Shown here one piece after another: positions 1 through 64,000 of a stretch of 64,000 nucleotides of DNA. The stretch comes from an uncultured Candidatus Rokubacteria bacterium (lineage in GTDB: Bacteria; Methylomirabilota; Methylomirabilia; Rokubacteriales; CSP1-6). The notes under the pieces are model-generated. The model worked only from the letters and a program-made list of their open reading frames with translations. It was not told the DNA's origin and made no database searches. The stretch lies in the NCBI GenBank assembly GCA_963747235.1, contig CAVVEU010000029.1, positions 128,001 through 192,000 on the forward strand, in the 5' to 3' direction. Each line of letters starts with the position of its first letter. Position 1 is the first letter of the stretch. The translations under genes were made by a program, and so were the position numbers.

Positions 1-909
1 GCCCGGCTGAGCTTCGCGCTGCACGCGGAGCTGGCGCGCGAGATCCCCACCGACTACGGCTATCGCCGGATGGACACCTACATGCTGGCCGCGCGGGAGA
101 AGGGCGCGGTGGCGGGCGGGCACCGGATTCCCGCGCCGCGCTGGATCGATGGCCCCGCCGTCGTGGCGGGCGCGCTCGGCTCGACCGAGACGACGGCCCA
201 GGTCCACCCCGCGCGCTTCACCACCGCGCTGATCGACGCGGCCCGTGAGCGCGGGGCCGAGCTCCGCAAGGGCGTCGTCCAGGCCGTGACCACGCGCGGC
301 CGCGCGGTGAGCGGCGTCACGGTGGACGGCGAGACGCTCGAGGCCGACGCGGTCGTCCTCGCGATGGGCCCGTGGACGGGGCGCGTGAAGGGCCTCGCCC
401 TGCCGGCGATCCACGGGCTCAAGGGCTACAGCGTGACGCTCACCGCCGCCGACGTGCCCGCGCACGCGCTCTTCATGGACTACCGCCTGGCCGACGGCCG
501 CGCGCTCGAGCCCGAGATCATCCCGCGCCCCGACGGCACCGTCTACGTGTGCGGGATGGCCGATCGCCAGCCGCTGCCGGAGTCCGCGGAGGGCGTGGAG
601 GTGAGCGACGCCGGCTGCGCCACGCTGGCCCGCGCGGCCGGGCGAGTGTCCGCCGCGCTGGCCGCCGCGCCCATCGAGCGCCGCCAGGCCTGCTACCGCC
701 CGATCGCGGAGGACGGCATCCCGCTGATCGGCCGCGTCGGCGGCGCGGCGGGCGCGTACGTGGCGACCGGCCACGGGCCGTGGGGCATGCTGAACGCGCC
801 CGGCACCGGCCTGGCGCTGGCCGAGCTCATCACGGACGGCCGCGCCACGTCGCTCGATCTCGAGGCCTTCGACCCCGCCCGGCTGCCCGCCGGGCCGGTG
901 TACCATTAG
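1..909 (+). CDS. FAD-dependent oxidoreductase, DAO/glycine-oxidase family (5' end outside window)
   Basis: Frame is open from base 1 (ARLSFALHAELA...). Family motifs ADAVVLAMGPW, QACYRP and ATGHGPWG..NAPGTG. Confidence 0.85.
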   Translation, partial: ARLSFALHAELAREIPTDYGYRRMDTYMLAAREKGAVAGGHRIPAPRWIDGPAVVAGALGSTETTAQVHPARFTTALIDAARERGAELRKGVVQAVTTRGRAVSGVTVDGETLEADAVVLAMGPWTGRVKGLALPAIHGLKGYSVTLTAADVPAHALFMDYRLADGRALEPEIIPRPDGTVYVCGMADRQPLPESAEGVEVSDAGCATLARAAGRVSAALAAAPIERRQACYRPIAEDGIPLIGRVGGAAGAYVATGHGPWGMLNAPGTGLALAELITDGRATSLDLEAFDPARLPAGPVYH

Positions 910-936
910 CCGACCGAACGGACCGGAGGTGTCACG

Positions 937-2485
937 GTGAGACCTGTCCTCCTTCGTCGCGCGCTCATTGCCGTCATCGCCCTGCTCCTGATCCCCGCGC
1001 TCCGCGCGCCCGCCGCCGCGGCGCCCGAGGGCACGCTCACGTGGGGGCTCCACGTCACGCTGGCCACCAAGTGGCTCGACCCGAGCGACACCGAGGCGTT
1101 CATCAACCCGTTCATGGTGCTCTACGCCGTGCACGACGCGCTGGTGAAGCCGATGCCGGGCGGGGAGAACACCCCGAGCCTGGCCGAGTCCTGGACGGTC
1201 TCCAGGGACGGGCTCGTCTACGAGTTCGTCCTGCGCAAGACCGCGAAGTTCCACAACGGCGATCCGGTGACCGCGGACGACGTGAAGTTCTCCTTCGAGC
1301 GCTACAAGGGCGCCGCCGCCAAGCTGCTCAAGGACCGTGTGCGCGACGTCGAGATCGTGGACGCCGGGCGCGTGCGCTTCCACCTCCGGGAGGCGTGGCC
1401 GGACTTCATGACCTTCTACGGCACGTCCGCCACCGGCGCGGCGTGGATCGTGCCCACGCAAGTACGTGGAGAAGGTGGGCGACGACGGCTTCAAGAAGGC
1501 GCCGATCGGCGCGGGCCCGTACCGGGTGGTGAGCTTCAACCCGGGCATCGATCTGGTGATGGAAGCGTTCGAGGGCTACTGGCGAAAAGTCCCCTCGGTC
1601 AAGCGCCTCGTCTTCCGCAGCATGCCCGACGAGACCACGCGCGCCGCCGCGCTCAAGGCGGGCGACGTGGACATCGTCTATCTCCTGAGCGGTCCCAACG
1701 CCCAGGAGGTCAAGCGCACGCCGGGCCTGCGGCTCGCCGCCGCCATGCCGCCCGGCGTGATCTTCCTCGACCTGCCCGAGCAGTGGGATCCGAAGTCGCC
1801 GTGGCACGACCGGCGCGTCCGGCTGGCCGCGAGCCATGCCCTCGACCGCGACGGGCTCAACCAGGCGGAGACGCTCGGCCTCTCGCATCCCACCGGCGGC
1901 CTCATCCCGCGCGTCCTCGATTTCGCGCGGGCGTACCCGCCGCCCGCCTACGACCCCGCCCGGGCCAAGAAGCTTCTCGCCGAGGCCGGCTATCCCAACG
2001 GCTTCGACGCGGGCGACCTCACCCCGTTCCCGCCATTCTTCTCGCTGGCCGAGGCGATCGGCGGCTATCTCCAGGCCGTGGGCATCCGCACGCGCCTGCG
2101 CACCATGGAGCGCGCCGCCTTCCTCACCGCGTGGCGCGAGCACAAGATCCGGGGCGTGATCATGGGCCTGGGCGCGCCCGCGGGCAACGCGGCCACGCGC
2201 ATCGAGGTCTACGTGACCAAGAACGGCATCTATTCGTCGGGGGTGGTCCCGGAGATCGAGACGCTCTTCGAGCGGCAGGCCCGCGAGCTGGACCGCAAGA
2301 AGCGCGAGGGCATGCTCCATCAGATCCAGCAGATCATGCAGGACCGGGCGATGTACGTGCCCATTTACGAGCTCGCGTTCCTCTGGGGCATCGGCCCGCG
2401 GGTGGAGGAGGCGTGCGTGGACCACATCAAGGGCTTCTCGTACTCGGCGCCGTACGAGGATCTCCGGCTCAAGGCCCCGCGGTAA
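937..2485 (+). CDS. ABC transporter substrate-binding protein, family 5 (peptide/nickel type); one indel near 1458
   Basis: Signal peptide, SLAESW, KFHNGDPVTADDVKFS; continues in another frame as PIGAGPY...DRRVRLA. Confidence 0.88.
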
Positions 2486-2509
2486 CTCCGCTCCCACAGG
2501 AGAGACCCC

Positions 2510-3353
2510 ATGGATATCGTCGACTCGCAGGTGCATCTCTGGGCCGCGGAGAGCCCCAGCCGGCCGTGGCCGGCCGGGCGCGCGGCGGAAGCGCAGAAGC
2601 CGTACCAGATCCTCAAGGAGACGCTGCTCTTCCAGATGGATCTGGCCGGCGTGCGCCGGATGGTCCTGGTGCCGCCCTCGTGGGAAGGCGATCGCAACGA
2701 CATGGCGCTCGAGGCCGCGCGCAGCTACCCGGACCGGTTCGCGGTCATGGGACGCCTCGCGCTGCAAGATCCGGCGAGCCGCGCGCTCGTGGCCGACTGG
2801 CGGAAGCAGCCGGGCATGCTCGGCATGCGCTTCACCTTCCACAACGAGCACTACCGCCACCTGCTCACCGACGGCTCCGCCGACTGGCTCTGGGCCGCCG
2901 CCGAGAAGGCGGGCATCCCGCTTGATGGTCCTGGTGCCGGGCGCGCTCGATCACCTCGATCGCATCGCCACCCGGCATCCCGGCCTCAAGCTCGTGATCG
3001 ACCACGTGGGCATCAGCGTGCGCGGCAAGGCGCCCAAGGTCTTCGAGGAGCTGCCCGCGGTCTGCGCGCTGGCCAAGCACCCGAACGTGTCGGTGAAGGC
3101 CTCGGGCATGGTGTCGCTCTCGGCCCAGCCCTACCCGTTCCCGGACCTGCACGACGGCATCCGCCGGCTGGTGGACGCCTTCGGGCCCAGGCGCACGTTC
3201 TGGGGCACCGATCTCACCCGCATGCCGTGCACCTACTACGAGTGCATCACGCTCTTCACCCAGCACCTGCCGTGGCTCAAGGGCGAGGATCTGGACTACG
3301 TGATGGGACGCGGCGTCTGCGAGTGGCTCGGCTGGCCGCTCGCGCGCGCCTGA
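2510..3353 (+). CDS. Amidohydrolase family 2 protein; indel near 2922
   Basis: N-terminal DSQVH, then VIDH, NVSVKASG and FWGTD. AGGAG RBS upstream. Confidence 0.85.
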
Positions 3354-3366
3354 GGGCCCGCGCGCG

Positions 3367-4417
3367 ATGCGATTCGGCCTCTTCTTCCAGGCGTCGGAGC
3401 GGGCCGGCGAGAGCCACGCCCAGCGCTTCACCGAGATGCTCGAGCTGGCCACGCTCGCCGACTCGCTCGGCTTCGACGTGGCCTGGCTCGCCGAGATCCA
3501 CTTCGGCGCCGCCTTCTCGCTGCTCTCCACCCCGCTCATGGCGGTGCCCGCGATCGCCCAGCGCACGAAGCGCATCCGCGTCGGCACCGCGGTGACGCTG
3601 CTGCCGCTGCACCACCCGCTCGCCTGCGCGGAGCAGGCGGCCACCGCGGACATCCTCTCGGGCGGCCGCCTCGAGTTCGGGGTGGGCCGCGGCTCCATTC
3701 CCACCCAGTTCCACGGCTTCCGGGTGCCCGTCTCGGAGAATCGCGCGCGCTTCGCGGAGTGCCTCGACATCATCCGCCTGGCCTGGACGAAGGACCGCTT
3801 CAGCTACGACGGGACGTTCTACCAGATCGAGAACCTCTCGGTGGTGCCGAAGCCGCTCCAGCGCCCGCACCCGCCCATCCGGGTGGCCGTGCACACGCCG
3901 GAGAGCTTCGCCCACATCGCGGAGCTGGGCGTGCCCATCTACTCGGGCACGACGACCACCCCGCTGCCGCTGCTGCGCGAGTGCATGGCCGCGTACCGGG
4001 AGAAGCTCGCCGCGGCCGGGCACGCGTGGGGCCCCGAGCAGATGGCGCTGATGCAGCCGCTGCACATCGGGGCCACCTCCGCGGCGGCGCGCGACGCGAT
4101 GCGGCCGGGGGTGATGCAGTACTACAAGAACCTGGAGACGATCTTCTCGAGCCTGCCCGACTCCTACGCGCGATCACCTGCCCCGGCTCAAGTACATCCG
4201 GGAGACGATCGCCGATCTGCCCTACGAGAAGTTCTGCCGCGACCAGGCCGTGTTCGGCGACGCCGCGGAGGTGGTGGACCGGCTGCAGCGCGCGAAGGAA
4301 GAGTTCGGCCTCTCGCAGATCATCGGCTGGTTCGACCAGGGCGCGATGCTGCCGCGCGCCGAGGTCGAGCGCGCGATGCGCACCTTCGCCGAGCAGGTGA
4401 TGCCGAAGCTCGGCTAG
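3367..4417 (+). CDS. LLM-class flavin-dependent oxidoreductase; indel near 4172
   Basis: GFDVAWLAEIHF, RIRVGTAV, SGGRLEFGVGRG and PKPLQRPHPPI. The C-terminus FAEQVMPKLG* is in a shifted frame. Confidence 0.85.
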
Positions 4418-5679
4418 CCCGCGTAGATCTTCTTCATCTCGCCGGTCGCCCAGGCGACCGCGTCCTCCGCCTTCATGCCCTGGATGCTCTTGGCGAACAT
4501 GTCGACCAGGATGTACTTCGACAGCGCTTCCGTCGCCTTGCGCCCGGGAGGCCCGGCGAAGCCGACCTGTCGCGCGTACTGCAGGGTCTCGGGAAACACC
4601 GCCGTCTTCGGGTCCTTCTTCCACAGGGCGTGGTCGCGGTAGCTCTTGGTGCCGGGGATGCCGAACGTGTCCATGATCTCGAAGTACTTGTCGTACTGCG
4701 CGCGGTCCATGTACCAGCGCACGAAGTCCTTCGCGACCTTCTGGTTCTTCGAGTACTTCATCACGCAGGAGTTGTAGCAGGGCAGGAAGTAGAAGCGGCC
4801 CGCGGGGCCGGGCGGATAGTGGCCGTGGTTCGTGCCCTTGTAGACGTCGGGGAACTTGGCCCGCGCCGCGATGTAGATCGACGGCGCATTGCCGGTGAGC
4901 GAGATCTCCGAGGAGAGAAACGCGCGGTTGTTGTTGCTGTCGTCCCACGCGAGCCCGCCCTCGTCGAAGCAGTCCTTCCACGCCGCCAGCGTGAACTTCA
5001 CGGCCTCGACCGTGTTCTTGCTGTTCAGCACGACCGTCTGGCCGTCCTTCCCGACTTCCATCCCGCCCCACATCCAGACGATCGGGTACGCCCAGGCGTT
5101 GGGATCGTTGAGGCTGTGCCCGAACGCCTGGCCGAACGGCCGGCCCTTCGCCTTCATGGCGCGGCCCACCTTGCGGAAGTCGTCCCAGGTCTTCGGATAC
5201 TCGAGGCCCGCTTCCTTGAACCAGTCTTCCCGGTAGTTGACCGCCCACGAGATGATGAAGTACGGAACGCCGACCCAGCGCCCGCCACTCGTCAGGCAGT
5301 TGCTCTTGGGGAGGTCGTACCACCCACCCTGCTGGCCGCCGATCGCCTCGGCGACGTCGGTCATGTCGACGAGGCTGTTCTCGTAGAGGAGCGGATGATT
5401 GTTCGCGATGGTCACGATGTCGGCGCCGCTCCCGCTCTGGATCGCGGCGGTGACGCGGGCCTGGATGTCGTTCTGATTGATGCGCTCGGCGACGACCTCG
5501 ACGCCCGCCTGCTTGCCGAACTCCTTCGCCTGCTGGTCGAAGAGCTGATCCGCCGCGGGGACGAAGTGCGCCCACTGGAGGACGTGGAGCCGCGTGCCCT
5601 GCGCGAAGGCGGGCGGGTGATGCGCGGCGAGCATGGTGGAGAGGGCGGCGCTGCCGGCGATGAAGCGTCGACGGTTCAT
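4414..5679 (-). CDS. Extracellular solute-binding protein, family 1 (carbohydrate type), Tat-exported
   Basis: MNRRRFI Tat signal with AFA cleavage site; PKTWDDF and WDDSNNNRAF; GGAGG RBS. Confidence 0.88.
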   Translation of the reverse strand: MNRRRFIAGSAALSTMLAAHHPPAFAQGTRLHVLQWAHFVPAADQLFDQQAKEFGKQAGVEVVAERINQNDIQARVTAAIQSGSGADIVTIANNHPLLYENSLVDMTDVAEAIGGQQGGWYDLPKSNCLTSGGRWVGVPYFIISWAVNYREDWFKEAGLEYPKTWDDFRKVGRAMKAKGRPFGQAFGHSLNDPNAWAYPIVWMWGGMEVGKDGQTVVLNSKNTVEAVKFTLAAWKDCFDEGGLAWDDSNNNRAFLSSEISLTGNAPSIYIAARAKFPDVYKGTNHGHYPPGPAGRFYFLPCYNSCVMKYSKNQKVAKDFVRWYMDRAQYDKYFEIMDTFGIPGTKSYRDHALWKKDPKTAVFPETLQYARQVGFAGPPGRKATEALSKYILVDMFAKSIQGMKAEDAVAWATGEMKKIYAG

Positions 5680-5695
5680 GGCGGATCCTCCGGTC

Positions 5696-6403
5696 TCAGG
5701 TGTCCAGAAGGGCGAGCACCTCGTCGGCTCTCCGCACCCGGCCGAACGGACCCTGGAACGAGAGCAGGGTGGCCTCGTGGATCTCGGGTGAGAAGGCGGC
5801 GCACCCGTCGTCGAGCAGCACCACCTCGTAGCCGCGATCGGCGGCGTCGCGCGCGGTGGTCTCCACGCAGACGTTCGTCACGACGCCGCCCACGATCAGG
5901 GACGTGATGCCCATCGAGCGCAGGGCGTGATCGAGCCCCGTCGAGTTGAACGTGCCGTAGGTCGTCTTGTTCACCACGAGCTCGTCCGGCCGCGGCTCGA
6001 GGCTCGCGACGATGCGAGCCCAGGCGTCGCCGCGCGGGGGGATGGCGGCGTCACCGACCGCCGCCCGGTTGGCCGCGTTCCGTTGCTGGAAGATCGGCAT
6101 CAGGTCGCGGCCATCGGGCAGCTCCGAGGCCACGGTGGTGTAGACGACGCGTAGCCCATGGGCCCGGAAGAAGTCGAGCAGCCGACGGAGCGACGGCTCG
6201 ACGACGCCCCGACCGCGCTCCTGGAAGTGGCTCATCACGCCCGGAACGATGGCCTCGCAGGCCCGCGAGAACGGCGAGGCCGGGTTCACGAAGTACTCCT
6301 GCATGTCGATGATCACGAGCGCGGTGGTGCGGGGATCGAGCGCCAGGGGCCCCGCATTGCGGTGGCGCTGAAGGGCCGTGTACTTATCGTGCGCGGTGCT
6401 CAC
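5696..6403 (-). CDS. Isochorismatase-family cysteine hydrolase
   Basis: TALVIIDMQ, the catalytic Lys in VVNK, and GVVTNVCVETTARDA. Confidence 0.9.
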   Translation of the reverse strand: MSTAHDKYTALQRHRNAGPLALDPRTTALVIIDMQEYFVNPASPFSRACEAIVPGVMSHFQERGRGVVEPSLRRLLDFFRAHGLRVVYTTVASELPDGRDLMPIFQQRNAANRAAVGDAAIPPRGDAWARIVASLEPRPDELVVNKTTYGTFNSTGLDHALRSMGITSLIVGGVVTNVCVETTARDAADRGYEVVLLDDGCAAFSPEIHEATLLSFQGPFGRVRRADEVLALLDT

Positions 6404-6481
6404 TATCCTGTCCCCCGTGCCCGGGATACTGCTCCCGGCCCCGGCGACGTGTCAAGAAGAGGAGTACAGTGGGGAGCCAGG

Positions 6482-7745
6482 ATGGACACCCCAGCGCAGA
6501 TCGCTCCTGACAGCTCCAAGCTCGCGGTGGTGATGGTCGGCCTGCCCGGCCCGCGGGAAGAGCTACACCGCGCGCCGCATCGAGCGCTACCTCTCGTGGC
6601 TCGGCTACCGCACCGGCGTCTTCAACGTCGGCGAGTACCGGCGCGCGCGCGTCGGCGCCCAGATGCCGCACAGCTTCTTCGATCCCGACAACGCGCCGGG
6701 CGAGGAGGCGCGCCGGGCGGCCGCGATGGCGGCGCTCGACGACATGGTGGCGTGGCTCACCGACGACGGGCAGGTCGCGATCTACGACGCCACCAACACC
6801 ACGCGCGCGCGCCGCGCGATGGTGCGCGCGCGCTGCGAGCAGGCCGGCTTCCAGGTGCTGTTCATCGAGATCCGTTGTGATGACCCGCACTTCATCGAGG
6901 CCAACATCCGCGACACCAAGCTGTCGTCGCCCGATTACGAGGGCACCGATCCCGACGCGGCGGTGACCGACTTCCGGGCCCGCATCGCGCACTACGAGCG
7001 CGTGTACCAGCCGCTCGACGACGACGAAGGCGCGTACCTGCGCGTCACCGGCTCCGGACGCGACGTCACCGTGAGCAACGTCAACGGCTACCTGGCCGCG
7101 CGCCTCGTGTTCTTCCTGATGAACCTGCACCTGACCGCGCGGCCGATCTGGCTCACCCGCCACGGCGAGAGCGTGTTCAATGTCGCCGGGGTGCTCGGCG
7201 GCGATCCCGACCTGACCCCCGCCGGCCACCGCTACGCCCGATCACTCGCCGAGTTCCTCGACCGGCGCGACCCGGATCGCGACGGCGTGGTGGTCTGGAC
7301 GAGCTCGCTCCGGCGCGCGGTACAGACCGCGGCGCCGCTCGATCGCACGCGGTGGCCGTGGCGCGCGCTCGACGAGATCGACGGCGGCGTCTGCGACAGC
7401 ATGAGCCACGCCCAGATCCAGGAGCGCCTGCCCGAGGAGTACGCGGCGCGCAAGCGCGACAAGTTCACCTATCGCTATCCACGCGGCGAGTCGTACCAGG
7501 ACGTGATCCTGCGCCTCGACCCGGTGGTCATCGAGCTCGAGCGCACGCGCAAGCCGGTGCTGGTCATCGCCCACAACGCGGTGCTCCGCGCGCTCTACGC
7601 GTACTTCCAGGGCCTGCCGCGCGAGCGCTGCCCGTACCTGCCCATTCCGCTGCACACCGTGATCGAGCTGACGCCGCACGCGTACGGCTGCCACGAGACG
7701 CAGATTCCGCTCGAGCCGCGGCTCGACTCGCGCGACGCGCGGTAG
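6482..7745 (+). CDS. Bifunctional 6-phosphofructo-2-kinase/fructose-2,6-bisphosphatase (PFKFB-like); indel near 6545
   Basis: Removing one base gives VMVGLPARGKSY (P-loop), FNVGEYRR and DATN. The C-terminal domain has RHGES, YPRGESYQD, VIAH and PLHTVIELTPHAYGC. Confidence 0.9.
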
Positions 7746-7961
7746 CCCGACCGGCCCGCAGGTTCGGGCACGGCACACGGCCGGATCGGGCAGAAAGTCG
7801 CCCGAGCGGCAGCCACTCCTTCCGAAAGGTCCGTCATGTCGAGATAGTGGGCGGTGGCATGCCCCTTGCCCCAAGGCTCAGAGACGCCCGGCGCGGCCCC
7901 CAAGCGTCGGGCCGGGCGTTCGCCCCTCGTCCAACGGACCACGACTTGGAGGAACGCGATC

Positions 7962-8951
7962 ATGGGCGCGACGAGACGCAGACTGAGCTGGTGGTGGAGC
8001 ATCCTGGCCCTGCCCGGCATCCTGTGGCTTCCGGCGGTCGCCGGAAGCGCGGCGCGGGAGGTGGCCGGCATCATCACCGAGATCCACCCCGGGCGCGGGC
8101 AGGTCGAGGTCAGGTCGGCTGAAGGCGACCGCCGGCGCGCCGCGACACCTCTCCTTGCCCTGAGGAGCGGTGACGAGGTGAGCACGACCGAGGATGCGTG
8201 GGTGATCATCGTGCTGTCCGGCGGGCGTGGAAGCGCGAGAGTCGACGAGGCCCATTCCCCGTTCACGGTTCCCGCCCCGCCGGTCGGGCGCAGCCTGCTT
8301 CACAAGGGACTGCGGGTCCTCGAAGCGAGCTTCGACTTCCTGGGGACGACGACCCCGAGCGATCCGACGTTCGGGCCCCTGGGCACTCGATCAGGGGCGA
8401 AGCCGCCCGTGATCTTGACCCCTCACAATGGCCTCGTGCTCCCCGATTCCCTGACCTTCGAGTGGCGCGGGAGCCCGTCTTCGGCGTACCGCATTCGCAT
8501 CAGCGGGCCCGATGGCCTGGTGTTCGAGCGCACGAATCTCGCCGCGACCCGATTCCAGTACCCTCGGAACGCGCCACCACTCACCGCGGGCGTCCGATAC
8601 GGGTTCCAGCTCCTCCCGCCCTGGGGCCCGCCCCAGGACGTGTGGTTCGAGCTGGTCGACCCGGACCGCGCCCAGACGATCCTCCATGAGCTGCACGACC
8701 TGGAAGATGCGTTCGCCCCTGCCCTGTCACCCGCTTCTCTGGTGACGCTCCGGGCCGGGTTTCTGGCGGGCAACGGTCTGCTGCACGATGCCCGTCGGAC
8801 CCTCATGGAGGAGCTTGCCCGGCAGCCCGATGAGCCCACCCTGCACTTCCTCCTGGGCAACCTCTATGCGCGGCAGGGTCTTCGCTCGGAGGCAATGGAG
8901 TCATTCGCGGAGTCGAGATTTCTCATGAGTGCTGTTGCCAACCCCCGGTAG
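7962..8951 (+). CDS. Secreted hypothetical protein (beta-rich N-terminus, DUF928-like middle, C-terminal TPR-like helix pair)
   Basis: GGAGG RBS before ATG 7962 and a hydrophobic signal. Contains LTFEW...PPLTAGVRY and HFLLGNLYARQG. Domain names are inference. Confidence 0.6.
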   Translation: MGATRRRLSWWWSILALPGILWLPAVAGSAAREVAGIITEIHPGRGQVEVRSAEGDRRRAATPLLALRSGDEVSTTEDAWVIIVLSGGRGSARVDEAHSPFTVPAPPVGRSLLHKGLRVLEASFDFLGTTTPSDPTFGPLGTRSGAKPPVILTPHNGLVLPDSLTFEWRGSPSSAYRIRISGPDGLVFERTNLAATRFQYPRNAPPLTAGVRYGFQLLPPWGPPQDVWFELVDPDRAQTILHELHDLEDAFAPALSPASLVTLRAGFLAGNGLLHDARRTLMEELARQPDEPTLHFLLGNLYARQGLRSEAMESFAESRFLMSAVANPR

Positions 8952-8962
8952 CGCGGCCGGGT

Positions 8963-10103
8963 CTACCGGCTGCCCGGCGTGACGCGGAGGAGGCGGCCGT
9001 TGGGGCTGTCGTCGGTCAGGAGATAGATGGCGCCGTCCGGGCCCTCGCGCACGTCGCGGATGCGCTCGCGGAGCTCCGCCAGGTAGCGCTCCTCCCGCAC
9101 CACGCGGCCGTTCGCGAGCCGCAGCCGCACGAGCCCGCCCGGGGTGAGCGAGCCGACCAGGAGGTCGCCCTTCCAGTCCGCGAACGCGCGGCCCGAGTAG
9201 AAGGTCGCGCCGGACGGCGCGATGACCGGATCCCAGTAGTAGACGGGCTGCTCCATGCCCGGCTTCGCGGTGCCGATCCCGATGCGCGCGCCCGAGTAGT
9301 CCACCCCGTAGGTGATGACCGGCCAGCCGTAGTTCTTGCCCGGCTGCGGGTTGTTGAGCTCGTCGCCGCCGCGCGCGCCGTGCTCCACCGTCCACAGCTC
9401 GCCGCGGGCGTCGAGCGCCGCCGCCTGGACATTGCGATGGCCGTAGGACCAGATCTCCGGCAGCGCGCCGGCGCGACCGACGAACGGATTGTCGCGTGGC
9501 ACCGAGCCGTCCGCGTTGATGCGCACGACCTTGCCGAGCGTCGTCGAGAGATCCTGCGCGCGGTCGCGATGGCCGATAGCGGTCGCCGATCGTGACGAAG
9601 AGCGTGCCGTCCGCGCGGAAGACGAGGCGCGAGCCCCAGTGATTGGGCCCGTCCACCTTCGGCTGCTGGCGCCAGATCACCTGGGTGCCCTCGAGGCCGC
9701 GCTCGCCGAGCCGCCCGCGCGCCACCGCGGTGCCCGCGCCGCCCGGGCCCGGCTCCGAGAACGAGAGGTAGACGAGCTTGTCCTGCGCGAAGCCGGGGCT
9801 GAGCGCCACGTCGAGCAGACCGCCCTGCCCGCGCGCATACACCTCGGGCACGCCGATCAGGGGCGCCGAGAGGCGCCCATCACGGTCGACGATACGCAGG
9901 CGCCCCGGCCGCTCGGTCACGAGGAAGCGCCCGTCGGGCAGCAGCGCCACGCCCCAGGGATGCTCGAGCCCGCGCGCGACGTCGGTGACGGTCGCGGCCA
10001 GCTTGACCGCGGCGGGCGTCGGCGAGCGCGGCGCCTCCTGCGCGAGCGCGGGCAGGACGAGGAGGGCGAGCGCCGGCAGGACGGCCGCGACGCGCCCCGG
10101 CAC
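8963..10103 (-). CDS. PQQ-dependent sugar dehydrogenase (YliI/GdhB family); indel near 9575
   Basis: [41 protein letters not shown] and NYGWP. Confidence 0.9.
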
Positions 10104-11299
10104 TAGAAGCTGACCGGCAGCGCCTGCAACCCGCGTAGCGTCAGGCTCTGGCGGAACTGGGGCTGGTCGGTGGCCAGGGCCAGCTTCGGCAGCCGCGCGA
10201 GCAGCGTGTTGATCGCGATCTGCCCCTCCATGCGCGCGAGCGGCGCGCCGAGGCAGAAGTGGATGCCCATGCCGAACGCGATGTGCCGGTTGTCGGCGCG
10301 CGTGATGTCGAGGCGATCCGGATCGGGGAACTGGGCGGGGTCGCGGTCGGCCGCGCCCAGGAACGGCATCACCATCTCGCCCTTGGGGATGGTCCGGCCG
10401 CCGATCGTGAGGTCCTCGCTCGGGATGCGCGCGGTGCGCTGCACGGGCCCGTCGAAGCGCAGCAGCTCCTCGACCGCGGTGACGATGAGGCCGGGGTTCT
10501 CGCGCAGCTTCTGGAGCTGGTCGGGATGGCGCAGCAGCGCCAGCGTGCCGTTGCCGATCAGGTTCACGGTGGTCTCGTGGCCGGCCACCAGCAGCAGGAT
10601 GCAGGTGGCGAGCAGCTCTTCCTCGTTGAGCTTGTCGCCGGCCTCCTCCGCCGCGATGAGGGCGGAGAGCATGTCGTCGCGCGGAGCTGCCCGCCGCTCC
10701 GCGATCAGCTCGCGGAAATACTCGGCGAGGGCCCGCCGGCCGGCGACGCTGCGCTGGCCCACCTCCGAATCGGCCGGCAGCATGATCGCGTCGAGCCCAC
10801 GGGCGATGTCGAGGCCCCAGGCCTTGAAGCGCTCGTGGTCTCGCACCGGAACGCCCAGCATCTCGCAGATGACGCGCACCGGGAGCGGATACGCGAACTC
10901 CTCGATCAGGTCCATCTGGCCCGCCCCGGCGGCATCGGCCAGCAGCTCATCCACGATCGTCTGGATGTGGGGGCGCAGGCTCTCGAGCGCCTTCGGCGTG
11001 AAGGCCTTGCTGACCAGGCCGCGCAGGCGCGTATGGTCCGGCGGGTCGCGGTCCAGCATGGAGAGCCCCAGGCCCGGCGGCGGGACCGCCATGCCGAAGC
11101 GCGCGGCCACGAAGGCGGCGATGGGCTCCTTGGTGAGGCGCGGGTCGCGCAGCATGGTCATCACGTCCGGGTAGCGCGTCAGCACCCAGAACCCGAGCGG
11201 GCTGTGGTGGACGGGATCCTCGGCCCGCAGGCGATGGTAGGTCGGGTACGGGTCCGCCACGAACGCGGGATCCATCGGGTTGAACTGGACGTCGGCCAT
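10103..11299 (-). CDS. Cytochrome P450
   Basis: AGHETT I-helix, EELLR (ExxR) and the FGMGIHFCLG heme motif. Confidence 0.95.
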   Translation of the reverse strand: MADVQFNPMDPAFVADPYPTYHRLRAEDPVHHSPLGFWVLTRYPDVMTMLRDPRLTKEPIAAFVAARFGMAVPPPGLGLSMLDRDPPDHTRLRGLVSKAFTPKALESLRPHIQTIVDELLADAAGAGQMDLIEEFAYPLPVRVICEMLGVPVRDHERFKAWGLDIARGLDAIMLPADSEVGQRSVAGRRALAEYFRELIAERRAAPRDDMLSALIAAEEAGDKLNEEELLATCILLLVAGHETTVNLIGNGTLALLRHPDQLQKLRENPGLIVTAVEELLRFDGPVQRTARIPSEDLTIGGRTIPKGEMVMPFLGAADRDPAQFPDPDRLDITRADNRHIAFGMGIHFCLGAPLARMEGQIAINTLLARLPKLALATDQPQFRQSLTLRGLQALPVSF

Positions 11300-11321
11300 T
11301 GAGCGCTTCCCTCCCGCGCCC

Positions 11322-11340
11322 ATCATACATCTGCTATCTT
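11322..11340. promoter_or_regulatory. Candidate divergent -10 elements (TGnTATCTT on +, TATGAT on -) between the P450 and TPP-enzyme genes
   Basis: AT-rich patch atcatacatctgctatctt in a short, GC-rich divergent intergenic region. Confidence 0.35.
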
Positions 11341-11381
11341 CTCGGCAACCCCCTCACCGGCAAGCACGGAAAGGACAGGCC

Positions 11382-13029
11382 ATGGCCACGATCACGGGAT
11401 CGGAAGTGCTGGCGCAGGCGCTCAGGTCGCAGGGCGTGGACACGATGTTCTATCTCATGGGCGGCCCCATGCTCGAGACCGAGGCGGCCTGCATCAAGCT
11501 CGGCATCCGCGCCATCGACACGCGCCACGAGCAGGCCGCGGCCCTGGCCGCGCATGCCTGGACGCGCGTGACGCGGCGCCCCGGCGTGGCCATGGGCTGC
11601 TCGGGCCCCGGCGCCATCAACCTGGCCACCGGCGTGGCGAACGCCTTCACCGACTGCGCCCCGCTGATCGCCATCGGCGGGTCGAGCCCGCGCGTGTTCC
11701 TCGGCATGGAGGCCTTCCAGGAGATCGACCAGGTCGCCCTGATGAAGCCCATCACCAAGTGGACGGAGCGCATCTACGACGCCAAGCGCATCCCCGACGT
11801 GGTGGACACCGCGTTCCGCCAGGCGACCACCGGCCGGCCCGGCCCCGTGTACATCGACATGCCGGGCGACATCCTGGGCGAGAAGATCGAGGAGGACCAG
11901 CTCCACTACCCCGGTCCGTGGAAGCCGGCGCCGCGCAGCCTGGGCGATCCGAACGCGGTGCGCGAGGCCATCGCGCTGCTCGCGCAAGGCCGAGCGCCCG
12001 GTGGTCATCGCGGGCAGCGGCGTGTGGTGGTCCGACGGCGCCGCCCAGCTCCAGGCCTTCGTGGAGGCCACCGGCATCCCGTTCTACACCACGCCGATCT
12101 CCCGCGGCCTCATCCCGGAGGATCACGAGCTCGCGTTCCTGAACGCGCGCAGCACGGCCTTCACCGAGGCCGACGTGGTGCTGGTGGTCGGCACGCGGTT
12201 CAACTGGGTGATCCAGTTCGGCCGCCCGCCGCGCTTCGCCGCCGATCTCAAGGTGATCCACGTGGACATCAACCCGACCCAGCTCGGCCACAACCGTGAA
12301 GTGGATGTTCCCATCGTCGGCGACGCGCGCGCGGTGCTGGAGCAGCTCCGCGCGGAGGCCGAGGGCAAGATCACGCCCAAGCGCTACGCGGCCTGGACCG
12401 GCAAGCTGCGCACGCTCGACGCCGAGAAGGGCGCCGAGCAGGACAAGGCCATGAGCCGCGAGGAGACGCCGATCCACCCGCTGCGGCTCTGCAAGGAGAT
12501 CCGCGACTTCATGCGGCGCGACGGCATCCTGGTGGTGGACGGCCAGGAGATCCTGAACTTCGGCCGCCAGGCCATCCCGACCTACGTCGCCGGCCACCGG
12601 CTGAACTCGGGCGCGTTCGGCACGATGGGCGTTGGCCTGCCCTTCGGCGTGGGCGCGAAGGTCGCCAAGCCCGACGCGCAGGTGCTGGTGCTGCACGGCG
12701 ACGGCTCCTACGGCATCAACGCGATGGAGATCGACACCGCGGTGCGACACAAGATCCCGGTGGTCGTCGTCATCAGCAACAACGGCGGCTGGACCGCGGA
12801 CGCGCCGTGGACGCGCCCTCTGCCCAAGCCCGGGCGCAACCTCGGCCACACCCGCTACGACCGCGTGGCGCAGGAGCTGGGCGCGCACGGTGAGTACGTG
12901 GAGAAGCCGCACGACATCCGCCCCGCGCTCGAGCGCGCGTTCGCCTCGGGCAAGCCGGCGGTGGTCAACGTCATCACCGATTCCAAGGCGCGCGCGACGA
13001 CGGTGCGGTTCTCGGCGTACACGACGTAG
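11382..13029 (+). CDS. TPP-dependent enzyme, oxalyl-CoA decarboxylase/2-hydroxyacyl-CoA lyase-like; indel near 11987
   Basis: RHEQAA, SGPG, AFQEIDQ, GRPGPVYIDMPGD, RLNSGAFGTMGVGLP and the GDGSYG...NN TPP motif. Confidence 0.88.
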
Positions 13030-13045
13030 CGGGAGACCCTCGATC

Positions 13046-14242
13046 ATGGCCCAGGCCCTCGACGGGATTCGTGTCCTCGACCTGACCCAGTACGAAGCGG
13101 GCCCGAGCTGCACCCAGATGCTGGCGTGGCTCGGGGCGGAGGTCATCAAGATCGAGCCGCCCACCGGCGAGCCCGGCCGCACCGCGCTGTCCGACAAGCG
13201 CGGCGAGGACGCGTGGTTCTTCCTGCTGCTCAACTCGTGCAAGAAGGGCGTCACGCTCAATCTGAAGTCGGAGCGCGGGCACGCCATGTTCCTCGACCTG
13301 GTGAAGACCGCCGACGTACTGGTCGAGAACATGGGGCCGGGCGCGATGGATCGGCTCGGCCTGGGCTGGGAGGCGCTGCACCAGCTCAACCCGCGGCTGA
13401 TCGCGGCCTCCGTGAAGGGCTTCGGCGGCGGCGGGCCCTACGCCGACTACAAGAGCTTCGAGTGGATCGCCCAGGCCATGGGCGGCGCCATGAGCATGAC
13501 CGGCTCGCCCGACGGCCCGCCGACCAAGGCCATCGGCGGCCTCGCCGACACCGGCGCGGGACTGCACACCGCGATCGGGATCCTGGCCGCCATCATCCAG
13601 CGCCAGGCCACCGGCGTGGGGCAGCAGGTGGAAGTCGCCCAGCAGGAGTCGGTGGTGAACCTCCTCCGCATCCATCTGCGCGAGAGCTACGCCACCGGCA
13701 AGCCGGCCCCGCGCCAGGGCAATCGTTCCGCCGCCGCCGCGCCGTCCAACATCTACCGCTGCCAGCCCGGCGGGCCCAACGACTACGTGTTCATCCACTG
13801 CGCCACCGTGGACATGTGGAAGGCGCTGACGAAGATCGTCGGCCGTCCCGAGATGGCCGACGACACGCGCTACCACGACCGGCGCGACCGCGTGCAGATC
13901 GTGGACGAGATCGACGCGATGATCGAGGCGTGGACCGAGACGCGGACGAAATTCGAGGTGATGGAGATCATGGCCGGCGCCGGCGTCCCCTGCGGCGCGG
14001 TGCTCGACTCCACCGAGATCCTGGCCGACCCGCACATGCGCAAGCGCCGCTTCATCGTGGATCTGGAGCACCCGCGGCGCGGCCCCTATCCGATGCCGGG
14101 CAACCCGGTGCGCCTCTCCGACTCCCCCACCGAGGTCGGCCGCTCGCCTCTTCTGGGCGAGCACAACGCCGACGTCTACGGCCGCCTCCTCGGCTACAAG
14201 CCCGAGGCCGTCGACCAGCTGAAGCGCGACGGCATCATCTAA
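13046..14242 (+). CDS. Class III CoA-transferase (CaiB/BaiF, formyl-CoA transferase-like)
   Basis: LDGIRVLDLT..AGP, GAEVIKIEPP, LLNSCKK, ADVLVEN; catalytic Asp in LADTGAG; PGGPNDYV. Confidence 0.92.
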   Translation: MAQALDGIRVLDLTQYEAGPSCTQMLAWLGAEVIKIEPPTGEPGRTALSDKRGEDAWFFLLLNSCKKGVTLNLKSERGHAMFLDLVKTADVLVENMGPGAMDRLGLGWEALHQLNPRLIAASVKGFGGGGPYADYKSFEWIAQAMGGAMSMTGSPDGPPTKAIGGLADTGAGLHTAIGILAAIIQRQATGVGQQVEVAQQESVVNLLRIHLRESYATGKPAPRQGNRSAAAAPSNIYRCQPGGPNDYVFIHCATVDMWKALTKIVGRPEMADDTRYHDRRDRVQIVDEIDAMIEAWTETRTKFEVMEIMAGAGVPCGAVLDSTEILADPHMRKRRFIVDLEHPRRGPYPMPGNPVRLSDSPTEVGRSPLLGEHNADVYGRLLGYKPEAVDQLKRDGII

Positions 14243-14248
14243 CCCGCA

Positions 14249-14289
14249 CCTCCACCCTCTCCCCTCAGGGGAGAGGGCAGGGTGAGGGG
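14249..14289. repeat. BoxC/REP-like palindromic repeat, copy 1
   Basis: CCCTCTCCCC-tca-GGGGAGAGGG followed by CAGGGTGAGGGG, right after a stop codon. Confidence 0.85.
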
Positions 14290-14309
14290 TGGTCTACAGG
14301 AGAACACCC

Positions 14310-15245
14310 ATGAGCGACAACCGCGCCGTCGTCGTCGACCCCGCCGCCCCCGGCCGCCTCGTCATCCGCGCCGTCCCCGACCCGGTCCCCGATCGCGGCG
14401 AGGCCATCGTTCGCGTACGCGCGATCTCCCTGAATCGCGGCGAGGTCCGCCGCTCCACCATGGCCGCCGCCGGCTGGCGCCCCGGCTGGGACCTGGCCGG
14501 CCACGTGGAGCGCGCCGCCGCCGACGGCACCGGGCCCCAGGTCGGCGCGCGCGTGGTCGGAATCCTGCCGGAAGGCGCCTGGGCCGAGCGCGTGGCCGTG
14601 CCCACGCACGCGCTGGCCGAGCTGCCCGAGAAGGTGACGTTCTCGCAGGCCGCCACCTTCCCGGTGGCCGGCCTCACCGCCCTGCACGCGCTCGGCAAGA
14701 ACGGCCCGCTTCTCGCCCGCCGCGTGCTGGTGACCGGCGCGACCGGCGGGGTCGGCGACTTCGCGGTGCAGCTCGCGCGCCTGGGCGGCGCCCACGTGAC
14801 CGCCAGCGCCCGTCGCGCCGATCAGGTTCCCGCGCTCCGCCAGCTCGGCGCGCACGAGGTGACGGTGGGCGACGAGATCCCGCCCTCGCCCAAGTACGAT
14901 CTGATCGTCGAGTCGGTGGGCGGGCGCACCCTCGGCACCGCGCTGGCGGCGCTGCAGCGCGGCGGCGTCTGCGTCACGCTGGGCGTCTCCGCCTCCGCGG
15001 ATGTCACCTTCGACGCGCGCACGTTCTTCGCCACCGGGCGCAGCACGCTCTACGGGCTCTATCTCTTCAGCGAGCTCGGCGCCGAGCCCGCGTCGATCGG
15101 CCTGCGCCGCCTCGCCGACCTGGTGGCCGCGGGCCAGCTCGCGCCGCACGTCAGCGTGGAGCGCCCGTGGAGCGAGATCGCCCAGGTGGCCGCGGATCTC
15201 ATCGCGCGGAAGTACCCGGGCAAGGCCGTGCTCACGCTCGCCTGA
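14310..15245 (+). CDS. MDR-superfamily NADPH:quinone oxidoreductase-like protein (no Zn ligands evident)
   Basis: VRAISLNRGE, PGWDLAG, VLVTGATGGVG and GKAVL; AGGAG RBS. Confidence 0.88.
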   Translation: MSDNRAVVVDPAAPGRLVIRAVPDPVPDRGEAIVRVRAISLNRGEVRRSTMAAAGWRPGWDLAGHVERAAADGTGPQVGARVVGILPEGAWAERVAVPTHALAELPEKVTFSQAATFPVAGLTALHALGKNGPLLARRVLVTGATGGVGDFAVQLARLGGAHVTASARRADQVPALRQLGAHEVTVGDEIPPSPKYDLIVESVGGRTLGTALAALQRGGVCVTLGVSASADVTFDARTFFATGRSTLYGLYLFSELGAEPASIGLRRLADLVAAGQLAPHVSVERPWSEIAQVAADLIARKYPGKAVLTLA

Positions 15246-15249
15246 TCCG

Positions 15250-16443
15250 ATGCCGCGCCTCGACCGGCTGCCGCCGCTCAACCGCAACAACCTGCTGCTG
15301 CTGCCCGTACAGGTGAACGATACCGCGCCGTTCACGCATCTGGCCCGGCCGCTGTCCGAGTCACGGCTCGCCATCGTCACCACCGCCGGCCTCCACCGCC
15401 GTGGCGACCGGCCGTTCGGGCCGGGCGAGCAAGGCTATCGCGTGATCCCCTCGGACACGCCGGCCGCCGAGATCGTCCAGAGCCACACCAGCCTCGGCTT
15501 CGATCGCGTGCCGACGATGCGCGACCTGAACATCTCGTTCCCGGCGGACCGGCTCCGCGAGCTGGTCACGCGCGGCGAGCTCGGGGCGATGGCGCCGAGC
15601 CACTACTCGTTCATGGGCGCGCTGCGGGATCTCGGGCACATCCAGGACGCGACGGGGCCCGAGGTCGGCCGCCGGCTTCGGGCCGAGGGCGTGGACGCGG
15701 TCCTGATCACGCCCACCTGACCCTTCTGCACGCACACCGGAGGTGTGCTGGCCCGCGCGCTCGAGACCACCGGCCTCGCCACCACGTCCATCAGCATGGT
15801 GCGCGAGCACACCGAGAAGGTGAAGCCCCCGCGCGCGCTCTTCGTGCCGTTCCCCTTCGGCCACGCCCTGGGCCGCCCGGACGATCCGGCCCTCCAGCAT
15901 CGCGTCCTCCGCGCCGCCCTGGATCTCCTTGGCGAGCCGGCCGGCCCGGTGCTCCGCGACTTCCCCGACGACGCGGAGCCGGGCGATCAGCCGGCCGCGC
16001 CCACCCAGGCCTCCGGGATCACGCCCGCGGCAACCATCTCGGAGGATCCCGCGCTCGAGACCGCGCGGATGCGCCAGTACCACGAGCAATGGCTGGCGCG
16101 CAGCGGCGGGCGCACCGCCTTCGGGTTGAGCGGCGTGCCCGCCACGCGCTTCCGCGGTGTGGTGCGCTTTCTCCAGGCCTTCGCGGCCGGCGAGGACGCT
16201 AATCTGGAGGAGCGCCCGACGGAGGTCCCGCTCCCGAACTTCCTCCGCTACTGCGCGGACGACTGGAAGGCGCTCTACTTCGAGGGCCGCATGGTCATGA
16301 AGCCGGGCGCGAGCGGTGACGACGTCGCGCGGTGGTTCTGGGGGGAGACGGCGGCGGCCCAGGTGCTCCGCCGCGTCGGCAAACGGCTGGAGACCTCCGA
16401 GGACCCGCGCTGGAAGGCCGCCGCCTTCGGCGTGGCGCGGTAG
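15250..16443 (+). CDS. Selenoprotein of the PrdB/GrdB (D-proline/glycine reductase B) family, Sec at codon 157, with a C-terminal extension; 397 aa
   Basis: Frame is continuous across TGA 15718-15720: VDAVLITPT-U-PFCTHT..LARALE. PrdB-like motifs lie on both sides (AIVTTAGLH, D.NISFP.DRL.EL, HYSFMG, TGP; PPRALFVPFPFG). SECIS-like hairpin downstream. Confidence 0.88.
15732..15748 (+). promoter_or_regulatory. Bacterial SECIS element (cis-acting Sec-insertion hairpin)
   Basis: GCACACC-GGA-GGTGTGC forms a perfect 7-bp stem with a G-first loop, starting 11 nt after the UGA. Confidence 0.75.
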
Positions 16444-16448
16444 GGTCT

Positions 16449-16480
16449 CCTCACCTACCCTCTCCCCCGAGGGGAGAGGG
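16449..16480. repeat. BoxC/REP-like palindromic repeat, copy 2 (between convergent genes, possible terminator)
   Basis: CCTCACCTA followed by CCCTCTCCCC-cga-GGGGAGAGGG. Confidence 0.8.
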
Positions 16481-16499
16481 AGAGCTTGGGCCTACCGCG

Positions 16500-18101
16500 C
16501 TACTCGCTCAACCACACCCCGTCGAGCTGGCAGTTCAGGAAGTGGCTCGGTGTGATCGTCCAGCCGCGCACCTTGGAGAGGTGCGGCACAATGCGGTTCC
16601 ACTGGAACGTCATGATGAAGTGGACCTCGTCGTCGTAGAGCCGCTTCTCGAAGGTGCGCAGGATCTTCCGGCGCTCCTCGGGGTCGATGGCGCGCGACTG
16701 TCGCGCGTAGAGATCGTCCATCACCGTGTCCTTGTGGCGGCTGAAGTTCACGGGTGAGGTCGTGAGGAACCAGTGCAGGTCCATGTCGGGCTCGACGATG
16801 GAGTTGCACGGAGCGTTGGTGGACACCTCGAAGTCGCCGCTCTTCTGCGCCTGCAGCCACGCGGCGGACTCGAGGGTCACCTGCTTGACGTTGAGACCGA
16901 CCTGGCGCCACTGGTCGATCAGCCAGATGCCCACCGGCTCGTAAGGCTGTGGGACCGCGCGGTTCGTCAGGGTGAAGGACAGGCCCTCCTGGCCGGCCTC
17001 CTTGAGCAGGCGCCGGGCCTCGGCGCGCGCGGCGTTGATGTCGGTCCCGTAGCCCGCCAACTTGGCCAGCTCGTCGGGTGGGGTGGCCCAGGGCGTGCCC
17101 GGCACCTGGATGCCGGCCACATCCTTGACCAGCGCGATGCGGGAGAGGGCCTTCGAGCCCGCGTACCGGTCCAGCGCCAGCGAGAGCGCCCGGCGCACGC
17201 GCTTGTCCTGGAACGGCTTCTTCTCCTGGTTCATCGCCACCTGGATCGAGCAGTTCCAGGGGCTCTCCTGCACGTTGATCTTGTTGCCGAGCGCCTGGAC
17301 CAGGCCATCGCGCTGCGCCGGGGTGAAGCCGCGGAACTGGATCATCGCCCGCTCACCGCGGATGGCCGCCACCTGGGCCCCCGCGTCCTGGATGAAGATG
17401 GCGCGGTAGCCGTCGAGATAGGGCTTGCCCTTGTCCCAGTAGTCGGGGTTCTTCTTGCCCACCCAGTGCGAGCCCCGCACGTATTCCACGAACTTGAAGG
17501 GCCCGGTGCCCATGATGTTCTTCTCGTACCAGTGCGGGTCCTTGGCCAGGATCTCGGCTTTGTAGATGTAGTTCCACGGGGAAGACACGTTGGCGATGAA
17601 CGAGGCCTCCGGGGCCTTCAGCCGGAACACCACCGTGTCGGGGTTCGGGGCCTCCACCGATTCCACGCCCCGGTAGGCCGCCTTGCGGCTCGACACGAGC
17701 CCCGGCCCCGGGAAGATGATCTTGTCGTAGGAGGCCTTCACGTCGGCGGAGGTCATCAGGCTGCCGTCGTGGAACTTCACGCCGCGGCGGATCTTGAACG
17801 TGTAGACGCGCTTATCCGGCGAGACCGTCCAGGACTCGGCGAGGTCGCCGATGAACTTGGTGCCGGTCCGGTCGGTGGGATCCACCCGCATCAGGGTGTT
17901 GTAGTGGGGCCCGGTCGGGTGAAGCATGGCGAACGTTTCTTCGCGATGCCCATCGAAACCGGGCGGCTCGGCCGCGACCACGAAGATCAGCTCGCCGCCG
18001 GAACGGGGTTGCTCCTGTGCAACGGCCGGCGCGGGGGCGCCGAGAGAGAGGACGAGGCCGAGGCAGCCGAGGACCGTCAGTGATCGCGAGAACCGGATCA
18101 T
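16500..18101 (-). CDS. ABC transporter substrate-binding protein, family 5
   Basis: GGAGG RBS before ATG (MIRFSR...) and a signal peptide. Motifs DLAESW, VKFHDG, GTGPF and DKRVRRAL. Confidence 0.92.
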   Translation of the reverse strand: MIRFSRSLTVLGCLGLVLSLGAPAPAVAQEQPRSGGELIFVVAAEPPGFDGHREETFAMLHPTGPHYNTLMRVDPTDRTGTKFIGDLAESWTVSPDKRVYTFKIRRGVKFHDGSLMTSADVKASYDKIIFPGPGLVSSRKAAYRGVESVEAPNPDTVVFRLKAPEASFIANVSSPWNYIYKAEILAKDPHWYEKNIMGTGPFKFVEYVRGSHWVGKKNPDYWDKGKPYLDGYRAIFIQDAGAQVAAIRGERAMIQFRGFTPAQRDGLVQALGNKINVQESPWNCSIQVAMNQEKKPFQDKRVRRALSLALDRYAGSKALSRIALVKDVAGIQVPGTPWATPPDELAKLAGYGTDINAARAEARRLLKEAGQEGLSFTLTNRAVPQPYEPVGIWLIDQWRQVGLNVKQVTLESAAWLQAQKSGDFEVSTNAPCNSIVEPDMDLHWFLTTSPVNFSRHKDTVMDDLYARQSRAIDPEERRKILRTFEKRLYDDEVHFIMTFQWNRIVPHLSKVRGWTITPSHFLNCQLDGVWLSE

Positions 18102-18110
18102 GTCCACCTC

Positions 18111-18156
18111 CGATGGTGGGTTGGCGATGGTGGGTTGGCGATGGTGGGTTGGCGAT
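18111..18156. repeat. 14-bp tandem repeat (CGATGGTGGGTTGG) x3 plus a partial copy
   Basis: Read directly; it fills the intergenic space between the LLM stop and the SBP RBS. Confidence 0.9.
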
Positions 18157-19101
18157 CTACCGCTTGAGGCGGGGCAGCAGGCGAGCGGCCGCTTCGTCCA
18201 CCTGGGCGAGCTGATCGCCGCCCGCGAAGCGCAGCGCCAGGTGCCGGGCGCCCGCGTCGATCCAGCGCTGGAGCCACTCCACCGCGCCCTCGATGGGGCC
18301 GGCATACGTGGCCTGGCGTGCCTTGATCGCTCGCGCGGGCGCGGCGTAATAGTGCTCGAGGAACGCGTCGAGCCGCTTCTCCGCCGCCGCCGCGCTGGGA
18401 TCGAGCGCGAGCGTGAGGTAGGCCGCGCCGGTCACCGCGTCGGGGGCGCGGCCGGCCGCGCGCGCCGCCGCCTGCACGCCGGGGAACTTCTCGGCGAAGA
18501 ACTCGACGCCGGGCCCGGTGGGAAACCACGCGTCGAAGCGCGCGGCCTCGCGGAGCGCGGTGGGCCCGTTGCCGCCGATCCAGATCGGCGGGCCGCCCGG
18601 CCGGTGCGGCTTGGGCTCCACGGTGGCGCCGTCGAGCGTGAAGTGCTTGCCCGCGAAGCTCACGTTGTCGCGCTGCCAGAGCGCGCGGCAGATCTCGATG
18701 GTCTCGAGGAAGCGGCCCACGCGGCGCTCCCACGGAACGCCCAGGTGGGTGAACTCCTTCCGGCTGGCCGGGTTGTCGCCCACGATGCCGACGCCCAGGA
18801 TCACCCGTCCCTCGGCCAGGCGATCCACGGTCGCGATCAGGTGCGCCAGCACCACCGGGCGGCGTAGCGCGGGCAGCAGCACGCCGGTGCCGATGCGCAC
18901 CCGCCGGGTCCGCGCCGCGATGGCGGCCATCAGGGTCAGCGGCTCGTGCCGCGGCTTGGCGGTGATCGAGTCGCCGATCCAGACCGAGTCGAAGCCCGCG
19001 GCCTCCGCGCGCTCGGCCATGGCCAGCAGCGGGCCCGTCTCCGGGCGGTCCGACATGATCGCCTCGCGGGTGGGAATCAGTACGCCGAATTCGACCGGCA
19101 T
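18157..19101 (-). CDS. LLM-class (flavin/F420-type) oxidoreductase
   Basis: MPVEFGV, AGFDSVWIGD, RVRIGTGV, PKP...PPIWIGG; AGGAGG RBS. Confidence 0.88.
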   Translation of the reverse strand: MPVEFGVLIPTREAIMSDRPETGPLLAMAERAEAAGFDSVWIGDSITAKPRHEPLTLMAAIAARTRRVRIGTGVLLPALRRPVVLAHLIATVDRLAEGRVILGVGIVGDNPASRKEFTHLGVPWERRVGRFLETIEICRALWQRDNVSFAGKHFTLDGATVEPKPHRPGGPPIWIGGNGPTALREAARFDAWFPTGPGVEFFAEKFPGVQAAARAAGRAPDAVTGAAYLTLALDPSAAAAEKRLDAFLEHYYAAPARAIKARQATYAGPIEGAVEWLQRWIDAGARHLALRFAGGDQLAQVDEAAARLLPRLKR

Positions 19102-19103
19102 CG

Positions 19104-22100
19104 CTACCTCCTGGCCAGATCCTCGACTTCTCGAATGAGGGGCGACGACTCGAGCCCCGCCCGTAGGCCGGGATCCCGGGTTGCCGCCCGTAGCCGGGTG
19201 ATGATAGCCCAGGCCGTGCGGTAGCGCCCGAGCGCCTCCTCCCGTCGCCCCCGCGCCGCATCGAGCCGGCCGAGTGCGACCTGGCTCACCCAGGTCTGGC
19301 GCGGCTGGCCGATCGCCTCCGCGATGGTCAGCGCGCGCCGCAGCGCATCGTGCGCCTCGTCCCAGGCGTGGCGCGCGGTCGCACTCTCTCCCTTGATGCG
19401 CCACGCCCAGCTCTCGAACTTCCGCGACCGGGTCGGCACGCCGATCTCGAGGCTCTGATCGGCGAGCCGCCGGGCCCGCTCGGGATCGCCCTGGAGCAGC
19501 GCGAGCTGCCCCAGGCCCGCGTAGCACTGCGTCGCGTAGCGCCAGGTCATCCAGCGCGAGGGCGGCGGATGGCGGACCACATGATGCGACTCTTCGAGCG
19601 CCTCGGCGGCCGCGGCGAGATCTCCCTGCGCCATCCAGGCCTCGGCCTCGTTGTTGCGGATGAACGCGCGGCGCTCGGCGCCGGTGCCGTGGCCGGCCCG
19701 CGACGAGCGTCCGGTGGCCTCGTACGATTGCTCCGAGAGCTCGACCCCGGTCGGATAGTCGCCGCACTCGATTCGCAGCCAGCCGATCGTGTTGAGAAAT
19801 CGCGGAATATACGCGTCGTCGCCGATCTTCTCCGCGAGCGCAAACCCCTCGCCGAGGGCCGCAAGCGCCCGGTCGTACTCTCCCACGTCATTGGCCGCCA
19901 CCCCCTCGTTCCACAGGCAGCGGAGCAGCGGGACGACGAGCCGATGTTCGCGGGCGATCCGAGCACCTTCCGCGCTGAGCTCGAGGCTCGGCCCATACTC
20001 CCCCTGCCAGCTCCGATGCAACGAGAGGAAATGGAGTGCGAGCGCCTGGCGATTCGGATCACCCACCGCCCGGCCGATGGTCAGGGCCCGCCCGACGTCC
20101 GCTTCCGCGTCGTCGAGGCGCCCAGAGACCGCGTGCATGTAGCCCCGGATGTACAGGCCGAAGCCCAGCGGGGCCTGGGCCCCGACGCTCTCGGCGATCT
20201 CGATCGCCTCTCGCACCCGCTCGAACGCGGGCGGGAAATCCTCGGCCCACTGGAGCGCCTGGGCGACCTGCACCAGCGCCACCGCCTCCGCGACGCGATC
20301 GCCGGCGCGGCGGGCCAGGTCCACGAGGGCCTCGGCCGCCTCGCGGGAGCGGACGAAGTCGCCGATGCCAAAGAAGAGGTCGGCCCGCGCGCGATGAATC
20401 GCCATGAGCGTGGCCACGGGCGCCGACTGGCGCCGCCGGGCCGCAACCACGAGCGCCTCGGCATACAGCTCGATGGCCTGCCGCAGGCCGAACGCCTGGG
20501 TCGCCTTCTCGGCGGCCTTGAGCAAGTAGTCGAGCGCCCGGTCCCAGTCCTCGGCATGCGAGAAGTGGTGGGCGAGCATCTCGAAGTGCTCGGCGAGCCG
20601 ATCGGCGTACAGCTCCTCGATGGCCCGCCCGATGAGCCCGTGCAGCTCCTTGCGCCGTCGCACGAGGAGGGAGGCGTAGGTCACATCCTGGGTCAAGGCG
20701 TGCTTGAACATGTACGCCAGCTCGGGGAAGCGGCGGCGCTCGTGGATCAGCTCGAGCGCGGTGAGCTCACGGAGGTTGTCCTCGGTGCTCTCCCGGATCT
20801 CGGCCAGGCGGTCCACGAGCCGTCGGGTGAACTCGCGCCCGATCACCGACGCGAGCTGCAGCGTCTGCTTGGGCGCTTCGGCCAGCCGGTCGATCCGGGC
20901 CGCGATCACGTCCTGGATGGTGCTGGGAATGTCGGACGCGGTCACCGGCCGGGCCAGGTCGAGCCGGCCGTTCGCCCGCCGCAGGACTCCGCCTTCCTCC
21001 AGCGACTTGACCAGCTCCTCGACGTAGAACGGGTTGCCCTCGGCCTTCGTGGCGACGAGCGCCCGCAGCTCGGCCGGCAGGGTGTCGGTGGCGAGGACCG
21101 CCGCCGCCATGCGGACGCTGTCGTCGGCCGACAGCGGCGCCGGCACGATGCGGGTGAAGTAGCTGCGATCGCCGAAGGGACTCGGGTATCCCGGTCGATA
21201 GGTGAACACGAGCAGCGCCCGGACCGCCGGCACGCTGTCCACCAGGGACGCGAGGAACTGCTCGCTCGCACTGTCGATCCAATGCAGGTCCTCGATGACC
21301 AGGATCTGGGATTGCCGCTCGGCCGCGCGGACCAGGAGGCGACGGAGCGCGTCGAGGATCTCGCCGCGGCGTTCCGCGGGGCTCATGGCCCGCACCGCCT
21401 CATCGCCCGGGTCGACGGACAGCAAGGCCCGGAGATACGAGGAGACGGGCCCGAGGTCCGCACCGATCTGCGCGACCCCCCGCTCGAGCTTCGCGGTGAT
21501 GGCCGCGTCGCCGTCACTCTCCTCGACGCCGAACCAGCGCCGGATCAGGTCGACCAGCGGATGAAAGGCCATCGCCTTCCCGAACGAGAGACAGTGGCCT
21601 TCGTGCCAGTCGCCGGCGGCGCCGACCCGGCGGCGAAGCTCGAGGAGCAATCGTGACTTTCCGATCCCGGGCTCGCCCACGACGAATACCACCTGTCCCT
21701 CGCCGGACTGGGCGCGGGCGAAGGCATCGAGCAGCTGGCCCAGCTCGCGCTCGCGCCCCACCAGCGGGGTGAGCCCGTGCTCCACCTCGACGTCGAGGCG
21801 CGTGCGCGCCTCGCGGGCGGTCACCACTTCCCAGGCGGGCATCGGCTCGACCTTGCCCTTCAGCTGCTTCTCGCCCAGCGAGCGCGTCTCGAAGTAGCCG
21901 TGCACGAGCCGATGGGTCGCCTCCGAGATCGTCACCCGACCAGGCTCGCCCACCTGCTGCATGCGCGCCGCCACGTTGGTGGTATCGCCGACCGCGGTGT
22001 AGTCCATGCGCAGGTCGCTGCCGATGCTGCCCACCACCACGAGGCCGGTATTGAGGCCCTGGCGGACGCGGAAGGTGATGCCGCGCGGCCGGAGCTCGGC

Positions 22101-22628
22101 CTGGTAGGCGTCGAGCGCGCGGGCGATGCCGAGCGCCGCGTGGACGGCCCGCCGCGCGTGGTCCTCGTGCGCGATGGGCGCCCCGAAGAGCGCCATGATG
22201 CCGTCACCGAGGAACTGGTTCACCGTGCCCTCGAAGCGGTGCACCTCGGCCAGCATGAGATCGAAGGCGCGGCTCATGAGCCGGTGAACTTCCTCGGGAT
22301 CGAGGCCGGCGGACAGGGCCGTGAAGCCGGAGACATCCACGAAGAGTACCGTCACCTGCTTGCGCTCGCCCTTGAGCGCCCCCGCGGTGGTGAGGATCTT
22401 CTCGGCCAGATGCTTCGGGGTGTAGACGGTCGGCGAGGCGAACTGATCGGGAGCTGCCTGCGCGGGCTCACGCTTCGGCGCGAGGGCGGCACCACACTGG
22501 TGGCAGAAGCGGTTGCCCGGCGGGTTCTCCGTCTGGCACGCGGGACAGGCCACGACCAGGCGCGCGCCGCATCCGCCGCAGAACTGGGCGGCGGCCGGAT
22601 TCGCGTGGCCGCAGCCAGTGCAGGTCAT
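19104..22628 (-). CDS. Double zinc-ribbon + class III nucleotide cyclase + AAA/STAND ATPase + TPR protein
   Basis: Four CxxC; LFVDVSGFT, FLGDG and GDTTNVAAR; Walker A GEPGIGKS; Walker B VIEDLHW; GNPFY; helical repeats at the C-terminus. Confidence 0.93.
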   Translation of the reverse strand: MTCTGCGHANPAAAQFCGGCGARLVVACPACQTENPPGNRFCHQCGAALAPKREPAQAAPDQFASPTVYTPKHLAEKILTTAGALKGERKQVTVLFVDVSGFTALSAGLDPEEVHRLMSRAFDLMLAEVHRFEGTVNQFLGDGIMALFGAPIAHEDHARRAVHAALGIARALDAYQAELRPRGITFRVRQGLNTGLVVVGSIGSDLRMDYTAVGDTTNVAARMQQVGEPGRVTISEATHRLVHGYFETRSLGEKQLKGKVEPMPAWEVVTAREARTRLDVEVEHGLTPLVGRERELGQLLDAFARAQSGEGQVVFVVGEPGIGKSRLLLELRRRVGAAGDWHEGHCLSFGKAMAFHPLVDLIRRWFGVEESDGDAAITAKLERGVAQIGADLGPVSSYLRALLSVDPGDEAVRAMSPAERRGEILDALRRLLVRAAERQSQILVIEDLHWIDSASEQFLASLVDSVPAVRALLVFTYRPGYPSPFGDRSYFTRIVPAPLSADDSVRMAAAVLATDTLPAELRALVATKAEGNPFYVEELVKSLEEGGVLRRANGRLDLARPVTASDIPSTIQDVIAARIDRLAEAPKQTLQLASVIGREFTRRLVDRLAEIRESTEDNLRELTALELIHERRRFPELAYMFKHALTQDVTYASLLVRRRKELHGLIGRAIEELYADRLAEHFEMLAHHFSHAEDWDRALDYLLKAAEKATQAFGLRQAIELYAEALVVAARRRQSAPVATLMAIHRARADLFFGIGDFVRSREAAEALVDLARRAGDRVAEAVALVQVAQALQWAEDFPPAFERVREAIEIAESVGAQAPLGFGLYIRGYMHAVSGRLDDAEADVGRALTIGRAVGDPNRQALALHFLSLHRSWQGEYGPSLELSAEGARIAREHRLVVPLLRCLWNEGVAANDVGEYDRALAALGEGFALAEKIGDDAYIPRFLNTIGWLRIECGDYPTGVELSEQSYEATGRSSRAGHGTGAERRAFIRNNEAEAWMAQGDLAAAAEALEESHHVVRHPPPSRWMTWRYATQCYAGLGQLALLQGDPERARRLADQSLEIGVPTRSRKFESWAWRIKGESATARHAWDEAHDALRRALTIAEAIGQPRQTWVSQVALGRLDAARGRREEALGRYRTAWAIITRLRAATRDPGLRAGLESSPLIREVEDLARR

Positions 22629-22644
22629 GCGCCGACCGTCGGGT

Positions 22645-23613
22645 CTAGCTCTCGCGCCACGCGCCGGCCTGATCGAGCGCGGCCGTCGCCTCGGCGTCCA
22701 GCTTGAGCTCGATCCCGGCCGCGAGCTCCTTGACCTGCACCGCCGACGTGGCGCTCGCGATCGGCGCGGTGATGCCCGGCCGGTGCGCCAGCCACGAGAG
22801 CGACACCTGCGCGGGCGTGGCGTTGACGGCCGCCGCGACCTTCTCGACCGCGGCCAGCACGCGGAAGCCGCGCTCGTTCATGTAGGTCTTCTCGACGCCC
22901 GCCGCGCGCGCGGTCTTGGGCATCGGCTCGCCCGAGCGGTACTTGCCGGAGAGGAACCCGCTCGCCAGCGAGAAGTACGGGATCACGCCGATCGTCTGCT
23001 CCAGGCAGAGCGGCTCGAGCTCGCGCTCGTACTCGTCGCGGATCACCAGGTTGTACTTGGGCTGCAGGCACTCGTAGCGCGCGTAGCGGTTTCGCTCGCT
23101 CTCCCAGAGCGCGCGGGTGAGCCGCCACGCGGAATAGTTCGAGGCGCCGATGTAGCGCACCTTGCCCTGGCGCACCAGGTCGTCGAAGGCGCGCAGCGTC
23201 TCCTCGAGCGGCGTCTCCTTGTCGTCCCAGTGCGCCTGGTAGAGGTCGATGTAGTCGGTCTGCAGCCGACGCAGCGAGGCCTCGACGCCGTCCATGATGT
23301 GCGCCCGGGAGAGGCCCTTGTCGTTCGGGCCCGACCCCATCGGCCCGCAGACCTTGGTGGCGATCAGCACCGACGCGCGATTCTTCCGCGCGGCCACCCA
23401 CGCGCCGAGCGCGGTCTCGGACTCGCCGCCCTTGTTGCCGGGGACCCAGCTCGAGTAGATGTCGGCGGTGTCGATGAAGTTACCGCCCGCCTCGACGTAG
23501 GCGTCCAGCACCGCCTCGGAGGCCTTCTGATCCGTCGTCCACCCGAACGTGTTGCCGCCCAGGCACAGCGCGGACACCTTGAGCCCGGTTCGCCCCAGCT
23601 TGCGCATCAGCAT
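22645..23613 (-). CDS. Aldo/keto reductase
   Basis: LGRTGLKVS, FIDTADIY, IATK, SLRRLQTDYIDLYQAH and YIGASN. Confidence 0.95.
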   Translation of the reverse strand: MLMRKLGRTGLKVSALCLGGNTFGWTTDQKASEAVLDAYVEAGGNFIDTADIYSSWVPGNKGGESETALGAWVAARKNRASVLIATKVCGPMGSGPNDKGLSRAHIMDGVEASLRRLQTDYIDLYQAHWDDKETPLEETLRAFDDLVRQGKVRYIGASNYSAWRLTRALWESERNRYARYECLQPKYNLVIRDEYERELEPLCLEQTIGVIPYFSLASGFLSGKYRSGEPMPKTARAAGVEKTYMNERGFRVLAAVEKVAAAVNATPAQVSLSWLAHRPGITAPIASATSAVQVKELAAGIELKLDAEATAALDQAGAWRES

Positions 23614-23623
23614 GATGAGTCTC

Positions 23624-24763
23624 CTATTTCCAGAGTTGGCCGGACGCCAGCCGCGCGCCCTCGGTCATGGATGTGAGCTTGGCCCAGACGATCTCGGGCT
23701 CGACCAGCGGCTGCGAGCGCGCGAACGTCGCGAAGCCGCAGTCGCTGCCCGCGATCACCCGCTCGCGCCCCACCGCCTCCGCGTAACGGACGAGGCGCTG
23801 CGCGACCAGCTCCGGGTGCTCGATGAAGTTGGTGGTGGTGTCGAGCACGCCCGGGATCAGCACCTTGTCGTCGGGCAGCTTGATCTCGCGGAACACGACC
23901 CACTCGTGGGCGTGGCGCGGGTTGGCGCCCTCGAAGGAGAGCCCCTGCGGGCGCGCCTTGAGCACCACCGGCAGGATCTCGCGCAGCGGGATGTCGCGGT
24001 GGTGCGGGCCCTCGTAGTTGCCCCAGCAGAGGTGCAGGCGCATCCGATCGGGCGGGATGTCGCGGAGCGCGTGATTGAGCGCCTCCACGTTGCCCTCCGC
24101 GAGCTTCACGAACGCCGCGTTGCTCAGGTCGGGGAACGCCAGGTGCCGGCTCATGGCCAGGTCCGGGCAATCCACCTGGAGCACGAAGCCGGCGCGGTGG
24201 ATGGCGTCGTACTCCTCCTTCATCACGTCCACCAGCCGGGCCAGGTAGGCCTCGCGGCTCGGGTAGTGGGTGTTCTGGAGGAAGTGGGCGATGACGCCCG
24301 GCGACGCGGCGGTCATGAAGGCCTCGGTGGGCGCGGCGCCGTCCACCGCCGCGCGCAGGTTGGCCACGTCCTTCCCGACCGCGGTGCGGTCCTTCCAGTC
24401 GATGGGGCCGTTGCAGGCGGGGCGCATGATCGCGGCGCGGCGCTCGCCCCGGGCCGCCGCCTCGGGGAAATCGGCCCAGTCGGCCCGCTTCGCGGCCCCG
24501 CTCTGACCGTCGAAGCCGGTGAGCCGGTGGCGCACGTAGGTCGAGTAGCCCACCTTGCCCTGCTCGCCGTCGCTGACGATGTCCACGCCGGCGGCCACCT
24601 GCTGGCGCACGATGTCAGCCACCGCGCGGCGGACGCGGGCCTCGAGCGCGCCCGGGTCGGTGCCGCCACCGGTATCGAGGGCGTCGAGCATCCCGGCCAA
24701 GTCGGGCGGCCGGGGCAGGCTACCGGTGTGCGTGGTCAGGATCCGGTCCGTGCTTCGCTTCAT
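23624..24763 (-). CDS. Cobalamin-independent methionine synthase II family protein (single barrel)
   Basis: TTHTGSLPRP, SDGE, LQVDCPD, and the Zn ligands in HLCWGN and SDCG. Confidence 0.9.
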   Translation of the reverse strand: MKRSTDRILTTHTGSLPRPPDLAGMLDALDTGGGTDPGALEARVRRAVADIVRQQVAAGVDIVSDGEQGKVGYSTYVRHRLTGFDGQSGAAKRADWADFPEAAARGERRAAIMRPACNGPIDWKDRTAVGKDVANLRAAVDGAAPTEAFMTAASPGVIAHFLQNTHYPSREAYLARLVDVMKEEYDAIHRAGFVLQVDCPDLAMSRHLAFPDLSNAAFVKLAEGNVEALNHALRDIPPDRMRLHLCWGNYEGPHHRDIPLREILPVVLKARPQGLSFEGANPRHAHEWVVFREIKLPDDKVLIPGVLDTTTNFIEHPELVAQRLVRYAEAVGRERVIAGSDCGFATFARSQPLVEPEIVWAKLTSMTEGARLASGQLWK

Positions 24764-24836
24764 GGGGGCGAGCGAATCTGACTCCACTCGCGAGCGATTG
24801 TCAAGAATGCTCGGCCCGGAGGGTCCTAAGGCGTCA

Positions 24837-25661
24837 CTATCGTTGGCCGCTACCGAAGAGAACATCCGCCTGCATCTCCAGTTCACCGTGTACGAGGAAC
24901 GGCGCCATCCGTTTTCGCACATCTTCGCGCACGGCCTGCCGTGCAGCGCCGGGGAGTCTCAGGAACAATTGCCCGTGGCGTCCCCCGCCGGCCTCGAACG
25001 GCTGCCAATACTCCTCGAACGATGTGAATCGATGGGCGCGGGTCTCCCGCGTGAGGCGAATCGCGTTCAACCCCGCTCCAGCCAGCAATCGCTCGAGCGT
25101 GTCGCCATCGGCCAAGGCCGACGGCTGATACAGGACGGCTCGCTGATCCGGGAAGTAGCGACTGAGTTCGTCCATGAGGATGCCAAAGAGCGGCACCTGC
25201 TCGGGTGCAGCCCAGACGCACACGGCAAGTCGTGCGCCGCCACGTAGAACGCGCATCCATTCCCGGAGAGCGGTCGCTGGATCAGGCAGGAACATGAGCC
25301 CGAGTTGACACACGACCGCATCGAAGCTCTCGTCCCTGAACGCCAGCGTTTGCCCATCCATCAGAACCAGCGACACTGGCTGCTTCGCTACCTTCGACGC
25401 CGCGATGCGCAGCATTGGCGCCGACACATCGATCCCAATGACCCTCCCGGTCGTCCCAACGCGAGACCCGGCGAGCGTGGCCGCTTCACCAGTTCCCGTC
25501 GCCACGTCGAGAACTCGATGGCCGGTGGCCAGACCGGCCTCGGCCAGCAGGGTCGGCACGTAGAGCCGAGACCATCGTCCGGAGAGCAAATCATAAGAGG
25601 CCGCGCCGGCATCGTAAGAGATCATCCCGCGCTCAACTCGGGTCGCGTGCACCGCGTCCAT
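24837..25661 (-). CDS. Class I SAM-dependent methyltransferase (UbiE-like fold)
   Basis: VLDVATGTG, GIDVS..ML, SFDAVVC, RVLR. Start may instead be ATG 25625. Confidence 0.88.
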   Translation of the reverse strand: MDAVHATRVERGMISYDAGAASYDLLSGRWSRLYVPTLLAEAGLATGHRVLDVATGTGEAATLAGSRVGTTGRVIGIDVSAPMLRIAASKVAKQPVSLVLMDGQTLAFRDESFDAVVCQLGLMFLPDPATALREWMRVLRGGARLAVCVWAAPEQVPLFGILMDELSRYFPDQRAVLYQPSALADGDTLERLLAGAGLNAIRLTRETRAHRFTSFEEYWQPFEAGGGRHGQLFLRLPGAARQAVREDVRKRMAPFLVHGELEMQADVLFGSGQR

Positions 25662-25824
25662 CGGGGCAAGTTGCGGATGCAGGAGCAGGTGATGAGCCAG
25701 ACCCCCATGAAGGCGCGGCGCGGCATCTCGGGCGAGCAGATTGTGGTGTCCATACGGTCCCCCGTGGGGTCTGGCCGCGAGTCTACCAGTGTCGGCCCGC
25801 GCGCGTGCGGGCGGCAGACAAGAA

Positions 25825-25833
25825 TGCTACAGT
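25825..25833 (+). promoter_or_regulatory. Extended -10 promoter candidate (TGcTACAGT)
   Basis: About 45 nt upstream of ATG 25878, which has a GAGGAGG RBS. Confidence 0.4.
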
Positions 25834-25877
25834 CTCAGCCGACCCGGCCCTGATCTCCCACCACGAGGAGGATCGCC

Positions 25878-26999
25878 ATGGGACGCCCGTACAACGTCAT
25901 CGACGCCGACGGCCACGTGCTCGAACCGGTGGACATCTGGGACAAGTACATCGACCCGAGCTTTCGCGAGCGGGCGCCCCGGATCGTCATCGACACCGAC
26001 GGCAAGGAGCGCCTGCTCGTCGAGGGACAGGTCCTGGGCAGCCAGAAGGGCTTCGGCGTCATCGGGGCCATCGGGTCCCGGCAGGGTGAGGTGGCCGCCG
26101 AAGCCACGATGAAGTACGTGGAAGGGCGGCCCGGCGGGTTCGACCCGCACGCCCGCATCCCGGACATGGACCTGGACGGCATCGACGCCGCCTTCCTCTA
26201 CCCGAGCGTGGGCCTCTTCGCGGGCGCGGTGCAGGAGCCGGGGCTCGCGGCCGGGATGTGCCGCGCCTACAATCGCTGGCTCGCGGACTACTGCCAGCCC
26301 TATCCCGATCGGCTGTTCGGGGTGGCGATGCTGCCGATGCAGTCGATCGACCTGGCCATCCAGGAGATGCGCTACGCGCGGAAGGAGCTGGGCATGCGCG
26401 CCGGCTTCCTCCGCCCCAACCCCTACAACGGCAAGATGCTGCACCACCCGGACTACGCGCCCTTCTGGGAGGAAGTCCAGGAGCTGGACATGGCGATCGG
26501 GATCCACGAGGGCGCGAGCGGCGGCATGCCGCAGGTCGGGGTGGACCGGTTCGAGACGCGCGGGGCCCGGCACATCATCTCGCACACCATGGAGATGATG
26601 CTGGCCGCGATGAGCGTGATCTGGAGCGGGGTCTGCGACCGCTACCCGCGCGTGCGGATCGGCTTCATGGAGTCGGGCGGCGGGTGGATCGCGCCGTGGC
26701 TCGACCGGATGGATCGCCACTTCGACGATCAGGGCTTCAACGACTCGGGCCTCTCCATGCGGCCGACCGAGCTGTTCCGGCGCAACTGCTGGATCTCGTT
26801 CGAGCCGGTCGAGGGCTGCCTGAGCGCCCTGGCCGACTACATCGGCCCGCACAAGATCCTGTGGGCGACCGACTACCCGCATCCCGACGGCTTCTTCCCC
26901 GGCGCCCCGCAGCTCATCGCGAACCGGCCCGAGCTGTCGGACGCGACGAAGCGCGAGATCCTGGGCGGGGGCGCCCGGCGCTTCTACGGTCTGGCCTAG
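25878..26999 (+). CDS. Amidohydrolase family 2 protein
   Basis: IDADGH, DMDLDGID, YNRWL, ESGGGW and WATDYPH. Confidence 0.92.
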   Translation: MGRPYNVIDADGHVLEPVDIWDKYIDPSFRERAPRIVIDTDGKERLLVEGQVLGSQKGFGVIGAIGSRQGEVAAEATMKYVEGRPGGFDPHARIPDMDLDGIDAAFLYPSVGLFAGAVQEPGLAAGMCRAYNRWLADYCQPYPDRLFGVAMLPMQSIDLAIQEMRYARKELGMRAGFLRPNPYNGKMLHHPDYAPFWEEVQELDMAIGIHEGASGGMPQVGVDRFETRGARHIISHTMEMMLAAMSVIWSGVCDRYPRVRIGFMESGGGWIAPWLDRMDRHFDDQGFNDSGLSMRPTELFRRNCWISFEPVEGCLSALADYIGPHKILWATDYPHPDGFFPGAPQLIANRPELSDATKREILGGGARRFYGLA

Positions 27000-27997
27000 C
27001 CGCGGCCGAGTGCTGCCTTCCCGAAGGTAGTCGACGGGTCCTCGAAGCGAAGCCGCTGGGCCAGCCGGTGCCCCGGCAGCGCATCGAAGATGTGCCGGAC
27101 CCGACCGGCAACCGTCGAGGCGGCGGCATCGGTCCGGATGCCGAGCGAGAGGTACGGTCGGCGCATCGATCGAAGCTCCTGCTCGACGACGTCCCAGAAG
27201 ACGTCCCCGGACGACCAGCCGGCGGTCGGATAGAGCATCTCTACCGATCTGGAAGCGGGGCGGCGCAGAATGCGGCGGGCCGCCCGGCGCCACAGCGGGC
27301 GTGGCGGGACGCGAGAACGCGTCGTGAGCGGCACCATCACGAGCCGCCGGCCCCGGCGGCCCCCGTCGATCCGGAAGTCGTGGCGCGCCGGGCGGTATGG
27401 CAACCGCGGGGCGCTCGCGCAGTCGGTGTACGATCCCACGATGGGCGACGCGTCCACCCCGGACGGCACCTCCGTGGCGTGCACGCCCCAGCCCGTGATC
27501 GGCTCCAGCGTGAGATCGACCTCGACGCCGGCCCCCTCCGCGGCGGCCACGATCTGGTTCGTGAGAAAGCCGGCGCCCGACCGAAAGAGCCGAGCGGGAC
27601 CTCCGGCCCACTGCGCATAGGCCTCGAGGGCAAACCGGGTGGCATACCCCTGCCAGTCCCCGTCTTCGAACTCGTGCACCCACAGGCCCCGGTCCGCGGC
27701 CCAGCGGATCGAGTGCGCGTGCACGCCGAGGTAGTCACCGGCGGCCTGCAGCCGCGCGGTTCGATCGGGAAAGGCCACGAGCCCATGATCGGCCCGCCCA
27801 TGGATCTCCGCGATCTGCGGGTCGGTCCGGAAATACCAGCCGAACTTCGGCGCGGCACCGGTTCGTTCGGCCAGCCTCGTTCGGAGCCGCTCGGCATACT
27901 CGACCATTGCCGCGTACCCGGCCCACGGCGGGGGATCGCGCCGGTCGAGCTGGAAGCCCTCGGGCTCGACGTCGACGCTCAGAAAGGCGGGAATCAT
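26996..27997 (-). CDS. Hypothetical protein, polysaccharide deacetylase-like
   Basis: FLSVDVE, GVHAH and FRSG resemble CE4/NodB-type motifs (inference). Confidence 0.6.
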   Translation of the reverse strand: MIPAFLSVDVEPEGFQLDRRDPPPWAGYAAMVEYAERLRTRLAERTGAAPKFGWYFRTDPQIAEIHGRADHGLVAFPDRTARLQAAGDYLGVHAHSIRWAADRGLWVHEFEDGDWQGYATRFALEAYAQWAGGPARLFRSGAGFLTNQIVAAAEGAGVEVDLTLEPITGWGVHATEVPSGVDASPIVGSYTDCASAPRLPYRPARHDFRIDGGRRGRRLVMVPLTTRSRVPPRPLWRRAARRILRRPASRSVEMLYPTAGWSSGDVFWDVVEQELRSMRRPYLSLGIRTDAAASTVAGRVRHIFDALPGHRLAQRLRFEDPSTTFGKAALGRG

Positions 27998-28085
27998 CAG
28001 CCAGGGTGAACCGTGACCACGGATCCTAGCATGAACGCGGCGGGCCGGGGTGCGGTAGGATGCGATGCGAGAGGACCGGACGATC

Positions 28086-29295
28086 ATGAGCGAGCGCGCG
28101 CTGACCGGCATCCGCATCCTGGACCTCACCCAGTTCGAGGCGGGCACCTCCTGCACCCAGCTCCTGGGCTGGCTCGGCGCCGACGTCATCAAGATCGAGC
28201 CGCCCGGCGGCGAGCAGTCGCGCCGGAACCGCCCGGAGGTGCCGGGGCTCGACGCGATGTTCTTCCTGCTCTTCAACTCCAACAAGCGCAGCGTCACCAT
28301 CGATCTGAAGAAGCCGGACGGTCACGCGCTGTTCCTCAAGCTGGCCGAGCGCGCGGACGTGGTGGTCGAGAACTTCGCGCCCGGCCTCATGGAGCGGCTG
28401 GGCCTCGATTTCGACCGGCTCCGCGCGGTGAACCCGCGGATCATCCTCGCGCGCCTGAAGGGCTTCGGGCTCTCCGGCCCGTATCACGAGTTCAAGAGCT
28501 TCGACATGATCGCGCAGGCGATGGGCGGCGTGATGAGCGTCACCGGCTTCCCGGACCGCGAGCCCGTGCTCTGCGGCGCCAACATCGGCGACAGCGGCGC
28601 GGGCGTGCACATGGCGGCCGGCATCCTGGCCGCGGTCATCGAGCGGCAGCGGACGGGCCTGGGCCAGGTCGTGGAGGTCTCCATGCAGGAGGCGGTGGCG
28701 AACCTGATCCGCCAGCGCTACGTCGTCCACTACCGGGACCGCAAGCCCACGCCGCGCCGGGGCAACGGGGCGCCGCCCGGCGCGGTGCCCGACGGCCTCT
28801 ACGCGTGCGCGCCGGGCGGCCCCAACGACTACGTCTACATCTACGTGCAGCCGATGAACCAGGGCATGTGGCAGGACTTCGCCCGCGCGATCGGCCGCGA
28901 GGACTGGCTCGCCGACCCGCGCTGCGTGGACGCGGCTACCAGATGGGCTCACCGGGACGCGCTGAACGGCATCGCGCGGGCCTGGACGGGCGCGCGCTCC
29001 AAGCAGGAGGTGCTCGAGACGCTCGGCAAGGCGGGCGTGCCGTGCGGCGCGGTCCTCGACACGCAGGAGGTGCTGGACGACCCGCACATGAACGCGCGCG
29101 GCGCCATCGAGACCATCGATCACGCGACGCGCGGCCGCTTCCGGGTGCCCGGGTGTCCGATCCGCCTGTCCTCATCCGAGGCGGTGACCACGCCGCCCCC
29201 GCTGGCCGGCCAGCACACCGGCGAGGTCCTGGCGGAGGTGCTCGGGCCTGTCGCCGCAGGCGGTCGAGGAGCTGCGGGCGCGCGCGGTGATCTGA
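28086..29295 (+). CDS. Class III CoA-transferase (second Frc-like paralog); indel near 29247
   Basis: LTGIRILDLT, FNSNKRS, IGDSGAG and PGGPNDYV. The C-terminus EELRARAVI* is in a shifted frame. Confidence 0.9.
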
Positions 29296-29318
29296 CGCGT
29301 GCTCTTCGAGCTCCGAGC

Positions 29319-30007
29319 CTGAGCCAGCGCCCGCCCGCCGTTCCCAGCGTCCGCTCCATCGTGGCGCTCTCCCTGCCCGCGGCCGCAGCGGTCGCGGTGT
29401 TCGGCACCCTCTACGGCGCCGCGGCGCGCGTGTATCTCGGGGTTCCGCTCACGCTCGCCTCGTCGCTGCTCGTCTACTCGGGCGCGCTCCAGTTCGCGGT
29501 CGTGGCCCTGCTCGGCGCGGGCGCCTCCACGCTGCCCCTCCTGCTGACCGCGGGCGTGCTCAATCTCCGCCACCTGGTGCTCGGCGCCGCGCTGCGCTCC
29601 CGATTCGAGAGCGGGCCGCGGCGCCGGGCGCTGCTGGCCTTCTTCCTGGTGGACGAGACCTTCGGCTTCGCCATCGCGGCCGGCAATGCCGCCGAGCCAC
29701 GGGCGGTGGGCGCGGCCACCGAGCGGACGCTGCTCTACTCCGGGCTGACGCTCTACGTCGCGTGGATCGTGGGCACGGTGGTCGGGGTGCTGTTCGGCGG
29801 GCTCGCGGCGGTCGAGGGCCTGGCCGGCGCGCTCTTCCCCGTCCTCTTCATCGGCCTGGCCGCCCTCGCGGTCAGGCGGCGCTCTCACGTGGTGCGCGCG
29901 CTGGCCGCGGCGCTCCTCACCGCCGCGGTGGCCGTACTGCTGCCGGACCTGCGCATGATCGCGCCGGTCGTCGCGGGCGTGGTCGTGGCGCTGCCGGAGC
30001 GGACTGA
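29319..30007 (+). CDS. azlC: AzlC-family permease (start uncertain; probable indel at the stop)
   Basis: YSGALQF, NLRHL and FLVDETF; TGATG overlap with the next gene. Confidence 0.78.
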
Positions 30008-30300
30008 TGAGCGCGCTGGTGCTCGTCGCGATCGCGCTCATCACGTACGGCAGCCGCGCCACCGCGGTGGTGCTGCTCCCGCGCCCCGGCCCGCGCGTCG
30101 AGACGATCCTGTCGCGCATCCCGGCCGCGATCTTCGCGAGCCTCGCGACCGCCACGCTCCTCGGCGACGGCGGGGCGCCGGGGAGCGGCCCGACCCTGGC
30201 CGCCGCGGCGGGCGCGCTCCTGCTCAGCCCCGCTCGCTCGCTGCTGCTGTGCCTGATCGGCGGCGCCGTCGGCTACACGACCGCCGCCTGGCTGGGGTGA
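30007..30300 (+). CDS. azlD: AzlD-domain membrane protein
   Basis: Small hydrophobic protein after AzlC with ITY..R and IPAAIFASL. Confidence 0.72.
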   Translation: MSALVLVAIALITYGSRATAVVLLPRPGPRVETILSRIPAAIFASLATATLLGDGGAPGSGPTLAAAAGALLLSPARSLLLCLIGGAVGYTTAAWLG

Positions 30301-30309
30301 CGCGCGCCC

Positions 30310-30788
30310 TCAGCGCTTCGCCGGCCACGCCCCCATGACCTGCCGGAGGATCGCCAGCTCGCCGATGTGGTAGGTGTTGTGCTCGGAGACGATCAGCAGC
30401 TCGCGGATGTAGGTGTGCTTGGGCGCGTACGGCAATGGCGCCCCCAGGGCCACGCGGGCGCTGGCCGCGATCTTCTCGAGCGCGGCGCGATCCTTCCGGA
30501 ACTGGGCGATCGTCTTCTTCCAGGTCTTCGCGTCCGCCTCGGCGTCCGACCTGGGCCAGTAGTCGGCGGGCCAGCTCGGGTGGTGATAGTCCTCGTCCTG
30601 GATGTACTCGAGGATGTCGCGCTGGGCGATCCGCATGTGCTCGAGCAGGTGCCACGGCGTGTACGTCACGTTCGGCGGGCGGGTATTGATGTGCTTCACG
30701 GGAAGTCGGCCACCACGTCGTCGAAGGTCATGTACGACGGGCCGTGAACCAGGTTCCGCACCTCGGCGCGCACCGCGTCTTTCTTCAT
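30310..30788 (-). CDS. DinB-family protein; indel near 30700
   Basis: MKKDAVR..., PWHLLEHMRIAQ, YWP and HNTYHIG; GAGGAG RBS. Confidence 0.82.
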
Positions 30789-30810
30789 TGGGCTCCTCAC
30801 CGGGGGCTCC

Positions 30811-31116
30811 TCACGGGGACCACGTCGGCCAGGTCGGGACGGGTGGAAACGTCTTCAGCGCCTCCTTGAACGCGGTCCACAGGAACACGCTCTTCCCCAT
30901 GCCCGGTCCGATCAGGTGCGGGCCGGAGATGCCGAGCTGCCTGGTGGCTACCTTCGACGCCTCCGAGACGTCCTCGACGAGGCTGAAGGTGCCATCGGCC
31001 TGCCGGCGACTGAGGATCGGCGTCGGCACCGGCCGGGTGCCCGCGAACCCGAGCAGGTACTCGGCGCCGTCGCTGCCTTCGAAGAGAATGCCCTTCACGG
31101 TTCCCTGTGCTTTCAT
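30811..31116 (-). CDS. Small hypothetical protein (101 aa)
   Basis: GAGGAGG RBS, typical codon usage, lies directly upstream of the DinB gene. Confidence 0.6.
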   Translation of the reverse strand: MKAQGTVKGILFEGSDGAEYLLGFAGTRPVPTPILSRRQADGTFSLVEDVSEASKVATRQLGISGPHLIGPGMGKSVFLWTAFKEALKTFPPVPTWPTWSP

Positions 31117-31160
31117 CGCGCCCCTCCTCTTCTGGAGAGACTACGCGCGCGGCATCGCGG

Positions 31161-31188
31161 TTGACAAGGTCGGCTCCAGGTCTAGACT
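31161..31188 (+). promoter_or_regulatory. Sigma70-type promoter TTGACA-N16-TAGACT
   Basis: Consensus -35 and near-consensus -10, upstream of the AGGAGG RBS and ATG 31213. Confidence 0.6.
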
Positions 31189-31212
31189 CGGGCCCCAGGA
31201 GGTCGCCGCCAC

Positions 31213-32679
31213 ATGACGAACGGGAACCCCTACGCCTTCCACGTCCGGCCCGACATGCGGCAGGGCCTGGCGTCCGAGCTGCCCTTGCCGACCCGGCTCG
31301 TCTCCAATGAGGAGTTCCCGCCCCTGCCCGCAGACGGCCGCACAGCGCCGGGTCGAGCACCGCATCCTCGCCGACGCGGCGCGGCTCGCTCCACGGCTCG
31401 GGCTGAGCCGCCGCGACTTCCTGCGCACGAGCGGCGGGATGGCGACGTCGCTGCTGGCCATGAACGCGGTGTTCGGGCGCTTCTTCGACGTGCTGCCGGT
31501 CGAGGCCGCCGAGCCCTCCGCGTTCAAGGCGCGCACGGGCGATCGCGTTCTTCATCTTCGACGTGCAGCTCCACTACGTGGGCGCGGGCTACGATCCGAG
31601 CAATGAAGAGGCCGCGCGCCGGGGCGTGTCGAAGACCGCGCTGCTCGGGCTCCGCCAGAACTCGCGGCGGCTCAACCCGAAGCTGGCCTCGGACCAGGGC
31701 ACGCTCGCCGATCTGGCCTGGGCCAACATGGTCAAGGAAGTGTTCCTCGACAGCGAGACCGACATCGGGCTGATCTCGACGCCGCCGGGCCCGTATCCGC
31801 AGGAAGCCGTCGTGCCGCCCAGGGAGATGACCCACATCCGCGACGAGATCAACCGGGTCACCCAGTCGCGCCGGATGCTGGCCCACGGGCTCATCACGCC
31901 GCAGCTCGGCCAGGCCGATCTCGACTTCATGGACCAGCAGGCCGCCACGCTGAAGGTGGACGCCTGGAAGGGCTACACCGGCGCCGCGCCCAAGGGCTTC
32001 GACCGCGGCTGGTTCGTGGACGACGAGAAGATCGCCTACCCGATGCTCGAGCGGGCGCGCAAGCTCGGGGATCAAGCGGATCTGCCTGCACAAGGGGCTG
32101 CCGCTCGGCCCGGTCGCCGACTACAACCACCCGCGCGACGTGATCAAGGCCGCGCGCGACTTCCCGGATCTGGACTTCGTGCTCTACCACGCCGGGCTGC
32201 TCACCGTGCCGCGCACCGGGTCCGCCGACGTGCCGTGGACCACCGAGTTCTGCCAGATGCGGAAGAAGGAGCCGGCGCTCACCAACATCTACATGGAGCT
32301 GGGCTCCACCTTCGGCCAGCTCGCCACCACGAACCCGACCGCGTGCGCGCATCTCCTGGGCCAGGTCATCGACGCCTTCGGCGCCGATCACGTGCTGTGG
32401 GGCACCGACTCCATCTGGTACGGGTCGCCCCAGTGGCAGATCGAGGCCTTCCGCCGCTTCGAGATCCCGCAGGCGCTGGTGGACGCCCACGGCTACAAGC
32501 CGCTCACGCGTCAGGTCAAGGAGCAGATCTTCGGCCTCAACGCCGCGCGCCTCTTCAACGTGGACGTCAACGCCAAGCGCAACGAGCTCCCCAAGGACTA
32601 CCTGACGCGAATCAAGATGAGCTACCTCGACGAAGGCCCGAGGCCCAGCAACCGCTTCTACGGCTGGGTCGCCGGCTAG
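31213..32679 (+). CDS. Amidohydrolase family protein with an internal twin-arginine motif; about 3 indels
   Basis: PTRLVSNEEF, LSRRDFL, FDVQLH, CLHKG and LWGTDSIWYGSPQ, spread across frames. Confidence 0.8.
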
Positions 32680-32721
32680 CCCTCCACCCTCTCCCCTCCG
32701 GGGAGAGGGCAGGGTGAGGGG
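32680..32721. repeat. BoxC/REP-like palindromic repeat, copy 3 (between convergent genes)
   Basis: CCCTCTCCCC-tcc-GGGGAGAGGG followed by CAGGGTGAGGGG. Confidence 0.85.
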
Positions 32722-32725
32722 TCGG

Positions 32726-33847
32726 CTAGACGTAGACGCGGGGGATGCGGGTGTTGAGGTTGGTGAGGACCTCGTAGGGGATGGTGCCGGCCCACTCGGC
32801 CAGGTGCTCGCAGGTGATGAGCTCGTCGCCGTCGGCGCCGAGCAGCGTGACCACGTCGCCGTTGTAGGCGGTCTCCCATTCGAGATTGACCATGATCTGG
32901 TCCATGCAGACGCGGCCCACCACCGGGTATTTCTTGCCGCGGATCAGCACGTGGGCCACGTTGGAGAGCGCGCGGAAGTAGCCGTCGCCGTAGCCCACCG
33001 GCACCGTCACCACGCGCACCGGGTGGTCGGACTGCCACGTGGAGCCGTAGCTCACCGGGTGGCCGGGCGTGACGACCTTGAAGTAGACCACGCGCGAGCG
33101 CAGCGACAGCGCCGGGCTTCACCTGGATGGTCTGCCGCACCTCGATGGACGGGTAGACGCCGTAGAGCAGGATGCCCGGCCGCACCAGGTCGAGGTGGCT
33201 CTCGCGGAGCTGGAGCACCGCGCCGGAGTTGGCCATGTGGCGCGACCGGCGGCGGCACGCCCTGCTTGTCGTACCACTCGAGCACCTCGAGGAAGCGCGC
33301 GAGCTGCAGCCGCGCCGAGGCGAGGTCCGCCGCGTCCGCGTTGGCGAAGTGCGAGTAGATGCCCTCCACCCGCACGCGCGCGGCAGTCCGCCGCCCGCTC
33401 GAGCAGTCCGCGCGCGTTGTAGTAGTGCACGCCGATCCGCTCCATGCCGGTGTCGATCTTGAGGTGCACGGTCGCGGTGACGCCCATGCCGCCCGCGATC
33501 GCGTCGATCTGCTTGAGCTTGTCGATGGACGACGCGGTCAGGGTGAGCCCGTGGCGCAGGAAGATCGGGATCTGGTCGCCGAAGATGCCGCCCATGACCA
33601 GGATGGGCACGGTGACGCCGACCTCGCGCAGCGCCACCGCCTCTTCCAGGAAGGCCACGCCCAGGGACCGCGCCCCGAGCGCGACCAGGTGCCGGGCCAC
33701 GGGCACGAGCCCGTGGCCGTAGGCATTGGCCTTGACGATCGGCATCACCGCGGCCGGCGCGACCGCCGCCTGGATCGCGCGATAGTTCTCGGCGAGACGG
33801 GCGAGGCTGATCTCGACGACCGTCGGCCGCAGTGAGCCGGTGTCCAC
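32726..33847 (-). CDS. alr: Alanine racemase; about 3 indels
   Basis: VKANAYGHG (PLP Lys), HLKIDTGMERIG, SHFA, ANSG, VRPGI, VSYG, GYGDG and GRVCMDQ. Confidence 0.92.
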
Positions 33848-33850
33848 CGT

Positions 33851-34937
33851 TTACTTGGGTACCATGCCCTTGAAGCGGGGCATGACCTCCTTCGAGAGCA
33901 ATTCCATCGAGTGCTGCCAGGCCTTCGGGTTCTCGCTGTAGTCGAAGCAGAAGACCAGCAGCGTGCCGAAGCCGCCCACTTCCTCGTAGAGGTGGTTGAG
34001 CTTGTCGGACACGGTGGCGGGCGAGCCGATGAGCCAGTTGTGCTTGGCGCAGTACTCCGGCGTCACGTCCGAGTCCGGCACCGAGGGATCGTGCTTGAGG
34101 TACTCGGTGAAGCCGAACGCGGCCAGCAGCGGCAGGAAGTACTCGGTCATCATGCGGCCCATCATGCCGCCCGCGGAGAGGCGCATCGCCTCCGCGTCGG
34201 TGTCGGCCACGAAGACCTCGCGGACCATGCGCCAGTCCGAGCGCTTGGCCGTGCGCTTGCCGCGCGCCGCGCCCTCTTCCACCGCGTCCCAGTGGCTACT
34301 GACAGTAGCCCGGGTTCAGGTTGAGGCTCATGGGCCAGAACCCGCGCTCGCCCGCGAGCTTGAGCGTGTCCGAGCCCTTGCTGAGCCCGGCGACGCCGAT
34401 CGGGGGGTGCGGCTTCTGGAACGGGAAGATGTGCGGGCGCAGCGTGCCGAACATCGTCCCGGTCTTGGTCACGTGCCAGTACTTGCCCTTGTAGTCGAAC
34501 TCGGGCTCGTCGCTCCAGAGGCGCAGGATGATGTCGAGGGACTCGCGCGTCATCTCCCGGTTCTGCCCCGACATGCCGTCCACGTTGAACATGGACCAGT
34601 CGCTCGGCAGCCCGCTCGCGGCCACCCCGAAGTTGAGCCGGCCCTGCGCCAGGTGATCGAGCATCGCGACCCGGTTGGCCAGCTCGGCCGGGTGGTGATA
34701 CGGCATCAGGAAGCCGCCGGGGCCGATGCGCATGCGCTTGGTCTGCATCAGCGCCTGGGCCACCAGCAGGTCCGGCGAGGGATGCGGCTCCCACGGCGCG
34801 GTGTGGTGCTCCCCGATCCAGGCCTCGCTGAAACCCATCTCGTCCGCCCAGCGAAGCTGCTGGAGATCCCACTGGTGCCCGTCGAAGAGCTTCCGCTCGG
34901 GCGGGTGCGACGGCATCGTGAACAGTCCGTAGTCCAT
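33851..34937 (-). CDS. LLM-class flavin-dependent oxidoreductase; indel near 34297
   Basis: GLFTMPSHPP, EAWIGEHH, HHPAELA, PFQKPHPPI and EVMP. Confidence 0.87.
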
Positions 34938-34949
34938 GAGCGTACCTCC

Positions 34950-36423
34950 TTACAGATCCTGCTCGAAGGGGTAGAGCGGCCGCCGGCGGTTCCGGTAGGT
35001 GAAGATCTCCAGATTCGAGCTGGTCACGCCGTCGCCGTCGCAGAGGACGATGTGCCGGGCGATCGGCTCGAAGCCGGCCCGGAAATGCTGGCGTGACTTG
35101 ATCAGCACGTACTTCTTGCGGCGCGGGTCGATCCCGCAGTGGGTGAAGACGCCGGTGTCGAAGGGCTCGCTGCGGCCCTCCGACACGACGATCTGCATGG
35201 CCCCGGTGTCGAGCACGGCGGTCCTGCCCATCCGCACGCGCGTGCCGGTGGCCATCGGCCCGGTGACGGTGAACTCCCCGTCGGTGATGCGCGTGACTTT
35301 CCCCGTCACGCTCAGCGGCCTGCCGGTGAGGTTGATCTGCGGCATGTCGATGCGCCCGCCCAGCGGCAGCGTGACGCCGGCCGCGGTGCCCGCTTCCACG
35401 AGGCGCCGCACGCCCGCCGGGTCGCAGATGGGCCCGGCCACCACGTCGGTCAGCCCCTGGCGCATGACTTCTTCGATGACGCTCATCACGTCCTGGGTGC
35501 CGCCGGAGGCGGTGTTGTCGCCGTGGTCGACCAAAACGATCGGTCCTTCGCTCAGCGAGCGGGCGTGGGCGACCTGGCCGGCCAGCGGGGCGCCGTTGTA
35601 GAGGTAGTCCGCCCGTCGCTCCCAGGCCATCGCGAGCAGCCGGTCCCGCAGCGCCCGGCCCGCCTCGGGGCGACGATCGCACACGATGACGGCGGACAGC
35701 GAGATGTGCGGGATGTCCGAGTGCGGGAAGCCGCCGAACACCGACGCGTTGAGCACCGCGCCGGAGGCCTCCGCCGCCATCGCCATGTCCATGACGTCCT
35801 TCATGGGCTGGCGCGACGGGGTGTGGACCAGGGTGCTCGTCATCATGGGGAGCGACCCCCACACCATCACCGGCTCGATCTCCCCGCGCAGCGCCCGCAT
35901 CATGGTGCGCCCCGCGCGCTCGCCGGTGTCGCCCATGTCCACGTGGGGATAGGTGCAGTAGCCCGCGATGACGTTGGCGTTGTCCACCATCGCGGCGGTC
36001 ATGTGCGAGTGGAAGTCGAGCCCCACCGCGATCGGCACCGTCGGCGCCACCGCGCGGATGCGCCGCAGCAGCTCGCCCTCGCCGTCGTCCACGTGCTCGG
36101 CCACCATCGCCCCGTGGAGGGCCAGGAACACCGCGTCGCAGCCGCCCGCGCACCGCGCCCACGATGGACTCGACCATGTCCTCGTACGCCGCCCGCTCCA
36201 CGTACCCGGACGGGTGCGCCCCGCCCGCCACCGGCAGGACGATCTCCGCGCCGGCCTGCTGGGCCACGTGGAGGAACCCGCCGAGCTGGGTATTGGTGTC
36301 CTTGAACTCCGCGATCGCGGCCTCGCCCTGGAGCGGGCGGAACGACGCGAGCGGGGTGGGCACCGGCGAGAAGGTGTTGGTCTCGTGCATCATCATCGCG
36401 AGGACGAGCTTGAGGCGGGCCAT
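34950..36423 (-). CDS. M81-family metallopeptidase (MlrC-like); indel near 36145
   Basis: HETNTFS, LALHGAM, DGEG, LDFH, TYPHVD and KSRQHF. Confidence 0.9.
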
Positions 36424-36432
36424 GCCGGGAGC

Positions 36433-36439
36433 ATACTAT
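36433..36439. promoter_or_regulatory. Overlapping bidirectional -10 elements (TACTAT on +, TAGTAT on -)
   Basis: The only AT-rich word in a 26-bp divergent intergenic gap, 9-10 nt from each ATG. Confidence 0.45.
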
Positions 36440-36449
36440 CGCCCGGGAG

Positions 36450-37691
36450 ATGACGCACCTGTACTTCACCGGCTTCGACTGTCTCGGGTGCCGCGCCGCG
36501 TACGCGCCGGACCAGGATCTGCTCCTCTGCCCGCGCTGCCACCAGCTCCTCGAGGCCCGCTACGATCTCGCCCGCTTCGGCCGCGAGGTGGACCGCGACG
36601 CGCTCGCCCGGCGGCCCGCCGGCGTCTGGCGCTGGCGGGAGCTGCTGCCCGTGCTCGACCCGGCGCGCATCGTGACGCTGGGCGAGGGCGGCACCCCGTT
36701 CCTGCGCTCGGAGCGGATCGCCCAGGCCTGCGGGGTGCGCGAGCTCTGGCTCAAGTCCGACGCCGCCAATCCCACCGGCTCGCTCAAGGACCGCTCGATC
36801 ACGGTGTCGGCGACCAAGGCGATGGAGTTCGGCTACGACGTGCTGGCCTGCGACTCCACCGGCAACAAGGCCTCGTCCACCGCGGCCTATGCCGCGCGCG
36901 CCGGGCTGCGCAGCGTGGTGTTCTGCCCGAAGGACACGCCGTCCCCGAAGATGGCGCAGGCCGTCTTCTTCGGCGCCCGGCTCATCCGCGTGGACGGCCA
37001 CTACTCGCAGATCAACGCGATGTACCGGAAGCTGATCGGCAGCGGGCGCGTCAAGTGGTACGACTGCGGCACCGACAACCCGTTCCGCTACGAGGGCAAG
37101 AAGACCTACGCCTACGAGATCGCCCAGGATCTCGGCTGGCAGGTCCCCGATCGGGTGCTGCACCCGTGCGCCGGCGGTATGTCGCTCGTGAAGACGTGGA
37201 AGGGCTTCAACGAGCTGCGGACGCTCGGCTGGACCGACCGGCTCCCCAAGATGACCGCGGTGCAGGCCGCCCGCTGCGCGCCCATCGTGGAGTCGTGGAA
37301 GAAGGGCCTCCCGCGCGTGGAGCCGGTGGAGAAGCAGCCCACGATCGCCAGCGCGCTGGCCGCGGCCGACCCGGGGCTGCTGGGCGACCAGACGCTCCTG
37401 GCCGTGCGCGCCTCGGACGGCGACGCGCTCGCGGTGGAAGAGGCCGAGATCATCGAGGCGGTGCGCCTGCTCGCCCAGGAAGGCCTCATGATCGAGCCGA
37501 GCGGCGCGGTCACCGTCGCCGCGGTGCGCCGGGGCGTGCGGGACGGCCTCATCGACCGCGGCGAGTCGGTGGTCTGCGTGCTCACCGGCTCCGGCTTCAA
37601 GGACTTCGACCGCATCCTCGACCTGGTCGACATCCCTCGTAACGTCGTGTCCGGCTACGACGCCATGCTGGCCGAGGCGGAGAGGATCTGA
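36450..37691 (+). CDS. Threonine synthase-like PLP enzyme (fold type II)
   Basis: N-terminal CxxC..CxxC, TLGEGGTP, NPTGSLKDR, STGN, EGKKT, EPSGA and LTGSGFK. Confidence 0.85.
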   Translation: MTHLYFTGFDCLGCRAAYAPDQDLLLCPRCHQLLEARYDLARFGREVDRDALARRPAGVWRWRELLPVLDPARIVTLGEGGTPFLRSERIAQACGVRELWLKSDAANPTGSLKDRSITVSATKAMEFGYDVLACDSTGNKASSTAAYAARAGLRSVVFCPKDTPSPKMAQAVFFGARLIRVDGHYSQINAMYRKLIGSGRVKWYDCGTDNPFRYEGKKTYAYEIAQDLGWQVPDRVLHPCAGGMSLVKTWKGFNELRTLGWTDRLPKMTAVQAARCAPIVESWKKGLPRVEPVEKQPTIASALAAADPGLLGDQTLLAVRASDGDALAVEEAEIIEAVRLLAQEGLMIEPSGAVTVAAVRRGVRDGLIDRGESVVCVLTGSGFKDFDRILDLVDIPRNVVSGYDAMLAEAERI

Positions 37692-37696
37692 CGCCG

Positions 37697-38167
37697 GTGC
37701 CCGACGCGATGCGGATCGAGAAGAAGCTCGCCGCCCTGGGCCTCGAGCTGCCGCAGCAACCGGTGCCGGTCGGCAACTACCTGCCCGCCGCGCGCGCCGG
37801 GAACCTCGTCTTCACCTCCGGGCAGACCGCCCGCATCAACGGGGTGCGCCGCTACGTGGGGGTGGTCGGCCAGGAGGTGAGCCAGGCGGACGCCTACCTC
37901 TCGGCGCGCGACGCGACGCTCAACTGCCTGGCCTGCGTGAAGCAGGCGGTCGGCTCGCTCGACCGGGTGAAGCGCGTGGTCAAGGTGATGGGCTTCGTGA
38001 ACGCGGGGCGCGAGTTCGACCACCAGCCCGCCGCCATCAACGGGGCGTCCGATCTGCTCGAGCAGCTCTTCGGCGAGGCGGGGCGCCACGCCCGCAGCGC
38101 GATCGGGCTGTCCTCCCTGCCGTCCAACGTCTCGGTCGAGATCGAGCTGATCGTGGAGGTGCGATAG
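37697..38167 (+). CDS. RidA/YjgF-family protein
   Basis: GNY, TSGQ, NGASDL, HARSA and VEIE. Confidence 0.92.
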   Translation: MPDAMRIEKKLAALGLELPQQPVPVGNYLPAARAGNLVFTSGQTARINGVRRYVGVVGQEVSQADAYLSARDATLNCLACVKQAVGSLDRVKRVVKVMGFVNAGREFDHQPAAINGASDLLEQLFGEAGRHARSAIGLSSLPSNVSVEIELIVEVR

Positions 38168-39254
38168 ATGCGCGCAGCCGTGATGCGGAACAAGCGACTC
38201 GTCGTCACCGATCTGGCCCAGCCCGATCCGGGGCCGGGCGAGGTGCTGGTCAAGACCCTCGCCTGCGGGATCTGCGGCTCCGATCTCCACGCGCTCCGGC
38301 ACGCCGAGCAGTTCGTGGCGGCCTCGCGCCGCGCGGGCAGCGTCTTCACCATGGATCTCGCGCGCGACGTGGTGATGGGCCACGAGTTCTGCGCCGAGGT
38401 CGTCGAGCTACGGGCCCGCGACGACCCGGGCGCTCCGGATCGGCGCGCGCGTCTGCTCCCGCCCGAGCCTGATCCGCGCCGACGGCCCGCGCACGGTGGG
38501 CTACTCCAACGACACGCCGGGCGGCTTTGCTCAGTACATGCGGCTCACCGAGGCGCTGCTGCTCCCGGTGCCGAACGGGCTCGTCACCGAGCACGCCACG
38601 CTCACCGAGCCGATGGCGGTGGGCCTCCACGCGGTGGCCAAGGCGCGCCTCGAGCCCGACGACGCCCCGCTCGTGATCGGCTGCGGCCCGGTGGGCCTGG
38701 CCGTGATCGCGGCGCTGCGCCTGCACGGCGCGCGGCCCATCGTGGCCGCGGACTTCTCGGCCCGCCGCCGCGAGCTGGCGATCGCGCTGGGCGCCGATCT
38801 GGTGGTGGATCCCGCGACGACCACCCCGTGGCAGAGCTGGCGCGAGGCCGCGGTCTGGCCCGACGCGAGCCGCGCGCCGCTCCTGCCGCCCTGGATCAAG
38901 GGCCCGGCGGTACGCCCGGCCGTCGTCTTCGAGTGCGTGGGCGTGCCGGGCGTGCTCGACCAGATCATGGCCGCCTCGCCGCGCGGTACGCGCATCGTCG
39001 TGGTCGGCGTGTGCATGGAGGCCGACACGATCTACCCGATGCTCGGCATCAGCAAGGAGCTGAACCTCCAGTTCGTGCTGGGCTACACCCCGGACGAGTT
39101 CGCGGCCACGCTCGACCACATCGCGGAGGGCCGCATCCCGGTCGCGCCGCTCATCACCGGCAAGGTGGGTGTGGAAGGCGTGGCCGGCGCGTTCGAGGCC
39201 CTCGCCTCACCCGAGCGCCACGCCAAGATCCTCGTCGAGCCCTGGCGGGCTTGA
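38168..39254 (+). CDS. Zinc-binding dehydrogenase (MDR); indel near 38410
   Basis: CGICGSDLH, GHE, TEPMAV and GCGPVG. Confidence 0.88.
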
Positions 39255-40450
39255 CGACCTTCGCGGCGCTCCGGGAGCGCAACTACCGCTTCTACTGGGT
39301 CGGGCTCGTGTTCTACGTGCTCGGGCACCGCGCCGAGTACGTGACGTTCGCCTGGCTGGTCTGGGAAGCGACCCACGACGCGCTCCACCTGGGCTATCTC
39401 GGGCTCGCCCAGGGCGTTCCGCTCGTCGTCTTCCAGCTCTGGGGCGGCGTGCTCGCCGATCGGGTGAACCGGCTGCGCCTGCTGCTCGCCACCCAGGTGC
39501 TCACGACGCTGACCCTGCTGGCCGCCTTCACGCTCTCCGCGCTGGGCGCGATCCGCGTCGAGCACCTCCTGGCCCTGGCCGCGCTCAGCAATACCTTTCG
39601 CGCCTTCGACGAGCCCACCCGCATGTCCATGGTGCCGCAGATGGTCGGGCGCGAGCGGCTGGCCAACGCGATCGCGCTCGGCTCCATCCCCTGGCAGGCC
39701 GGCCGCATGATCGGCCCCTCCATCACCGGCATCCTGATCGCGGCCTTCGGCGGCACCGTCGGCCTCGCCATCGCGGCGGTCGCCTCGGGGATGGCGCTCG
39801 CGATGTACGCGCGGCTGCACGTGGACGCGCGGTCGGCCGCGGCGCCCGCCGGGCACATGGGCACCCAGCTCGTCGAGGGGCTGAGCTTCGTCCGCCACAA
39901 CTTCGTGTTCGCGGCGCTGATCTGCCTGGCCCTCTTCAACGCGGTCTTCGGCCTCTCCTACGTCACGCTGCTGCCGATCTACGCCGACGTGTACTTCCAG
40001 GCCGGCTCCACCGGCTTCGGCCTGCTCAATGCCGCGCACGGCACCGGCGCGCTCGTGGGCACCCTGATCGTGGCCTACCTGGCCGCGCGCTTCCGTCGCC
40101 GCGGCCTCATCATCCTGGTCGGCGCGGCGGGCATGGGCCTGGGCCTGGCGATCTTCTCGCAGTCGCCCGGCCTCGGCCTGGCCCTGCCGATGCTGGCCCT
40201 GGTCGGCTTCAGCAACACGTTCTATCTCACGCAGGTGAGCACGCATCTCCAGCAGGCGGTGCCCGATCACCTGCGCGGCCGCGTGATGAGCCTCTACGCG
40301 CTCTGCTGGAACCTGCTGCCGCTCGGCGGCCTGCTGGGCGGCGTCCTCGCGGCCGCGGTGAACGCCCGCTTCGCGGTGCTGGTGGGCGGCGCGATGGTCG
40401 CGGCCAACGCGCTCGTCCTGCTCGCGTCCCGCCGGCTCCGGCTGCTATAA
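39251..40450 (+). CDS. MFS transporter (DUF894/MFS_3-like)
   Basis: TTG start overlapping the upstream TGA; RNYRFYW, GVLADRVNR and LRGRVMS; about 12 hydrophobic segments. Confidence 0.85.
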   Translation: MTTFAALRERNYRFYWVGLVFYVLGHRAEYVTFAWLVWEATHDALHLGYLGLAQGVPLVVFQLWGGVLADRVNRLRLLLATQVLTTLTLLAAFTLSALGAIRVEHLLALAALSNTFRAFDEPTRMSMVPQMVGRERLANAIALGSIPWQAGRMIGPSITGILIAAFGGTVGLAIAAVASGMALAMYARLHVDARSAAAPAGHMGTQLVEGLSFVRHNFVFAALICLALFNAVFGLSYVTLLPIYADVYFQAGSTGFGLLNAAHGTGALVGTLIVAYLAARFRRRGLIILVGAAGMGLGLAIFSQSPGLGLALPMLALVGFSNTFYLTQVSTHLQQAVPDHLRGRVMSLYALCWNLLPLGGLLGGVLAAAVNARFAVLVGGAMVAANALVLLASRRLRLL

Positions 40451-40451
40451 T
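40443..40451 (+). promoter_or_regulatory. Extended -10 promoter TGcTATAAT overlapping the upstream stop codon
   Basis: Perfect consensus 13 nt before ATG 40465, which has no SD sequence. Confidence 0.55.
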
Positions 40452-40464
40452 CGCGGGCACGCTC

Positions 40465-41712
40465 ATGTCCTCGTCCCGGGTGTTCTACGGCTGGTGGGTC
40501 ACCGTCGCCTTCTCCGTCATGGTCTTCGTCTCGGCCGGCGTGCGCCACGCGGTCGGCCCCTTCCTCAAGCCGATGGCGGCCGATCTGGGCGTGGACCGCG
40601 GCTCCTTCTCGCTGGTCATCGCGCTCGGCCTCTTCCTCTACGGCGCCTTCATGCCGTGGGTCGGCGGCCTCACCGATCGCTTCGGGGCCCGGCTGGTCAC
40701 CGCGGCGGGCTCGGTGCTCCTGGCCATCTCCCTCGTGCTGACCGCCTACTGCCAGAACCTCTGGCAGCTCGCGCTGGTCTACGGCGTGCTCGCCGCGCTC
40801 GGCCTCGCCTGCACCGGCCCGGTGGTGGCCAACGCGGTGGTCACGCGCTGGTTCGTGCGCCGGCGCGGCACCGCGGTGTCCCTGCTCGGCAGCGCGGCGA
40901 TGACCGGCATGAGCCTGCTGGTGCCGGTGGTGGCGTGGCTCATCGTGGTGTTCGACTGGCGGACCGCCTACATGGTGCTGGGCGCGGCGGTGCTGGTCGG
41001 CATGCTCCCGCTCTGCCTCTTCGTGGTGCGCGACTCGCCCGAGGAGATGGGGCTGCGCCCCGACGGCGACGCCCTGGTGCCGGGCGCGCCCGCCCCGATC
41101 ATCACCCGCACCTCCGCCGGCACCGCGGTGCGCACGGTGGCCTTCTGGCAGCTCGGCGGCTCGTTCTTCACCTGCGGGTTCTCGATGGCCCTGGTGGCCG
41201 CGCACGGCGTGCCGATGCTCACCGACCACGGCTACACGCCGATCTTCGCCTCGTGGGTGATCGGCGTGCTCGGCGCTTCCAGCATCGTCTTCACCCTGAC
41301 CCTGGGCCGGCTGTCGGATACGTTCGGGCCGCGGCCGGTGCTGGCCGCCATCTACGCGGGGCGCGCGTTCATCTTCGCCGGGCTCTTCCTCATCCGGGAC
41401 AATCCGGCCGCGATGATCGGGGTGGCCATCGTGGGCGGCATCACCCTGGCCGGCTCCATGTCCATGACCTCGGTGCTCACCGCCGACATCTACGGCCGCT
41501 ACTCGGTCGGCTCCATCCTGGGCGTGATCTTCCTCGTGCACCAGACCGGCGCCGCGCTCGGGTCCTGGCTCGCGGGCGCCCTCTTCGAGGCGACGGGCGG
41601 CTACGGCGCCATGTTCGCCATCGCCTGCGTCCTGCTGGCCGCCGCCGGCCTCGTCAGCCTGCACGTGGCCCGGGAGCCGCGCATGCTTCGCTGGGCCACC
41701 CTCACCCGCTAG
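40465..41712 (+). CDS. MFS transporter (OFA/MCT-like)
   Basis: FYGWW, GGLTDRFG, RWFVRRRG and GRLSDTFG. Confidence 0.88.
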   Translation: MSSSRVFYGWWVTVAFSVMVFVSAGVRHAVGPFLKPMAADLGVDRGSFSLVIALGLFLYGAFMPWVGGLTDRFGARLVTAAGSVLLAISLVLTAYCQNLWQLALVYGVLAALGLACTGPVVANAVVTRWFVRRRGTAVSLLGSAAMTGMSLLVPVVAWLIVVFDWRTAYMVLGAAVLVGMLPLCLFVVRDSPEEMGLRPDGDALVPGAPAPIITRTSAGTAVRTVAFWQLGGSFFTCGFSMALVAAHGVPMLTDHGYTPIFASWVIGVLGASSIVFTLTLGRLSDTFGPRPVLAAIYAGRAFIFAGLFLIRDNPAAMIGVAIVGGITLAGSMSMTSVLTADIYGRYSVGSILGVIFLVHQTGAALGSWLAGALFEATGGYGAMFAIACVLLAAAGLVSLHVAREPRMLRWATLTR

Positions 41713-41729
41713 AACCAAGGAGATCAGTC

Positions 41730-42038
41730 ATGGCCGAAGTGCTCACGGTGATCGCGAAGATCCGGGCGGTGAAGGGCAAGGGCGACGCGCTGGCCGCGCT
41801 GCTCAAGGAGCAGGTGGCCGTCGTGACGAAGGCGGAGCCGGGTCTCCTGATCTACCGCCCGCATCGCTCCAGCAAGGACCCCGATCTCTTCATCTTCTAC
41901 GAGCAGTACAAGGACGACGCCGCCTTCGAGCTGCACCGCAAGGCGCCGTACCTGGCCGCCTACCGGGAGCGCCGCGAGCGGGAAGGCCTGACCGAGGGCC
42001 CCGCCGAGGTCGAGATCTACCGCTCGCTGACGGACTAG
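41730..42038 (+). CDS. Antibiotic biosynthesis monooxygenase (ABM) domain protein
   Basis: AEPG, FIFYEQY.D..AFELH; AAGGAG RBS. Confidence 0.85.
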   Translation: MAEVLTVIAKIRAVKGKGDALAALLKEQVAVVTKAEPGLLIYRPHRSSKDPDLFIFYEQYKDDAAFELHRKAPYLAAYRERREREGLTEGPAEVEIYRSLTD

Positions 42039-42044
42039 CCCCAG

Positions 42045-42079
42045 CCCCTCACCCTGCCCTCTCCCCAGGGGAGAGGGTG
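42045..42079. repeat. BoxC/REP-like palindromic repeat, copy 4 (between convergent genes)
   Basis: CCCCTCACCCTG followed by CCCTCTCCCC-a-GGGGAGAGGG. Confidence 0.85.
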
Positions 42080-43281
42080 CTAGCGCGCTCGGCCGCGAGC
42101 TCCTTGCGGAGCGCGTCGGCCAGCCGGGCGAACTGCTCGGCGCGATTGTAGAGCTGGGCGGAGATGCGGACGTGCCGCCGCGGCGGCGCGGGCCAGCGGA
42201 AGATCGGCACCTCGATGCCGTGGCCGCCGAAGAGCCGCGCCTGGAGCGGCTCGGGCACCCGCCACCCGGTCTCGGCCGTCACGCTGTCCGGCAGGAGCAC
42301 GCTCGCGAGCGTGCCGATCATCTCGTCCGGACAGGCCGGCTCCGTCCCGACCGCGGCGCAGAGCAGCGCGCCGCGCCTCGAGGGCGAGCGCGCGGTTGCG
42401 CGCCATCAGGGCGGGCCAGCCGCCCGGCACCAGCCCGCCCAGGTACTCGATCGCCTTCGGCACGGTCAGCCACGCGGTCGGGTCCTGGGTGCCGGTCCAG
42501 TCGAACTCGAGCCGGAAGCGCGTCCGGCCGGGCCGCTCGCCCGTCGCGCCGTGGCTGATCGTCAGCGGGTGGATGTGGGCTGGCAATCGCGCCGCACCCA
42601 GAGGAAGGCCGAGCCCTTCGGCGTGCACAGCCACTTGTGGCAGTTGGCGCTGTAGTAGGCGGCGCCGAGCGCGCGGAGATCGAGCGGGACCATCCCCGGC
42701 GCGTGCGCGCCGTCCACCAGCGTCTCCACGCCGCGCCCCCGGAGCTCGGCGACCAGGCGCTCGATGGGCAGGATGAGGCCGGTGGCGCTCGTGATGTGGT
42801 CCAGCAGGGCCAGGCGCGTGCGCGACGTCACCTTCGCCAGCACCGCGCTCACGACCGCCTCCGGGGACGCGACCGGGAACGGGATCGTGGCCACCACGAC
42901 GCGCGCGCCGGTGCGGCGCGCGACGTAGTCGAGCGTGTTCTTGCAGGCGGCGTAGGCGTGATCGGTGGTGAGCAGCTCGTCGCCGGACGCGAGCTCGAGC
43001 GAGCGCAGCACCGCGTTGACCCCGCTGGTGGCGTTGCCGATGAACGCGAGGTCGTCGGGGTCGGCGCCCACGAAGGCGCCGAGGGCGGCCCGCGCGGCGT
43101 CGAGGCGGCCGTCCAGCTCGCGCCCCAGGAAGCGCACCGGCTCGGCCTCGAGCTCGGCCCGGAGCGCCGACTGGTGCGCGAGGATCTCGGTCGGGCAGGC
43201 GCCGTAGGAGCCGTGGTTCAGGAACGCCACGGTGGGATCGAGCGGCCACAGGGCCGCCCACTGGCTCTCGTTCATCGGCAT
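42049..43281 (-). CDS. Class V aminotransferase (isopenicillin-N epimerase/EgtE-like lyase); about 2 indels
   Basis: [26 protein letters not shown] (PLP Lys), GTQD and RISAQLYN. The true stop may be TAG at 42080. Confidence 0.85.
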
Positions 43282-43283
43282 GC

Positions 43284-44835
43284 TCAGAACCCCGGAGGCG
43301 GCCGGAAGCCACCGATCACGTCGGCGAGCCGGGCGGCCAGGTCGATGGGTGTCGCGTCCTCGAGATACGGGCCCACGATCTGGATGCCCACCGGCAGCCC
43401 GCCGGGCGTGAAGCCGACCGGCGCGGTCGTCGCGGGCAGGCCGGCCAGCAACGCGAAGGAGGTCCAGAAGCAGAGATCGAGATAGGGCCGGTCACCCCGC
43501 GGCGTGGCGAGGACGCGCATGAGCGGCGTGCCGGCCTGGTCGTGCGGAAACGCGGCCACCAGCGCGGTCGGCATCAGGAACGCGTCGTACGTGCGGAAGT
43601 AGGCCTGCCAGACGCCGCGCGCGACCCGGCGCCGGGTCTCCACGGTCTGCATGTGCGCGTCGGACGCGGTGACCGCGCGGGCGTAGCGCGCGAGATACGA
43701 GGTGTCCTGGCCGGCCGCGAGCTGCCGGAAGCCGGCGAGCTGCTCCTCGCGCACCGGCGGCGTGAATCGCGCGATGAGCAGCGTGTAGTAGGCGTCGAAC
43801 TGCTCCTCCGGGTTCACGCCCGGCGGCCAGCCCTCGGCGAGCTGGGCGCCGGCCGCGGCGCAGCGCCTCGATCGCGGCGGCGAGCGCGTCGCCCACCTCC
43901 GGCGCGACCGGGGCGCGCGGATCGTCGAGGACGTAGCCGATGCGATAGTCGGCGAGCCGGGTGCCGCGCGCGGGCGGCAAGGACCACCGCCACGCCCGCG
44001 CCTCGTCGCCGTCGGGCCCGCCCAGCACCTCGAGCGCCGCGCGCAGGTCGGCGGCGGAGCGCGCGAGCGGGCCGGCCACCGGCAGCGTCGAGGGCGGCGC
44101 TCGCCGAGATGCCGGGCGGCGGCGGGATGTGGCCGCGCATCGGCACCACGTCGAGCGAGGGCTTGTGGCCGTAGACCCCGCAGAAGTGCGCCGGGATGCG
44201 GATCGAGCCGGCGAGGTCGCTCCCCGGCTCGAGATACGTGAGCCCCGCCGCGAGCGCGGCCGCGCCGCCGCCCGTCGAGCCGCCGGGCGTGCGCGTGACG
44301 TCCCAGGGGTTGTTGGTCTGACCGTAGACCGCGTTGTAGCTCTGCCAGTCGGCGGCGAACAGCGGGACGTTCGTCTTGCCCAGGACGATCATGCCCGCGG
44401 CCCGGAGCCGCGCCACCACCGCCGCGTCGCGGGCGGGCACGTGGCTCCGCAGCGCGGGCGAGCCGGCGGTGGTCGTGACGCCGGCCACCTCGAAGGTGTC
44501 CTTGATCGTGCACGGCACGCCGTGGAACGGGCCCCACCAGTCGCGGCGGGCCCGCGCCTCGTCGGCGGCGCGCGCCCGATCCACCGCGTCCGGCGCCAGC
44601 GCGACGATCGCGTTGAGCTTGCCGTTGTGCTGCTGGATCCGGTCCAGGATCCGGGTCGTGAGCTCGACCGAGGACACCTGCCCGCTCCGGATCGCCCGGC
44701 CCGCGTCCAGCGCCGAGGCGAAGTCGAGGTCGCTGGCCCCTGCGCGCGCAGCGCGCAACGGGGCCAGCGCACTGGCCGTAACGGCCAGCCCTGCCCGCCA
44801 AGAAACCCCCGGCGCGTCAGATCCCGCGCGCTCAC
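43284..44835 (-). CDS. Amidase-signature family protein with Tat signal; several indels
   Basis: [41 protein letters not shown] and GLPVGIQ. Confidence 0.87.
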
Positions 44836-45983
44836 GGCGCCTCGTCGCCCGGCGTGGGCATCGTCCGTCCGGTGGACGCCCGCGCCGGGAACCGCGCGAG
44901 CGCCGCCTCGTCCAGCTCGATGCCGAGCCCCGGTCGCGTGGGCACCGCGATATACCCCGCCTTCACCTCGAACCCGGGCGTGGCGATCTCGCGGCCGCGC
45001 GCCTCGAAGTTCACGAAATACTCGGTGATGAGGAAGTTGGGGATCGCGGCGGAGACGTGCAGCGTCGCGGCCAGGCCCACCGTGGTGCTGTTGTAGTTGT
45101 GGGGCGAGACCGTGACCAGCGAGGGCTCGGCCATCTGGGCGATGGCGCGCAGCTCCAGGATCCCGCCGCAGTTGCACACGTCGGGGTTGACGATGTCGGC
45201 CGCGCGCAGCTCGAAGGCGCGCCGGAACTCGGCGCGGGTGTAGAGCTCCTCGCCGGTGACGATCGGGATCGCGATCTGCCGGCGGCATTCCGCGAGCGCC
45301 TCCAGGTTCGTGGAGGACACCGGCTCCTCGTACCAGAAGGGCCGGAAGCGCTCCATCTCGCGCGCGATCCGCACCGCGTGCATGGGGGCCAGGCGCCGGT
45401 GCACCTCGATCAGCAGGTCCACCTCGGCGCCCACCGCCTCGCGCACCGCGGCCACGTTGGCCACCGCCTGCTCCTCCGCCGCGCGGCTGATGTGGGTGCG
45501 CCAGGGGCCGGGGAACGGATCGAACTTCAGCGCGTTGAAGCCGCGGCCCACCGTGTCGCGCGCCCGCGCCGCGTACTCCACCGGCGTCTTCGCGCCGCCG
45601 TACCAGCCGTTGGCGTAGACCCGCACGCGATCGCGACAGGGCCCGCCCAGCAGCTCGTACACCGGGACGCCGTGGCGCTTGCCCGCGATGTCCCAGAGCG
45701 CCTGCTCGAGCCCGCTCACCGCGCTCCAGAAATCCATCGCGCCGCGCTTGGCCGCGAAGTCGTGGTAGGCCCAGTGCACGAAGTGGGTGATGTGCGACGC
45801 GTCGCGACCGACCAGGTACCGCCCGATCGCCTCCACGAGCGCCACGATGCTGGTGTCGCGGTCGGCCTGCGTGTAGCACTCGCCCCAGCCGTGCGGGCCG
45901 CCGTCGGTCTCGACCTTGACGAAGCAGAGGTTCTTGCCGCCGCCGAGATCGGCCAGGAATGGGGTGACGCGGCTCACGCGCAT
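44832..45983 (-). CDS. Mandelate racemase/enolase-superfamily dehydratase (galactonate dehydratase-like)
   Basis: GWGE, ALWDIAGK, LLGG, YANGW, KFD, EVH, EEP, TGE and PGLG. Confidence 0.9.
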   Translation of the reverse strand: MRVSRVTPFLADLGGGKNLCFVKVETDGGPHGWGECYTQADRDTSIVALVEAIGRYLVGRDASHITHFVHWAYHDFAAKRGAMDFWSAVSGLEQALWDIAGKRHGVPVYELLGGPCRDRVRVYANGWYGGAKTPVEYAARARDTVGRGFNALKFDPFPGPWRTHISRAAEEQAVANVAAVREAVGAEVDLLIEVHRRLAPMHAVRIAREMERFRPFWYEEPVSSTNLEALAECRRQIAIPIVTGEELYTRAEFRRAFELRAADIVNPDVCNCGGILELRAIAQMAEPSLVTVSPHNYNSTTVGLAATLHVSAAIPNFLITEYFVNFEARGREIATPGFEVKAGYIAVPTRPGLGIELDEAALARFPARASTGRTMPTPGDEAP

Positions 45984-46068
45984 GATCGTCGCTCCGGCCG
46001 CGATCGTATCAGAATCGAGCGGACCGGAGCGAGCGTGATACGATTCCTCTCCGGTCCTCGACCGCCTC

Positions 46069-47335
46069 ATGCACGCCCTGACAGAGACGTCACGGCGCGG
46101 CTCGGTCCGCGCCAAGCTGATGGCCACGCTGTTCGTGGCCCAGGTCTGCGGCAGCACCGGCCACGCCGATCGGCATGGCGGTCGGCAGCATCATGGCGGC
46201 CAGCATCACCGGCACCAATACCTGGTCGGGCGTGCCGATCGCGGTGGGCGCGCTCGGCACCGCGCTGGCGAGCTGGCCGCTGGCCCGCCTGATGGCGCGC
46301 TCGGGCCGCCGCCCGGGGCTGGCGCTCGGCTACGGGCTCGCGATGATCGGCGCGGTGCTCGGCCTGCTGGGCGTGGCCGGCGGCAGCTTCACGCTGATGC
46401 TGATCGGCATGGCGCTCTTCGGCATCGCGAGCACGTCCAACCTGCTCGCCCGCTACGCGGCCGCCGACGTGAGCCCGCCCGCCCAGCGCGGCCGCGCGAT
46501 GGGCCTGATCGTCTGGGGCTCCACGGTGGGCTCGATCATCGGCCCCAACCTGATGGCCCCGGCGCTCTCGCCTCGGCGCGCGGCTCGCCGTCCCGGCGAC
46601 CGCGAGCGCGTTCCTGGTCAGCGTGGTCGGCTACGCCATCGCCGCGCTCCTGACCTTCTGCTTCCTGCGGCCGGATCCGCTCGCCATCGCCCGCCAGGAC
46701 CAGGCCACCGCCGACGCGGGCCGGCCCGCCGGCGTCGCGCGCGCGCTCGGCGCGATCCTCGCGGACGTGCGCGTGCAGATCGCGCTCGCCACCCTGTCGG
46801 TCAGCCAGTTCGTGATGATCAGCACCACCTCCATCTCGCCGCTCTACCTCCACGACCAGGGCCACGCGGTCGGGACCATCGGCGTCGCGGTCTCGCTCCA
46901 CCTGGCCGGCATGTACGTGGCCTCGCCGCTCTCGGGCTGGCTCGCGGATCGCTTCGGCCGGCTGCCCGTGATCGCCGCGGGCGCGCTCCTGCTGATCTTC
47001 GCGGTGGGCCTGGCCGGGATCGCGCCGGGCACCGAGGCGGTGCCGGTCATCCTCGCGCTCTTCCTGAACGGCGTCGGCTGGAACCTCGCGTTCGTGGCCG
47101 GGCAGCGCGCTGCTCACCGACGCGCTCGCTCCGGCGGAGCGGGCGTCGGTGCAGGGCTTCGCCGACCTGCTCATGGGCCTGATGGGCGCGATCGGCGCGG
47201 CGGCGGGCGGGATGATCCTGGGGCTCTGGGGCTTCGCGATCCTGAACGCGGTGGGCGCGGTGCTGGTGCTGGGCCCGCTCGCGGTCACCTGGCTGCGCCG
47301 GCCCGCGCTCGCCTCCGCTCTCGAGCCGGAGCTGA
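46069..47335 (+). CDS. MFS transporter; about 3 indels, start uncertain
   Basis: GRRPGL, RYAAAD, HLAGMY..SP.SGWLADRFG and GWN, spread across frames. Confidence 0.75.
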
Positions 47336-48528
47336 TGCTCCGGCTGCTCCCCGACCTCCGCTACCTGGGCGCCGGCACGCTGCTCAACTCGGTCGGCATG
47401 ATGGGCGAGATCGTCGTGCTCGGCTGGCTCGCGCTCGAGCTGACCGACTCGCCCTTCCTGGTCGGCGCCGCGATGGGCGCGCGCGCCCTGCCGCTCTTCT
47501 TCGTGGGCGTGCCCGCCGGCGTGATCGCGGACCGCCTGCCGCGCCAGCGCCTGCTCATCGCCACCGGCGCGGGCCAGGCGCTGACCGCCGCCCTCATGGG
47601 CGTGCTCGCGCTGACCGGCGCGGTGAGCCTCGCCCAGCTCGTCCTGCTCACGTTCGTGGGCGGCATCCTGCGCGGCCTCGAGCACGCGGCGCGCCAGAGC
47701 TACGCGCATGATGTCGTCGGCGCCGCCGGGCTCGTGAGCGGCCTCGCCATCCTGGGCGTGGCCATGCGCGCGGGCTGGCTGGTGGGCTCGCTCGGCGCGG
47801 GCGCCATCATCGCGCGCTACGGCTCGGGCCACGCCTATCTCTTCGTCGCCGCCGCCTACCTGGCCGGCGGCCTCGCGATGCTCCCGGCCCGCGCGCTGGC
47901 GCCGGCCTCGCCGTCGGCGCCCGATTCGATGTGGCAGGGCATCACCAGCTTCGTCAACGCGGTGAACCGCGATCGCATGCTGCTGGTCCTGATGATGCTC
48001 ACCGCGGGCGCCGAGGTGCTGGGCTTCGCGCACCAGGCGCTGCTGCCGAGCCTCGCCCGCGACGTCCTCCACACCGGCCCCGAGGGCCTGGGCGTGCTCA
48101 ACGCGGCGCGCTCGGTCGGCGGCATCCTGGCCCTGCTCGCCTCCCTGCGCGGCTTCACCGCGGGCAGCGGCGCGCTCTTCGTGGCGGTGCTGGTGTCCTT
48201 CGGCGGGAGCCTGATCGCGCTCGGGGTGGCGCCCTACGTGGTCGGCTTCGCCGGCGTGGCGCTGCTGGTGCTCCTCGCCAACGCGGCGGGCGCCCTGGCC
48301 GATCTGCTCGCGCAGAGCCTGCTCCAGCTCCGCGTCCCCGCGCACCTGCGCGGGCGCGCCGGCGGCGCCTGGGTGGTGGCCATCGGCCTGGCCCCGCTCG
48401 GCCAGATCCAGATCGGCGCGCTCGCCTCGCTCTTCGGGGTCAGCGCGGCGCTGGGCGCGAGCGGCCTCGGCCTCGTCGCGCTCGCGGGCGCCACCGCGCT
48501 GCTCTACCCGCGCCTGCGCGCGCTCTAG
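47335..48528 (+). CDS. MFS transporter (DUF894/MFS_3-like)
   Basis: WLALELTDSP, GVIADR and LRGR; ATG within a TGATG overlap. Confidence 0.8.
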   Translation: MLRLLPDLRYLGAGTLLNSVGMMGEIVVLGWLALELTDSPFLVGAAMGARALPLFFVGVPAGVIADRLPRQRLLIATGAGQALTAALMGVLALTGAVSLAQLVLLTFVGGILRGLEHAARQSYAHDVVGAAGLVSGLAILGVAMRAGWLVGSLGAGAIIARYGSGHAYLFVAAAYLAGGLAMLPARALAPASPSAPDSMWQGITSFVNAVNRDRMLLVLMMLTAGAEVLGFAHQALLPSLARDVLHTGPEGLGVLNAARSVGGILALLASLRGFTAGSGALFVAVLVSFGGSLIALGVAPYVVGFAGVALLVLLANAAGALADLLAQSLLQLRVPAHLRGRAGGAWVVAIGLAPLGQIQIGALASLFGVSAALGASGLGLVALAGATALLYPRLRAL

Positions 48529-50082
48529 ATCAGGCCGCGCACGCTCCAGGTCGGCACCGGCCGGGCCAGGCCCTTCAGGGTGAGCGCCGCCCAGGTTCTC
48601 CGCGTCGATCAGGCCCTCCACCGCCGCCGCGACCCGCGCCGAGATCAGGATCTGCCCGCCGCCGGCCTCGCCGCAGAGCCGCGCCGCGAGGTTCGTGACC
48701 GTCCCGATCGCGCCGTAGTCGAGGCGCCCCTCGAAGCCGATCGCCCCGATGGTGGCGTAGCCCTGGGCGATGCCCACCCCGAGGGCCAGATCCCAGCCGC
48801 GCTTGCGCCAGCGGGCGGCGAGCCCGGCGACTCACGTCGCGCATCGCGATGGCCATGCGGAGCGCGCGCGCGGCCGCGTCCGGGACCTCGACCGGATCGT
48901 TGAAGAAGATCATCATCCCGTCGCCGGTGAAGCGCTCGAGCGTGCCCTCGTGCTCCAGGATGAGCCGGCCCATCTCGGCGTGGTACTCGCGCAGCACGCC
49001 CATGAGCTCCTCGGGCTCGGCCGTCTCGGCGAAGGCGGTGAAGCCGCGCAGGTCCACGAACACGACGGTCGACCTCGCGCCGATGGGTCTTGAGCGGGAT
49101 CGTCGGCGCCGCCGGCCACGATGAGCTCCGCGAGCTGCGGGGAGAAGAAGCGCTTGAGCCGGCCCAGGCGCTCGAGCTGGGCCACCTGCTCGGCGACGCG
49201 CCGCTCCAGCGTCCGGTTCAGCTCCGCGAGCTCGCGGCGCTGGCGCGCCTCCCGATCGTGGAGGCGCTTCTTCTCCAGGCACGCGCCGATCCGGGCCTGG
49301 AGCAGCACCGGCTCGAACGGCTTGCCGAGATAGTCCTCGGCGCCGAGCTGGATGCACCGCACGACGCTGTCGAGCTCGTCCAGCGCCGAGATCATGAGGA
49401 CCGGGATGTCGCGCAGGGCGGGATCGGCCTTGAGCCGCTCCAGCACCGCGTAGCCGTCGAGGTCCGGCATCATGACGTCGAGGAGCACGAGATCCACCGG
49501 CGCCGCCGCCAGCGCGGCGAGCGCGGCGCGCCCGCCGGCCGCGGTCTGCACCTCGTAGCCCTGGCGCCGGAGCCGGCGGGCGAGCATGTCGCGGTTGTCC
49601 TCGTTGTCGTCCACGACCAGGATCACCGCGCGGGCCTGGGCCGGCTCCCCGCCGGCGGATTCCGCGCTCGCCCCCTGCCCCACGCCCGGCTGCGCCGACG
49701 GCGCGGCCCCGTGGCCCAGCAGCTCGTCGAGGCGCTCGGTGGCCGCGCGGATCCGATCCAGGTCGGCCAGCCGCGCGCCGGCGCCGGCCTCCGCGGCCTG
49801 CCGTCGCAACGCTTCGCCGGCCGCGCGGATGCGCTCGAGCGGCGGGCCGAGCGTGCCGCGCGCGGCCGCGAGATCGGGCGGGCTCGCCTGGCCGCGCGCC
49901 AGGACCTCGTTCAGCAAGGTGAGCAGCTGGCGCGCGTCGGCGCGGAGCGCGGAGAGCCCCACGGCCAGATCGGGCTTGTCGTCGGCCTCCAGCTCCTCCA
50001 GGAGCAGCTCGGTGTAGCCGATGATGTGATTCAGCGGCGTGCGCAGCTCGTGACGAAGCTGCGCGGCGGGATCGATGCTCAC
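48525..50082 (-). CDS. HisKA-like helix + receiver + class III adenylate/guanylate cyclase; about 3 indels
   Basis: [14 protein letters not shown]; LVVDD..LLDVMMP..KP; FVDLRGFT, FTGDG, NLAARL and LKG. Confidence 0.85.
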
Positions 50083-50455
50083 GCGCCGGCCGCCCGACCG
50101 AGCTGCGCCTCGATCTTCTCGAGCAGCCGGGCGAGATCCACCGGCTTGGTGTCGAAGTCGTCGCACCCCGCCGCGACCGCCTTCTCGCGGTCGCCGGACA
50201 TGGCGTGCGCGGTGAGCGCGATCACCGGGATGCCCCGCGTCTCGGGCGCGGCCTTGATCCGGCGGGTCGCCTCCCAGCCGTCCAGGCCGGGCAGGCTCAT
50301 GTCCATCAGGATCAGCGCGGGCGCCTCCGACCGCGCCATCGCCACGCCCTGCTCGCCGTCCACCGCGATGGCGACCTCGTAGCCGCGCCGGGCGAGGCGG
50401 CGCGACAGCATGTCGCGGTTCATCTCGTTGTCCTCGACGAGCAGGATCTTGGCCA

Positions 50456-50456
<1 letters not shown>
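50079..50456 (-). CDS. Single-domain response regulator (DivK-like)
   Basis: ILLVEDN, LILMD, LTAHA and TKP. Confidence 0.92.
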
Positions 50457-57485
<7,029 letters not shown>

Positions 57486-57534
57486 CACTCGACCCCGAGG
57501 GAGGGCAGATTGGAGCCGGCACACTCTAGCACAG

Positions 57535-58603
57535 CTACCCGCGCGCCTTCTTCGCCCGCACCCCCGCCTCGCGCGCGTAGAGGCGCAGGACCGCGACCGC
57601 GAGGGCCATGATCACCGGCCCCGCGATCAGGCCGATCAGGCCCATCACCTCCAGGCCGCCGAAGAGCGCCAGGAAGGTCAGGATGATGGGCATCTCCTCG
57701 TCGCCCACGAGGCGCGGCCGGATCACGTAGTCGCTGAAGCCCACCACGACCAGCGCGCCCCACAGCAGCTCCACGACGCCCATGGCCGGGCTGCCGATCG
57801 CGAAGAGGTAGATCCCGGCCGGCACCCAGATCAGCAGCGTGCCCACCGCGGGCACCAGCGAGGCGATCGCGGTGGCCACCGCCAGGAAGAGCGGCGTCGG
57901 CACGCCGGTGATCCAGTAGCCCAGGCCGGCGAGGGCGCCCTGGGCGAGACCGGTGACGATCGTGCCGGACAGCGTCAGCCGCCCGACCCGCCGGAACTCC
58001 TCCAGCAGCGCGCGGGTGTACTCCGGGCGCAGCGGGGAGACGCCCTCGACCGTCGCGACGATGCGCGGCCAGTGGCGGAGGATCACGTGCATGGTGAGCA
58101 GCGCGAAGAAGAGGCCGAGCAGGGTCATGAAGGTGACCGAGGCCACCGTGCCCGCGGCGGAGGCCGACCCGGAGGCGATCTCGCCGACCGCGCTCCGGAG
58201 GCGCTCGGTCAGCGTCTCGGTGGAGAGGCCGAAGCGGCCGAGCCAGCCCGTCACCTCGTTGAGCCAGCCGAGCAGCGCGCCGCCCGGCTTGAGCCCCTCG
58301 CGGGCCGCGCCGATCAGCGCGACCGCCTGCGTCACGAACGACGACACGAAACCCACCACCGCGCCCACGATGACGAGCCCCGTCGCGAGCACGGTGGCGA
58401 CCGAGGCGAGCAGTGGACGCCGGCTCCAGCGCGCCAGGCGGTCGTACACCGGCTGGAGCGTGAACCCCATCAGCGCGCCCAGCAGGAGGCCGGTGGCGAA
58501 GAGATGCGAGAGCCACGCGATGACCAGCAGCGCGGCGACCGCGAGCCAGGCAAGGGCCCGCCCCGGCGTCCCGCGGCCCGGCTCGCTGGGCGGTGGCGGC
58601 CAC
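57535..58603 (-). CDS. AI-2E family transporter (start uncertain)
   Basis: QGAL, SLVPAVG, DYVIRP and FGG...GLIAGP. Confidence 0.85.
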
Positions 58604-58605
58604 CG

Positions 58606-59907
58606 TCAGCGCATCAGGCTCGGAAGCCAGAGGGAGATGATGGGGAAGGCCACCAGGATGGCGAGCCGGATCACGTCGGCCCACATGAAGGGCATCACCC
58701 CGCGGAAGACGGTGCCGGTCGAGACGTGGGGCAGCAGGCTCTTCAGCACGAACATGTTCATGCCCACCGGCGGGCTGATGAGCCCGATCTCCACCACGCA
58801 GACGATGATGATGCCGAACCACACCGGATCGAGGCCCAGGTGCACGATCACCGGGAAGAACACCGGCATGGTCAGCAGCACCATGGACAGCTCCTCCATG
58901 GCGGTGCCCAGCACCACGTAGATCGCGCAGATGGCCGCCACCACCATCAACGGGCTCAGCCCGAGGCTGCGTGACGAGCGCCTTGAGGTCGGCGGGCATG
59001 CGTGGTGATGTTGACGAACTCCGCGAACATCAGCGCGCCGATCAGGATCATGAACAGCATCGCGGTGGTGCGCGCGGACTCGAGCAGCGCCGCGTAGAGC
59101 GTCCGCCAGGTGAGCGCCCGGCGCGCCACCGCGAAGGCGAGCGCGCCCATCGCCCCCATCCCCGCCCCCTCGGTGGCGGTGAAGAGGCCGCCGTAGATGC
59201 CGCCCATCACGAACACGAAGAGCACCGCGACCGCCCACACGTCCTTCAGCGCGCTGAATCGCTCGCGCCACGACGACCGCGGGCCGCGGCGGGCCCCAGT
59301 CCGGATGCCGCCACGTGGTGCACACGATGGCCCCGCAGAGCAGCACCGCGCCGAGGATGCCCGGCAGCACGCCCGCGGCGAAGAGCTTGCCGATATTGGT
59401 CTCGGTGAAGACGCCGTAGATGATCATGATCGTGGACGGCGGGATCATGATCCCGAGCGTGCCCGCGCCCGCCACGGTGCCGGCGGCGAGCTGGTCGTGG
59501 TAGCCGAAGCGCTTCATGGACGGGTACGCCACCTTGGCCATGGTGGCCGCGGTCGCGATGGAGGAGCCGCAGATGCCGCCGAAGCCCGCCGAGGCCCACA
59601 CGGTGGCCATCGCGAGCCCCCCGCGAAAGTGTCCGATGAACGTGTAGGCGGCGCGAAACAGCTCCTGCGACATGCCGGCGCGGGTGACGAGGCTGCCCAT
59701 CAGGATGAAGAGCGGCACCACCGAGAGGGTGTAGTTCCGGCCCGTCTCGTAGATCTTGGTCTGGGCGGTGGCGAAGGCCACCCACCAGTTCCAGTCGCGC
59801 ATGTAGGCGTAGCCGACGATGCCCACGATGCCCATCGCGTAGGCGATGGGGATGCGCAGGAAGGCCAGCACCATCATGAGGCCCAGGCCCACCAGCCCCT
59901 CGATCAC
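58606..59907 (-). CDS. dctM: TRAP transporter large permease; indels
   Basis: PLFILMG, GSSIAT, GIMIPPS, DPVWFG and SPPVG. Confidence 0.9.
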   Translation of the reverse strand: MIEGLVGLGLMMVLAFLRIPIAYAMGIVGIVGYAYMRDWNWWVAFATAQTKIYETGRNYTLSVVPLFILMGSLVTRAGMSQELFRAAYTFIGHFRGGLAMATVWASAGFGGICGSSIATAATMAKVAYPSMKRFGYHDQLAAGTVAGAGTLGIMIPPSTIMIIYGVFTETNIGKLFAAGVLPGILGAVLLCGAIVCTTWRHPDWGPPRPAVVVARAIQRAEGRVGGRGALRVRDGRHLRRPLHRHRGGGDGGDGRARLRGGAPGAHLADALRGAARVRAHHRDAVHDPDRRADVRGVRQHHHACPPTSRRSSRSLGLSPLMVVAAICAIYVVLGTAMEELSMVLLTMPVFFPVIVHLGLDPVWFGIIIVCVVEIGLISPPVGMNMFVLKSLLPHVSTGTVFRGVMPFMWADVIRLAILVAFPIISLWLPSLMR

Positions 59908-60371
59908 CGGCGGGCCGCCATCTTGTAGAGGTGGATCACCCCGGTGAGGCCGATGGCGATGGCCATGAAGTAGACGAACGGGCCGTAGACGATGCGCAGC
60001 ACGTCGGTGGCGTCCCGGTAGGCCCAGATGCGGTCGGCCTTCAGCCACACCAGCCAGGCGAGCAGGAACATGATGGCCGCGCAGAGGGCCTGCACGCCGC
60101 GCTCGAGCACCGCGGTGCCGCGGGGGCCCAGCAGCCGGTCGATGAAGTCCATGAGGGCGTGCTCGTCGGCGTACGTGACGAGCGGCAGGCCCGCGAAGAT
60201 CAGCACCAGCAGCAGGAGCTCGGTCACCTCGAAGGCCCCCGCGAGCGGCCGGTTGAACAGGTAGCGGGCGACCACGTCCACGAAGGTGAGGAGCATCATG
60301 ACCAGCAGGATGAGGGCGGCGGCGACGCCGAGGAGGCCCTCGACGCGCCGCCCCCACTCGGCGCGGATCAC
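59904..60371 (-). CDS. dctQ: TRAP transporter small permease
   Basis: DVVARY.FN.P, E and H..MD; four TM segments; GTGA overlaps with both neighbours. Confidence 0.88.
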   Translation of the reverse strand: MIRAEWGRRVEGLLGVAAALILLVMMLLTFVDVVARYLFNRPLAGAFEVTELLLLVLIFAGLPLVTYADEHALMDFIDRLLGPRGTAVLERGVQALCAAIMFLLAWLVWLKADRIWAYRDATDVLRIVYGPFVYFMAIAIGLTGVIHLYKMAARR

Positions 60372-61410
60372 TTCTCGGCGGCGACCTTCTTCAGCTCGGC
60401 CCGGAACTCGGCCAGGATCTTGGCCGCGTCCACGCCCTTGGCGGAGGCCTTCTTGATCCAGTCCTCCACGATGGGCGCGGAGCGCTTCTGCACTTCCGCG
60501 GTGAAGGCGGCGTCCGCGTTCACGATCTTGACGCCCGACTTCTTGAGCGCGTCGAGCCCCTTCACGTCCGCCTCGTCCCAGGAGCGGCCGGCCAGGCGGG
60601 CGATGTGCTCGCCGGAGAGCTTGGTGATCGCGTCCTGGTCCTGCTTGGGCAGCTTGTTCCACTTGTCCTCGTTCATGAAGAAGCCGAAGGCGGAGCTGTA
60701 CATGCCGCCCGGGAAGAGCGTGGCCTGCTCGAGCACGGTCTCGAGCTTGAACGAGACGATGGACTCGAGCGGGAAGAACACCCCGTCGGCCACGCCGCCC
60801 TTGAGCAGCTCGTAGGACTCGGGCGCGGGCTTCACGAACGCGGACGCCCCGAGGGCCTTGGCCACCGCCTCCGCGATGCCGCCGCCGGTGCGGATCTTGA
60901 GCCCCTGCACGTCGCCGATGCCGGCCACCGGCTTCTTGGTGAACATCTGGCCGGGGCCGTGGGTGAAGACGCCGAGCAGCTTCACGCCCTTGTACTCGCC
61001 GACCTCGTGGAAGTGCTTCCAGTAGATGCGGGAGTAGGCCACCGAGTTGACGAGGGCGGTGTCGCCCGCCCCGGGCAGCTCCGGCATCAGCGGCAGGATG
61101 TGCCGCGCCGGGGTGTAGCTCGCGGTGACGTAGGAGAGGTCCACGAGGCCGTCCCGCACCGCGTCGAAGGTGCCGGGGGGCGCGGACGGGTGCTTCGGCA
61201 GCATGGTGAACTTGACGCGACCGTTGGTCGCCTTCTCCACCTCGGTCGCCCAGCCCTGCAGCACGACGCTGGTCAGGTGATGCTGCGGCGACACCCACGA
61301 GGACATCGTGAGCGTGGTGGTCTGCGCGATCGCGGGCGCGGCCGTGATGGCCCAGCGACCAGCGCGGCCAGCCCCAGCTCGGCCAGAATGACTCTCAGCA
61401 CATTCACCAT
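60368..61410 (-). CDS. dctP: TRAP substrate-binding protein; indel in the signal peptide
   Basis: TNGRVK, GLKIRT, E.YE.L..GVADG and MN..KWNKLP. Confidence 0.9.
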
Positions 61411-61574
61411 ATGGTCTCCCTCCAGGTGGGCGTGACGGCTCTCGGCGGAGCGTAGTGTATCGCAGGTCCGGCGGCCCCGGGATACCCTTGCGTACGCGGC
61501 GGGGGCGCGGTAGAAGGAAGGTCCATGAAACAGACCGGCGCCTCCGGCTTCCGTCCGCAATAGCCCGCTCCCCG

Positions 61575-62379
61575 ATGCCCAAGCGCGTCGAGGGCAAGGC
61601 GGCCATCGTCGTCGGAGGCGGCCAGACCCCGGGCCAGACGGTCGGCAATGGCCGGGCCACCGCCATCGTGCTGGGTCGGGAAGGCGCCCGGGTCTGCGTG
61701 GTGGACCGGGAGCTGGCCTCCGCCCAGGAGACGGCCGATCTCATCAAGAAGGACGGCGGGGAGGCCTGGGCCTTCGCGGCCGACGTCACCCGCGAGGACG
61801 ACGTCCAAGCGCCTGATCGCGGCGGCGCTCGAGCAGGCCGGGCGGATCGACATCCTGCACAACAACGTCGGCGCGAGCCTGGCCCTGGGCGACGCGGTCG
61901 CCACCGATCTCACCGAGGAGGCCTTCGACCGGAGCCTCGCGGTGAATCTGAAAGCCACCTGGCTCACCTGCAAGCACGCCCTGCCCGCCCTGCGGGAGGC
62001 GCACGGGTCCATCGTGAACATCTCGTCCATGGCCGCGCTGAACGCCTACCCGCTGGTGGGCTACAAGACCACCAAGGCCGCGGTGGTCGCCTTCACCGAG
62101 AACCTGGCCGCCCACAACGCGAAGTACGGCGTCCGCGCCAACTCGATCCTGCCCGGGCTGATGAACACCCCGATGGCGATCGAGTCGCGCGTGGCGGCCG
62201 GGACGCCTCGAGATGAAGTCATCGCCGCGCGCGACCGCCGGGTCCCGCTCGGCCGGCGCATGGGCACCGGGTGGGACGTGGCCAACGCGGCGCTCTTCCT
62301 GCACTCGGAGGAGGCCGGCTTCATCACCGGGGTCTCGCTCATCGTGGACGGCGGCGAGAGCGTGAGCTGGGGCTCCTGA
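61575..62379 (+). CDS. SDR-family oxidoreductase; indel near 61808
   Basis: GxxxGNG, HNNVG, NISS, YKTTK (YxxxK), PG and DGG. Confidence 0.9.
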
Positions 62380-63179
62380 TGGCGGCGCCCGCGCTGCCCG
62401 AGAACGCCTACCGCGCGCGCGCCGAGCGCGGGGAAGTCCAGATCGGCACGTGGATCACGATGATCCGCACGCCGTCGATCCTGACGTTGCTGCAGACCGC
62501 CGGCCTCGACTACGCCCGGCTCGACCTCGAGCACTCCGCGTTCTCGATCGAGACGGTGGCGGACATGGCGTCGCTCGCGCGAGCGCTCAACTTCCCGCTG
62601 GTCGTCCGCCCGCCGGAGGGCAATCGCGAGTGGATCACGCGGCTGCTCGACGCGGGGGTGTGGAACCTCCACATCCCACAGGTCGAGAACGCGCGGCAGG
62701 CGGCGGAGGTGGTGGCGGCCACGCGCTACGCCCCGCTGGGCTCGCGCGGCATGTACGGCTCGGGCCCGCACACCGGCTTCCACGCGCGCCCGCCCGCCGA
62801 GCACCTGGCGACCGCCAACGCCCGCGTGCACGTCACCGCGATGCTCGAGAGCAAGCACGCCTTCGACCACCTCGACGAGATCGCGGCGGTGCCGGGCATC
62901 GACGCGCTCACCATCGGCCCCACCGACCTGTCGCAGGACCTCGGCGTCCTCGGCACCCCGGCCCAGCGTGACGTGCTCCGCGAGCACCGGGTGCGCCTGG
63001 GCGAGGCCGCGCGCAAGCACGGCAAGACGGTGGCGATGGCGGTGGACACGATCGAGGCGGTGCGCGAGGTGATCGCGCTCGGCGCCACCATCATCAACTA
63101 CTCGTCGGACACGAACGTGCTGCGCTCCACCTACGCGGCCGCGGTCGCGGAGATCCGCACCCCAAAGGAGAGGTCATGA
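62379..63179 (+). CDS. HpcH/HpaI aldolase family protein
   Basis: DLEH, VVRP, LDAG, P.G.RG, MLES and GPTDLS. Confidence 0.9.
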   Translation: MAAPALPENAYRARAERGEVQIGTWITMIRTPSILTLLQTAGLDYARLDLEHSAFSIETVADMASLARALNFPLVVRPPEGNREWITRLLDAGVWNLHIPQVENARQAAEVVAATRYAPLGSRGMYGSGPHTGFHARPPAEHLATANARVHVTAMLESKHAFDHLDEIAAVPGIDALTIGPTDLSQDLGVLGTPAQRDVLREHRVRLGEAARKHGKTVAMAVDTIEAVREVIALGATIINYSSDTNVLRSTYAAAVAEIRTPKERS

Positions 63180-64000
63180 AGATCAAGGCGGTCAACGGCT
63201 TCGCGCGCATCCTCAAGTCCGAAGGCACCCCGTGGGTGAGCTGCTACCCGACGAGCCCGGTCAACAACGCGCTCGGCGAGGAGGGCATGCCCATCCTCAT
63301 GATGGGCGAGGAGCGCTTCGCGGTCGCGGTGGCCGACAGCTTCTCCCGCGTGACCAACGGCAAGCAGATCGGCGTGTGCACGGTCATGGCCGGCCTCAAC
63401 GCGGCGGGCATCCAGATGGCCTTCGGCGCCATCGCGCAGGCGTGGGAGGACTCCTCCCCGCTGCTGGTGATCGCGGAGGGCCTGGGCGTCGGGGCCAGCC
63501 GCCACACCCACTTCGACATGGCCGAGGCGTTCCGGCCGGTCACCAAGTGGGTGGGCAAGGTGGACCGCGCCGACCTCATCCCCGAGTACACGCGCCGCGC
63601 CTACACCCACCTGCGCTCCGGCCGGCCGGGCCCGGTGCTGCTGCTGATCCCGCGCGACCTGGGCGAGTACGACGCGGACGAGCATCCCTACTCGCCGGTG
63701 AAGGGCTGGCGCACCGGGCCCGATCCGGACGACGTCAAGGCGGCCATCCGCGCGCTGCTCTCGGCCAAGGATCCCCTGCTGCACATCGGCGAGGGCGTCT
63801 GCTACGCGGACGCGGCGGCCGAGCTGCTGCAGTTCGCGGAGGCGGCCCAGATCCCGGTGATGACCACGCTCAAGGGCAAGGGCGTGTTCCCGGAGAACCA
63901 CCCGCTGTCCATCGGCGTGCGCGGCTCGATGGTCGATCACTTCCTGCGCAAGTGCGATCTGCTCTTCTCGGTCGGCTCGAGCCTCTTCCCCGGCCGCTTC
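63176..64000 (+). CDS. TPP-binding enzyme, acetolactate-synthase-like (runs off the 3' end of the window)
   Basis: ATG overlaps the upstream TGA; EERFAVAVAD, SGRPGPV, TTLKGKG and ENHPL; no stop before 64000. Confidence 0.85.
   Translation, partial: MKIKAVNGFARILKSEGTPWVSCYPTSPVNNALGEEGMPILMMGEERFAVAVADSFSRVTNGKQIGVCTVMAGLNAAGIQMAFGAIAQAWEDSSPLLVIAEGLGVGASRHTHFDMAEAFRPVTKWVGKVDRADLIPEYTRRAYTHLRSGRPGPVLLLIPRDLGEYDADEHPYSPVKGWRTGPDPDDVKAAIRALLSAKDPLLHIGEGVCYADAAAELLQFAEAAQIPVMTTLKGKGVFPENHPLSIGVRGSMVDHFLRKCDLLFSVGSSLFPGRF

Follow-up and report, generated by a model that had tools for sequence, protein, structure and literature searches.

Gene Structure and Domain Organization

A pair of open reading frames is located between positions 6482 and 7745 on the plus strand of the analyzed stretch of DNA, a contig segment of 64 kb which is termed the window in the following. 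Once read through, this pair encodes a protein of ~420 amino acid residues consisting of a 6-phosphofructo-2-kinase (6PF2K) and a histidine phosphatase (His_Phos_1) domain. The gene comprises 1264 nt as assembled. In order to join the two frames one base has to be removed at positions 6545–6550, which leaves 420 codons plus a stop codon, as predicted in a preliminary description of this DNA for a protein of ~420 residues carrying a single indel. A putative Shine-Dalgarno sequence (GGGGAG, 6471–6476, plus strand) was read from the sequence 5 nt upstream of the ATG. A scan of positions 6300–7950 for consensus promoters and terminators yielded 0 and 0 sites, respectively.

The 5′ part of the coding sequence (6482–6547, plus strand) is translated in frame 2 from the ATG at 6482 and gives MDTPAQIAPDSSKLAVVMVGLP, which includes the first half of the P-loop. 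Beyond this segment frame 2 encodes nonsense. The remainder of the coding sequence (6549–7745, plus strand) is found in frame 0 and extends from ARGKSYT to the TAG codon at 7743–7745. From position 6549 on, this frame contains ARGKSYTARRIERYLSWLGYRTGVFNVGEYRR, FFDPDN, DATNTT, RHGES, YPRGESY and PLHTVIELTPHAYGC, and all motifs listed in the preliminary description are present in the sequence. A TGA codon at 6531–6533 closes frame 0 upstream. The frame opens at 6534, and no start codon precedes the ATG at 6663.

Both domains were detected within the single open frame of 403 residues that results from translation of frame 0 (P0002). The 6-phosphofructo-2-kinase domain (PF01591) spans positions 6546–7136 on the plus strand with an E value of 1.1e-69 and a score of 234.6 bits (cut-off 27). 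The match covers positions 22–222 of the 223 profile positions; positions 1–21 are absent from the P0002 match because they are encoded in frame 2, upstream of the break. A profile search of the genome placed the 6PF2K match at the same site. The fructose-2,6-bisphosphatase-type histidine phosphatase domain (PF00300; 7146–7691, plus strand) was found with an E value of 2.1e-38 and a score of 132.4 bits (cut-off 21.7). It spans residues 205–386 of P0002 and lies C-terminal to the kinase domain. This two-domain match is far above chance, and with it the profile search that had been proposed as a check of the assignment gave a clear result for both domains. In a phmmer search against the PDB human PFKFB3 (2axn) matched query residues 4–392 with an E value of 1.8e-113. 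Chains of PFKFB3, PFKFB2, PFKFB4-type and PFKFB1 proteins matched the same residues with E values from 9.5e-114 to 1.8e-108. The protein had been described as a PFKFB homologue in which a kinase precedes a phosphatase, and the full-length match, the conserved domain order and the retained catalytic motifs bear this out.

The Frame Break in the P-Loop

In the assembly the P-loop is divided between frame 2, which encodes VMVGLP, and frame 0, which encodes ARGKS. DNA comparison located the underlying +1 frame break in a CCC run at 6545–6547 (plus strand), where the orthologues have CC. At CTGCCCGGCCCG the window carries one base more than 8 of 8 orthologues from the same genus. It reads CTGCCCGGCCCGCGGG, and these orthologues (L002–L009) read CTGCC(G/C)GC and encode an uninterrupted VMVGLPARGKS; their proteins are unbroken over the whole segment QIAPD(S/N)xKLAVVMVGLPARGKS.

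The site was further analyzed in Logan contigs of soil metagenomes. In 3 of the 3 runs covering the site one base is left out at 6545 or 6548; these runs represent relatives (best share of the region's sampled words 0.35) and are not demonstrably the source sample, and a further run, X2, misses the site. The contigs without the extra base account for a depth of 13.8 out of 17.1 in run X1 (two contigs), 9.4 out of 9.4 in X3 and 6.71 out of 6.71 in X18. The remaining depth of 3.3 out of 17.1 in X1 is not accounted for by these contigs, so a natural form with the extra base may exist.

The window was segmented by codon-position GC with a seven-state Viterbi model (GC3 is ~0.95 here). The segmentation gave 93 coding segments in total, and 87 of the 88 frame segments with at least 22 codons were scanned with Pfam; the one left out contained a stop codon. 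Besides the gene described here, 9 genes of the window had one Pfam profile continued over adjacent frames, with 12 breaks altogether. These are GSDH (profile positions 1–134 and 136–332), Ala_racemase_N of an alanine racemase (1–144, 148–190 and 192–220), Bac_luciferase (26–189 and 204–311), DUF1485 (2–91 and 97–289), Amidase (1–184, 188–267 and 343–442), DctM (1–188, 208–292 and 304–411), adh_short (3–64 and 67–190), MFS_1 and Guanylate_cyc. The same Viterbi model was used to count switches between frames of one strand at which the 5′ frame shows no stop codon within 60 nt, both in the window and in a control, the contig G020:C57 from a same-genus assembly in 110 contigs. This count revealed 37 switches in the 64-kb window versus 1 in 60 kb of the control. 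A rate of about one break per 1.7 kb corresponds to ~0.7 breaks expected from errors alone in a gene of 1.26 kb.

Other copies of the gene are split as well. In the assembly G013 (30 contigs) the PFKFB match falls into two pieces, and the copy on the Rokubacteria MAG contig L012 lies in two frames; in both cases the split occurs at a different site from that in the window. The ATP-dependent phosphofructokinase (ATP-PFK) gene of the window's own genome, G000, is likewise found in two frames. Taken together, the split Pfam domains, the comparison with the control assembly, and the other copies and related metagenomes indicate that the extra base at 6545–6547 most likely arose as an error of the assembly. 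Judging from its number of contigs and its pattern of breaks, the assembly was probably made from long reads. As the frame is broken about once per 1.7 kb, genes of this assembly that appear broken should be distrusted until the reads are checked.

An amidase search meant as a further control for gene splitting returned 18–41 matches per genome, and with so many paralogues it is not cleanly readable. The best E value for this family was ~1e-116 in G000, G008 and G013, the assemblies with the fewest contigs, and ~1e-160 to 1e-170 in 17 of the 18 other assemblies of the genus, with G005 at 2.9e-126.

Conservation of the Active Sites

For the analysis of residue conservation 186 family members were aligned, comprising 44 bacterial rows and 142 other representatives of 50%-identity clusters, among which some unlabelled rows may be bacterial. 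In these 142 representatives 47 columns are conserved to at least 93%. Frame 0 of the window retains 44 of them. The remaining three correspond to M, G and L in VMVGLP; these residues are encoded upstream of the break and are found in frame 2. The retained positions include G and K of the P-loop, R36/R37 (FNVGEYRR), D85 and N88 (DATN) and R209/H210 (RHGES; numbering of P0002). In the phosphatase half R261, E319 of GESY and H347 are retained.

Three residues of the phosphatase domain, H210, E281 and H347, we take to be catalytic. H210 is conserved in 96% of the other representatives. At the position of E281 a Glu is found in 129 of 141 other representatives and in 44 of 44 bacterial rows; H347 is conserved in 139 of 141 and 43 of 44, respectively. 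In their titles, as given in the reference list of PMC5701083, Tauler 1990 and Lin 1992 describe His-258, His-392 and Glu327 of the rat liver phosphatase as catalytic. Read at the level of the motifs, these residues would correspond to H210, H347 and E281. The residue terms looked for were absent from PMC8780674.

Pairwise dN/dS ratios (Nei-Gojobori) were 0.24–0.35 for the window versus seven orthologues and 0.15–0.23 among three pairs of orthologues, values for which synonymous change is probably underestimated at such GC3. No second lesion was detected in the 398 codons compared with the orthologues. Residue conservation and dN/dS thus argue for purifying selection on both active sites across the bacterial clade.

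Host Genome and Neighbourhood

The window belongs to a metagenome-assembled genome (MAG) of 5.57 Mb in 42 contigs (G000), which is 88% complete with 4.9% estimated contamination. The host is a soil bacterium of the Methylomirabilota (Rokubacteria). The gene lies in the middle of its contig, between genes for an isochorismatase, an ABC binding protein and GSDH. GC3 across the gene is 0.88–0.98 and equals that of the neighbours, in line with the native codon usage noted earlier. The same flanks are found on L012, a contig of an uncultured Rokubacteria bacterium, with 95% identity for the isochorismatase, 96% for a luciferase-like monooxygenase and 78% for the downstream open reading frame. Apart from L012, the neighbour genes of the window had no match in the 36 other loci searched. 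With flanks conserved only in L012, the genomic context gives no functional hint, and no conserved operon can be claimed. The best named relatives of the protein are a Methylomirabilota MAG protein (P0065, 84% identity) and the copy on L012. The GC3 and the shared flanks of L012 exclude contamination and chimerism for practical purposes.

Distribution and Phylogeny

Within the Methylomirabilota the gene was found in 14 of 251 genomes and in 1 of 68 genera, which is the window's own. It is carried by 13 of the 20 other genomes of this genus; the 7 genomes without a copy are 63–92% complete. Among 401 evenly sampled Myxococcota genomes 82 contained a match at E ≤ 1e-10. Bacterial homologues had been called sporadic, which understates their occurrence in the Myxococcota.

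Phylogenetic trees were calculated with FastTree for all 186 rows of the alignment and with IQ-TREE (quick search, LG+C20+F+G4 by PMSF, SH-aLRT) for 77 rows chosen from the 186. Both trees are unrooted. They agree that the genus clade (SH-aLRT 99) is nested in a clade with a support of 100 that contains P0092, P0099 and P0122, which carry Polyangiales names. All Myxococcota loci together with this genus/Polyangiales clade form one clan (SH-aLRT 93). A second lineage named Myxococcota, P0126 with P0156, is placed elsewhere (89). The backbone from the Myxococcota clan to the eukaryotic groups is not resolved in the tree. In the IQ-TREE tree the nearest neighbours of the clan, at a weak support of 87, are named Amoebozoa, Rhodelphis, an oomycete, a green alga and a plant, and fungi and animals form a separate group with a support of 99. 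Organism names were looked up for 30 proteins and obtained for 14 (11 eukaryotic, one Myxococcota MAG), so that most rows of the trees are unlabelled. The nearest non-bacterial 50%-identity clusters are those of protists and fungi.

The presence in a single genus, the nesting within Polyangiales-named sequences and the spread in the Myxococcota together point to a transfer from myxobacteria. These trees appear to support a transfer that connects Polyangiales-type Myxococcota with the ancestor of a part of the Rokubacterial genus. We favour the Myxococcota, and not eukaryotes directly, as the donor; distribution and nesting are the evidence for this direction. Of the old horizontal transfer considered in the preliminary description, the transfer itself is upheld by tree nesting and distribution. 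A eukaryotic proximate source is not supported; this would rather be the Polyangiales-type Myxococcota.

Proposed Function and Candidate Targets in the Host

In our view the gene is, with fair probability, of the PFK-2/FBPase-2 type with both activities predicted, is interrupted by an assembly error only, and was acquired from Myxococcota of the Polyangiales type, in which the family is common. By homology, the P-loop kinase domain at the N-terminus would transfer phosphate from ATP to O-2 of fructose-6-phosphate, and the C-terminal histidine phosphatase would hydrolyze fructose-2,6-bisphosphate (Fru-2,6-P2) via a phospho-histidine intermediate. The two domains would jointly set the level of Fru-2,6-P2. 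The +1 break would not be a lesion of the gene but an indel error in an assembly that is rich in errors and was probably made from long reads. The gene would have entered the single genus horizontally from Polyangiales-type Myxococcota.

Candidate targets of Fru-2,6-P2 in the host would be a PPi-dependent PFK, an ATP-PFK and a class I FBPase. The genome G000 encodes a PPi-PFK, which matched the NF041103 equivalog with 566 bits (cut-off 550). This protein has GGDD where the ATP type has GGDG, a difference which we take to mark the PPi-dependent type. A gene of the ATP-PFK type is also found in G000, and a class I FBPase was detected with an E value of 1.6e-47. GlpX was not found in this genome, which is 88% complete. 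In eukaryotes, PPi-PFK, ATP-PFK and FBPase classes respond to Fru-2,6-P2. No response to this compound is known for bacterial PFK or FBPase enzymes. The PFKFB gene thus co-occurs with PPi-PFK, ATP-PFK and class I FBPase in G000.

Alternative Explanations

If the frameshift at ~6545 were real, the locus would be a recent pseudogene, or translation from the ATG at 6663 would yield a 360-amino-acid product lacking the P-loop and the FNVGEYRR segment, kinase-dead with the phosphatase domain intact. The extra base is indeed present in the assembly, frame 0 lacks a start codon from 6534 up to the ATG at 6663, and part of the depth in run X1 is not explained by contigs without the base. Moreover, loss of the gene may occur in the genus, as 7 of 20 genomes are without a copy, though at a completeness of 63–92%. 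However, the window contains 37 comparable breaks against 1 in the control, including those in the alanine racemase, amidase and DctM genes, and error alone is expected to break a gene of this size ~0.7 times. In addition, the other 398 codons are free of lesions, and the dN/dS of the window is similar to that among the orthologues. A true frameshift, which the preliminary description had named as evidence against its assignment, is consequently unlikely, and the break is best explained as one of many assembly indel errors. The shift is located near the start of the gene within a run rich in C and G, which might instead suggest a programmed +1 ribosomal frameshift with a regulatory role. Yet the frame is uninterrupted at this place in 8 of 8 orthologues and the two other split copies are broken at other places, which makes a programmed event extremely improbable.

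Eukaryotic contamination or a chimeric, misbinned contig could be suspected in a MAG with an estimated contamination of 4.9%, the more so as the nearest non-bacterial clusters belong to protists and fungi. Both are effectively refuted, including the contig chimerism that the preliminary description had named as a point against its assignment: the GC3 resembles that of the flanking bacterial genes, the gene lies mid-contig and is free of introns, its closest relatives are bacterial (70–92% identity), it occurs in 13 of the 20 other genomes of the genus, and the flanking genes are 78–96% identical on L012. An intact enzyme could also have been repurposed for another sugar phosphate or phospho-metabolite and would then not regulate PFK or FBPase. 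No assay of a bacterial enzyme was found among the literature matches listed, PMC9721465 treats Fru-2,6-P2 as eukaryotic and notes one bacterial gene, and the regulatory tails of the eukaryotic enzymes are missing, with a typical bacterial length of 416 amino acids versus mostly 450–1000 in the nearest non-bacterial representatives. Nevertheless, the bacterial clade retains all 47 near-invariant columns of the two domains, among them the conserved Arg residues of the kinase half at positions 36, 37, 60, 94 and 150 of P0002, and the protein shares ~50% identity with human PFKFB3 over its full length, as judged by eye from the alignment. Another substrate therefore seems rather unlikely to us. 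We conclude that the locus most plausibly represents a genuine bacterial member of the known PFKFB family that was horizontally acquired and carries an assembly-error frameshift.

Implications and Comparison with Known Systems

A fully conserved PFKFB gene is found in one Rokubacterial genus and is common in Myxococcota. The conserved gene, its spread in the Myxococcota and the candidate targets in the host make the use of Fru-2,6-P2 by bacteria directly testable. A more far-reaching idea, to which we attach little confidence, is that the Myxococcota clade makes Fru-2,6-P2 and uses it on PPi-PFK, ATP-PFK and FBPase, that the Rokubacterial genus borrowed this module, and that eukaryotic and myxobacterial PFKFB share an origin by ancient transfer. 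If this were true, Fru-2,6-P2 would not be exclusive to eukaryotes and would extend to a deep and diverse Myxococcota clade (about a fifth of the sampled genomes). It would also be relevant to proposals that myxobacteria contributed to the eukaryotic cell.

Fru-2,6-P2 is regarded as a eukaryotic signal in textbooks as well as in PMC9721465 and PMC12965863, the latter of which presents the system for mammalian cells. The bacterial exception credited with a Fru-2,6-P2 system is Desulfovibrio desulfuricans, for which PMC9721465 cites Rider et al. 2004. With the activities predicted here, the present host would resemble Desulfovibrio desulfuricans in this respect. The breadth in Myxococcota, the presence in a single genus of Methylomirabilota and an assay of a bacterial PFKFB were not found among the literature matches listed. 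The family assignment itself is not new, since NCBI names such MAG proteins 6-phosphofructo-2-kinase/fructose-2,6-bisphosphatase. At JGI the relatives are called 'broad specificity phosphatase PhoE/predicted kinase', which under-describes them.

The closest known proteins are the bacterial relatives, with 84% identity for P0065 and 70–75% for the others over 97–99% of the query. They share Pfam architecture and length with the window protein, form a clade with it at a support of 100, and are encoded by uninterrupted frames. A characterized member of this clade was not found among the literature matches listed. The branch 1 histidine phosphatases (the CobC alpha-ribazole phosphatase, PspA and GpmB) show a weak likeness to the C-terminal half only, and all NCBIfam matches, which were to CobC, PspA and Gpm-type phosphatases, remained below cut-off (TIGR03162 with 79 bits vs 162.9). 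Unlike the window protein, the CobC, PspA and GpmB families are devoid of a 6PF2K domain.

The same two domains in the same order are found in human PFKFB3 (2axn) and PFKFB2 (5htk) and in the rat testis (1bif) and liver (1k6m) enzymes. Once the break is read through, the window protein shares with these PFKFB structures GLPARGK(S/T), FNVGEYRR, DATN, RHGE, the Glu of EID(A/G)G and the second His. In contrast to the eukaryotic PFKFB proteins, the window protein of ~420 residues is devoid of long N- and C-terminal regulatory tails. Animal PFKFB isozymes carry phosphorylation sites. A further difference concerns the phosphatase half, in which the window protein has Arg261 where the aligned PFKFB3 has a Ser, the residue that weakens the phosphatase of PFKFB3.

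Frame breaks in the window and in G000

Same-strand frame switches without an intervening stop codon were frequent in the 64-kb window, where 37 were counted versus 1 in a 60-kb control stretch from the same genus. At 12 of the 37 switches a single Pfam profile was split; these sites are spread over 9 genes, among them those matching GSDH, alanine racemase, amidase, DctM and adh_short. Examples of such frame breaks in the window are located at positions 9576, 11986, 33110, 33240, 33376, 34296, 36138, 38409, 43845, 44086, 46570, 48831, 59265 and 61807. Elsewhere in G000, the genome that contains the window, the ATP-type phosphofructokinase is likewise found in two frames, which cover profile positions 2-64 and 58-277 (G000:C39:51147-52068; L047 and L049). 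The second phosphofructokinase of G000 (G000:C2:108291-109241) meets the NCBIfam equivalog for PPi-dependent phosphofructokinase.

A broken PFKFB gene was also observed in two further assemblies, namely in the uncultured Rokubacteria contig L012 (L012:4001-5195) and in G013, another genome of the window's genus (G013:C4:2923-3550), whose assembly consists of few contigs. Since L012 and G013 are each broken at a site that differs from that of the window, the breaks fit assembly error rather than an inherited PFKFB lesion. Apparent pseudogenes anywhere in G000 should be checked against the reads.

Neighbourhood of the PFKFB gene

Downstream of the PFKFB gene lies an ORF of 365 amino acids (7854-8951, + strand) with 78% identity to its L012 counterpart. 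The codon-GC model scored it as non-coding owing to its lower GC3, and it gave a weak TPR_16 match under the cut-off (E 8.8e-4). The gap between PFKFB and this ORF is approximately 1.2 kb longer in L012 than in the window. An ABC solute-binding protein gene (4414-5679, - strand), situated between the genes for a luciferase-like monooxygenase and an isochorismatase, is absent from L012, which is elsewhere syntenic with the window. The PFKFB neighbourhood is in local flux.

PFKFB homologues in other records

The titles of the MAG records DATLFG01 (L010), DATIWG01 (L011) and DATHSW01 (L013) name Limnocylindria, Nitrosotalea and Deferrimicrobiaceae, respectively. The first residues of their PFKFB loci are identical to L005, L002 and L004 (70 residues compared), loci of genomes that the genome search assigned to the window's genus. 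Judged by these residues, the record titles look mislabelled.

The proteins P0126 and P0156 (Myxococcota according to the NCBI name) form a second PFKFB lineage, approximately 54% identical to the PFKFB protein of the window. This lineage is separate from the main myxobacterial clan in both of the trees, which are unrooted. Its position gives a hint of repeated exchange between bacteria and eukaryotes, or else of an unresolved tree backbone.

Follow-up and report, generated by a model that had tools for sequence, protein, structure and literature searches.

A predicted two-domain PrdB-like selenoprotein, split by annotation, in an uncultured Rokubacteria bacterium

The PrdB and GrdB subunits of D-proline and glycine reductase share a mechanism in which a selenolate attacks the substrate, a cysteine resolves the intermediate to an Se–S bond, and a dithiol protein reduces that bond again. 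Selenoproteins assigned to PrdB have also been counted in marine metagenomes. In the Sargasso Sea survey 'proline reductase PrdB' ranked third in abundance among selenoprotein families, with 42 U-x-x-C genes (PMC1088965), and the GOS survey gives 235 PrdB selenoproteins, assigned to pfam07355, together with 110 Cys homologues (PMC2398784). 'Proline reductase' selenoproteins appear in Anaeromyxobacter and Geobacter in a 2006 comparative study (PMC1794560), and a 2026 review, citing a groundwater-MAG study (Deng et al.), mentions 63 predicted selenoprotein genes in a MAG of Methylomirabilota (PMC13188914). The marine proteins resemble the one described here in their U-x-x-C motif, their assignment to pfam07355, their oxic settings, the small number of Cys homologues and the fact that they were counted without a proline reductase context. 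However, the accessible portions of the two ocean papers give counts only, whereas the present case comes from a soil lineage (Methylomirabilota) and has a candidate SECIS element and a domain architecture defined. An earlier note on this DNA had regarded a stand-alone PrdB-like selenoprotein as unusual, a view that overstates its rarity, since the ocean surveys counted many and Cys forms of the two-domain protein already bear PrdB or GRDB-family names in databases. Orphan PrdB U-x-x-C selenoproteins have been present in such surveys since 2005, and the protein is therefore not a new kind of system; new here is a stand-alone PrdB-like selenoprotein with an unrecognised helical domain. A literature search limited to main texts found no paper on the C-terminal domain, SECIS or function of orphan PrdB-like proteins.

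The window, meaning the whole stretch of 64,000 nucleotides that was analysed, carries on its forward strand a frame running from ATG 15250 to TAG 16441-16443 whose sole interruption is the TGA at 15718-15720. Under table 11 the region is called as two ORFs, 15001-15720 and 15745-16443. As the earlier note had proposed, these belong to one frame parted only by that TGA, and reading through it gives 397 residues, with the local translation ...VDAVLITPT-U157-PFC160-THTGGVLARALE. The C-terminal strings quoted in support, GRTAFGLSG, RYCADDWKALYFE and WFWGET, are all present in the translation, and the N-terminus MPRL..L is common to all 32 aligned homologues. The features of the locus are as follows.

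15250..16443, + strand: whole predicted selenoprotein gene, 397 codons plus the stop TAG 16441-16443
15250..15984, + strand: N-terminal PrdB-like alpha/beta domain, residues 1-245 (TIGR04483 at 21-227, PF07355 at 29-156, pLDDT mostly >90)
15718..15720, + strand: in-frame TGA, read as selenocysteine 157 (TGA at 79 of the 80 related loci, TGC at the other; Cys in full-length homologues)
15727..15729, + strand: TGC codon of Cys160, the putative resolving cysteine of U-x-x-C (column invariant in 32 sequences)
15732..15748, + strand: candidate SECIS hairpin GCACACC-GGA-GGTGTGC (fold prediction and covariation)
15985..16044, + strand: Pro/Ala-rich linker, residues 246-265 (least confident stretch of the model; variable alignment columns)
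16045..16440, + strand: C-terminal six-helix domain, residues 266-397 (pLDDT 92-93; without a family or fold match)

Among described families, clostridial PrdB is the best-scoring relative. Its model TIGR04483 aligns to residues 21-227, straight through codon 157, covering 206 of its 238 positions (E 9e-41, 139.9 bits) and placing the Sec/Cys-x-x-Cys motif at the homologous turn. The score is far below the equivalog cut-off of 300 bits, so the chemistry may differ from that of PrdB and GrdB. The Pfam GRDB model PF07355 matches residues 29-156 with 29.3 bits against a gathering score of 22, and TIGR01918 gives 39.4 bits, under its cut-off of 65.45. The part matched is the C-terminal half of the Pfam model, which carries the Sec site of the GrdB/GrdF/GrdH group (PF07355, TIGR01917/01918). 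The PrdB/GrdB-like character that the earlier note gave the protein is supported by a TIGR04483 match that spans the Sec site and by a PF07355 score above gathering. The differences are also considerable. While the PrdB model describes a single domain of ~240 residues, the window protein has 397 with an added helical domain; PrdB lies in a prd operon, whereas the window gene lies among genes for oxygen-dependent enzymes; and in comparison with GrdB, the ~200 N-terminal residues are missing and no GrdA was found in the genome. The architecture is shared by Cys-type two-domain homologues such as WP_353536255.1 (Cognatishimia, 415 aa), which have the same domains and C-x-x-C at the same site but differ in carrying Cys for Sec and in an identity of 30-55%. 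That entry is named 'glycine/sarcosine/betaine reductase selenoprotein B family protein'; Cys forms are otherwise called 'D-proline reductase (dithiol) PrdB' (JGI) or GRDB-family, and the halves of Sec-type genes 'hypothetical protein'.

PrdB further has a PrdA/GrdE proprotein partner, and none was found for the window protein. The earlier statement that prdA, grdE and grdA are absent was extended to the genome as assembled, which is 88% complete and in which profile searches with TIGR04480 (PrdA), PF04723 (GrdA) and PF09338 (GrdE/PrdA proprotein) were negative; given that completeness, a partner could sit in the missing part. PF09338 was likewise not found in four of five other carrier genomes, including one recorded as a complete genome and one as a chromosome-level MAG assembly. 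The fifth (G043) holds three PF09338 genes at ~1 Mb from its PrdB-like gene, which indicates that the search is able to detect the family. Identity as a proline or glycine reductase subunit was considered and rejected, as the scores lie under the TIGR04483 and TIGR01918 cut-offs and no PrdA, GrdA or PF09338 partner was found in the 88%-complete genome.

Several observations bear on the integrity of the frame. The upstream gene, a Zn-type alcohol dehydrogenase/MDR at 14289-15245, ends at an ordinary TGA four bases before ATG 15250, and TGA thus also serves for normal termination in this genome. Over 15667-15817 the sequence is identical to that of a DNA contig in a sequencing run of another study, and the TGA is therefore not an assembly slip; the codon at 15718, for which the earlier note had named TGC or TGT as the telling alternative, reads TGA in independent assemblies. 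The four runs compared consist of contigs, and none of the 40 rows taken from 194 rows of differences falls at 15718-15720. Contigs from RNA libraries of relatives span the TGA as well, although they do not demonstrate transcription. In public protein sets the second piece appears as 232-aa 'hypothetical protein' entries, and among the best 150 representative clusters there are 51 C-terminal pieces that begin just past the site and 12 N-terminal pieces that end at it. The suspicion that gene callers split this gene is thus confirmed both by the table-11 ORFs and by the halves in the databases.

Conservation of the codon bears on its decoding. When the genomes of 40 relatives were scanned, exactly one TGA was found in each of 10 full-length orthologues (79-87% identity, same genus or family), and TGA occupied the same site in all 12 orthologous loci where the site was located. 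A further scan, in which each species was represented by a single genome, gave 80 loci of full length. By record title, half of these have 63-87% identity and are mostly Methylomirabilota/Rokubacteria, nine being labelled otherwise; the other 40 comprise 30 from Dehalococcoidia/Chloroflexota/SAR202, seven from Entotheonella/Tectimicrobiota, two from Thermoleophilia and one from Streptomyces. The site codon is TGA in 78 loci by pattern and in one more (L120) by translation, and TGC in the last (L121), which belongs to Streptomyces sp. CA-111067, a strain with a complete genome on record. Neither TAA nor TAG occurs at the site in any of the 80 loci. Three full-length metagenomic homologues at 51-55% identity (P0017, P0068 and P0118) have Cys there, and an alignment of 32 sequences shows no variation at C160 and almost none at C157. 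The alignment of homologues that the earlier note had called for thus gives TGA (79 of 80 loci) or Cys (L121 and the three metagenomic proteins) at codon 157, and the outcome that would have spoken against it, homologues that are consistently two separate proteins, did not materialise: they are single chains with Cys or TGA at the site. From this comparison of sequences, decoding of the UGA at 15718-15720 as selenocysteine is strongly supported.

The genome also encodes the means of insertion. The earlier note had made its reading depend on Sec machinery, and selA (578 bits), selB (365), selD (228) and tRNA-Sec (69) were all found above their cut-offs, with selA, selB and tRNA-Sec grouped on one contig (C14) and selD on another (C27). 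Both selA and tRNA-Sec scored above threshold in all four TGA-form genomes tested, and neither was found in the TGC-form Streptomyces genome, so that the Sec/Cys state agrees with the presence of the machinery in five of five other genomes.

A candidate SECIS element begins 11 bases past the TGA. It comprises 17 bases, with a stem of 7 bp and a loop of three bases, a size and spacing that would correspond to those of the minimal E. coli fdhF element, whose upper stem-loop has 17 bases and lies 11 bases away from its UGA. Across 75 distinct sequences of the Sec type, with the only Cys-type one set aside, 93.9% of cells are paired, and four of the seven pairs show changes on both sides. At pair 22-30, for example, 57 sequences have A-U, 15 have G-C and three have G-U; the change on the 5' side turns Thr into Ala, and the accompanying T-to-C change on the 3' side is synonymous. 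The covariation score is 0.194 as against 0.085 for shuffles, none of 500 of which reached it, though this control inflates the significance because the covarying sequences are kin; slid registers of the hairpin gave at most 0.075. Two of the seven pairs are broken in the Cys-form gene L121. Folding of 71 bases around the hairpin gave a z-score of +0.97, with no excess stability over shuffles, so support for the hairpin consists of conservation and covariation only. An Rfam scan of 15500-16000 returned no SECIS-type match and just a chance riboswitch row of 17 bits. If it acts like established bacterial SECIS elements, the hairpin would recruit SelB with Sec-tRNA(Sec).

One polypeptide with two domains is strongly supported by the alignment and by an AlphaFold2 model built with the 32-sequence alignment. 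The whole protein was modelled as one compact structure (pLDDT 92.0, pTM 0.92 over both domains), with an alpha/beta part to about residue 245, a short linker of low confidence (pLDDT 58 for residues 241-250) and six helices between 267 and 396. The model places U157-x-x-C160 at the turn from strand 150-154 to helix 160-173. The extra C-terminal domain described in the earlier note thus proved real and conserved. Folded alone it reached a pLDDT of 92.8; the two-domain architecture is kept down to ~30% identity; and invariant or near-invariant residues lie in both domains (S81, D85, P98, G123, R195, Q216, D338, Y343, E345 and W362), those of the helical domain including D338, Y343, E345, W362 and T367. 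No Pfam or NCBIfam model matched the C-terminal domain. Foldseek, the tool suggested for this domain, gave a best E of 0.24 against the PDB and hence no clear relative there, the wide VIA search gave a best Z of 4.9, and a PDB sequence profile gave nothing. The ESM Atlas search with the C-terminal domain of the natural Cys homologue P0017 returned only unnamed clusters with scores of at most 0.86. On the modelled structure, then, the domain has no clear match and appears to be without a recognised relative, although such searches do not prove a new fold. For the whole protein Foldseek found no PDB match at E 0.001 or better, and the wide VIA search placed the N-terminal domain, over residues 33-245 only, near generic Rossmann-like structures (LacI and SDR families, Z at most 8.4); sequence searches for a PrdB or GrdB structure found none. 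In a more distant Cys-type subgroup the linker carries an extra conserved Cys, where the window protein has Q-A-S, a hint that this segment extends to the active site. P0225 and three more proteins, four among the 120 relatives listed for P0225, have a glutaredoxin domain (PF00462) fused at the C-terminus. This fusion is rare and belongs to a subfamily other than that of the window protein.

The genomic setting is less uniform than the protein. The window gene is the last in a same-strand row of TPP enzyme, family III CoA-transferase, MDR and PrdB-like gene, with a P450 (10103-11326), a luciferase-like monooxygenase (18157-19767), a glucose/sorbosone dehydrogenase and a solute-binding protein around it; the P450 and the monooxygenase agree with the aerobic-looking context noted earlier. 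The synteny of the TPP-enzyme, CoA-transferase III and MDR genes is kept only in loci of at least 80% identity. When ORFs up to 4.5 kb away were clustered over the 80 loci, no neighbour family was conserved across them, the commonest, luciferase-like monooxygenase, being near 24 of 80, and no prd or grd gene was among the neighbours. Host genomes may hold many luciferase-like monooxygenase genes. Some neighbours are specific to clades, such as VOC/glyoxalase in the Chloroflexota/SAR202-type group, metallophosphoesterase in Entotheonella and Liv-type transporter genes in some Methylomirabilota. The Cys form of Streptomyces sp. CA-111067 lies on the same strand amid aromatic-catabolism genes, with a LysR regulator adjoining. 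The set comprises a PcaI/PcaJ-type CoA-transferase, DUF1330, a catechol/chlorocatechol 1,2-dioxygenase-like gene, a dienelactone hydrolase, an Fe-ADH and a muconate/chloromuconate cycloisomerase (356 bits, cut-off 335). Of the other loci in the set of 80, only L071 has a dioxygenase neighbour, and the window has only a distant cycloisomerase match ~30 kb from the gene. This Streptomyces context is the most suggestive of the contexts, and we treat it as a lead and not as evidence. The use of the window neighbours to define a pathway was rejected, since their synteny is limited to loci of at least 80% identity and no neighbour family extends beyond 24 of 80 loci.

How the protein may work can be outlined by analogy with PrdB and GrdB. 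The Sec157 selenolate would attack either a disulfide or an electrophilic atom of the substrate. A subsequent attack of Cys160 on the selenium would free the reduced product and produce an Se–S bond, which a thioredoxin- or glutaredoxin-type dithiol would reduce again. For recycling by a dithiol, the fused glutaredoxin domain of a small clade is one piece of support. The conserved helical domain is predicted to pack on the PrdB-like domain to form one globule, and would probably form the substrate pocket, a role that falls to PrdA in proline reductase. Because PF09338 was not found in its own genome or in four of five carrier genomes, the protein may act alone as a selenol/thiol reductase, without a PrdA/GrdE pyruvoyl partner; we offer this, together with the redox cycle outlined above, tentatively, at even chances or slightly less.

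Other explanations were weighed against these data. The public annotation implies that the TGA is a true stop and that the locus encodes two proteins of 156 and ~232 aa. This agrees with the gene-caller prediction and with the database pieces counted above, 51 of them C-terminal and 12 N-terminal, and GTG 15745 is available as a possible start. However, any selenoprotein gene must come out split from a table-11 caller, and GTG 15745 lies inside the conserved hairpin. Further, termination would sever a single PrdB-like domain at its active-site turn, the Cys-containing homologues are single chains, and all 79 interrupted genes, from several phyla, use TGA and never TAA or TAG, so that two separate proteins seem extremely improbable. 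Alternatively, the selenoprotein could be a subunit of a genuine reductase of D-proline, glycine or a related amino acid, pairing with a pyruvoyl proprotein whose gene lies at another locus or within the 12% of the genome that is missing. PrdB is indeed the best family match, JGI applies its name to the Cys forms, and the carrier G043 has its three PF09338 genes. These genes are nevertheless ~1 Mb away, and the match of 139.9 bits compares with a cut-off of 300. Moreover, the protein's own genome gave no match to PF09338, TIGR04480 or PF04723, four of five carriers gave none to PF09338, the extra 130-residue domain is missing from the 238-position PrdB model, and no prd or grd neighbours occur at the 80 loci; we consider such a subunit very unlikely.

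Two further proposals concern the substrate. One narrows the best explanation to a catabolic enzyme that would reductively cleave a C–halogen, C–N, C–O or C–S bond beside a carbonyl or on a ring-cleavage intermediate, using PrdB-type selenoether chemistry without a pyruvoyl group. The Streptomyces Cys form within its aromatic-catabolism set is consistent with this, as are the position of the window gene after TPP-enzyme, family III CoA-transferase and MDR genes and the proximity of other loci to VOC/glyoxalase, Rieske hydroxylase, amidohydrolase_2 and FadB-type genes. Yet catabolic genes may abound in such genomes and the adjacency may be due to chance: a dioxygenase is a neighbour at just one other locus of 80 (L071), and the window synteny is confined to loci of at least 80% identity. 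The biochemical precedent considered is confined to one paper on fluoroacetate (PMC10838667). In this specific form the proposal appears rather unlikely. A general thiol-disulfide oxidoreductase or peroxidase without a specific small-molecule substrate would account for a U-x-x-C at a strand-helix turn. There is a faint, non-significant likeness to the glutaredoxin active-site stretch (E 0.26-0.32), and proline reductase was classed with 'homologs of thiol-based oxidoreductases' in the 2006 study (PMC1794560). However, the fold appears Rossmann-like rather than thioredoxin-like, judging from the structural neighbours of the N-terminal domain (Z at most 8.4), and the many invariant residues far from the motif, in both domains, better fit an enzyme with a defined pocket; a general oxidoreductase therefore has a low probability. 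The overall best explanation, which we hold to be very likely, is that the two predicted ORFs are one gene for a 397-residue two-domain selenoprotein. That 15250-16443 is one genuine selenoprotein gene mis-split by annotation is, judged from the DNA and its relatives, highly probable, and the earlier proposal of a single-chain selenoenzyme split by gene callers agrees with the TGA/Cys conservation, the Sec machinery and the single-chain homologues.

In ocean metagenomes few selenoproteins were counted more often than the orphan PrdB-like proteins, for which no described function was found. The two-domain proteins could, on a speculative view that we think has a rather small chance of being right, constitute a large and almost wholly mis-annotated family of self-contained selenoenzymes in aerobic soil and ocean bacteria. 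On this view they would cleave C–heteroatom bonds reductively, by PrdB-type chemistry and free of any pyruvoyl subunit, in intermediates formed when aromatic compounds or organic acids are degraded, and the helical domain, of unrecognised fold, would take the place of PrdA in substrate binding. Standard annotation would split or truncate the gene in 79 of the 80 species genomes examined; since genes of this kind are split in most genomes, both this family and the selenoproteins of soil and ocean bacteria may be undercounted. The present case defines one large subfamily through its gene limits, Sec codon, covariation-backed candidate SECIS hairpin and confident two-domain model, and it offers evidence against the need for a PrdA-type partner as well as a natural Cys form in Streptomyces.

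The genome from which the window was taken carries a second PrdB-like gene (L047, contig C8, approximately positions 471043-471573) with an in-frame TGA, read as VLVPS-U-PVC-HQT, and its product comprises one domain with a short tail. The gene is flanked upstream by an ORF bearing a CCG motif (heterodisulfide-reductase-like) and downstream by a family III CoA-transferase gene. Because its N-terminal part lies in a different reading frame, a frameshift or an assembly error is suggested. Similar TGA-bearing PrdB-like paralogues, with 25-40% identity, are found in one to three copies in most relatives of the window's genome. The selD matches of the window's own genome come in pieces: the one on contig C27 (46033-46945) consists of two overlapping pieces, and a second selD-like region on C8 (303114-303868) of three consecutive pieces. 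Possible causes are a recoded site, frameshifts or errors in the assembly.

The record titles of eight contigs name unrelated groups (Deferrimicrobiaceae, Limnocylindria, Binatia, Micromonosporaceae, Terriglobia and Acidoferrum), and the gene that they carry is 67-84% identical to the window's selenoprotein gene (loci L054, L060, L066, L069, L071, L074, L079 and L081). Two of these, L054 and L060, further share the whole gene row of the window. For the oddly titled contigs, mis-binning seems more likely than gene transfer.

Directly after the stop codon of the selenoprotein gene, the window contains a putative repeat element or terminator-like structure:

16455-16480, G+C-rich inverted repeat directly 3' of the stop codon, CTCTCCCC..GGGGAGAG

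Further along, on the minus strand (19104-22628), lies a large regulator-type ORF combining zinc ribbons, an adenylate/guanylate cyclase domain, an AAA ATPase domain and TPR repeats.

In four metagenome proteins (P0225, P0278, P0279 and P0281), which are C-terminal halves from a related Sec-type subfamily, a glutaredoxin domain (PF00462) is fused to the C-terminus. Among the matches listed with P0225, about 100 more relatives of about 285 residues, unnamed or annotated as 'hypothetical protein', appear to be post-TGA halves from a further subfamily. In a distant Cys-type two-domain group (P0130-P0170), the linker holds a conserved Cys followed by Pro (columns ~265-275 of A2, the alignment of homologues), whereas the window's subfamily has Gln-Ala-Ser in its place (window residues 253-255). 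This linker Cys may be a third redox cysteine.

The sole Cys-type locus of the 80 full-length loci (L121, 2985-10128), from Streptomyces sp. CA-111067, is situated within a one-strand chlorocatechol-type ortho-cleavage gene set. As a complete genome is on record for this strain, it offers a place where the function of the PrdB-like two-domain family is testable.
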